Shown piece after piece: positions 1 through 64,000 of a stretch of DNA of 64,000 nt. This DNA is from Bugula neritina (Eukaryota > Animalia > Bryozoa), in contig OZ037768.1 in NCBI GenBank assembly GCA_964035545.1, forward strand, positions 8,960,741 to 9,024,740, given 5' to 3'. The translations under genes and the position numbers were made by a program. The notes below the pieces were generated by a model that did no database searches, was not told where the DNA came from, and worked only from the letters and a program-made list of their open reading frames with translations. Numbering within the stretch: the first letter of the stretch is position 1; each line of letters opens with the position of its first letter.

Positions 1-672
1 ATACATTAAAATGTCAGATTATATAACATGTTCAATATTATTGGGACCGCTATCTTATATAAGATTATTGTAATGATGACATGGCCCTGGTGCAGAGTGC
101 TATAAGCAAGGTTATCAGCACTGCTTCAACCACACTAATCATTATGGCATTATCTTGATTTTAGCCTTAGGATCAGATATTCACATGCATCTGTTTGAGT
201 ATATATTCTGGTTTGCAGACCAGATCCATTATTCAATGTTTTTCAGCTCAATATGGCCAGCAGCTGGGTTTTGTGACATTTCGCTCTGTGTTCGGCATCT
301 TTTCGTCTGCCCATAATATGTTAATATAATAAAAAATCATGAATTGCCTTTTCCAATGAGTATTGTTCCCATGGCTTTGGATTTTAGTTTAACAAGGAAT
401 ACTTTAACTGCTGTTATCTGTTATTGAATAGTACTTAATGGTATATTTGTAGTTTCCGATTGGACAGAAACCTGCTGGTAGTTTTGATAGTCACTTGGTG
501 CTGCTTAAAATTTTATACAAATGTCAACCGGCCTCAAACCTTTTTTTTTCTAATGTGACTTCAAGACAAAATAAGTAAAATGGCCGAAAGAGATTGATTG
601 TTTCAGCTATTATAACATTATTGATTATGAAACTGAAAATTTCTCTGCTCATGTTCAGCAAATTGCTTGTAG

Positions 673-10045
<9,373 letters not shown>

Positions 10046-10993
10046 TTACAAAACTTGAACTTAAATGAAGTATCATGTATATATCTATAAACAATATATA
10101 ACATTGGTTTTATAGATTTATATTTATAACAGTTTTCTCCTGTTTTATAAATATTCATTGCATATTATTCATTCCATAGATTTCACAGTCAATTCTAGGA
10201 TTTCTACTCACTAACATGTCAAAATTTCATTCTGCTGAAATATATTTTATAATGTTCATACAGTTTCTGCAATGTAGTTTAAAATTAACAATTGATGTTT
10301 GCATTGATTTGACTACCTTTTTGTTGCTAGTTATTGTTATTTTTTGGATTATTTTTATTTCATGTTATAACTCATTTGTAATAGTTGTCTTTTTTAATTA
10401 TTGAATAGTTCATTCCAACTGGTGTTTTTTTACAAATTTTTTGGTGTCAGTGCAAATAATTGAAGCTATGCCTCGCCTTGCAAGTGTCTAAAGATTATGA
10501 TGGATCATGCTTATTCTAAAAAAATGAGGATATAAGATCTTTATTTGAAGATATTATAAATATATTCTAGACTATTCGCTGCTACATCAGTTTTGGTAAA
10601 TTTTCCAATAGCCTAATTGGTGACCCATAGGAACTCAAGGGTAAATTGCTTTCTTCTGCAAGGGTGTGGCTACTGATGAACATGAGGATAGCAAGTGTTG
10701 GTTTCATCCAACAGATGTGGTATTGATTGTCAATCCAATTTAGGATTAGTTGCCACAAAATATGTAATTAAAATTTTAAGCAAAACAAATTTTAGTTATA
10801 TATAATCGGCTCATCATGTGTGCATAATTAAGATAGCTAAATAGTTCCATGTCAGATTTAATATTGCTATTATTGAAAAATAAAAATAGAGTCTATTTAA
10901 CAAGAAAATTCTTCAACTTGTTTTATGCAATATGTAAGTGATACATTTAAAATTATATATACACGCGCGCGCGCGCACACACACACATAAAGA

Positions 10994-11265
<272 letters not shown>

Positions 11266-11294
11266 AATATATCTTTACGAGCTAGCAATTTGAT

Positions 11295-11517
<223 letters not shown>

Positions 11518-12078
11518 TGTTAGTTAAAACAATGTACATATTTTATGGAGCATTGTTTTGTATTAAACAACTCATGCATGTATTTTATTTCCAAAAGCTA
11601 ATGAAAGCTGTACGATAAAAAGAGGCATTGTAACCCAATCTCACATATGTAATAGTGAAGATGTATTTATTGCATGCACAGCAAGGTACGGCTTCAAAGC
11701 ATAAAAGGATTTCTAGCAACTATTGTGAATTTGCAGAATTAAATTTTAAATGTTTAAAAATCTAAACATCCTTATATTGAGATTGTATTTAGTTTGAACA
11801 ATTTTGGAACTGGGAATTTGTCTGTAAAGAAGACAACTCTTATCAATTATGAGAAAATTTAGTTTTACAAAAAATTGAGCAGTCAAATGAAATATAAGAA
11901 TGTCTCACAATTTCACTTCCAAAACAGCAGCCTGCTTGGAAAATGGAATGTGAATAACAAAATACACATAAGTTATGTGAGCAAAAATTTTCCTAAAAAT
12001 TAGCACAAATATTTATGAAGATTAAGTATATTACACACAAATTAATACTAAAAAAAATTCTATGCTATCATTTTGCAT

Positions 12079-15000
12079 TTAAAATTTAGGTGAGAAACGA
12101 ACATAACAGTCGGCTTCTGGTTGCTGAACTCCAACTAGATGCATCACATTCTAAAACAGACATGGAAAACTGTGAACAGTTGGCATACACAGACCTAGAA
12201 ATTACATACACTTGACAAACTAACAAAAATAAAAATATTTCATTCCACATTAAAAGAAGCAACGAATTACATGTGAGTAAACCGATAAAACTTAGAATAC
12301 AACATTGTACTCACAGCTTTTGGTAATGTTGATTCCAAGGTCATAGAGTATTTGTGGAAGAGCATAGTGACAATCATATGCAGTTCCATAATGGCATACC
12401 ACCTTCCAGGACACATATACCTTCCACCACCAAAGGCAACAAATCCAGGCAAAAACTCATTTTTGGTGAAATCACACGTAAGCCATCTTTCCTACAAAAT
12501 TTTGTATATCAAAATCAACAAACATTTAAAATTTCAAACATTTTATTACAGTCAAGATTACCTGTTTAAAAATTTAGAGCAATATTGCGTATTTATTGTT
12601 TCATTTTTCTACACACCATCTTTTTTACTTTGTAAAACAATATATACATGGATGGCAGAGAGAACCTGTATTTCCATGTAGTCTACCCTTATGAATAGTT
12701 ATGAAACTATATACTGAAAAATAATGCTCAACGAAAACAACACAAAATTCTGCAACAAGAAATTCCCACAACTAAAGCAGGCAAAATAAAATAATATTTT
12801 GTTTAAAAGCAGAAGTGCAATGTTTTAAATATTGAGTGAGTCAAGACAAACAATATATTTGCGTTTATTTAACTCATGCTGCAAGGTTCATGCCAAGGAA
12901 GCAGCTGTGGTCTAAGGGTTGGAGCGTTTGCATAGCAAACACGAAGTCATGGGTTCAAAGGCCATTGGTGATGTCAGGAAGGGCATCCAGACATAATTGC
13001 TCCTGTGCCCCATCTGAATAAGTCCTTAGCCCGAGTTAACAAAAATCCTTTCTATCAGGGGTTTCTCACAAGAATGGTGACTATAAACTTGTGTAAGAGT
13101 CATGTCATGTCAATAACAGGATATGTGGTTCTGAAGTCCATACAACAGCAAACTTGTCTAGATTTGTGTCAAGAATTTCAAATACATTCCTTTACTGCCT
13201 CTATTAATATACCTTATTTATAATAGAAAAGAAAATCATTCAATGAAGTACTCAAACTATTTTAAAATACTCTATACTCAATCTAAATTTGCTGGTATGA
13301 ACACATCAATGGAATTGTAGAAATAGTAAGAAACATAAACTTGCATCTGCTTAGGGAAATGCTGTCAATTCCATTGACCAACCAAAAATAGTGTTTTACT
13401 TTAGTCTACTTCAAATATGGTTCTAATATTTGCTCCTCAAATGTTTCATGAAAATTGGCCAACATAAGTAAGATTTGTGTGTTCAGGCTGACAAACTAAA
13501 CTGCAGCATACACTTGTGCAGAATATAAAATATACATCGCACTAACAGGCATATACTTCTCAGCATCAGGGAAATACTTCTCATTACGGTGTGTCCAGTG
13601 AGGAGAGAGAAACAACAAATCTCCAGCTGGTACGTTGTAACCCTAAAGAAGGAAATGAAACATTGAACAAGTTTAAAGTAGATCCGGATATACTATTTGT
13701 AGAAACAGTTGATGCCAGCTAAAAATAAAAGGTAAAAATATTTCATTTGATGCTAGCTTTTAGATAGTTTGACATGCTTGCAAATATTTATGATACACTA
13801 CATATACACGCACGCACGCATGCACACGCATATGTACTATATATACTTTACATACATTTACAGTACGCTGTACACTAGTTGGTCTGAAATTTATATACCA
13901 ACACAGTCAAAACTAAAAAGATCTGTAAATCAGTTGACAATGTATAACATATTTATAGCCAAATTAAAAATAAAATATAAACATTAGATAAATAAACTTA
14001 TTGGAGTTTTCAGAATATATAGTAATCATGCAACAACACTGCAGCGCTTGGACTTCTTATCAGCTTTAGGAAAGGATGATATTATTTCTCAGAGATATGC
14101 AAAAAAACCAATACATAGCGTGAAATTTATTAGTTACCTTCACATTGAATGACTTGACAACCATTCTGGTGATAACTCCGGGAGATCTGATTCGGATAGC
14201 TTCAAGGAAGCAACACCTAATGTACTTTAGTTTCTCAAACGTTGCTGTATTATATTCAAGATTCCCTAAAAGAAGAAGACAATTTCAAACTTCTAAAAAT
14301 TGAACAGAAAATTAAGGCAAATTATAAAAGGTTTATCAATAATACAACTTGAATTTAGTATCTCTATCATATCAGTTTTAGAGATTTCTAAGATGTAATA
14401 GTAAAATAATATGTTGTAAGAGTGATAAATTCTCTTAAAGTTGAATACAAAATAAATACCAGATGAATCCTGAGCAGCAGAAATCTCTTTAATGACTCTG
14501 TCGTGAACTTTTGGGTCATTTAATATCATAGCAACAGTCCAGAAGGTAATCTAAACATATAGATGAGTGTTTAATGAATCATTTACAGGCAAACACAAAT
14601 CACATGATAGGAAAAAATAGCTGATGCAAAATAATTCATACTCACAGGAATAGCATTAGCCAAGCTAGCCCAAAGCATGAGCAAGCTATAGTTGGCACCA
14701 TGCTCTTTATCTACCATCTCATACAGTGACTTGAGAACTGTCTAAATAAAACACATAGTAACATAGTGTATTATCGGTAGTAGGGCAGTGGCAAGATAGC
14801 AGTAGCAAGATAGCAGCAGCAGTAGCAGGAACAGCAGCAGTAGTAGCAGTAGTAGTAAAAATATGGTGAAAAAGTTGGTGTGCACTAACAAAATGACTAA
14901 TGACAAAATGCCCAGCATAAGCCATTTAAATGAATGATGCTGTTCAAAACCAAACTCTTCAAAATTATTGGCAATCACTGGCTTTCCATGGATCGATCTC

Positions 15001-16902
15001 AGATCGATTTTAGCGAGATCGATCCATGGAAAGCCGGTGAATATGTATTGAATAGAACCCTTGAACCATTGCCAGCCATGGTTATAAAGTAAATTGAAAG
15101 AATTACAGGAAGTGATAAAATTATTAGTTTAAAAGTTTTACTTACATTATCAGTTGACTTAATTTTGAGTATAGCCTTTCTGAACACATTAAGCAGCCAT
15201 TGTTTAGATTGAGCCCATTTACTAAAATTGAATATCATTTCATTATATTTTCATTATTATTATTTCATGTATTTTCATATTGAACATATGGAGTACTCCA
15301 TATATCAATTTTACAACCGGCACATCATATAAAGACTAGTCACTCTGATATAGATTACACAATGCAAAAGCTTAGAAAATGTATTTCTTGTACATACCAA
15401 CCAAGTGAAAAAGGAATGCTGTTAATTAATTTTAAGCCTGAAACTGTAACTTGAATCTTTATAAATAAGTAAGATAGACATTTTAACTGTCTGAGCATAA
15501 ACTTATCAAAGAGCCATTTGGCTCATTTAGCTACAAATTTCTAGTACTTTTGTATATAATTTCTTATAAAAATGAACATTTTTCAACATGATCAAACAAT
15601 TAGACAAGCGCTCAATCATTTAAATATTCACCGGTGAAGTTTAGCTATGTTTGTTTTTAATACTATTATAGCTACTATTTCCACAGATCTATGACGTAGA
15701 ATAAGCCCACATCACAACTAGTACAATCAATGCAACATGATTGACACATGATCTGTAGTACATATTTAATAACAAATAAAATGCAAGTTCAAGCAACAAG
15801 ACCCACCGTATAAACATATGAGGAATTTGTGTTCCATACTCAAACTGGTCATCAAACGCCACAAAATTCACCATGAGCTTTTTCATTGACTCCTCATTGT
15901 GTATTGGTAGGACATCTTCTCCAAACAGATTTCGTATCACAGAAGGATACATGATCAGTCTGATAACTTCATTGAGCTCGCAACTCCCTACATGTGCGTC
16001 AAAGTATCAAATCACATGAAACTTCTGTAGTTAAGTTGCTGATTATTACTTCCGGTAGAACACAAACACTATGCGCAGTTTTACAAAGTCAAAGAAAATC
16101 ATTATAAGCTAATGAATTTAAAAATATTAGATTACTCTTATTATTCTACGTTTACCTGCTAAGCTCATTTCTGTAAGTCTACGCTCAAACTGAGTTTGCA
16201 AATCTTTGCTATGAGAAGGCAGTTGATTTGTTGCTAGTTTACCCTTCATCAAGTCATGAATATTTGTATGATGAGTAAGGAATGATTCACTTGGTATAGA
16301 TGCTGCAAAATAAAAGTGTTCATACAGAGTGTATTGCAAAATCATAATATTTCATATCGTATTGGAGATTAGCGGCTCAGAGTATGTAAACAACTTGCTT
16401 CAGCTTTACAATAATGAAGAGAGATCAAATTGGAGGAATACTCACCAGCATTGGCAACGAAAAGGTGAACAGCTTTCTGAAAATCTACGTGTTGTGATTG
16501 CATAAAATATTTGTTATAGTCCTCCTCATCTGTCAAATAAGTCATCCTCTTTCCACCAATGTACAGCGTATACACAGGGCCAAGCTATAGAATGCAAAAA
16601 TTATTGCAGACTGAGCTAGTACAGTTTATAGCGATTATTTATTGAAAATACAATACTTCAAATAGTTTAGACAGCAAATAGTGAACTCTGACCTTTCGAT
16701 GCATTTTTTCTATAAAGTTCAGAGGTTCTTTTCCAAACTCGATAGCGCAACCAAGAAACGGCATCCAGCCAGAATAGCATGGTGGAAGTTTGAGCACAGA
16801 GTAAAGTCGTTTTCTTTTGTACACCTGTGCTGCGATGTAGAGTAACAGGCCAATGATGGCCGGAAAAAACAACCACTCCTTTGCATTAAATTCCTGTGCC
16901 AT
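12079..16902 (-). CDS. CYP39A1: Cytochrome P450, CYP39A1-like (24-hydroxycholesterol 7-alpha-hydroxylase-like, CYP7 clan), ~470 aa
   Basis: 11 phase-compatible exons: 16902-16693, 16584-16446, 16302-16156, 15987-15807, 15221-15146, 14741-14646, 14550-14460, 14265-14138, 13642-13547, 12491-12315, 12150-12079 (1413 nt). The protein has an N-terminal membrane anchor and PPCYSGWMPFLGCAIEFGKEPL. The I-helix LWASLANAIP is CYP39/CYP7-type. It also has ExxR (EAIR), PERW and heme motif FGGGRYMCPG. Confidence 0.93.
12897..13075 (+). mobile_element. tRNA-derived SINE
   Basis: A-box-like tggtctaaggg and B-box-like ggttcaaaggcc, followed by ggtgatgtcaggaagggcatcc. Related heads occur at ~42720-42825 (-) and ~61874 (+). 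Boundaries are approximate. Confidence 0.65.
14976..15039. mobile_element. 64-bp hairpin micro-element (25-bp TIRs, 3-bp AAT target duplication)
   Basis: aat|cactggctttccatggatcgatctc ... gagatcgatccatggaaagccggtg|aat. Confidence 0.7.
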
Positions 16903-17884
16903 TTCCCTTCCTCTAAAACAGCAAAAGCTTAAAATAAGACTTTAAAGGAATTTCAATTATACTTAGTCAAAAGCAAAATGAACATGTGGTTATGTTTGCA
17001 TCCCAACATTTTAGTTGCAAATTTAGAACTTTTCATTCTGAAAAAAAAACTGTACCAACAACTGCGTTTTAATAGTCTTTTACTGATATTTTAGTTGAGT
17101 CTCAAGTAGACATAAAAATAAATCACATCAATAGGTTTACAGTGCAAACTTTTATTTTCAAAAATTTTCCCTCACCTAGCATTTTCAACACCATTAGAAA
17201 TTTGACACCTAGAGATTCTAACAAGCATGATTTTTTGCACACTGTTTAAATAAATATTTTCTACAATATAGGGAAAACCATTTTAACACTATTCAATCCT
17301 AAATAAAATGTTTAAATGACGAAATTTCTACTCCTTCAATACATAATTTATATATCTTTATGCAGAATAGATTCAGTAGTTGTAGAGCTTTCCAATCACA
17401 CGAACAAGTGCTAAAAGTAAATCACAAGAAGACACATAAAAAAATTTTCAATGGCTATAGTTTATACAAAATCCTTTATTGTATATAATTTAAAAATAAT
17501 TACATGTGTTTAATTACTGTTTATGGACTGTTTGTGACATATAAATTACATACAAATGAAGACCAGCCATAATACAACATGAAAAATAAGGATTTTGCTT
17601 TAATTAAAATCTGCTGCTAGCTGTCAACCATTAAGTCCACAACACTACAGATATCAAATGATTAATTATGCTTGTTTCAAACAATAAATTCAATTTGATA
17701 AACTCTAGGGCCTAGGCTATATTTTACAAGTGATGCCCAAAATTATTGAATACGGCAAGTGTTATAAAAAGATAGTTCAACAACATTAGGATAAGCATGA
17801 CAGTTACTGCTGCAACAACAGTTTTATTACAATTGGAACAGAGTATAAAAAGTGGTGTATCAAGTTACATTTTTAAAATATCAG

Positions 17885-18116
17885 TGTTTTATGTTGATTT
17901 GTGATATTATTTCAGCTATCGTGAAAAGACAGAACGTGCTCGAGTTAGTTGATAAACGTAAGAGGCCGAAGCCGTGATTTATTACCACAATATATATACA
18001 CGAAAATACTAAAACTATTACAATAAGTGATACAATTAATTATTAAGATTAAGACAAAAAATAGTAAAATAATAAAATAACAAATTAGAAATAAATGTTT
18101 ACATGAACACCGAACA
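17885..18116 (-). repeat. 3' LTR (232 bp)
   Basis: Direct repeat of 22153-22384, TG...CA ends. Confidence 0.95.
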
Positions 18117-18157
18117 TCTCCCACAGAATAGAAAAAAGCTATTTAGATATGATTGTT

Positions 18158-21100
18158 TTAAGAGGGCACATAGTCTGCCATCCAACTAGGTGGCTTCCGT
18201 TCTCTGGTTGAACGTCTTAGATTGTCGCTATGATTGGCGCTCTCGGTGGTGTCAACCTGGGTACTACTAGCGTTTTGTTTAGGATCCTTTGGTGTCTCAG
18301 GACTCGCTGGCTCCGTGACGAGTGGTCTGATGTCTCGCCGGTTTCTCCGAAAGAGGTTGTTGTTAAGTTGTATGGCATAGGCTCTGCTACTCAATTGTTT
18401 GTTAATTTGCGCCTCCTGCCATTTTCTCCGGTGCTGACTCCAGTCTCGAACCAAAACTGGTTGCCCTTCTTTCAGCACTGCCAAATCTCTTGCACCGTCA
18501 TTGCATCTCTGCTGCAGTTTTTCATTGCGGCCCTGCTTTTCCCACCAACCTTGGTTGTTCTCTGTTTCTGGCCGAACTTGTGGGAGTACTGACCTGGTGG
18601 GTCTTCCGATAAGTTGCTGAATTGGGCTGGCCGTCAGGCCTTCTTTGGTGGTGTTGAGATGTTCCAGTAACGCAAGTTCGGGCTCTTCACATCTGCGGAG
18701 TATACGTTTGGCTATCTTCACAGCAGACTCTGCCTTCCCATTGGACTGAGGATGATATGGAGAGCTGGTGGTGTGTGTGAAATTCCATGATTGGCTGAAA
18801 GTGGAAAACTGGTGCGAGGTAAACTGTGGTCCGTTGTCAGTGTGAACCTGTCTGGGTATTCCCAGGCGTCCAAAACAGCGCTTTATGGAGTTGATAACAG
18901 CCTCTGCTGTTTGGTTGTCCAGTCGGTCATATTCAAGGTAGTCAGTCGTATAGTCAACAATAGTAATGTAGTGAGTGTGATTGTATTCAAACAAGTCAAT
19001 TCCTACTTTGGTCCAGGGTTGTTGGGGAACTGTGTGGAGTAAAAGTGTTTCCTTCTGTTGCCGGGGAGCATCCAGTTGACATTGTCGACAGTTAGCAATA
19101 TTGTTTTTGATGTCATTGGTGATGCCAAGCCAAAACACTGTGTGGCGGGCACGTCTTAGTGTGGAGTTAATCCCATTATGGCCGGTGTGAAGTAGTTGGA
19201 GAAACTTTCTCTGGAGTGTCTTTGGAATAATGGCTCTTAGTCCTTTGTAAACAATGCCATTGTCAATAGATAGTTCGTCCTGAAAGTGTTTGTACTTGTC
19301 GTGAGTTGTGCAGTTGGCAATGTTCCAGTCATGTTTAATAAGGTTTGTCAGTGTCATAAGTTCATTGTCCTGTGCAGTAGCAGTCCTAATGTTGTCAATT
19401 AAGTCGTCACAAACAGGAGCATCATTATTTTGAGAGTCAATGTGAAAAATGTGTTCTGGTAGTTGTTGATAGTTGGGGGAGTCAAAGTATGAGTCTCTTG
19501 AGAGTAAGTCAGCCGTGATCTGTTCAGCACCCTTTTGCCAAGTTACCTTAATGTTGGGGTATCTTTGTAAGTGAAGAAGCATAGCCTGCAACCTCCGAGA
19601 TGCCTTATGAATGGATTTCCTGAAAATAGATACAAGGGGTTTGTGGTCAGTTTGGATAGTGACAGCATGGTGACCAAAGATATACTGGTCAAAGCGTTCA
19701 GTGCCAAACACTATGGCAAGGCACTCAAGCTCTAGTGGCACATAGTTCTGTTCCGATTTTGTTAAACTGCGAGATGCATATGCTACAGGCTTGCCTCCTT
19801 GCATGAGTGTTGCACCCACACCAGCATTTGAAGCGTCAGTTTGTATAGTTACTGGCTTGTTGCAGTCAAAGTATTGTAGAGTTTCTGAGTCAGTTAGTAA
19901 GGTCTTCAGTCTATTAAAAGCGTTCATTTGGTCGTCAGTCCAGTGAAAGTCTTGAGCATTGTCTTGTGTCAGTAAACGTCGTAATGGTTCAGATTCCGAT
20001 GCTAGGTTGCTAATAAATTTTGACATGTATGTGATGTGACCAAGGAATCGTTTTACTCCCTGTGGAGATGAGGGAGGTTTCATCTTAAGAATGGCTTTTA
20101 CTTTGTTAGGATCTGGTTTAAGTCCATTAGTTGTCAGTATGTGTCCAATGTAAGGTAGTTCGTCCTGAAGGAAGCGGGATTTTTCCTTGTTCAGTCTCAG
20201 TCCTGTCTGTCGAGCACGTTTGAAGAGCGCTTCAAGGTTTCTATCATGCTCTTTCCTTGTGCTTCCAAAAATTAGGATGTCATCTGCAACTATGGTGATG
20301 CCATCCAGACCAGCAAGATTTTCCGTGAGCCTTCTCTGAAACTCCTCCGGCGCTGATGCAATTCCGAAGGGTAGCCTTAGGTACTTGTACTTTCCTATGG
20401 GAGTCCAGAAAGTTGTCAAGTCTGTAGATTCCTCAGCTAGGGGAATTTGATAGAAACCTTCTTTGGCGTCACACAAGGAGAAAAACTTGGCGCCGTTGAG
20501 TTGTGGCAAAACATCTTCCAATGTTGGCATGACAGCGTGGTTTCGTTTAATTGCTTGATTGAGATTTTGCGGATCTATGCAGATGCGTATCTTTCCATTA
20601 GGCTTGCGCACTGGTTGTAGATGGCTTATCCAGTCTGTAGGTGCTTCTACCTTAGCGACAATTTGACGTTGTTCTAGTTCAAGAATAGTCTTGATGAGAT
20701 CTGATTTCATCGACAAGGGCACCTTCCGCGGTCGGACTTGCACTGGTACAGCTTCAGGTCTTAGCTCTATCCTATATTCCTGTTCAAACTTTCCAAGTCC
20801 GGTAAATATGTCATCAAAGTTAGTCAGTAAAGTCTGAAGGTCTGGGTCAGTAGTGGCAAAGTTTACATTCTCGCTTTTGGTGCTGGGCATTTGTAATAAA
20901 TCCAGGTGCAAACATGATTTCCATGACAGCAAGCTATGTTGGGTGGTTTCCACAACTAGGAATTTTAATGTAGTGTAACATCCTTGCTTGTTTAGTATCT
21001 GTATCCGTGTCCACCCTAGTGGTGCACACTTGCTCTGGTCATATAAAGTTAGTACAGTATCAGTCGGTGTAAGTTTCGGTCTACCTAGCTTGTCGTAGTC

Positions 21101-22108
21101 GATCGTATTCAAAGTATTGCATGATGCACCAGTGTCAAGTTGGAATTCAATGTCATAAATAGTATCTGCTTGCTTAGCAGTGAGCATCGCTAATAATTTA
21201 CGATCTCGTACAGTAGTGGAGATAGTACTTACATGTTGAGAGTCACTGTCTGAAGAGTAATTCCAGGTGACTTGATTGGCTGTTTCGGTCGAGTCGCGAT
21301 AATGATGCATGCGTGACCTGCAGTATGCAGCAAAGTGGTTAAATTTCTTGCAATGATTGCACTGTTTCCCATATGCTGGGCATGCTCGAGGTGGGTGATT
21401 GCCTCCACAGTTTCCACACCTAGAAGCACCAACTGATTTTCTGACGTTGGGCTGAGAGTGAGTGTGTGAAAGTTGTCCTCTGTGTTTATCAGTGTTACGA
21501 GTGTCATTAGAGTGATATTGATGAGTCGGAGGTCTATGTTTTACCAAGTTCACTTGTTCGAGTCCATATGTGTTATCCTTAGTCATAGTCTTGTAGTCAA
21601 TAGCCGATGCTTCTTCTCGTCTGCAGAGTTCAATTGCTTTGTCAAAGTCAGTCAAGTCAAACAGTTTCTTTCTAATCTTGTCACTTTCAATTCCCAGTAT
21701 CAGTGCTTGTAGTATCAGTCGGTTGTACATGTCTTTTAAGTCACATAGTCCTGCAATGGTATGTAGTTCAGTCAAAAATTCGTCAATAGTTCTATTTCCT
21801 TGCTTACAAGTCAGTAGTGAGTGAGTCTTAGCCACTAAGTTTATTCTTGGTTTGCAGTAGTCATCAAACTGTGTCACAACTTTGTCATAGTCAGTTTTGT
21901 CATTGTTGTCAGTCCAGTTGAAAGAGTCGTATATTTGGTTGCCTCGGCGACCGATAGTTCTAAGTAGGTATGCAGTTTTCACTTTGCCTTCGGCTGTATC
22001 TTTCGATGTGGCAGTTAAAAAAAGTTCGAAGTCACGTTTAAAAATCTTCCATTCCTCAGGTAAATTCGGTCCATCTGCTAATGGTTTTGGCGCTAGTAAT
22101 TGCTCCAT
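18158..22108 (-). CDS. Gag-Pol polyprotein, 1316 aa (Gag with tandem zinc knuckles, protease, RT, RNase H, integrase)
   Basis: Zinc knuckles CGNCGGNHPPRAC...CNHCKKFNHFAAYC; protease LDTGAS; RT LPFG...VADD; RNase H TDAS...ELECLAI; integrase HTGH..CRQC, IDLF, TDNGPQF, SNGKAE. Domain order PR-RT-RH-IN is Ty3/gypsy. Confidence 0.97.
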   Translation of the reverse strand: MEQLLAPKPLADGPNLPEEWKIFKRDFELFLTATSKDTAEGKVKTAYLLRTIGRRGNQIYDSFNWTDNNDKTDYDKVVTQFDDYCKPRINLVAKTHSLLTCKQGNRTIDEFLTELHTIAGLCDLKDMYNRLILQALILGIESDKIRKKLFDLTDFDKAIELCRREEASAIDYKTMTKDNTYGLEQVNLVKHRPPTHQYHSNDTRNTDKHRGQLSHTHSQPNVRKSVGASRCGNCGGNHPPRACPAYGKQCNHCKKFNHFAAYCRSRMHHYRDSTETANQVTWNYSSDSDSQHVSTISTTVRDRKLLAMLTAKQADTIYDIEFQLDTGASCNTLNTIDYDKLGRPKLTPTDTVLTLYDQSKCAPLGWTRIQILNKQGCYTTLKFLVVETTQHSLLSWKSCLHLDLLQMPSTKSENVNFATTDPDLQTLLTNFDDIFTGLGKFEQEYRIELRPEAVPVQVRPRKVPLSMKSDLIKTILELEQRQIVAKVEAPTDWISHLQPVRKPNGKIRICIDPQNLNQAIKRNHAVMPTLEDVLPQLNGAKFFSLCDAKEGFYQIPLAEESTDLTTFWTPIGKYKYLRLPFGIASAPEEFQRRLTENLAGLDGITIVADDILIFGSTRKEHDRNLEALFKRARQTGLRLNKEKSRFLQDELPYIGHILTTNGLKPDPNKVKAILKMKPPSSPQGVKRFLGHITYMSKFISNLASESEPLRRLLTQDNAQDFHWTDDQMNAFNRLKTLLTDSETLQYFDCNKPVTIQTDASNAGVGATLMQGGKPVAYASRSLTKSEQNYVPLELECLAIVFGTERFDQYIFGHHAVTIQTDHKPLVSIFRKSIHKASRRLQAMLLHLQRYPNIKVTWQKGAEQITADLLSRDSYFDSPNYQQLPEHIFHIDSQNNDAPVCDDLIDNIRTATAQDNELMTLTNLIKHDWNIANCTTHDKYKHFQDELSIDNGIVYKGLRAIIPKTLQRKFLQLLHTGHNGINSTLRRARHTVFWLGITNDIKNNIANCRQCQLDAPRQQKETLLLHTVPQQPWTKVGIDLFEYNHTHYITIVDYTTDYLEYDRLDNQTAEAVINSIKRCFGRLGIPRQVHTDNGPQFTSHQFSTFSQSWNFTHTTSSPYHPQSNGKAESAVKIAKRILRRCEEPELALLEHLNTTKEGLTASPIQQLIGRPTRSVLPQVRPETENNQGWWEKQGRNEKLQQRCNDGARDLAVLKEGQPVLVRDWSQHRRKWQEAQINKQLSSRAYAIQLNNNLFRRNRRDIRPLVTEPASPETPKDPKQNASSTQVDTTESANHSDNLRRSTRERKPPSWMADYVPS

Positions 22109-22139
22109 GTTATTTCAGTGTAATATTAATAATAATTAG

Positions 22140-22152
22140 ACTCGGGGCACCA
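22140..22152 (-). other. Primer-binding site, probably for elongator tRNA-Met
   Basis: The - strand reads TGGTGCCCCGAGT immediately after the 5' LTR, complementary to a tRNA 3' end ...CGGGGCACCA. Confidence 0.7.
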
Positions 22153-22384
22153 TGTTTTATGTTGATTTGTGATATTATTTCAGCTATCGTGAAAAGACAG
22201 AACGTGCTCGAGTTAGTTGATAAACGTAAGAGGCCGAAGCCGTGATTTATTACCACAATATATATACACGAAAATACTAAAACTATTACAATAAGTGATA
22301 CAATTAATTATTAAGATTAAGACAAAAAATAGTAAAATAATAAAATAACAAATTAGAAATAAATGTTTACATGAACACCGAACA
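22153..22384 (-). repeat. 5' LTR (232 bp)
   Basis: Direct repeat of 17885-18116. Confidence 0.95.
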
Positions 22385-23029
22385 ATCAGGTTGGATTTTG
22401 ATATTTTCTATTGATTCATTGACTTTGCACTCTCATAATAATCTACAGTTTGAATACATTTATAAAAGAACAAGTAACAAAAAAAAATTAAAGTTGAGTT
22501 GTGAGAAATAGTAATACTAAAACTAATACTAATAGTAATGTAATAGTAATACATCAAAAAAAGAAAAATATTCATGATGTGAATATTGAATTTGAGCTGA
22601 ACGGTGAACCTAAGGCTTTAATTTCATGTAAGTTTAGAATTAATTCTTGAGAAGCCAGTTAAAAGCTATGCCTGTAGCAACATTAGAACCACTACCAGTT
22701 ACACTAGATTTGCCTTTGGTATAACTGTAAGACTTAAATTTAAACTTAAACTCAGGTTAAATTAAAATCTTAAAGTTAATGTTATTCTAAATCTGAGTCT
22801 CAAACTCAAAGTGTGCATACAATTAATGAATTATAAATATATGTATATTACTAAGTAGGTATTTAACATTTTCACATAATGATAATGATTATGATAATGT
22901 GAGCTTGAAATACTCAAGTGGTGAAATTTTACTAAATGCAACACAAAAGTGATGCTTCCCCCTTACATCTACTACGAGTTTTGCCTATTCCCCTTACTTT
23001 CACTTTGGTTTCATTGATTACATTACCAA

Positions 23030-23345
23030 CTAATTTAGCGAAATATCGCTAGAAGAAACAGCACCAAGTTGGAGCAACTGTATACACGTTTGCCCGGAAT
23101 CCAAAGTCCTAACTCCAAATACTAGAGTCTTAAAGGCCTAAACTCGGTCACCTCAAACTTGGTGCTGCTACAAGCACTTTGTAATTTACGGACGTGTTTG
23201 GCCCAGGATCTTGTTTATTTGCTAAGCGATTTTGGCGGTTGGCCAAGTACGGACTATCCATTCGATGCATTGAGCCCGAAGAAATTACATTGCGCGATTC
23301 AGATTATTTCTTTTATTGTATAACCCGCTTCAGCAATCATGAGTT
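23030..23345. promoter_or_regulatory. Putative bidirectional promoter region (CYP39A1-like / MRPL18)
   Basis: Locally GC/CpG-richer island between divergent genes. Both start-codon exons begin at splice acceptors, so untranslated first exons must lie upstream. Confidence 0.45.
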
Positions 23346-24284
23346 TCAATTTGAATTTCAAGTCAACTAGAACCAAAAGGTTCAACTAATAAAACAGTGA
23401 AGTGCTTATTTTTGATTAAAATTTTGTCAAGTTATGGTTTCATCACTAATAGCTATGATCAATAAAAAACCAGACTTTTTATTGATATTATTTTTATATT
23501 GAATAATTTAAATTTTAAAATTAAAATAATTATAATTATTCATGATGATAATCATAATGATAATATTAATATTTATATTATTTAATTATAATTTAAATTA
23601 ATGTTGTTCTAATTATATTTTTAAATTTAATAATTATAATAATAATTAATTATAGTTATTTATTATAAGGATAATAAGCATAGTATTAGTACTACTATTA
23701 CAGTATTGCTATTAATATTAGTTATTACTATTAGTAATAGTAATACTAATACTAATAGTAATAGTATTACTATTAGTATTAGTATTACTATTACTATTAG
23801 GTAGGTAGGAGTCCGAGTAACACCATAACTACTAGTACTAATAGTAGTACTACTAGTACTACTACTAGTATTACATTTACTACTATTATTAGTGTTCGTA
23901 TAAATATAACTATTTAATAACTGTAAGTCAGTATGAGTATAACTATTAACTATTAAGTTTTAACTAATACTTATACTTATAGTTATAGTTATACTAATGC
24001 TAATACTAATAGTAATAGTAATTGTAATAGTTTAATGGGCAAATTTTATTTCTTTCAATTTTGAATTTATAAGCTTTTTTCTATTTATTTTCAATAGCTT
24101 AGCCTTATGAGTTATGACTGTTGGAATATGTCTAGGAATTGAAATTTATAATTTTAATTTTTCTTGCAAAAATCTTATTACTTTTACTTTTAGTGCTAAT
24201 GCATACTCATACTGATAATAGTATAGTAATATTGTATAGAATAAGAATTAGATGTGTGAAAAATATCAATAGTTTATGTTATAG

Positions 24285-27200
24285 ATGTCAAATATGATAC
24301 GGAGGCGGTTTTTCAGTGTGACTGCAAATGCATGCTATCCTTTACCTACGACAACAAAACAAGATATGAAAAAATATGGAGTATCTGAAGAATTTGTTAA
24401 TAGAAACCCAAGGTATGTAATTATTTTTTCTACTATTAAATTTATTTTGATAATAATGTTTGATATATTTTCATAACCATTTAGGGCCCACTTTCATTTA
24501 TTAAAACCAACTTCATTATAATCTTTTCTCGGCAATAAATTTGACTTAAAAAATCTTTATTTAATATTTCAGTTCAACAAAACTGAATGGAGCTCATAAT
24601 GTCAAATTGTCAAAAGTGCCAAATTGTTGGCTAATACACTCAAGTAAGCGCTGACTTTACAGCAGGGCAAGTTAAGTTCATATCTAGACAAAAAGATGTC
24701 AAGTCAATAAATGCCTTCACTCAACTACTTCAATTTTAGTTTTCTTTTGAGTGCTTGAATGAGTTACTATATATGTCTATGTAAAAGATTGCATATAATT
24801 CATAAAAAAACTGATATATAATGGTCAATAAGTATTTTTTGCAGCATTGAAATTATAGTTGATTGTTTTCATCAAAGCATTATTAGATCATTATAGTGAA
24901 ATAACTTATTTATTCAAAGGATACTTTCAAACTTAGGGCTAAATTAACCAATTATATACTCCTGAAAGTTTCAAAGACTTGCAACTATGCAATTCAAACA
25001 TGTCAAGTTGAGTCAAGTCAATTAGTTGAGGAAGTCAAATTAATGATTTTAGAAAGTTGGCTCAGTCAGCAGGCGCTTCGGCCAATGTGACTTTAACCCA
25101 GTTCTGTTGATTTCAGCTTAAATGCCCTGGCAAGTTTTGAATATATTTCAATATTGTTAATGGTTGAAAAATATTGAAATATACTAAATCTAACAGAAAC
25201 TGAGAACTTAGATATAATAGCTTGGATAAAAAATATTTGCTGATAGCATCTACAACAAATTTGTATTTATCTAATGATATGTAAAAAGAAACAAAATAAC
25301 TACCATAATTTGAAATATTACTTTATTACGATAACTTTTATATTTACACAATGATGAAATTAGTTTGTTGTTTATTTTTTATCTCGTGTTATTTAAACTT
25401 AATTTAAGCATTGTGCAGTTGTTTGAAAAGTTACTTACAATTCAAAAAGCAATATGCCAGTTTATTTCAGGTTTTGATTATGTAAATTTTCAAGTTTTGC
25501 AATAGTAAATTAAAAGGGTGTGACTAAAATGGGTGGCCACCCGGTGTCGCGGTCCTGGACACCCATTTTAGTCATTTGGGGGGATTTTGACTAAAATTGG
25601 TGTCGTGAAGATTTTTAGTTTTATTTTCACATTTTGTGAACATTTTTGTTTGTTATTATTGCTCTCAATATTTTTACTAGTTTAAAGTGGGTGTGACTAA
25701 AATGGGTGGCCACCCGCTGTCGCGGTCCGTGACACTCATTTTAGTCATAAGGGGGGGGTTTTGACTAAAATGGGTGTCGCGAACAATTTTCGTTTTATTT
25801 TCATATTTTTAGACAGCTGTGACTGTTAAGATTATTGTTAAATAAATCTTCAGTGAATAATGAACATTTCAAAATCGTTTAAACCAAAAACATGAATAAA
25901 TTAAATTAATTTTAACAAAAAACAAACTTATCAAGAGTTATCTTTCCTCATCAAAAATTTAATTTTCACTTAATTTTACTGTTATCGTTATGATCATAGA
26001 CATGCTAACTTATGAAACATATACTTTGAACTAGTAAAAATACTGAGAGCAATATTAACAAAAACAATGTTCACAAAATGTGAAAATAAAACTAAAAATA
26101 TTCGCGACACCCATTTTAGTCCAGAATGACTAAAATGGGTGTCACAAGATTTTTTTATTTGCATTTAGCATTGAGGATAGATATAATTTTACACTTGACA
26201 TCATTAAACTGCTTTTGCATTTTTGCACCAACTTGGCAAATTAAAAAGCTACGAAACTGCGTCATAGGATAAATAAGATTAAAATCATTGTGAAAACCTT
26301 TGGGGTCAAAAACTAGGGGGTGTCGCGAAGAATTCAATGCATGTATTTTAATTTAATTTCATAGTTATTTTTCAGTTTCTAGACATGCTGACTAATAAAC
26401 CATATAATTTAAACTATTAAAAACACTGTGAGCAATATTAACAAACAAAAATGTCTAAAAAATGTGAAAATAAAACTAAAAATCTTCACGACACCCATTT
26501 TAGTAAAAACACCCACGAATGACTAAAATGGGTGTCACGGTGTTTTTGCTTTAATTTTAGCTTTCTGGGCGGTTTTGGATACTATAAATTATGTCATGTT
26601 AAAAATTTTACTTGCTTTTACTAATCAAAATTATTAAAATTTTTAATACTTACAAATATTAGAAAAAAATCATAAAAACAAAACTAAGAACTAAGGGAAG
26701 ATAACTCTAGGAGGTGTCACTGATAGTTTCGGTTTTTATTATATTTTATTATTATTGTAAATTATTATTTAATACTACCGTCATTTAGAGTGAAACAGTT
26801 ATTATATATTAGAGTTTTTTTAAAGTTTTGATCAACAACCAATTTGGAACAAGAATTGTCAAAAAGCTAAAAAATAAAGCAAAAATCACCGTGACACCCA
26901 TTTTAGTCATTCGTGGGTGTTTTTACTAAAATGGGTGTCGTGAAGATTTGTACTTTTATTTTCACATTTTTTAGACATTTTTGTTTGTTTATATTGCTCA
27001 CAGTGTTTTTAATAGTTTAAATTATATGTTTCATAAGTTAACATGTCTATGATCATAACGATAACAGTAAAATTAGGTGAAAATTCAATTTTTGATGAAG
27101 AAAGATAACTCTTGATAAGTTCTATTTTCGTCATAATTATTTCAATTTTGTCATTATTTATTTATGTTTTTTAGTTTAAATGATTGTGAGATGTTCATTA

Positions 27201-30118
27201 TTTATTGAAGAATAGTTTAAAAATGATTTCAATGGTTACAACTGTCTAAAAATGTGAACATAAAACGGAAATTGTTCGTGACACCCATTTTAGTCATAAG
27301 GGGGGATTTTGACTAAAATGGGTGTCACGGCCCGCGACACCGGGTGGCCACCCATTTTAGTCACACCCGTTTAAAGTATATTATGGTTCATTAGTCAGCA
27401 TGTCTAGAAACTGAAAAATAACTATGAAATTAAGTTAAAATACATGTATTGAATTCTTCGCGACACCCCCTAGTTTTTGACCCCAAGGGTTTTCACAATG
27501 ACTTTAATCTTATTTATTCTTATGTCGCAGTTTCGTAACTTTTTAATTAGCTAAGTTGGTGTAAAAATGCAAAAGCAGTTTAATGATGTCAATTGTAAAG
27601 TTATATCTGTCCTCAATGCTAAATGCAAATTAAAAATTCTTGTGACGCCCATTTTAGTCATTCTGGGTTATTGTAACTAAAATGGGTGTCGCGAAAATAT
27701 TTAATTTTCTTTTAAACTTTGTGAACATTTTTGTTTTTCCAATATTACTCCCAGCATTTTTACTAGTTTAAAGTATATGTTTTATAAGTCGGCATGTCTA
27801 TGATCATAACAATAACAATAAAATTAAGTGAAAATTAAATTTTCGATGAGGAAAGATAACTCTCAACGAGTTTAGTTTTTGTTATAATTATTTCAATTTT
27901 ATCATTATTTATTTACATTTTTTGGTTTAAACGATTGTGAAATGTTCATTATTCACTGAAGATTTATTTAACAATAATTTTAACAGTCACAATTGTCTAA
28001 AAATTTGAAAATAAAACGAAAATTGTTCGCGACACCTATTTTAGTCAAAACCTCCCTTATAACAAAAATGGGTGTCACGGACCGCGACACCGGGTGGCCA
28101 CCCATTTTAGTCACACCCAAATTAAAATGGCCAGGTTTCACTCAACTTGAAAATTCTCAAATGTTTAGGGTCAAGTCACTGGGACTTAAACTTACTTTAC
28201 GCATTTGCTGTTTACTCTAGCACCCGACTTAACAGTATAGTCATTATTCTAATTCACCATTTATAATTAATTTCAAAAGTTTAGGCCCAAGTTATTATTT
28301 TTTTCATGCTTATGTTAGAAATCTAGAAATGCTGGGGATAGCTCACAAACGAAGAGGATGGAAGTTCCAAGCACCTCGTAAAGATTTTTATCATGAGTAA
28401 GCTAGACCTTTGATGTTTTGTTACTTTCATAAATACTTGTATATTTTATGTTTCACATTATAATATATTTGTATAAACATTCTAGCAGATGCTAAGCAGT
28501 AGGAACAGCTAGCAGGTATCACAAGGTGTCAAACAACGTTACATTAATAAGATTTATCAGCAAAAGTGTTTAAAAGCGTTTCTTTTATTTAAATTAAATT
28601 ACAAATTAGTTTAGAGTAATAGCAATAGTGCTCTGTATATATTGACAAATTTATCGATAAATTTTACAAGCTAAATGTAATCATGTATACACTTGAAAAA
28701 TAAAATCAAATAACTTCTGTATAACATGTATTGCCGTTTGTTAAACAACTTGATATTTTGTACAATTCAAGACTCACACTGTACCGAGAAGGCCAACACA
28801 CTGTTGCTAAACTTATACACTCTTCTGGAAAGTGCATAGTCAGTGCCAGCACAAAAGAATCTGCCATTTCTCAACAATTACCAAGGTGAAGCCTACAATA
28901 TTTCTAATGGGTGAAATATTGATTATTTAAACATGTAACATGCATGTTGCTTAGCAGTAATATATCTACATATGCATGTTTACCATTTTATTTTACTAAA
29001 AAATTTTTTGCTGATGTTTAAAAGATTTCCGTATAAATTTACTGAAACGTCATTTATTCACACGAAATTAAGTTTTAGATAGTCATAAATCACAGCTGGT
29101 CTGCTGTTTTGTAGCACAACTGATGTTAATGCCTGCTACAATATAGGCAGAGTTATAGCTCACAGATGCCATCAAGTAGGCATAGACAGCATGATGTTCG
29201 TACCAGATGGCAGTGGAGAAGCTGTAAGTCAAACTATCAACTAGGAAAAGCAACTGCACAATTTACAAATATCATAGCAACTTATTGTCATCAGTGCTGC
29301 GATGTATTGTTTGTTTGAAATAATTGTCAGCTTTGTATGCCTGTCCAAAATATAGATGTGCATTACTGAACTGTAAACTTGCATTCTGGCTACCAACTAC
29401 TTGTAAGTAAATCCAAACCTCTAAACTCTAGGTTAATATAGGTGTTTTTGTGAGTTTCTAGTGGAGATAGAGAAACCTTTTCTTGTTATATGGTTTCTGC
29501 TACAAGAATTGGCAATATAGACTTCGCCAAGGGACATGTTAACCAATTTTACTATTTTTCTGCATTCTTCCTAATATAGTTGTCAAACTTTTAGAGTGCA
29601 TCATTCATATTTTTATGTATATCTTATTTTGGCTATGTTAGTGGCCTCTCTATCTGAGGCTGTTGAAAAACTATGTTAGTGGCCTCTTTATCTGAGGCTG
29701 TTGAAAAACTGGTAAGCTCGGTATGAAATCACGTGACCTTATGCGTGTCCACCTTTCAAATCATTTCATTACCAAGGCTTTGTTTCAATGATACTTTATA
29801 ATGCTTTCCCATTGCTCAGAATGAATGTTTCAAGCAATTGGAACGTAGTGTATATCAATGCACACCCTAATAATGCCTCTATCAACTGAACAGCATTGTT
29901 CAGGAAATTAACAAAGATTTGTATAAAAGTTGTTGAATGAGCCATAAATATATTATTTTATTACAATAGTCTTGGGTCACATTTACTATCTTGTATTTCA
30001 GGTTAAAAGATTTGAGGAAGCACTTTTAAGCAGTGGCATACAATTAGAGGAAATCGATGAAGAGCCTTATAGAGATTATGAAATAGGAACAGATTATGAT
30101 ACAACATCTCCATCTTGA
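24285..30118 (+). CDS. MRPL18: Mitochondrial ribosomal protein L18 (uL18m), ~181 aa
   Basis: Exons 24285-24412, 28319-28396, 28772-28885, 29115-29223, 30002-30118 (546 nt). Motifs FVNRNPRNLEMLGIA..RGW, VSASTKESAI, TDVNACYNIGRVIAHRC..GI and GIQLEE. Arg-rich N-terminal targeting peptide. Confidence 0.92.
25516..28118. mobile_element. Non-autonomous foldback / Mutator-like DNA transposon (outer copy)
   Basis: TIR gggtgtgactaaaatgggtggccacccggtgtcgcggtcc at both ends. 9-bp TSD aaattaaaa at 25507-25515 and 28119-28127. Repeated internal motif gacacccattttagtca. Confidence 0.92.
25689..27368. mobile_element. Nested copy of the same foldback/Mutator-like family (inner copy, 1680 bp)
   Basis: Same TIRs, with its own 9-bp TSD gtttaaagt at 25680-25688 and 27369-27377. 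Confidence 0.92.
29633..29710. repeat. 38-bp tandem duplication
   Basis: ctatgttagtggcctct(c/t)tatctgaggctgttgaaaaa, two copies. Confidence 0.85.
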
Positions 30119-30303
30119 ATTTATTTACAATAGTACAATTATATACATGTTAACTGAGCAATATATGTTCATATAAAACGTTAAAATAACAACTTAGGTA
30201 TTTGAGTAATATGAATTCTTATTTAATTAATAAAAATGTATGTATGATTTTATATATAACTCATGTTTATGACAATTAATTTAAAACAGAAATAAAAATA
30301 CTT

Positions 30304-31643
30304 TCATTTGCATTTTGTATCATTGTTATGTTCTGTATCAGCATCATGAGATAGATCATTTTGACAACCTGTACCAATGTCGATGTCATCGTCCTTTGTT
30401 TTTCTCTTAGCTTTTTTAGTTCTAGTAGTTTGAAGATAGTCCAGTTGAACACGTTTACTTCTGTGCCGCGTTACATCACTATTTTGAGGTTTATTGGATT
30501 GTTTTTGTCTTGCATTGGCACTTAGAGAGCTCATGAGTGTCCTCTGCACAAATCTTTTATTAGGTTTAGTTTCTCGTCTTTTCCTAAAATGACAAAACAG
30601 AAAGTGTTTTTATAAATTATGCTGATATACTAAGACATGCATCACTAAGAGAAAAAATACTACTAGAAAAAAGATTTTATTAGTAACATTCGCTGACAGC
30701 AATAAAAAAAACTATCAAAAGCTAATGCTCACCATCCCTGAGGCCCAATTTCTTCGGCAACAGAGGCACCTCTTTGTGCTTCAGCTAACAATTCTTCGCA
30801 TGCCTTTCTAAAACAAAGCATAGATTTTCAGTAGGGTGGCTAACGATAAAACCTGTGCTCAAGGTTAACCTCACTAAAACATTAAATAACTACACCAAAT
30901 TTACACATATTTGTAAGTGGGGGCTGGTTTTTATTAGTTGAGAAATTTACAGAAAGAATGTGAAAGTGATAAAATTGCATATCTTACCGTAGAAAGCGCT
31001 TTGAATAATTTATTCACTGGGGAGCTTTTCTAGATCTAAGTGTGACAAATTTATGAAGATGAGCTGCTTCACATTAATACATTTAAAAAAATGCTCAATT
31101 AAATTCTTTTTGAATTTCAAAAACATATTTTTTAAAAACACTACCTTGAATTGGCACTAAATGCCATGACATAATAATAATAATTTTACATACTTGACAA
31201 TTCAGGATAATTTATTTGATATTTTTTGTAATTTTGATAAGCTGCATCTTGCAAAATGAAAATAGAGACTGGTATGATTGGAGCAGCAAATATTATACAT
31301 CCTATGGTCCTATTTCACTTATTTTCTGTTTTATCAACTGTGTTTTCTCATCATTGCAACTAAATTTTAAAATATGGCTATTTTAATTTCAGGCAAGAAA
31401 TTTCATCAACAAATTGATATCGGAACATTCAATCAAGTGCACATATTTTTATTCAGGTTTTTTAAATTGACATAAATAATTTTGAAGCAGCTGAAAATAA
31501 ATTAAGGGTACTTATGCCAAAAAAAATAGCAAAAATTATGCCCAGTCAAACTAGAATGCTATATGCATCAAAGATAACAAGTAGTATATAAGGGTTAAAG
31601 CAACAAGTTTGATTACCATTTACCTGGTTAGATCGTCATCCAT
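30304..31643 (-). CDS. Homologue of human POLR1D isoform 2 (the non-RPAC2 product), ~124 aa
   Basis: Exons 31643-31624, 30807-30733, 30583-30304 (375 nt) give MDDDLTRKACEELLAEAQRGASVAEEIGPQGWKRRETKPNKRFVQRTL followed by a basic tail. This matches the family pattern RKAxEELLxEAxRG...GPxGW...NKRF. Confidence 0.82.
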
Positions 31644-32879
31644 ATTACTTTATTACTTTGCTTCCTCAAGAGCAAGATTGGCTACAAGGTTTACAAGCCC
31701 CTGTTGTAATTATCAACAGGTATACCTTTCTCTAACAAAAGAATTCAAAATTCAACAATTGTTTTCCAAGGGAGTTGTTATAAGCAAATTCTAAACATGG
31801 CAAACCCTACACAGTATTTTCAAATGAGGAGTAATGATTTTTAATTTATAACAGCAGTTTTTAATCTAAGAGTATAGAGTTGCATTTGTGCAATTTATTC
31901 AAGTAATGCTGTAGTGTTATGTTGGTTTAGATATTATTTAGCCTGCAACTTACCAACTTTATATAAAAAACAGCTAATATTTCTACACTGTTGATGTACT
32001 GTAGCTCGGCTATCAAGTGGAAGTTGTATTTCCACTCACTTTACACATCTGTACCAAAAATTGCTAAGCTAGGCTCTCCAATAATCTAGTGAAGGAGTCA
32101 GTTCCATTTTGTGGCTGTAATGAAAAAAAAAGATATCTTAAAATTTCCCGTTTTATGGTCACTACACCCTGTGACTGTTAAATTTTTGAACAAGCTTTTA
32201 TATCCAGAACAAGTTATTTTAAAACGAATTTTACGAACACATACTTATAGTCATAGGCATGTTACTACGCTATATGGCAATGTAAACACAAAGAACATCT
32301 TAAAATTACTAAATGCATAGTAATACTAATACCATTAGTATTAAATTTAGTATAACTAATACTATAACTATAAGTATCTGTATAGCCATAGCCCATAGAA
32401 TTGCTGAATGACTAGTAGTAGCTTATCCGATTCCAGAGTCAACTTGAACTAATAATATTTAATTTTATTAGTAATAGATGACTCTCACTCTGCCTTAGGG
32501 CTAGGCTTAAGCACATCTACATGATCATCAACATAACATTAATGATTAGCTAATAGTAATAGTAATACTAGATATAATAGTAACTAATATGTTATGACAG
32601 CTAATGCTATTACATTTTACTTTCATTATTAGTATTATAAGTATAACTTAAACTACTAGAAGCAGAACTAGATGTAGATCTTGATCTTCTGGTACTGGTA
32701 GGGCAGTGGTACTACTACTACTACTAGTACTAGTAGAACTACTACTAGAAGTAGAACCAGATAACTGATAAGTTAATGTCATAATGATATTCGTATTGAT
32801 ATTGAATAATTATTAAACATAATGATAATGATAAGTCATAAGATTAACTTTAAATTCAAGTCGACTATTTTACAGGAGT

Positions 32880-33630
32880 TTGCTATTACTGACCCAAACC
32901 TGCACGAATGGTTCTACAAGCAGCTCCGAGTTGGTGGTAGAAAACGATTTTAGTTGGGGGGGGTTGTAACATTCGGAGCCAATGAACTCAACCTACACAT
33001 TTTTTGACCTACGTCATGCCAGTGTGAACTTTAACCCTTTGCACCACACACTGACTTGAGTTGTAAAATGACCTTGTTTATGCGGCTTGTGCTAAATGGA
33101 ACAGATAACTCCAGATGTTCCAGACCAATTTTCCTGATTGATCTCTTTATGAAAAGTATATATAATTACATATATCAATGCTTGGAAAAATTGCGCAAAT
33201 TTTATAACGCAATGCCAAAACGTTACGTAAGGTACATTGAAGCCACAGTCATGTGCCAAGAGAAGTGGAGCTGAACTGAAAATTATAATAAAAATGGCAC
33301 AACAATTACAACTATCACTATAAAAAGCTGAAAATCAAGCTGCCATTGTATTAAAATATGTGCAGTGATACCTTATAGTTACTCGTACTAGCCTAACATC
33401 ACCAATTCTGCCATTCGGTTTCAGTGCAACTCAAACTGAAAGTGAATCTCAATCTGATAGTGTACACAGTCATACTCTGAGTATCATACTTTGATAGTGA
33501 TTCAGATTGACCATTGACGATTGTCATTCGCTTATTTTTCCGCTTCATGTTATACTTATTGTAAACACGTTGACGTGTTCACTTCAGTTCAACTGACAAC
33601 TTCATGTTTGGTACAGTTAATGCAATTATA
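32880..33630. promoter_or_regulatory. Putative bidirectional promoter region (POLR1D-isoform-2-like / MsrA)
   Basis: CpG-richer stretch between divergent genes, flanked by AT-rich quasi-repeat tracts. Confidence 0.35.
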
Positions 33631-33689
33631 AGGTAGAGTTTAACCAAAATAGTTATAAAATAAATTAAAATGTAAATAGTTATGTTTGT

Positions 33690-33850
33690 TAGTACTACTG
33701 CTGCTGCTGCTACTACTACTACTGCTGCTGCTACTAGTACTACTACTGCTGCTACTACTACTACTGATGCTACTACTAGTACTACCTACTAGTACTACTA
33801 CCACAACTACTTCTAGTACTAGTAGTAGTAGTACTACTACTACTACTAAT
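33690..33850. repeat. (CTA/CTG)n trinucleotide low-complexity tract
   Basis: Directly visible; source of the poly-Leu ORF. Confidence 0.9.
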
Positions 33851-35088
33851 ATTTATATTATTACTAATATAAAATTGAATTAAATAGTTTAAACTTGAAG
33901 TTTTAAAATTAACTTCAAGATTATCTTGAAGTTAATCTTGCAATTATTTTATACATGTATATAGTAATACTAATACTAAAAGTAAATCAAAATGTACTAC
34001 TACTAATAGTAATACAGTAGTACTGATAGTATTAAATGTTACTATTACTAATAGTAATGATAATAGTAATAGTAATACTATTAGCGAGTTATTTAACAAA
34101 CAATAGATTGGAATAGACATACTCATAGTAAATTATACTAAGTTTCAGTGGTTAAACTTCAAATTCAACATTATCAGACTAACAGTAGCCTATTTTTATC
34201 TTGCTAATACTTGAAATAGAATTAAAATAATTATGGTTGACATGTAACTATAGTAACTGTTATTGTTAATTATTTTTTATGTTTGTAAATTAATTATAGT
34301 AATTTCAAGTATATTGTTATCTATATATAATATTGATCCATGCATAAAAGTAAACTAAAACAATAGTTATAGCCTACTACTACTACCACATTCTATTACT
34401 ACTTCTAATAATACTACTGCTATTACTACTAGTACTACCACTGCCACTATTAGTAATACTACTGGTACTGTGGTAGTAGTAGTGGTGGTGGTGCAGTAGT
34501 AGAAGGCATGGCAGTAGCACTACGCTGTCATTGTTGCTTTAATTTTTATTTGCTGTCACTATCATTCTGATTGTCATTCTGTGATTGTTGTGTATGTTTA
34601 TTTAAAATTCAACAGGCGTAGCTGCTTGAAACTGAAACCAAAGATACAAAGTGAAGGTATTCTGCACTTTACAAGTATCTGCAAAGCACAGCCAAGAATA
34701 GTAGTAGTTCAAATTTGTAGTAACTTGAAGTCAATTAGCTGGAATTTGAGGTGCCTTTTATACACCAAGTCTATGGGAACGGTATGTTTTTCTGTCAAGC
34801 TCTTCATTATGACAGTTACTATGTCCTATAATCATATTATATGTCTTTAGTTAAATTAGTTATCAACCAATTTTTCGGGATGAATAAAATTTTTTCAATA
34901 TCTTTTATTGTTTAGCAATGTAATGAAAAATATTAAGCAATGCTTTGAACACCAGATCACCACTGTTCCCAGGTTTTTAGTTAATTTGCTATTGCCTACA
35001 GACAAGTGAAACCTTAAGACTATCAACAAAACCTTTGTTATACTTCAACACTCCTGTGTTCATCGTCAAATTGAAATTGTTACAGGAA

Positions 35089-38000
35089 ATGTCATCTTCT
35101 AAAGTTGCAAGTGATCCTGTCGTTCCAACTGAAAAAGCAACCTTTGCACTTAGCTGATTTTGGTTCCCAGAGGCCCAGTTTGGCTGCGTCTCTGGTGTAA
35201 TACGAACCAAGGTAGGGTTTACCGGCGGATCGACAGAGTTCCCCACCTACCGAAATCTGTGAGTATTGAATAACTACTTTGTGTGATAGTTGTGAATAGT
35301 TTTATAATGAATGTATTTATAGCTGTTGAATATTAGCCTTGTTTTAGAAAAAGACTACAATGTGATTTCATTTATGCTGCAAGAAAAGCACTAATGATGC
35401 ACACGCATATTATAAATTAGTAAATAATCATGTTTAGTGGTGTGTCTACTGTCTATGCTATCTCATGAATATTGTGATTACCTTTACAATTTGATTGTAT
35501 TGTAGTCATGAAGTATGATTGATCGACTTAATATGCATTTTCCAAATCTATCTAAAAATGTTGTCTTATTTTCTTGTTTTATCCCACTATCTTATTTGTC
35601 TATCACATTCATGTAAACACTGGAGTTCTAATATTGCCTAAAATTTTGGAATTAGATAGATTTTAGCTAAACCTATTGACTTGAGGCTTAATATTCATTA
35701 GTACCACTTTATTTTTCAGAGGCGATCATACTGAGTCTGTTCAGATTGATTATGACCCTAAAGTGACATCCTACGACAAACTTTTAAAGCTCTTCTGGAA
35801 TAATCACGATTCTACTGCCTGTCATACGAGACAATATATGTCTGCTGTTTTTTATCACAATGAAGAACAAAAAGAAGCTGCTGAGAAATCTAAAGAGGTT
35901 CATCAAAAGAAAAAAATGCGCCCAGTTGTTACTAAAATAGTAAAGGCAGAAACTTTCTATGATGCTGAAAAGTAAGACTTACAATTCTGTATTGTTTCAT
36001 TGTCAAAAACACAGGCTACATAACTTGTATAATATGATGAAGGAAGTGGAGTAAGACACTAACTGTTGTACTCTATCATGTGTAGCATTGAAATTCTTGT
36101 TAATTCATTCATACAGCAAGTGAAGCATGCATTGGTGTATGATAGCAGCGACAAAGCAAAAATTTTGCTTTGTCATGATTAGTTAGGCATGAATATTTAT
36201 GACTCACAAACGCCATTCTATGGTCATATCTTTTGCTGTGTTGAAATAACAAATACTAGTTCCTGTAGTTTAGTTGATGCAACATTTCACAATTCAGAGT
36301 AGTTCTTTACTATCTTACTGCCCCATTTAAATTGTGCTTAGCCTCCTATGGGGGTAACCATTCTTTTGCAGCTATTTACTCAAAGGAACCTATTAAATAT
36401 ATTTAATTATCCTCATGTTATACGTACTTCAATTAATATAAGATAATTAGTTCAACTTTTACATGGTTTTTATTGTAGTTATCACCAGAAATATTTGTTG
36501 AGAAATAAAAGAGCGCTGTTGAACAGCTTAGGTCTCAATGACAAGCAAGTCATTACATCACACGTGGCTTGTAGACTGAATGGGTATGTTGGTGGATATG
36601 GTTCAGAGGATCAGTTTGATGAGGTTTGTGCCGTTACATATAGCTGTCATACATAGGGTTAAAATACATTTGTAGTATCAACGAAGTTTTAATTTTCATC
36701 AAACAATTTACTATATATAGGGTCATTCCACGTCAACTCAACCGATGGCCCACGCCTTTGCGTCTCAGATTTTGTTCATATTTACACCAAATGGACCTAC
36801 ACATGTCTTGAGTACTATTCTTGAATATTTCTGGCCTGACACAAAAACTTTTTGAGAAATGACTATTTTCATGAACAAAGGTTGGGAAAAATTTTGAGGA
36901 AAATTTGCGATTTTTACTTTTAGACCAATTTGTAAACGTCCATATCTCAATCATTTTTTTTAGACTGAGCTTTAAAATTTGGTGTGTGATTTGATAAAAC
37001 CTATCAGTTTGCACTAGTAGTAACACATATTGCAGAATACTTTGTGTGCATATATGCTAAGCCATTGAATATTGGCAAATTTTTGTGAATTTTGAAAAAT
37101 TTCGAATATTTGCCACGTCACAAAAAGGCGTTAATTTTTATTTTACTTCTATAAATTTTTATCCATAAATAGTTGATTATGGTGACTTTATACTCCTTAA
37201 TTTGTGTAATTTTGAAAATAATATTTTCCGAGATATAGACACCCAAAGTGAAGAAAATGTGAAAATTCGCCCAACTTCACAAGGATGTAACCCGATGTTT
37301 GAATATGTTAATATTTTTTAAACAAGCATTTTCTGTAACGTCATCTAGTGTATTTTGTAGATTCATAAATTTAAACGTCCTTATATTGTCCAAACTTAAA
37401 ATAAATTGCATGGAAAAATGGTATGTGTACGAAAATCGGCAAAATGCAATTTTTCAATATAATATGTTGGGATCATACAATTTTTATTATTCATATTGTT
37501 CAAAATGTCAAGTAGATACATATATGTCTCCTATATATGTCAAATCTACTGAAGATTATAATAAAATCTGATTTGTGTGTAATAGCATAAGAAAAATTCT
37601 GCCGATATGCATTATATGATATTCCCATTAAGTTTCAGGTAGCAATTGTTATTTCTGTGAGTGAATGGTGTGAAACAGCTGAGATTTTGCTGGAATCAAG
37701 TACATTAAGTAGCTGAAGCAAGGGTGGCTTAAAAAACATGCCCAAATATAACACCGTGGCCCTGAACACAATAGGCCTAATTAATTGAATGACGGTGGTG
37801 TTTAGTACATGCCGGAAATAATTGTGTCTTTTAAAACAGATGTGCCTAAATATAGCAGAATGGCCCTAACCTCGCCCTAATTTGGTCAGTACTGGTTAAA
37901 GAATCAAGTAATTGGCCTCATGCCATGTCTAATGTTCATCCTGAAAAAATTTACAACTCTCTTTTTCATACCTAACTGGAAACAATGGTCTTCCAACTTT

Positions 38001-40593
38001 AATATCTGGTTCAGACAGAATTCCTTTTGCAGTCTTCTGGCTTGCTGTGCAAGGTAGTTGTTGGGTTTTTACATAAGCTGGAAAAGCTTTTCCCTAATAC
38101 ATGATAGCTTTTTACATATCATCTCAGCTATATTATGCTTTTCCATTTTCATTATAGCTAATACACAAAAGCTAACTTTTTTACGGCTATAAAGACCCAG
38201 CAGTTTTTCTCTTATCCAAACTTGCATTTCACACTTGTACTGGCAACTTGTAACTCATGAGATAACCTTTTTTTTACGGTGCTATTTCTTCTGTCTGCTA
38301 CTATAATAAATATTTATTTCTCTAACTTAAAACACAACGATAATTGTTTACTCCAAATTCTATAGATGTCTTATCAATGGTCCAGCTTTCTGGTGCCAAT
38401 GTCAATAACTGGACCTTCTTTTGTCCCAAAGATACTTTCACCTTATTTAAGGAACATATTAATATGTTCAAATCTTTATGATTATTAGGCTTTATACAGG
38501 CATTTGTTGCTTCTGGGTGGAGTTCCTCTCTCTCTATACTTGCAACTGTGGCAACCTTCTTAGCAATGACCTCCTCCACTTGATTCTGTTTTTTCCCCAT
38601 AGTTCACTTTACTGGAAGGGCTAATTTTTGGGGCTCTCCTGGTATAATTCTACTCTTTTGAACTGTAGAAACTGAGAGAAACTGTGCAATATTAATTGCT
38701 TTAAAAAAAGCTGAGCTCTCAGAATACTCTCAAGAAACTAAAAGTGATGCATTTTTTGAAGTTGAGAAGGAAGCACAGACACTAAACACTGGAATGACAG
38801 AATTGGAAGCTTCTCCCGTGAAAGTTGCAAAATTAGCCCATCCAGTAAAGTGAGCTATAGGAAAAGAAAACAAAAGAAAGTGCAGGAGGTCATTACTGAA
38901 AAGGTAGAAACAGTCTTAGGTATAGATGAAGAAGAACTCCACCCAGAAGCAACAAATGTCTGTATATAAAGCGTAGTAATCATAAAGATTTGAACAAATT
39001 AGTATGATCCTTGAATAAGGACGCGGAAGTTTTCTTGTGACTAGAGAGGGTCTAGTTATTGACATTAGCATGAAAAGCTAGACCATCGATAGAACAGCCA
39101 TAGAATTTGGAGCAAACAATTACCTGGCCCAGCAAGCCAGAAAACTGCAAAGGAAATTCTGTTTGAACTAGATGGTAAAGTTGGAAAACCATTCTCTCCA
39201 CATTCAAAAGAAAAAGTTGTAGATTTTTTCAGGATGATGAATATTATTCTTAGCCTGAGCAAATTGCTAACCTGATTAGGGTGAGGTTAGGACCATTCTG
39301 CTATATTTAGACAGGTCTGTTTCAAAAGCCACAATTGTTTTCAGCATGCATTAACCCCCTCGTTGACCTAATTCGGCCTATTGTATTCAGGACCCTGGTG
39401 TTATATTTGGGTATGCTTTTTGAAGCCTTCCTTGCTTCAGCTACTTAATGTACTTGATTCCAGCAAAATTTCAGTTGTTTCACACCATTCACTCACAGAA
39501 ATAACAATTGTTACCTGAAACTTAATGGGAATATCATATAATGCATATCGGCAGAATTTTTCTTATGCTATTACACACAAATCAGATTTTATTATAATCT
39601 TCAGTAGATTTGACATATATAGGAGACATATATGTATCTACTTGACATTTTGAACAATATGAATAATAAAAATTGTATGATCCCAACATATTATATTGAA
39701 AAATTGCATTTTGCCGATTTTCGTACACATACCATTTTTCCATGCAATTTATTTTAAGTTTGGACAATATAAGGACGTTTAAATTTATGAATCTACAAAA
39801 TACACTAGATGACGTTACAGAAAATGCTTGTTTAAAAAATATTAACATATTCAAACATCGGGTTACATCCTTGTGAAGTTGGGCGAATTTTCACATTTTC
39901 TTCACTTTGGGTGTCTATATCTCGGAAAATATTATTTTCAAAATTACACAAATTAAGGAGTATAAAGTCACCATAATCAACTATTTATGGATAAAAATTT
40001 ATAGAAGTAAAATAAAAATTAACGCCTTTTGTGATGTGGCAAATATTCGAAATTTTTCAAAATTCTCAAAAATTTGCCAATATTCAATGACTTAGCATAT
40101 ATGCACACAAAGTATTCTGCAGTATGTGTTATTACTAGTGCAAACTGATAGGTGTTATCAAATCACACACCAAATTTTAAGGCTCAGTCTAGAAAAATAA
40201 TGGAGATATGGACGTTTACAAATTGGTCTAAAAGTAAAAATCGCAAATTTTCCTCAAAATTTTTCCCAACCTTTGTTCATGGAAATAGTCATTTCTCAAA
40301 AAGTTTTTGTGTCAGGCCAGAAATATTCAAGAATAGTACTCAAGACATGTGTAGGTCCATTTGGTGTAAATATGAACAAAATCTGAGACGCAAAGGCGTG
40401 GGACTTTCTGAAATTTGGTTGATTTGACGCGGAATGACCCTATAGGTTTTGGTAATTTTATGCATTACTTTACTGCTTTTTATAACTATCCATAATATTT
40501 ATTCTCTTCACTCAGGATTTGCCAAAGCTTGGTCTGAGTAAAGAACAAGAGGAGTTTGTTAGAAACTGCATTGACCAGGCATACCCTGCATAA
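35089..40593 (+). CDS. msrA: Peptide methionine sulfoxide reductase A, selenocysteine-containing (Sec23), ~214 aa
   Basis: Exons 35089-35258, 35720-35971, 36479-36623, 40516-40593 (645 nt). Translation: MSSSKVASDPVVPTEKATFALS-U-FWFPEAQFGCVSGVIRTKVGFTGGSTEFPTYRNLGDHTESVQIDYDP...QYMSAVFYH...FYDAENYHQKY...RLNGY. TGA at 35155-35157 aligns with the catalytic Cys of the GCFW motif, and a SECIS lies in the 3' UTR. Confidence 0.95.
36720..40440. mobile_element. 3.7-kb palindromic non-autonomous DNA transposon with ~1-kb TIRs (tentatively Sola-like), in the last MsrA intron
   Basis: gggtcattcc...ggaatgaccc flanked by TATA on both sides. The arms 36720-~37720 and ~39430-40440 are near-identical: the same 90-aa ORF appears on opposite strands (37299-37571 / 39582-39854). 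Degenerate transposase-like fragments lie inside (KVQLLTLAPESWTIDKTSIEFGV). Confidence 0.9.
38322..38600 (-). pseudogene. Degenerate N-terminal DNA-transposase-like fragment
   Basis: KKVQLLTLAPESWTIDKTSIEFGVNNY resembles the helix-turn-helix-like N-terminal segment of invertebrate long-TIR transposases. A decayed inverted copy lies at ~38810-39260. Confidence 0.55.
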
Positions 40594-40899
40594 GAACAAT
40601 CAGCTTTCAGTTTTTGCCATCTAAAACAATGAACTTTTTTAAAGCAGCATGTTTGTATTCAATATTATTAATAATTCCATTGATTGGACAAGATAAGCTT
40701 CTGTGAGTATTGAAACAGAAATATTAATCCAAGTTTTAAAGAAAGGTTAATACGTTATAAAATATTTTTGATATATATTTTTATACTGTGTAAGGTATAT
40801 ACATAAGGTTTGCCTACTATACTCACTTGTGGGTTATTCCTTTGCCTATAAAAATTATTACATTTTTAAGCCCCTAGCTCTATTAACAATCCCTGTCAA

Positions 40900-40975
40900 A
40901 ATGTTAAGGCTAATATTAATGACATTATTGTCTTAAAATCTAAAAAGAAAGGACAATAATTGATGAACTTATTCC
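40900..40975 (+). promoter_or_regulatory. SECIS element (type II-like) in the MsrA 3' UTR
   Basis: ATGAC (40919-40923), then an 11-bp helix attattgtctt/aggacaataat (10 Watson-Crick + 1 GU), unpaired AAA at 40935-40937, mini-stem tct/aga, and TGAT (40961-40964). It lies between the stop (40593) and AATAAA (41045-41050). Confidence 0.92.
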
Positions 40976-41221
40976 CTTGATATTTTTATTTGTGATTGTA
41001 TGTAGATGTTACATTGGAAAAATGATTTTTTTATAATTATTTACAATAAAACTCTGTTGCTATTACTCAAACTCATTTTTAAAAGTAGTATATTTTAAAC
41101 ACCATCTTATAGACTTGGAAAATTGGGTACATGTTGCTCAAAATATATTCACATGTGTACACAATTATAGAGAAAATAGGCATGCTGGAAGTTGTAAAAG
41201 TTGATATTATAAAATTGAGTA

Positions 41222-42519
41222 TTACAATGGGTTTGGTGCAACAGATGAAGAAGCTCTAGCTTCTGATCTAATTTTATATAAATTTTGCAGTTTACTCCAA
41301 ACTCCTTGACACATGGCTTGCAGCTTTTCATCTCTAAGCTCATTCTTTGCACGACCATGTATAATTCTAAAACAACAGGCATCTTTCTCTCACTTTTAAA
41401 TAAAACAATGCAAATTCAAACGGTTTAAATCTAGTTACGCAAATATCTTGACCAGAAGCTTCACATTTAATAGAGTTATCATATCAATTACCTCACAATC
41501 TTTTTGGCTTGTTGGAGTTGTCCTCTTTGGATCATACTAAGTGAGTAGTAGAGTCTGCATCTATATTCTAGCCCAATATCTCCAAGTTCAAATGCCAATT
41601 TAAACTGCTTCACAGACAAGTTACCAGCGGTAGCTGCCTTTCAAATATACAAAAAAATAAATCACACTGGATGAGAAAGTTCATATAAAATAATGCTCTC
41701 TAGTCACATATATATAATAGCGAAAATAAAAAACTGAATGGTTATGGTGTATGACTGTATGCTCTCGAAAGCATAGTTTACTGCTTTAAACCAGCAAATG
41801 TATATATGATGGCTTATAACCAATAAATTGCTTGGTGACAACTCACATGCTGTGCTGAGTGTTCACCTAATGCAGAAAAGCCCCCTCCAAGAGTAGAAAG
41901 CCATGCAGCAGCATCTTTCAACAAAGACCATTTATAAGAAAGAAGCTGTAATCTAAAGTCCCTAAAATATATCCAACCAAATACAATGCGAGAATACACA
42001 TGGAAAGCAAGAAAAGTAACATATTTCACCTGAATTATATATATATTTAATTAACAAGTTTTACATTTAGTAATCTCATTTTACATTATTCTGCTATAAA
42101 AATTTTCCAGCTAATGGTTTTATGCAGTGTGCAAAAAATTAGTTTAGAAAAACTTTTTTTATAATGCGTTAGAAGAAATCTCACCATGCGTAATCTATTT
42201 GTGAGTATGTTTCTGTATGGAGCACCAAGTTTAAATGCACAAGGCATGATTTGGATTTTAACTGCTTCAAATTCTTCGCTTTCCAGGCAACATATTGAGC
42301 ATATTTGTTCATAGACACTGCAAAAGTTGAGCTCCGCTGTGAACAGTGTACTAATGCTGAAGCAAGATCACAGCGGGCTGTGAAGCTTTTTGAGTCAACA
42401 AAGCATTTGCAGTGAGGTGATGATGGACACTGATAATTTTTTATATATATAAATTCTGTAGCAACCGGTACTCCAGTGTACGTATATATTTCTATAACAA
42501 GTATGCCAGGAGACTCCAT
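41222..42519 (-). CDS. Uncharacterised conserved protein, DUF4807 / C. elegans F58A4.6-like, ~246 aa
   Basis: Exons 42519-42185, 41961-41847, 41637-41492, 41366-41222 (741 nt). Motifs IDYAW...WLSTLGGGFSALG...AGNLSVKQFKLAFELGD...RCRLYYSLSMIQRG...KLQAMCQGVWSKL. Confidence 0.82.
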
Positions 42520-42715
42520 TACACTTCATCACATTACAATCTACAATAACAGTTACACCATGTACGTCTATAAATGCCCCCAATTATAGTATAATTCTAC
42601 ATTATTCTGTAATGTAAGTTTCTAGAACTACTTAAATGTGATTTGAAAATACTGATAGCAAGCTTGTTAAACATATTGACTACATGCAATAATATAAGCT
42701 TTTTCTTAAAGGTGG

Positions 42716-42825
42716 TAGAGGGACAATTATGATTGACCGCCCTGCCTAGCATCATGTATTTGGACTTGAACCACTGACCTGGTGTTTCACTAGGCCAATG
42801 CTCTAACCGCTGGACCACTGCCTGA
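42716..42825 (-). mobile_element. tRNA-derived SINE fragment
   Basis: The - strand reads gtggtccagcggttagagc...ggttcaagtcc (A/B boxes), followed by sequence resembling the 12897 copy. Confidence 0.55.
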
Positions 42826-44189
42826 TCCCTGAACTACTATTATCACAATTAAAACTAGCCATTTCACTAAATTGGACTAATTATCATTTGTTACTACCAA
42901 TAAATAATAAATAACAATAGATAAACTAAATGTAACATTTATTGCACATATTTCTGCTAAAATTACTTGCTTATTTTACAGTTTGAAAGGTGTATGTAGC
43001 AAATACTTTAGACAAATCACATAACAGCCATGCTTAGAGCTGCTTTCTTTGTTGAAATACAAAAACAATGCCCAAGATCAGAAAACACTTCAGTTATTCA
43101 GTATTTTGTAAAAATTTGCTCCAAAATTTTAAAAAATGACTACCACTATTCTATGAGTAGATCTACTAACTCTGGACAAAATTCATTCTCAGTAATTAAA
43201 ATTCTTGTAATTAACAACCGTTTTCTGTTTTACCTTAATGTTAAGTAATCAAAGATGAAAACTTGTAAGCTACCACAAACAATTAGTATTGTTATTAGTA
43301 ATTTATGTTGCATCACAGTTTTAGATTTATCAATATTCAGTTATCTTCCCTCGCTATGCATACAGCACAACTATAATTCAAGTAATTATAGTTACAGCAA
43401 AAAAATGTATAGCGTAAGAGTGGCCTGTATGACAGCTGTAAACAATATAACAACTAACAAGTATGTGTGGATTAGGGAGAGACTGTACATACAGAGTTTA
43501 TTTGGATACAAGGTTTCTGGACAAACAGAACTTCTTAGAGAGTCAGAGCGACACATATTGATATAGTAATACTAATAGTACTAATAGTTATAGTACCGGG
43601 TATGTAATATTAATACTTAAAAGTTTTAAGTGTAATAGTAATGCTTTTAGTTTTAGTTATTGTCTGAGTTATACTAATACTAATAGTAATACTAATACTA
43701 ACAGTAATAGTAAGTGTAACAGTCATAAGATTAAGTGGTAAGTAAAACTAACAGTAACTGTAAGTGCAACTGTAAGTCATAATGACAACCATTACCAATA
43801 GTCCTAAACCGTAGAGGTAGTCACTTTAAAGAATCAGAATGGTCTGGAACTAACAATCATAATTGGTTTCACTATGGTTGGTCATAGTGAAATTAATTTT
43901 CAGTTTTGCTATCAGCGCGAGCATGATTTAGATTATCAATATCAGTATAACTTAACCAATCACAATGAGAATCAGTATGACTATGACGATCACGATGACA
44001 TCGTGATCGACTAGGTCTAGTAAATAAATAAATATAATACTAATTGCCTAATACTAATAGTATTTTCATTATTTGCAGTAAATATAATACAGTATTATAG
44101 TGAGTATCAACTTGGTACTGTCTTATTATTACTATTTGTTTAATTGGATTGATTCTGACAGTTGATGTAATGAAAGTTCTGAAATGTAA

Positions 44190-44500
44190 CACTGTTTCGC
44201 GACTCTCGGCATGCTTGCATGCACTGTAAACAGTAGCTGTGGGCAAAGGGTTAAAGGGCACGCTGGCCTTGAGTAGTTATGCTATACCTTTGGTTTGCGA
44301 ATCCAAATTTATCATGGTGGGATAACTCTTTAACTAAGATCACTTGTTCAGTGTTCGCCACTTTTTGATTGGCATCGCGCAAAATGTCCGCTAGCCGAAA
44401 CTAAACGCAAAAGTAGGCGTACCCTACTGCAGATGAAAAGGTAAATATACCCCTATGCTTGTAGCGACTCCTGACTTTTAAACCTGTACGCTACGCTTCA
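44190..44500. promoter_or_regulatory. Putative bidirectional promoter region (DUF4807-like / ZC3H10)
   Basis: CpG-rich island between divergent genes; candidate + strand donor aag|gtaaat at ~44440. Confidence 0.45.
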
Positions 44501-45285
44501 ACTAAACGTGTCTAGTCAAATTATTTACATTTACTTTGAGATTTATTTTTAGAGTTTTAGTGAACTGTGAATTACATTGACTATTACTATTGGTATTACA
44601 TTAAGTTTTACAGTATTTTTATGGTAAATATCAATATGATCACCATTATGATTATCATTATCATATTCTTTATCATTATCATTATGATTATCATATTGAC
44701 ATTGATATTCATTATGATTATGCCTTACCCTTACTCTTAGTCTTAGGCTTATGATTTAGTTTTACTCACCATCACTATGACTATGACTATCACTATGAGT
44801 ATGGCTACAAGTATAAGTACTATTGTATAACTTATGAGACTAGAGTTAGAGTAAGTAGAACTAGAACTCTAGAAGTAGAAGTATTAGTATTACTATTATA
44901 ATTATTTAATTTTATTCTGAAGTTAAACTTAAACTTAGAGTAATATAAATATTAGTTAATTTTAGTATACCAAATAATGAAAGTTTCATCCCAGTTAGAC
45001 GCTACGTCTTATTTTGATACAAATAGTAATACATTAGACTTGTAGGTAGCTCCTGACTAATTTTAATTTGCTCCAACTTTTTACAAGTATTGTTAATACT
45101 AATGCTAATAGTAATAGTAATAGTGCAGCGTAGTGGTTTACAGATAATTATATACATTACATAAATAGCTACCAAGCCAGCTATTTGCTTTCAATTCAAT
45201 ACCAAAATACTAAAACAATCTGCAAAGATAATCTCAGTATATATATAGAGGAGGATTCTATCAGTAATCTGAGCGTTTCATCTTA

Positions 45286-45585
45286 GATTAGACAGCAATC
45301 ATCAAGAAGGGCCAAGGGCTTAATCTTTTATACAGAAGCTACAGGCACAAGAAGGGTAGAGCCCATGGATCGAAACAGCGTTGGAGATGTGTGAACGTTG
45401 GCTGCCCTGGCTGTGTGCACACAGAGTCTGGCTCCCAGGTTGGGGACCACCCTCATGTCCTTCACTTTGTGGAGCATAGTCACATGCCAAATGAGGAGCA
45501 AGTTCATGCTTTCAAGATTAAGTCTCAGGTGTGTGAGCTTGCTTCACGGGATCTGCTACAGCCGCTCTGTTCTCTGGTTATTTAA
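45286..45585 (+). pseudogene. FLYWCH zinc-finger fragment, probably a Mutator-type transposase relic
   Basis: Open frame ...LIFLYRSYRHKKGRAHGSKQRWRCVNVGCPGCVHTE...HVLHFVEHSHMP has the Y..W.C....C...H.H FLYWCH pattern. No ATG start and no downstream DDE domain. Confidence 0.65.
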
Positions 45586-46355
45586 ATATACATATATTTC
45601 AATATTAAAATAAATTACACATAAAACACATATATTGTTATCAAAATAGAAACATAGGGTCTAACTGGGAAGCGTCTATCTGGAATGACATCATAATGAC
45701 AGACAGCTTGAGAAAATCATAACCAATGGCTGATGACTAATGTTGTACTACTACTCTAATACCATTAATAGTATAGGTATTAATTAAGTCATACTCAAAG
45801 TCATACTGATGCTTATGCTATTAAATTTAGTATTATGCTCTATTACTATTAGTATTACTTATAGTTATACAGTTATATAGTAATATATTATTTATACTAT
45901 TACTATATAAATAGTATAATTCCTGTTCTGTAAGTAATTGTTCTTTAGCATAACTATAGCTATTAGTAAAACTGTGGTTGTCACTTATGTGCTTTGTCTT
46001 ATTTTATTATTTTGAGATTTATACTGTGGTCGTAGTGCAACTGGTAACGATGCTCACACTCAAAATAATGATGGTCAAGATAATGAATGTCAGTTTGATA
46101 GTTTTTATCAAAGTCTTGGTCATCTGTAGTTATAGTAATAGTTGAATAGATAGTTAAAACACTCCAGGGGTATGTATAATAATGATAACAAAAAGTTTTA
46201 TTCTTTTGGAAATAAGCTGTAGCCATTTGCTTTTCAAATGTAAAGCAGCATATTTTCCAAGTGTTTTCTTTTAGATAATATTACTTATTGTGTGTCTATT
46301 CAACTTACTCTTATTTTTATAACAATTATGATTATTATATTACAAGTGTAGAGTT

Positions 46356-49088
46356 ATGGAGGATAATACTAATACACATAGTGACCAGGAGGAATGCAGA
46401 GACTATAAAAGAAATGTCTGTACAAAGGGAAGTGCTTGTAAATATTACCACCCACCAAAAGATGTGTCAGCAATCTTTGAGCGAAATTCTGTGTGTCATG
46501 ATTACCAGAACCAAAAGGTCAGTTCTACTTTGCATTTTAGATATCATATTTACGATGAAAAATAGCCTACTTTAAATTTCTTGCAATAAGGCTTTGTATT
46601 TTTGCACGTTTTATTTTGTTAGATAAAATTCTCTTTTGATTAAATTATGATGTTACATGTCAAATTTGTATCAATCGGTATTGATAGCACATTATTTCGA
46701 TGCTATCTTTTTAATATCTCCATAAAATGCTATATGTGTAAATTGTAAAGTGTTATAATGACAAAATAGTATAAAAATTTCATATATGAACTAGGAACAC
46801 ATATATAAAAACTAAAGATGCATTTTTTTAAAGATGACATTACCAAATAGTAGGATATAAAGGATTAAAGCAAAAAATATGTAGACTATTTTGCCCTGCC
46901 CAGTTGTTATCCATGTTTGTCTATGAGTCACCAGCTACTACAACTGTTTATCAATACTTGTTAGGGTTGTCATCGAGACTCGTGTAAATTTCTGCATTTG
47001 ACGCGAGAAGAAGAAGCTTTTATAAAAGCCAATGGCTCGTGTCCACCATCATTATCACAAGAAGAAATGGATAAAATCATTGGATTAGTAAGTGTTTGCC
47101 TCCCTATCTAATAACATACCTGTAGATAGTTTCTAGTGGTACAATATTCATATGTGCATGCTGGGTATCTTTTCTTGGTCTAATTCAATGGTACATTCAA
47201 CAGTCATGGAGTGAATTGAAGCAACTTCATATGATTTGTAATGGCAGTGTCACCATATCTTCCTTTGTCCTGGTGACCACAACACCAGTCTATCTACAGC
47301 ATAAATAAGAAATGTGAATATTTTGTTAAGTTGGGTCAAAGTTAGGCAGTAGCGCTGAAAATCAAAGCGATTGATAGGAGTAGCATATCTGGTTTAACTT
47401 TAGTAAACTGGCAAATGAAGTATTAGAGAATAATCATAGTAGCTAGTTTATCTCCTGCTAAAGACTTGTCAAGTAACACCTTGTACTATAAGGGTTGACC
47501 ATCCTTGTGAATATTGTAACAATTTCCTTATGATGCAGAATTATTGAGGAAGCAATTAATTCTAGCCCCACTTGCATATTATTGTGACATGTATCAAAAT
47601 TTGACCTTGTTTACAGCCACCTTTATGTAATGACTATCTGCGTGGTACGTGTACTCGTGGTAAGAAGTGCAAATTCAGGCACGTTGGTGAACCTGGTGTT
47701 GAGAGTCAAGGAGGTAGAGCTCCTTTTAGAGGGGTTAATCACGGTACGGACAGGTTTGTGCCATATGGGAGGCCCGCAGAAGAAGACCCATACGACAGGT
47801 AGTTGTGTAGTCTGCTTGCTACTATGAAAAACTTGATATAATGAATAAAATTTAGACTATTAACTAGAATAAAAATTAAAAATAATTATGTGATACTTTT
47901 TTAGCACTCTTTTAGTTGGACATATCATATGTTCATATTATTTTGGTATTAAAGTGGAATGTAGAGTCAGGATAACACTCACCCTAAAGAGAACATACAA
48001 CTCTTACAACTTGACCACATGTTGTAAGACTAGCATAACTTTTATCACGTCAAGAGGCCTGATAATTTCACCTTTTTTGAATGGAATTTGTTGCCACCAC
48101 ATTGTACAACCAAAATCAAAATGGTTTTTAGCAAGTTTTAATGTAAAGTTAAAAACAAGAAGTATTTTAAACATAGCTTATGGGTTGTTGAAACTGCAGT
48201 CTCATAGAGGACCTATGATATTTTTTCTTTGTGGGCTCGGCTATAGAATTATATGTTGTGTAGTATCCTTTATTAGTGGACCATAACATCAGAGCAATTT
48301 ACATCCTGCATTGTCTTCTCAGGAGTATAAGGTTATTAGTTTTGGTTTAGGATGGAGAGAAGAAGGCGATACAGAGAAGATATGATGGAAGATGAAATCA
48401 TGTATCTCAGAGCTCAGGTTTGTCGATCATTAGTTTCTTTCTCATGAGATTTGATCCGATTGCTATGCATTAGTAGAATATACAGGCCTGCACTAGATTT
48501 TTAAAACATTGCTAATTATTTGCTGAATTTGTATATAATATGATGTTTAAAGCCTGCATAACTTTGAAACAGCAGTTTTGAGGGAAAAAAGGTTATTCAC
48601 TTTATTTTGTCATAAGCTCTATGTGACTTTCCAGAGATTAGCCACAGTTTATGTGATGAGTTTATGCTGGGTTACTTTAGGTTATCTGATAAAGAAGATG
48701 CAAGGATAGCATCTTGAAGTTGTTGTTTTGTTTTTTTTTCTGTTCAAAAATTTAAGCATTATTATACTGGTAATAGAGTGCATGCAGGTTCTCTGCTCTC
48801 AATGCCCTGTTATGTGATTAGGTTGGCCGACTCAAACGACAAGTTGCTGATCTTGCCGCCACAAATGAATCATTAATGACTGAAAATGCACGACTAAGAG
48901 TGGATCGAAACAGGGCAGCTGGGGGTATTAATCCTCTACCTGCTATCACAGGCAGAACAAGTGAATTCAGCATTACACCGTCCCGATCAGCCTACCCTTA
49001 CACTTCAGGTCTTAAACTTGAGCCATCAACTACTCCACTACCCACAGCTTCTACTCTGGCTTATAGCAGCTCTGAACTTCTATTCTAG
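46356..49088 (+). CDS. ZC3H10: Zinc finger CCCH domain-containing protein 10-like, ~266 aa
   Basis: Exons 46356-46517, 46965-47087, 47617-47798, 48351-48417, 48822-49088 (801 nt). Three CCCH fingers (CRDYKRNVCTKGSACKYYH; CHDYQNQKGCHRDSCKFLH; CNDYLRGTCTRGKKCKFRH) and the coiled coil VADLAATNESLMTENARLR typical of ZC3H10. Confidence 0.9.
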
Positions 49089-52000
49089 TCTCTGTAGGTG
49101 GCTTATATTTTAGATTATAAAGCTATTAGATATCCTATTTGATTAAATTGTGCAGTGTCAAGAAAAGATAACTTCTGCAGCATAGAATAATTATGTTGAT
49201 ATATGGATAATTCAATTTAATTGAATATGGTGATTCTTGTTGGATGTTTCCTTTATTTGGTCCAGCTTCCTCTCAGTGAAGCTATGCTATGACTAGTTGT
49301 AACTTGGCCCCTATTTGTATATTTTTGGTTTTTAGGTTAACATGTCGCAAGTCGTTTACGATGGCAAGCAGCATACAGCGCAATGAAGATCGCTGGATTC
49401 AAGCTCTGCGCATTATTATATATAAACAGTTGCAACTGCAGTAATTGTGAATTCATACATGCCTTGCCTGCCTTTAGCTAGCTGAAGTTTGCTCTCCCAA
49501 CTTGACATTAAACGCTGGTTTCTGAATTTTAACATGATTTTAATTGAACCAGAAGTTCATCTCTTTTTCGGTGTTTCATTAGTGCTGTATATTATGTAAA
49601 GTCGTGATGCAAAAGTTGCTAAGTTTTTATTCTGTTCAAGCTAATGAATAGCTGAAAATAAAAATTGTAATATGTACACAGTGCATTAAATAACAACAAA
49701 AATGTTCATTTGCAAAGCAAAAATTTTGGAATATTACAAGGTGAGTTTGAAATTGTCTGCTCTTTTAAATAGATTTCGTGCCACACTTGCCTTTAGCTCA
49801 AAATCATAGTTACATCAATAGTGTAAAGGTGCAACTAAACTGAATGGATGTCGCTCAGCGTTTTGTTTTCAAAACAGAAGCTATGAATGTGCTTGGGATG
49901 TATTCCTATTGGGCAAGAAACAGCGGTTGATTTTGTTTGAGGGCTTACATCAAAACCTCTTGCATTCTTTGAATATGGTTTACCATCAGCTTACAAAATC
50001 TTCTACTGATCAAGCCAACAAACTCTACCAACTGAAGTAAAACATAGTTTAATGCAAGTGCAGGAGTGACTTTTAATAATAATTCAACTATAACTTTTAT
50101 TAAGTTCATTCCCAATTGTAGAGCTTTCAAGTAACATAAAATATTGACTGTTGTATTTTAATCAACATTTTATTAACACTCAAACACATATTATGCATGC
50201 TATTTTATGTGTAACAGGTGTATGCATTAAGCTAAAGTTTGAGGAAAAGGTGGTCAACTACCAACCAATATGATATGAAACAGGAAGCATGAGGAAGAGA
50301 AGGAAATACAGATAGAGGTGAGCAATCCTCGTTCTCTGTTGAGTAATTTTGATGCTGTTGTGAGTCCTCTAACAATTTAACAGAGGAAGTTGCAAAGTTT
50401 ATATATTACTTTTAGATGCATGGAACATGATAGCAGCTTCACTTCCTTGACCACTGAAGTTGTTTGGTCTATTCTCTGGTGAAATGATGGAGTACTGCAA
50501 TGCTTCCTTATTGCAATGCAAGTTTTTGATGATTACAGCATCATCTAGTACCAGGCCTATTGACTAGGTTACTTCTACTAACAGGCAAATGACAGTTTCA
50601 CACCTGGCAATGTTGTAGTATTTCACTCTAATCAATAGAAAAAAAATTTATTCACACTCACTTGAAATATTACAATTGTACTAAATGAAATATAAATATT
50701 TGTTGTGCACTGCATCATTCATCAGAAATAAAAATTGTTTTTCTATATCACAACATTTTCATTCATCATAACATCTGCCACTATTATTTAAAACTACTCA
50801 GGGTTAACCCATCAATCATTATGATACTTCACATTTCCAGAAATAGTACCTCCTGGTTACAAAGGAACAGATTAGTAGTTGTTGATAATTATAATAATAT
50901 ATACAAAATAATATAATACATGAATTTTCAGTTGGCACAACTTCTTTGCACTGGCATTAATGTCTAGTAATAAATTCAGAATACACAGAACCCATGTGTC
51001 AACTTTTATTAAAACAATTTCTGTTATAATTACAGTAAAATTTAGCTTGAAAACTACACAAATAAATAGAAACATGTATTTTTGTTGTATTTTACCAACT
51101 TGTGAAAAGCAACGTATGTGTGTGCAATGCAAATATTAAATCATTTGCTAACGGCTTACACAGTAAAAGCTCTACTACTTTATTAGAACATGCCACCTCA
51201 TCACTCCTTTATGCTGCTATGCTTTCTATAAGCATTGTGAGCAAAAGGTAAAGGATAGCATCAGCATTGCATTTGTATTAAATAACCTTACAAATGATTC
51301 GAAAATATTGAATGGAGAAGCTGGTTCCAAAACCATACAAGCAGCTAGTGCGGAGTTTGTTGCGTTGTACGTACATGTAGATAAAGCAGACGTAACTGTT
51401 TCTGACACAGCAGCGTCCACTGTCATTTCAAGCAGTGAATTCTACAGTGCCAATTACAGGGTGTCCTAGCTGCATGCTTTTTAAGTTACAGCCAAATATA
51501 AACTACAGTTGAAATAAAAATATCCATTAGAATATGAATTATGAACCCCTCAAAACCATACTTACCTATACAAAGAGTTGAAGCAGATTGAAACTCATTC
51601 AGCATTTCCATTTTAAGCAGTTTAATAGGTTTAACCTTTGGATACGACAATTTTATAAGATATTTTAATTAAATGTCACAACTGGTCAGAAAATAATCAG
51701 TTGAATTGGCATAATTAATTTGCCAACAAATGATGCTTTTATATATTTATAGAGCGATACTTACTAGCAGACCTATCACATAACTTATGCCTCAAGGTAA
51801 ATATACAAAGCAAGGTATACCAGAGAAGATCAGCTCTCATATGACAAATTTAATTACAGCCCAGGCTTTATTACAGCAGCTAAAGCACTAATGAGTGAGG
51901 AAACTGTAGTCACTCATCACTAAGCAGCAGTATTAGTCAAGCAGCAATGTTAGAATCAGTTGCCATAGCTATACATAGTTCACACGCACAATCCAAGCTA

Positions 52001-54381
52001 ATCAATGCAGAAGCAACTCATAGCAGGAAAGTATGACTGGCATAAGCAGACAGAGTTTAGCTCTCAATGCTTGGCACTGGAAAGACTCATTACAATAAGC
52101 AATACATATTGAATTTTACCAGTGCCATGCATTGCGAACTAGCAGAAGCTGTGCTAGCTGAGTGAAGGTCAGCATTACCCATTACCCCTTGGTCTTTGCA
52201 TATACAATAGGCACCAAGTCATGTGCTCAAAGAAGCTAGCAAAAATAAAGCAATTAAACAAAATTACTGGACAAAACTATACAAATAACTTTAGAAGGAT
52301 ACACTGTTTTACGTAGACACACTACAATAAGTTTCATAATCACGACACTTACCCATTAAAAATTATGTTTTACTTTGCTTCACGCAGTTTTAATAACATT
52401 GACTGACTGCACACCCAGTCACATTTTATCAAGTAGAGCTCTTTAAGCTCTCTAATACTGAATTCATCGTATGTACCAGCATAGCCACTGACACATGTGC
52501 AAATGACGCTTTGTAAAGAAATGATTAGAGTAATAAATCAGGGTTTTGGTCTAATCAAGCGCATCGGCAATTTTAAGCATGCATGGCATTATGCAACCCC
52601 TCAATTGTCAAATATGAATACTATTAAATGTTACCATTTGATGTCAGTAGATGTTTAAGTACCAATTAAGTCCTGATGTGTGCGATTTGTGCTAACAATG
52701 AATATCATATTAACAAGAGTGTAGCAGCCCCAGTGAATTATCACATGAGACGTCAACTCCAGGTGTTACACCCTGAAATATTGCCAACACTCCTATGCCA
52801 TTAATTAATTGTGTGCAACATTCTCAGTTGTAGTACGCTTGTGTGAACAAAATTGACTCAGCTGATATATCTGATACGCAATACACCCTTTATTACAGCT
52901 AGTCAAGCGCTTCTTTGGTTGCATATATATATAAACTAAATGGGGAGTGCTAGCCACGCATGAAGGTACCGCTGCACACCATACGATAATAAATAATCAC
53001 ATTTCATGAATACAACATGGACAATGCTAGCCGTGATTATTAGCTTTGAAATACTGCTTGCTCTAATAGTACCATACCAACATTCATCTTAGTAGAGCAA
53101 AACTCCTTTAACCTTACTTAATACAACGTAGTAATGCTGAACCTGCATATATCTGGTAATCCACCATATCTAAGCCATTGTGGATGGATTACATATAGTG
53201 GGTATCTCATTGCAACCACTCTTTGGTAACACTTATACGAGTAAAATGTCATTTAAATTATAGTTATTGGTGGAATGTAGTCCTTCATAATAAGCCACAA
53301 TCTAAACCTAATCCATTGATTTCCAGATTAGGCTAAGCCAATGCAGCCAAAGTATTTTGATGAATGGCTTAGGTTGGGTTCTCAACACACAACTGTCTCG
53401 GGTTTAGACTTCAAATATAATTTACCACCATTTTTACACTTTATCCAGCTAGATGGGAACTGTTGGCTGGATGTCTTGCGTATAAAGACTTCAGACTATT
53501 AAATAACTACCTACCACTATGTTTCCATGGTTTGCATTGGGAACGGTTCAAAGGAAACTACAACAGTACAAGGATGGTAGAATTTAAGGATTGATTAATT
53601 TGGAGTTGTCTATTTTGGAAGGAGCAAACTTCTTACAAATGGACCCTAAGAAAGTTCGGCTTTACATTTGGTGTGACCCAAACAAGAACCATTCAAGCCA
53701 TAAAACTTTGTGATGGACATTGTCTAGTCAGAGTAAATTCAAAGTAACTAGATAAGGGCACCCAAACTTGATCAGCTTGCTACACACAATAATTTATAGC
53801 TATGGCAAACTTCATTAGCTTACAGTTCCAAGGAGGGAAGAAGCCTTTCTATATTTCAGCGAAGTTGAATCATTTAAAAGTTTAAAGTTTAATTTATTTA
53901 TGTTATTATTTAATAATAATATGAACTCCATCTCGGATATTTAAAACACAGTTGAAAAATTGGACACCACCTGCAGGTAAAAAAATGTTTTCGTGGGTTT
54001 TAGAAAACTAGCAGCATTCATTAAATAATATCACCTTATTTAGTCCCTGATGCCCTTCCATGGCCGACGTCAATGCTCTAGATTCTAGAATCTAGTCCAA
54101 CACTATATCCTAGGACCTAGAACAAAGAAAGTATTCATTACCATCATAGAAATTTATAGAGTAAAACACACTTAGTAGAGCAAAATATAGTTAATTAGGA
54201 GTTTGATTGACTGCATTCCATCACCTGCTTGAAGCAGTAACTTAGACAGTTGCATACACTTTAGTACTTAATTGAGCATTATGATGATAAATCATTCAAA
54301 TGAGAATAATGGATTACCATGGTGGTAGTCTTTGGATCTTTAAGAATTTAATATTTAGCCAGACCAGTTAATAAAACTTTG

Positions 54382-54438
54382 CTGTTGTAGCACAGGTAGT
54401 CTGTTGTAGCACAGGTAGTCTGTTGTAGCACAGGTAGT
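54382..54438. repeat. 19-bp tandem repeat, 3 copies (ctgttgtagcacaggtagt)
   Basis: Directly visible. Confidence 0.85.
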
Positions 54439-57400
54439 TCTTCAGCTTCAATGAATTTGCCAGCACAAGCTGCACACCTATTCAGTCACCAATAATATAA
54501 TTAGGCATCTACTTCACGACTTCGGCCTACGTACTATACATACTATACAATACTGTTTACAAGTTAGAAGTGGCAATAGAGTGTGAAAAGCAGCTGCAAC
54601 TTCAGAACATTTAAAGAAGAGCAGCAACAAATTTCATACTGATGAGCATATTTACAGAACTATATGTAGGCCAATTTAAACATTTACTAAATTATCAAAT
54701 CTTTACAATTTATATCAAAAATATGATGAATTATATGCAGCTAAAACATTTTAATTGCTGGTTAGAAGTTAGAAAAACACGATTCATTCACATCATGTAC
54801 ATTAAATTCATATTTAGGTGTTGCAGCACTGTTTGGTAGCATTAAATAATTCTTATTTAGCATGTTTATAGCTTAATAATCTAAAACTCTAGCTTTTGGT
54901 TCAACTTATTTTGCCCTTCCCGGAAATCTAGAAGCATCTGCTTTTACTACAAGTTGCATTAATATTGAGTGGGCAGGAAATAGCTTTCAGGTAAAACACT
55001 TAGGAAAGTTCAAAAAAAATTATTATTTTAAGTTAATTTTTAAATAAAATCTGCCTGTTTGCATTCTCAAGGCCAATAAGCGCATTCTCACCACAAGTAG
55101 AAAAAGTCGTCCACTAAACGTTTGCCCAATTATTGCATGAGACTAACACAAGTACCTCACCCCCCCCCCCCCCCCAACACATGAACTCCCGACTAGTAAA
55201 GAAGCCAACTTATAAATAATAATAGCTGATGCATGAGAAGAGGAAACTATTCATACCTAAATGGGTCATCCTCTGATTATTACTCACGAATACTATAGAG
55301 ATATGTATTATTATGTCACTATTATCATACTTTAGTCTTAATCACATTCATTAAGTAGTCCACAAGTCTACCAAGGCTCAAATTTGTATAAAGCTTGGGA
55401 GGTTAGTAAACTGAATACAGCCATACAAACCATGCAATTATATACGCAGCATCTAGATAAAGTGTATCACTACTTAGCCAGGAGAGTGAATAAAATTCAT
55501 AAAAATAGATATATTGTGGGCAAAAGATATTTTGTAAAAAAAACAAAAAGCTGGTACACCTAAAATCTTTAAGTATTGGCAGACACATTTGTTTATAAAT
55601 AATAAAAATATTATTTTAATTTTGCTCCATAATTGTTTTTACAAAGCGAGCAGGTTTTAAAAAATTAATAGCTATAATTTTTTTAATTTTTAAACTTTTT
55701 GTAAAACAAGATCATAAAGAAAAACTATACCATTAATGATGTAATAAGCAGCTACTAAATGCTGTGAAATACGCAGTGAAATTCTTATGTTACATATAAA
55801 CTTATAGTGGCTATGTGTTTTTGTAAATAATATACATAGTCATGACTACTGTGTACAGCCATCTAGTTCTACAGCATTTTGAAATGCCCAAGAGAAGATA
55901 AATCCATTACAGAGCATATTTTGTTGTCAACAATTTGAATATATCATAATACAAATAACAGAGAGAAGACAAGAAACAAAGTTAGCAAGGAATAGGTTTA
56001 TAAATTTACGCTAAACTACTGAATATTACCAAGCAGAAACATTTTTATCAATATATGCTTATCAAAGTAACAACTTTGAGATAATAACTTTTTTCTGTTG
56101 TTCACACAAGAACACAGCACAAACATTGCTTAGTATTTACATTACATAATTAAAGTATAAAACATATATTAAATTTAGACTAAAGCTATAAACATTAGTA
56201 GGTGTATAAGCTATAAGAATTTTGTATTTCAAAACATTGCTGCATGTAATTTAAATGCAGTAGTAGTTTATGAATAAGTGAAAGAGCACTGCTTTGAGCC
56301 CATATATATTTTTAAAGGTTTGAATGGCACAAATTATGTAGAAGCATTGCAAGCTTACACACCTAAACTTTTCTTCAAAAATGACTATAAGTTATATCTG
56401 TTTAATCAATACAATAATTATTTAGAATTAGTAGTTGATAAAATTCAAAGCTATTTTAAAAAAAATATTGGGTTTATTTTTTATAAAAACATTGTTTGTA
56501 TCATAATATTGTGATTATCAATTTGCAAATAACATACATACTATATTAATAGAAGATGCAGTAAAATCAAAAGAGTATTGACTTGCATGAAAACCTGAAT
56601 ATAATGCAACAGACCCCTGAGTACCAACACTTCCTAACAAGGAATAAAAGGTACAGGGGAAGTAGCAGGATAAATTGTTACACAGATACTAAATTATTGA
56701 GAGTCATCGTAGTGCTAGTTGTCGGAAGAGTTAAACACAAGGAAAGAGATAAACTGAGGGATGCCAGAAATGCGCCCAACCACTAAGAATAGATATCAGT
56801 ACATGTAGTACCCACTGTAAGAGGAGTGCATAGGGCAGTAGCTAAAGTTAAAGCATATATGAAGAAATAGATAGAGTAAAATATGCTGCATGTCTAGTTT
56901 TAGGTTCAGCACACAAATAATTCAATCATATATATATATATATTAAATTGCATAGCCCCTTACCCATGATTAGTAATTACAAAATTAAACTTCATTGCAT
57001 AAAGTTGAACAATATTTATTATCTATCCATTGTTTATCATTGTATACTACAAATTATCATAATTACTCTAAATTTAGATAATGATACTTATACTATAACT
57101 ATTAGTATTACATTAAAACTTAGAGTTAGCATAGTTCCAAAAGTCAGAGTGTCATGACAATGATGGTGGTCATATCCATAGTGATAGTCATAGTGACAGC
57201 TATGACTTATGAGTTAAAAATAAAGTTCAAGTTGATGATTAATAAAAATTAACATATACTTGCAGCTGGCTGTAGTTTTACTACCAATATGAATATTATA
57301 ATTTTATTAGTAAATAGTATTAGTATACTCATACTGTAAGTGTAAGTATAAAAGTATAACTACTACTAGTTATAGTATTAGCCCTAGCCACTAGGCCTAT

Positions 57401-60400
57401 GCAGTAGCACTAGCTGTAAGTTTTTAATAAATATAATTAGGCTAGATTATGATTAATATTATATTTAGGCTTAGATTTAGATTAACCTTTTCTTAGTTTT
57501 AAGGCCAAGAGTAACAGCAGTAGCATCTTCATGATTATTATCATATACTTTTTCACTGTTCCATTTATGATTTTTCCTTGACAGTCAAACTGAAACTCAA
57601 ACTCAAAATGAAAATGATCTTGAAAATGGAATTGGAAGTAAACATCAAAATCAAAATGACACACATCCTAGTCCTACTCCTAGCACTAGTAGAGTACCTA
57701 CTAATCCTACTACTTGACTACAAAAAATATATAATAAAATACTTGCCTTGTACCGTTCTACCAAATTAAACATGATTATAGAGAGCTTTGGCTTGAATTT
57801 TTAGTGCTTGAACTGATGTGACAATAACATTCATTCAAAATTTCCCTGGTTTACGGTTTATTAATAATATTGTTAGGATTTGCATCTTTCGCTAGCGCAC
57901 TTTTACATAAGCAGGTAAAAATACCTCACTAGTAAACTCTGAGACATTTTAAACCTGCAAGACCAACATTTGAGTAATTATGAACAGACAATTCTTGTTC
58001 TACTATGATAATTTTGTTATAATATTTTCCAATGAAGAAAAATTGCACCTTCACTATTAACTTTTTGCTATCTTTCTGAAAATATATATATCTTTAGGAC
58101 TTATGGGAATGCATCGATTATAACATAAACATTAATTATATATATTCAGCAAGTGTTCTCCTATAATTATTTTTTAGAATATGTTATATATTGTATTGAG
58201 GAAAGTAAAAGTTAAAAGTAGAACATTTCAACCTACAAACCACAAAGTTTATTATGCATGCAGCATGCAATGACCATTAAAGTTCTCAAGTATAAATATA
58301 TATATAGGCATTATTACTAATCTACTATGAAAACCTAGAATAATTATTTTATTGAGGTATGGAAGAACAATCTTGCAAATATGCTGTTATACTTATTTGT
58401 GTAGGGCCTAGGCTGTGTAAAGTGAGGCCCTAAATCTTCCAACTGCGGCTTTTCCAACAATATATTGTGTGCATCAAAGAGTTAGTTATACAGCATACAT
58501 AGAAAACTAGTTAGCAGTATAAAGCTAATGGTACAAGTAAGGTTGGTCATTAGGACCATGTTATGTATTTTAATGGTAACATGTATTTTCTGGTACTGAA
58601 TGTATTCAAGCTACGATCATAAACTTATTAGTAATTAAACTACCTCTTATGCTGGTATAAATAATAAAATGTATATTTGCATGTTTAATTTTCTGTCCAA
58701 ACTATGATTGAATAATTCATCAGTGGTGTTTCAAAGTATAGTAATTTAGAATGATTTGCCTAAAGTATAAAACATTGTGTTATTATGCTCATTAAAACAT
58801 AGTCACTTCAACTAATGGAATTTCAAATAGCAGCTAAATCACTTAATGTTTATACTTCTTTTCCATTTGAGGGGTTATAACAATTACTTTTTGAATCTTT
58901 CAAGTTGCACAGATTCTGTCAGCTACATATACAAGTTTATATGGCGGAGGTTCATGTCATCTGACCCCTCAAAGAATAGTTATGCTCCCACATAAAGAGT
59001 AGCCTTTTTCTGTAAACGCTAAAATTATGCACCATTTTATAACTTATAGAGCATGTGCCTAAATTTTAATACAACTATTTTGCAATTTAATTTTTCATGT
59101 ATGCACACTTTCACTAACAACTAAAAAAGATGAAATTGTAATACATGTATTGATTATCAATAGCTAGTATTAAAACACTACAACAGAAGGTAGTTTACAA
59201 TAATAACTATTTTATTATGAAGCTGTTTTAAATTTTTTATAATGATTTTTGGCATCAACCGGTATGTAAAATGACGCATTTATATATAAAATTTAATGAT
59301 TAATATGAAGCAAAAGCAAAAACTCCATGCATAGATTTGAATTAAAAGTGCTCAATAATTTATGAAGTTTGAATCATTTCTTTATCATTGAAATTTTCAA
59401 GACTCGTAAAAAGACATGCAGTACCACTTCTCTCTCATGACTCAGTATAGAACTTGTCCTTCTACTATGTATTATGCATTTATAGTTGAATTATTTATAT
59501 ATAATGAATGTTTTCACTTCTTCTGTAATGCTGAAGAATCTGTTTATCTTATGTATGAATTTTGCAATCAGGTGGGAGCAGGGTACCATTACTATAGCTT
59601 CAAAACTTGTTTTAACTCAATCTTACCTAACAATTTAAATGGTATAAATTTTATTTTTTCATGAATCACACTCCAAAACAGAAGATATACTCCATTTACT
59701 TTTGATGTTATTCAGGTAAAAGCCAGGTGTTAAAATAATCATACACAGTTATCAGAAGATCAGTGCCACTGTGTAATAAGAAGTACTTTGCATATAGACT
59801 TCATTTCCAGTACAAACCAGAAGCGCACTCATAAAATCCATCTGTTCACCAGGTCACCTGTAACCAGCAAATCTTTCCAACTTCTTAAATTTTGGCACAA
59901 CTCTACTTGGGATTACAAAACATGGTATTTCATAACTTCAAACAAAGACTGTAAACCAAGTGCTAGGGTTACATGCATATATATATGGATACATAGTCAT
60001 TGGTGTTAAGCCTGAGGAAAAATACTTTTGGGGGTACAATTATTCTAACATTTAATGTGATATGGTTATAAGTTAGCTGTGCCTATGTAGATCTAAATAT
60101 ATGTTAATAAACCTCAACTCAAGTTGATAACCAACAGCCATAAACTCAAATCTGTAAGACAGAATTACAAATAACTGAAAATATATAAGGTGCATGATAG
60201 TTTTACTTTGATTACGTCTCATATAACACTTTGCATAACACCTTGCATATAACAATTTATAAGATTAATTGCCTTCACCAAACTTCATTTAAAATAAACT
60301 TTTTTATTTGAATAGTTATTTTCTTGTAAAGTGGGAATCTTCTTTCTTGCACAGAAATATCATGAAGAGTAAGCATTGGGCCACACGACGCGTTTTACAG

Positions 60401-61873
60401 CCGCGTGACGTGCGAGAAAACCCGTTTAGCCCACAAATGGGACGTCATGTGCGGGATTTTCATGCGTCTCACATGCTGAGCGGCAACCTTGTGCGTGTTT
60501 GATCTAATTGGCTTATTGTCATTTAGCGAGCACACTTTTTTATTTTAATTCACGTTTTAGCTTTTAGCGAACTGAATTAAAATAGTTTCATATAGTTTGC
60601 AATTTCGATTTTATAGTATATATAAAGTCACTTTGCAGATGACATAGTTTAAAAATGAACGTCTGTAGGCAAGCAGTAAAGTTTAACGCTAACATCATTA
60701 GCTAATAAATTTTCTTACTCGCAACACACGCATTGTGTGTGGCATGTCTACGCTACGCTAAAACAACAATTGATTAATGATATTGTTATTCGAATGAGGC
60801 ATAAAAACAGGTGAAAAGAGCCAAAAATGATATTTTAGCTTCCATATTATTTATAATTTAGTTTCAATAACAAAAATAACAATAGCAAATAAAAAAAGAG
60901 AATCTAGATATATTATTACCGTATATTGGTATTTGATTTTTATAATATTAGGCTACATAATAATGTGAATTCATATAACTGACAACAGCTTCCCATTCAA
61001 TTTCTGTTGCAAGAGTGTAATATCTGTTTGTGCAAGCTTCTTCCTGCTCATAACTAATATTTTTTACCTAATGCAGCTAATGATCTCGTTAATCTATGTT
61101 ATGTAAAAAAGATAATCTTCTTGGTGATTCATTTAGTCCTAAGGCTAATCCATCTGTCAGCTCACACTAGGTTGGTCATTGGATTCTGCTACCTCAAGTA
61201 CAAGGAAATGTCATATTGCAATACGAAGTATGCAGTGGTATTAGAACTTCAACAGCTTTAATCTGTTTTATGCTAACATTGACTAATTTATACCTTGTGT
61301 AAACTTACAATATACCACCTGTGTCAGAACCTTAATCTTCAAAATATTCATAAAAGATATTTGTTTTACAAATTAAAACACAACAAGTTGTTTTGGATTG
61401 ACTCTTGTATAAAACTGACTGAATACTGAACTTATGTATATACAAGTATGTATAATATAAATATACAGGCCTACATGTGATATGTTTTATTTTATACAGA
61501 GAAGTAAAACTACAGTGCTGGAGTGTGACATGCCAATTGTTATATTTTCTCAATTTTAACATGCATTGATAAACATAGCTGAGGGTTTAGAATTACTCCC
61601 AACCCAAGTTTGCAAGTCTTTTACTTAAAACTCAAAGTATTCTATAGGCCTATACCATATTAAAATTTTGATAATAGAAACTAACTTGAAAGCAGTCTTA
61701 TTTTCGGAAAAACACCGATTTTTATTTAATATCTTTTAAAAATTATCAATTTTCAGAACACATAATGCAGTTGTTGTATAGCATATTTGTATCTTTTATT
61801 TTTATCACAGCATATCACATGTTTAGAATTGCTAATGGATTTTTTATTCCATTGGGACTGTTTAATAAAATGA

Positions 61874-62080
61874 AGCAGCCAGTGGTTTAGTGGTTGGAAT
61901 GTGGGGTAGAAAGCGCTAGGTCATGGGTTCAAATCCTAGCAAGGCTATTTAAAATTATGTCATTAAGAGCAAATCTAGTTGTGAATGCTTTCAAGACGCA
62001 GCTGAAATCCTTAAACCTTGCTGCCAGCATGGTGAAGGGCACAGGCCATTGCTGCTTAGAAACCAGTCTGCATCCTTGAG
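61874..62080 (+). mobile_element. tRNA-derived SINE
   Basis: A-box gtggtttagtggt and B-box gggttcaaatcc; head resembles the 12897 copy. Confidence 0.55.
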
Positions 62081-62750
62081 GAGTTCACACAAGATTTCTT
62101 ATAGCTAAAGACACTGATCACTAAGTATAGTATTTACCCACTTTTGAACTTGCCAACGCATCTTTGAAAAAAATGTACATAGAAGTAACTTATAAAGCTA
62201 ATGTAAAATAGTCTGCACAAGGCTGTAAGGATTTCAAACACTCATGATTTTATTTTTTTAAAATCATCTGTAGCATTAAATCTTTTCATGATTTCACATT
62301 TATAACTACTGCGTGTAGGTGTATACGGGTGTAAAGACGCTGTTAATTACTAACTGGCCCATAAAATGTTATACTTACTTTCATTGATTACCAACAAGTG
62401 GATAAGCTACGCTGAGTTTATGGAGACAAATTGAACCATTAATGACTTTGATACCAGTTTTATGCCTCCACCATTAAAGACATTCAACTCTGAGTAATAT
62501 ATTAACCTCTAATCTACATAATTTAAGTTGGTGATGCGTAAAATTATTTTAATCTAGCGGATACAATTTAGCACAGGACGGGATATGCACGGAACCATAA
62601 ACAATTATTGGCAAAAAACATGTGACACATCCACAAGAATGATTCACCAAAGTCTTGTAGAACAAGGCACCCCCTTTAAGTATATAAATATGAATGCTGA
62701 ATGTTGGGCTTGGTATTAAGAGCCAGATTATTGTACACAACACATCGAAC

Positions 62751-63442
62751 ATGGCTGTCTGTAAGTATTAATATTATAAGACATATTGCAAAAAAAAAAC
62801 AAAAAATATAAAGCTATAATTTAATGACAACTATTGAAACTTTTTAAAAATATTCAGAAGAAATATGGCTATGCTAGTTATACTAGTGTTGGGTTGTAAA
62901 TTTGTTGCATCTGGGTATGCGGTTTTATAGTACAAGCTATATGAGCTTTTTTGTAGGAAGTCTATACAATTTTATAATGTGCTGCATACTATAGAGTGAG
63001 CTGTGCGATTTTATAAGTTTATTTATTAGCTGTATAAAAGTGTTATGTAAAAAATTATTGCTCTTCTGTGACATTGTAAATAAAAGGAAACTTTTATAAA
63101 AGCTAATCTTGTAAACTGTATATCTGGCTAAGTTATATGCAACTAGTTGTTTTAAAGTTTATAATGAATTACATTAAGTAACACATTTAAGCATACTAGT
63201 GCAGTGTTCCAACAAATAGTTATTTACACAATTAGTCATACGAATGCAAAATAATATAAAATACATATTATACTTAATGCACCTACTTATTTTTAAACCA
63301 ATGAGATGATCTTAAGTGAAATCAACTTTTTTTCTAGGTGCTTTCAAAATAATGGGCCAAGTATCTATTGCATTGGCATTATTCTCTGGACTGCTGATAG
63401 ATGGAATGCCTATTTCTGACAGTACAGTAAACAGCCGCTTGA
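62751..63442 (+). CDS. 5' end of a probable secreted protein/peptide precursor (continues beyond the window)
   Basis: TATATAAA at 62681. aacATGgctgtct|gtaagt (62751-62760) splices to tttttttctag|63338-63442|gtaagt, giving MAVCAFKIMGQVSIALALFSGLLIDG-MPISDSTVNSRL, which resembles a signal peptide. Confidence 0.6.
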
Positions 63443-64000
63443 GTAAGTTTATAAAGTCTTCTCAGTATTAGCAAGTGATTGTCCAGTTACAGTATGTGTG
63501 CAATGATTACAATGCATCTCATCTATTAGAACTGCTCTGTGAAGGGAGCTTTTATCTTGCTTCTGTTAGTTTTTAATGCAGTGATATGAGCCCCACAATT
63601 TTTTCAAGTTTAGACAAAATAATATACACAATTGCATTGTACAAAGTATATTATATGCATTAAGTAATATATTGATGTATATGATCATCATAATGATTCT
63701 ATGTCTCATTAGACAGTATATGAAATCCTACTAAATTTTTTTCAAAGTTTTATATTAGCTGTTAGACAAATATTTTTAAGTGTAATAACTGTTAACATAG
63801 CACAAAATGACTACATGCACTTTTTTAATATATTAGTGAATTATTAAATTTTGAGAACAATAAAAATAATATAATATAGCAGTGTAAATGAGCTCTATGA
63901 ACACAATAACCATTGCAACTCACAACTTTTTAAGTAGATACTACAGAGCTCTACAGACAAGCTGAGTCTCTTACTATATTATTTGATACAATATAATAGC

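Follow-up and report, generated by a model that had tools for sequence, protein, structure and literature searches.

Selenocysteine-containing forms of the methionine-S-sulfoxide reductase MsrA (Sec-MsrA) have been published from Amphimedon, Trichoplax, Nematostella, Capitella and Branchiostoma (PMC3473315), and from Strigamia (a centipede), Daphnia and Ixodes (a tick) (PMC4244043). According to these surveys the Sec form is widespread in marine invertebrates and extends to a centipede, Daphnia, a tick and amphioxus (PMC3473315, PMC4244043), so the sporadic distribution among animals assumed in a first-pass annotation of our locus is not borne out. Sponges, corals, worms and crustaceans, as well as amphioxus, are already known to have this arrangement. 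Our literature search found no paper on a Bugula selenoprotein, Bryozoa lay outside the Sec-MsrA papers that it found, and it returned no assay of any animal Sec-MsrA. Here we describe a gene of this known arrangement in Bugula neritina (the ruby bryozoan), lying in a window of 64,000 nucleotides that constitutes the whole stretch of DNA analysed. The Sec-MsrA gene is real and, judged from its sequence, almost certainly encodes a functional selenoprotein methionine-S-sulfoxide reductase of the two-domain helical type, the sole MsrA found in the bryozoan genome.

The MsrA frame contains an ATG at 35089–35091 followed by a TGA at 35155–35157 (codon 23 from ATG 35089), in the context A-T-F-A-L-S-TGA-F-W-F-P-E-A-Q-F-G. 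Beyond the TGA, 191 codons remain open as far as a TAA at 40591–40593, in agreement with the roughly 190 codons over four clean exons claimed earlier. The coding exons (35089–35258, 35720–35971, 36479–36623 and 40516–40593) are joined in phases 2, 2 and 0, and all introns are GT-AG.

35086–35258, plus strand: exon 1, coding, with ATG 35089 as a downstream in-frame Met
35155–35157, plus strand: in-frame TGA at the catalytic position, aligning with Cys16/Sec16 of C. oremlandii MsrA
35720–35971, plus strand: exon 2, the PMSR core, which holds the R-Q-Y motif and, in H-T-E, the catalytic Glu
36479–36623, plus strand: exon 3, with the Y-H-Q-K-Y motif and the start of the MsrA_helical domain (PF20939)
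40516–40593, plus strand: coding part of exon 4, ending in TAA 40591–40593; the loose ends that three contigs have at 36624 continue into this exon

Homology searches were done exon by exon. The post-TGA part of exon 1 matches positions 9–40 of the Pfam PMSR profile (PF01625) at 28.8 bits and exon 2 matches positions 48–137 at 77.7 bits (cut-off 23.7), while exon 3 matches MsrA_helical (PF20939) at 39.9 bits (E 3.6e-10). The best PDB matches of exons 1 and 2 are 4lwj, 4u66 and 4w8c, MsrA structures of 208–217 aa whose numbering is that of C. oremlandii Sec-MsrA. In this alignment F17 falls directly after the TGA position and is followed by W18, and a Tyr, a Glu and a Gln-Tyr pair align to Y47, E55 and Q89/Y90. 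Exon 3 alone had no match in the PDB; the His and Tyr of Y-H-Q-K-Y correspond to H137 and Y140 by position only.

The introns are joined in contigs that are probably RNA, aligned over 34560–36705 (2,146 nt), a span that stops short of the long inverted repeat in intron 3. The RNA nature of these runs is our guess, and the TGA is covered by X4 alone: record 12 of X4, which is spliced and comes from a lineage that has diverged, spans 35085–35244 with just two differences and keeps the TGA at 35155–35157, with no TGT or TGC in its place. An assembly error or RNA editing that masks a true TGT or TGC codon is conceivable for any single assembly, but nothing positive speaks for it, and the identical codon in this independent contig, the retention of TGA in homologues and an assembly QV of 53.7 leave it with a probability close to nil.

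Among database homologues, 35 read S-W-F-W-F-P at the catalytic site. We read the DNA of eight loci with the S motif and found TGA at the W codon in 8/8; A-T-F-A-L-S-TGA-F-W is common to L013, L094 and L095, and one R-motif and one G-motif locus carry TGA at the same site. The comparison of Sec and Cys codons across orthologues also gave 42 other MsrA loci with a Cys codon at the catalytic position, as well as one protein, P0201, reading S-C-F-W-F-P (a protein record only, its DNA not on record). Unannotated homologues read as DNA share the motif S-U-F-W-F-P-E-x-x-F/Y-G. Thus S-U-F-W, earlier held to be atypical, is no such thing: invertebrate proteins of the Sec-MsrA group normally carry it. 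Since the DNA reads TGA in every such locus examined, we conclude that the database W is a product of gene callers. The predicted damage by gene callers was indeed evident, most database homologues being N-terminally truncated or bearing W at the TGA position; the proteins of Amphimedon, Daphnia, Branchiostoma, Acropora and Saccoglossus matched in the same searches are mostly truncated before the site. A quick exon 2 tree joins the Bugula MsrA to P0151 and P0088 (SH-aLRT 93), from only 84 columns and with the grouping in no starred set.

The W at this site in databases could be taken to mean that UGA is decoded as Trp, or as Cys, through an altered code or by read-through, or that translation mainly yields a catalytically dead fragment initiated internally, and contigs in ciliate code are indeed present in the Bugula neritina assembly. 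However, the MsrA gene sits on a 24.8-Mb host chromosome and is terminated by TAA, Trp could not serve as a nucleophile, and the origin of the W in gene calling, taken with a SECIS of canonical form and with the machinery for Sec insertion, makes such decoding very unlikely. That machinery, for which a genome check had been proposed, was all found on host chromosomes: a tRNA-Sec with TCA anticodon and SepSecS on C2, and eEFSec and an SBP2-type L7Ae protein on C3. The strongest SepSecS matches, on C264, were rejected as the host copy; they are readable in the ciliate code only, and for this reason the C2 gene was used as host evidence. SPS2 on C1 has an in-frame UGA of its own (G-TGA-G-C-K-V-P), and the PSTK match in the genome is weak.

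Downstream of the stop, the 3' region contains the following:

40898–40987, plus strand: type-II SECIS with AUGA core at 40919, 11-bp helix II, AAA and a 3-bp apical mini-stem, partner GA at 40962–40963, and lower stems
41045–41050, plus strand: the only AATAAA of the 3' region, an inferred poly(A) signal

The SECIS core ATGA begins 326 nt past the TAA, where an element about 325 nt after the stop had been reported. It is complete in all motifs (AUGA, helix II, unpaired AA, GA), lies on the sense strand, and was the sole match to the SECIS pattern on both strands of the 64-kb window, against a shuffled-sequence expectation of 0.53 per 64-kb strand and about 0.004 per 470-nt UTR. Its fold has a z of -2.85. 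Rfam gave no match anywhere in the window at the gathering threshold, and the SECIS_1 score of 31.2 bits (E 3e-4) is below the gathering score of 35 bits; however, Rfam also missed SECIS-like hairpins in L013 and L097 that were found by pattern scan or reading, so the low score is weak evidence against the element. In the sister lineage the core is identical at 48/48 positions in L011 and L012, with one lower-stem change (A-U to G-U); 0/48 changes compares with 3.9% in the UTR before the SECIS, a difference that alone is not significant (P about 0.15). Of the words of the last exon, a share of 0.36 occurs in the RNA runs, where 0.38 is expected with the whole exon and its SECIS present and 0.21 if the exon ends before it. 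Three contigs run 853–1804 nt beyond exon 3, where a length of 451 nt would be enough to span the SECIS core; only 30 letters of these extensions were read, and an overlapping convergent gene is possible. The AATAAA lies downstream of the SECIS and is likely to be the poly(A) signal.

An early TGA in the MsrA frame is also what a nonsense allele or pseudogene would show, with the TGA a true stop and the gene dead, and such a reading could appeal further to the transposon within intron 3:

36720–40440, no strand assigned: palindromic 3.7-kb DNA transposon with GGG...CCC ends and a 4-bp target duplication, TATA

This element is not in the mRNA and is absent from sister-lineage contigs, and because it has no ORF of at least 100 aa it is presumably non-autonomous. 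A frameshift in exon 2 of one sister contig (JGI contig L012), which would also speak for a dead gene, is absent in L011 and in the aligned contigs, and is probably an assembly error. Against the pseudogene, the TGA occupies the identical codon in many distant animals and in the sister lineage, a SECIS and spliced contigs exist, and the genome search found this MsrA locus and no other. Selection 3' of the TGA, examined for signs of relaxation, is purifying: the sister lineage differs by 12 synonymous and 2 conservative changes over 156 codons, with introns differing by about 8–10%, and L095 by 84 synonymous and 51 replacement codons with zero stops. Together these findings make a dead gene exceedingly improbable.

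For the functional Sec-MsrA, the established eukaryotic pathway has SBP2 bind the kink-turn of a 3'-UTR SECIS and eEFSec bring the Sec-tRNA, by which the Bugula UGA would be read as Sec. The selenolate would then attack Met-S-sulfoxide, releasing Met and leaving a selenenic acid. With less certainty, the enzyme might be recycled via the Cys of the H-D...C...R-Q-Y loop, which is found in L095, a close relative, as well as in 20/26 group members. Alternatively, glutaredoxin/GSH might recycle it directly, by analogy with C. oremlandii MsrA. A C-terminal Cys within the last six residues, present in 8/17 group members, is absent in the Bugula protein.

The 35089 exon had been taken as the first coding exon, with Sec as residue 23. 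Upstream of it we find:

34616–34781, plus strand: exon 0, seen in X4 record 12 (joint 34780>35085, GT..AG), in record 11 and in translation
33604–33632, plus strand: candidate end of a further upstream coding exon, from ATG 33604 to the donor AAG|GTAGAG (sequence only)

A splice joins exon 0 to 35086, and near its end exon 0 has an ATG at 34773 (M-G-T), in frame after splicing and giving the start M-G-T-E-M-S; the 35089 exon therefore has at least one exon before it, and numbering from ATG 34773 makes Sec residue 27. All 55 codons of exon 0 are open in the MsrA frame (5% of random frames are equally stop-free), and 52 codons hold 9 K/R to 1 D/E. No relative was found when exon 0 was used as a query; several homologues have a basic N-terminal extension ahead of a second Met. 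ATG 34773 is the most likely site of initiation, giving 218 aa with a myristoylatable Gly2; the M-G-x-x-x-S start of the spliced mRNA fits the N-myristoylation consensus. Leaky starts most likely occur at 35089 as well, and possibly also upstream. Exon 0 may encode a mitochondrial presequence, and the candidate exon end, of phase 2 and in frame with exon 0, would begin such a basic, acid-poor presequence; an Inr-like TCAGT lies at 33584 and a second in-frame candidate donor at 33231. Leaky scanning over up to three in-frame AUGs could thus yield mitochondrial (presequence-bearing), myristoylated and plain cytosolic Sec-MsrA from one gene, a tentative reading whose chances we put at somewhat less than even. 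If it is true, all MsrA activity in every compartment of the animal would depend on selenium. The helical-domain Sec group would then have its own counterpart of the design with two starts and a myristoylated form that is known from mammalian Cys-MsrA, a more distant relative.

With this gene Bryozoa joins the phyla that have Sec-MsrA, consistent with published work holding the Sec form to be the ancestral one in animals. The gene also corrects the annotation of the genome's only MsrA, which would otherwise be truncated or lack its catalytic residue, and leaves knowledge of Sec decoding and MsrA chemistry unchanged. As no assay of an animal Sec-MsrA was found, the Bugula gene is a usable test case, and its N-terminus (myristoylation, possible mitochondrial import of a selenoenzyme) is the one point that merits work at the bench.

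Compared with other invertebrate Sec-MsrA, the Bugula gene is alike in its catalytic in-frame UGA, its 3'-UTR SECIS and its PMSR plus MsrA_helical architecture, and differs in its M-G-T-E-M-S start, the lack of a C-terminal Cys and the lineage-specific transposon in intron 3. The Clostridium (Alkaliphilus) oremlandii enzyme (PDB 4lwj, 4u66, 4w8c; PMC4333827), the best structure match of exons 1 and 2, has Sec at the aligned position, a C-terminal helical domain of the PF20939 family and the conserved Y47, E55 and Q89/Y90. It is however bacterial, with a G-U-F-W-G motif, whereas the Bugula gene has a eukaryotic 3'-UTR SECIS; it is also devoid of Cys, of which the bryozoan protein has four, two being conserved in L095. 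Mammalian MsrA has the same chemistry and PMSR fold and is a more distant exon 2 match (E about 6e-10, against 1e-14 for the best), having Cys in place of Sec, a G-C-F-W-G motif and no helical domain (PMC4333827). From two starts, this Cys enzyme is made in a mitochondrial and a myristoylated cytosolic form (PMC6316033), and in the bryozoan an M-G-x-x-x-S start that follows an open, basic and acid-poor frame suggests by analogy a similar two-location scheme.

The reading frame opened by the ATG at 35089 encodes A-T-F-A-L-S, meets a TGA at 35155-57 and continues as F-W-F-P-E-A-Q-F-G. Reading splice sites and frame together gives four MsrA exons:

35089-35258, plus strand: exon 1, coding part from the ATG
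35720-35971, plus strand: exon 2
36479-36623, plus strand: exon 3
40516-40593, plus strand: exon 4, coding part

The introns between them are all GT-AG, with junction phases 2, 2 and 0, and the frame runs 191 codons past the TGA to a TAA at 40591-93, in agreement with the first-pass annotation of four exons and about 190 in-frame codons. In searches made exon by exon, Pfam assigns exon 2 and the stretch of exon 1 that follows the TGA to PMSR, and exon 3 to MsrA_helical. In comparison with solved structures, the residue immediately after the TGA pairs with F17 of the top MsrA matches (4w8c, 4u66 and 4lwj), whose numbering agrees with C. oremlandii MsrA. The TGA thus falls at catalytic position 16, which confirms the earlier proposal of an in-frame UGA at the catalytic site. 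Y47, E55 and Q89/Y90 in the same numbering also have counterparts in the bryozoan gene.

A SECIS core starts at 40919, 326 nt past the TAA, where a canonical element had been placed about 325 nt beyond the true stop. All motif parts are there: AUGA, an 11-bp helix, three unpaired A (AAA) next to a mini-stem of 3 bp, the GA that partners the core, and stems below (fold z = -2.85). The pattern matches once when both strands of the 64-kb window are scanned, with a chance of ~0.004 per UTR-sized stretch, and the element scores 31.2 bits against Rfam SECIS_1 (E 3e-4), under the gathering score of 35 bits. Downstream lies a convergent DUF4807 gene (PF16065, E 8e-17; 41152-41640, minus strand), whose end is ~100 nt away from the poly(A) signal of MsrA. 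To judge by an AATAAA on the minus strand at 40990, the 3' UTRs of the two genes probably overlap beside the SECIS.

Four probable RNA runs supplied contigs that were aligned to 34560-36705, a stretch ending ahead of the repeats in intron 3. The lineage behind these runs differs from the assembly by ~8-10% in introns, as do the sister-lineage genomic contigs L011 and L012. One spliced contig from run X4 (record 12) spans 35085-35244 and differs only at 35126 and 35133, so the TGA is kept in an independent, probably RNA-derived sequence. Introns 1 and 2 are backed by contig joints, and at 36624 three contigs have loose ends whose sequence runs into exon 4. The share of sampled last-exon words found in the runs was 0.36; for that lineage, 0.38 would be expected with the whole exon including the SECIS and 0.21 if the exon ended before it, giving indirect support for a SECIS within the MsrA mRNA.

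The genome (216,009,554 bases, 321 contigs) contains the Sec machinery that the first pass had asked for. Chromosome C2 carries a tRNA-Sec (TCA anticodon, 79.9 bits), a multi-exon SepSecS and a weak PSTK match; C3 carries eEFSec and an L7Ae domain that we take, from its motif, to be of SBP2 type; and C1 carries an SPS2 with its own in-frame TGA (12.888-12.890 Mb). A second selenophosphate synthetase-like gene, perhaps SPS1-like, lies on C2 at 10.410-10.412 Mb. The top SepSecS matches, two copies at 65894-75498 of the small contig C264, were rejected as host genes, being open only in the ciliate code (450 aa with TAA/TAG as Gln vs 85 aa otherwise). They were treated as ciliate-code cobiont sequence left in the assembly, of a kind that can distort counts made over the whole genome. 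Both exon 2 and PF01625, used as queries, return this locus alone, which thus appears to be the sole MsrA of the genome.

Against L011, the 156 codons of exons 2-4 show 12 synonymous changes and two conservative replacements. Against the close relative L095, 84 codons differ synonymously only and 51 carry replacements, with zero stops and identical intron positions. We consider the gene almost certainly a functional Sec-MsrA as predicted; that it is instead a pseudogene, an assembly error or a UGA decoded other than as Sec is, taking all three together, very improbable. The JGI contig L012 has a frameshift in exon 2, past codon 54, which is absent from L011 and the aligned RNA-run contigs and is probably an assembly error.

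The S-U-F-W motif, held at first to be atypical, proved to be shared: S-W-F-W-F-P occurs in 35 database proteins, and wherever the DNA behind the database 'W' was read (five distinct transcripts, L030, L094 and L095), the codon is TGA. Both TGA and Cys codons occur at the catalytic site among MsrA loci, where the first pass had proposed to check orthologues for U/C alternation: TGA is also found in the homologues L097 (R-TGA-F-W-F-P at 48-50, with a SECIS-like 3' hairpin) and L031 (G-TGA-F-W-G-P), and G-C or A-C stands there in 42 further loci. A quick exon-2 tree, of weak resolution, places the gene beside the proteins P0151 and P0088 among the S-U-F-W-F-P proteins.

The exon at 35089 had been taken as the first coding exon, a view that the X4 contig overturns by joining 35086, across a 304-nt GT-AG intron, to an upstream exon. 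This exon and a further candidate are:

34616-34781, plus strand: exon 0, spliced to 35086
33604-33632, plus strand: candidate further upstream exon end (ATG 33604, donor 33632), from sequence only, which would extend exon 0 in frame

Exon 0 ends in ATG-GGA-ACG (34773-81), in frame with MsrA, so that the protein would start M-G-T-E-M-S and comprise 218 aa with Sec27. G-x-x-x-S is the N-myristoylation consensus, which this predicted start fits. The same acceptor recurs in L095, three bases ahead of the Met there, with an acidic codon in frame. Exon 0 has no stop anywhere in the MsrA frame, as is true of ~5% of random window frames, and it has nine Lys/Arg vs one Asp/Glu in 52 codons; another candidate donor lies at 33231. 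A homology search with exon 0 found no relatives, and some homologues have a basic extension before a second Met. The open, basic, acid-poor frame of 33604-34781, upstream of the M-G-T-E start, may hypothetically encode a mitochondrial presequence. Mammalian MsrA uses two starts to give mitochondrial and myristoylated forms (PMC6316033), and we tentatively raise the idea, which we think somewhat doubtful, that several starts in this one gene likewise yield mitochondrial and myristoylated Sec-MsrA.

Other features of the window are:

36720-40440, intron 3: palindromic 3.7-kb element with GGG...CCC ends
18158-22108, minus strand: open LTR retrotransposon pol frame, 1316 aa, its RT, RNase H and integrase arranged as in Ty3/Gypsy
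46332-47799, 45292-45582 and 8836-9153, plus strand: other exons, among them zinc fingers of the CCCH type, a weak match to FLYWCH and a fragment of a protein kinase

The intron 3 element is a palindrome nearly end to end, its outer 1-kb arms 92-99% complementary and its inner arms ~80%. It is flanked by a 4-bp target duplication of varying sequence (TATA here; AATA, GTTT, ATGT and TACT at four other copies), and its arms have at least 40 matches of 92-100% identity spread over the chromosomes. The sister-lineage contigs lack it, their intron 3 measuring 162 nt. Its ends and duplication are reminiscent of Sola2 elements.

If the gene follows the established pathway, the UGA would be decoded as Sec through SBP2 and eEFSec, and the selenolate would reduce Met-S-sulfoxide, becoming a selenenic acid. 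Candidates for recycling are the Cys of Q-F-G-C (in 22/36 group members) and that of the H-D...R-Q-Y loop (20/26); the C-terminal Cys of 8/17 full-length members is missing from the bryozoan protein. The C. oremlandii Sec-MsrA exceeds its Cys form 20-fold in activity, requires the helical domain and relies on glutaredoxin for recycling (PMC4333827).

A literature search found no paper on Bugula selenoproteins. Jiang et al. describe Sec-MsrA as widespread among marine invertebrates, counting it in five of six species that span sponge to amphioxus (PMC3473315). The paper on the centipede genome extends the list to Strigamia, Daphnia and Ixodes and makes the case that the Sec form is ancestral (PMC4244043), and in algae MsrA is among the most widespread selenoproteins (PMC7539508). 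The bryozoan gene has the sequence features of the invertebrate Sec-MsrA family, and is a member of this already known family.
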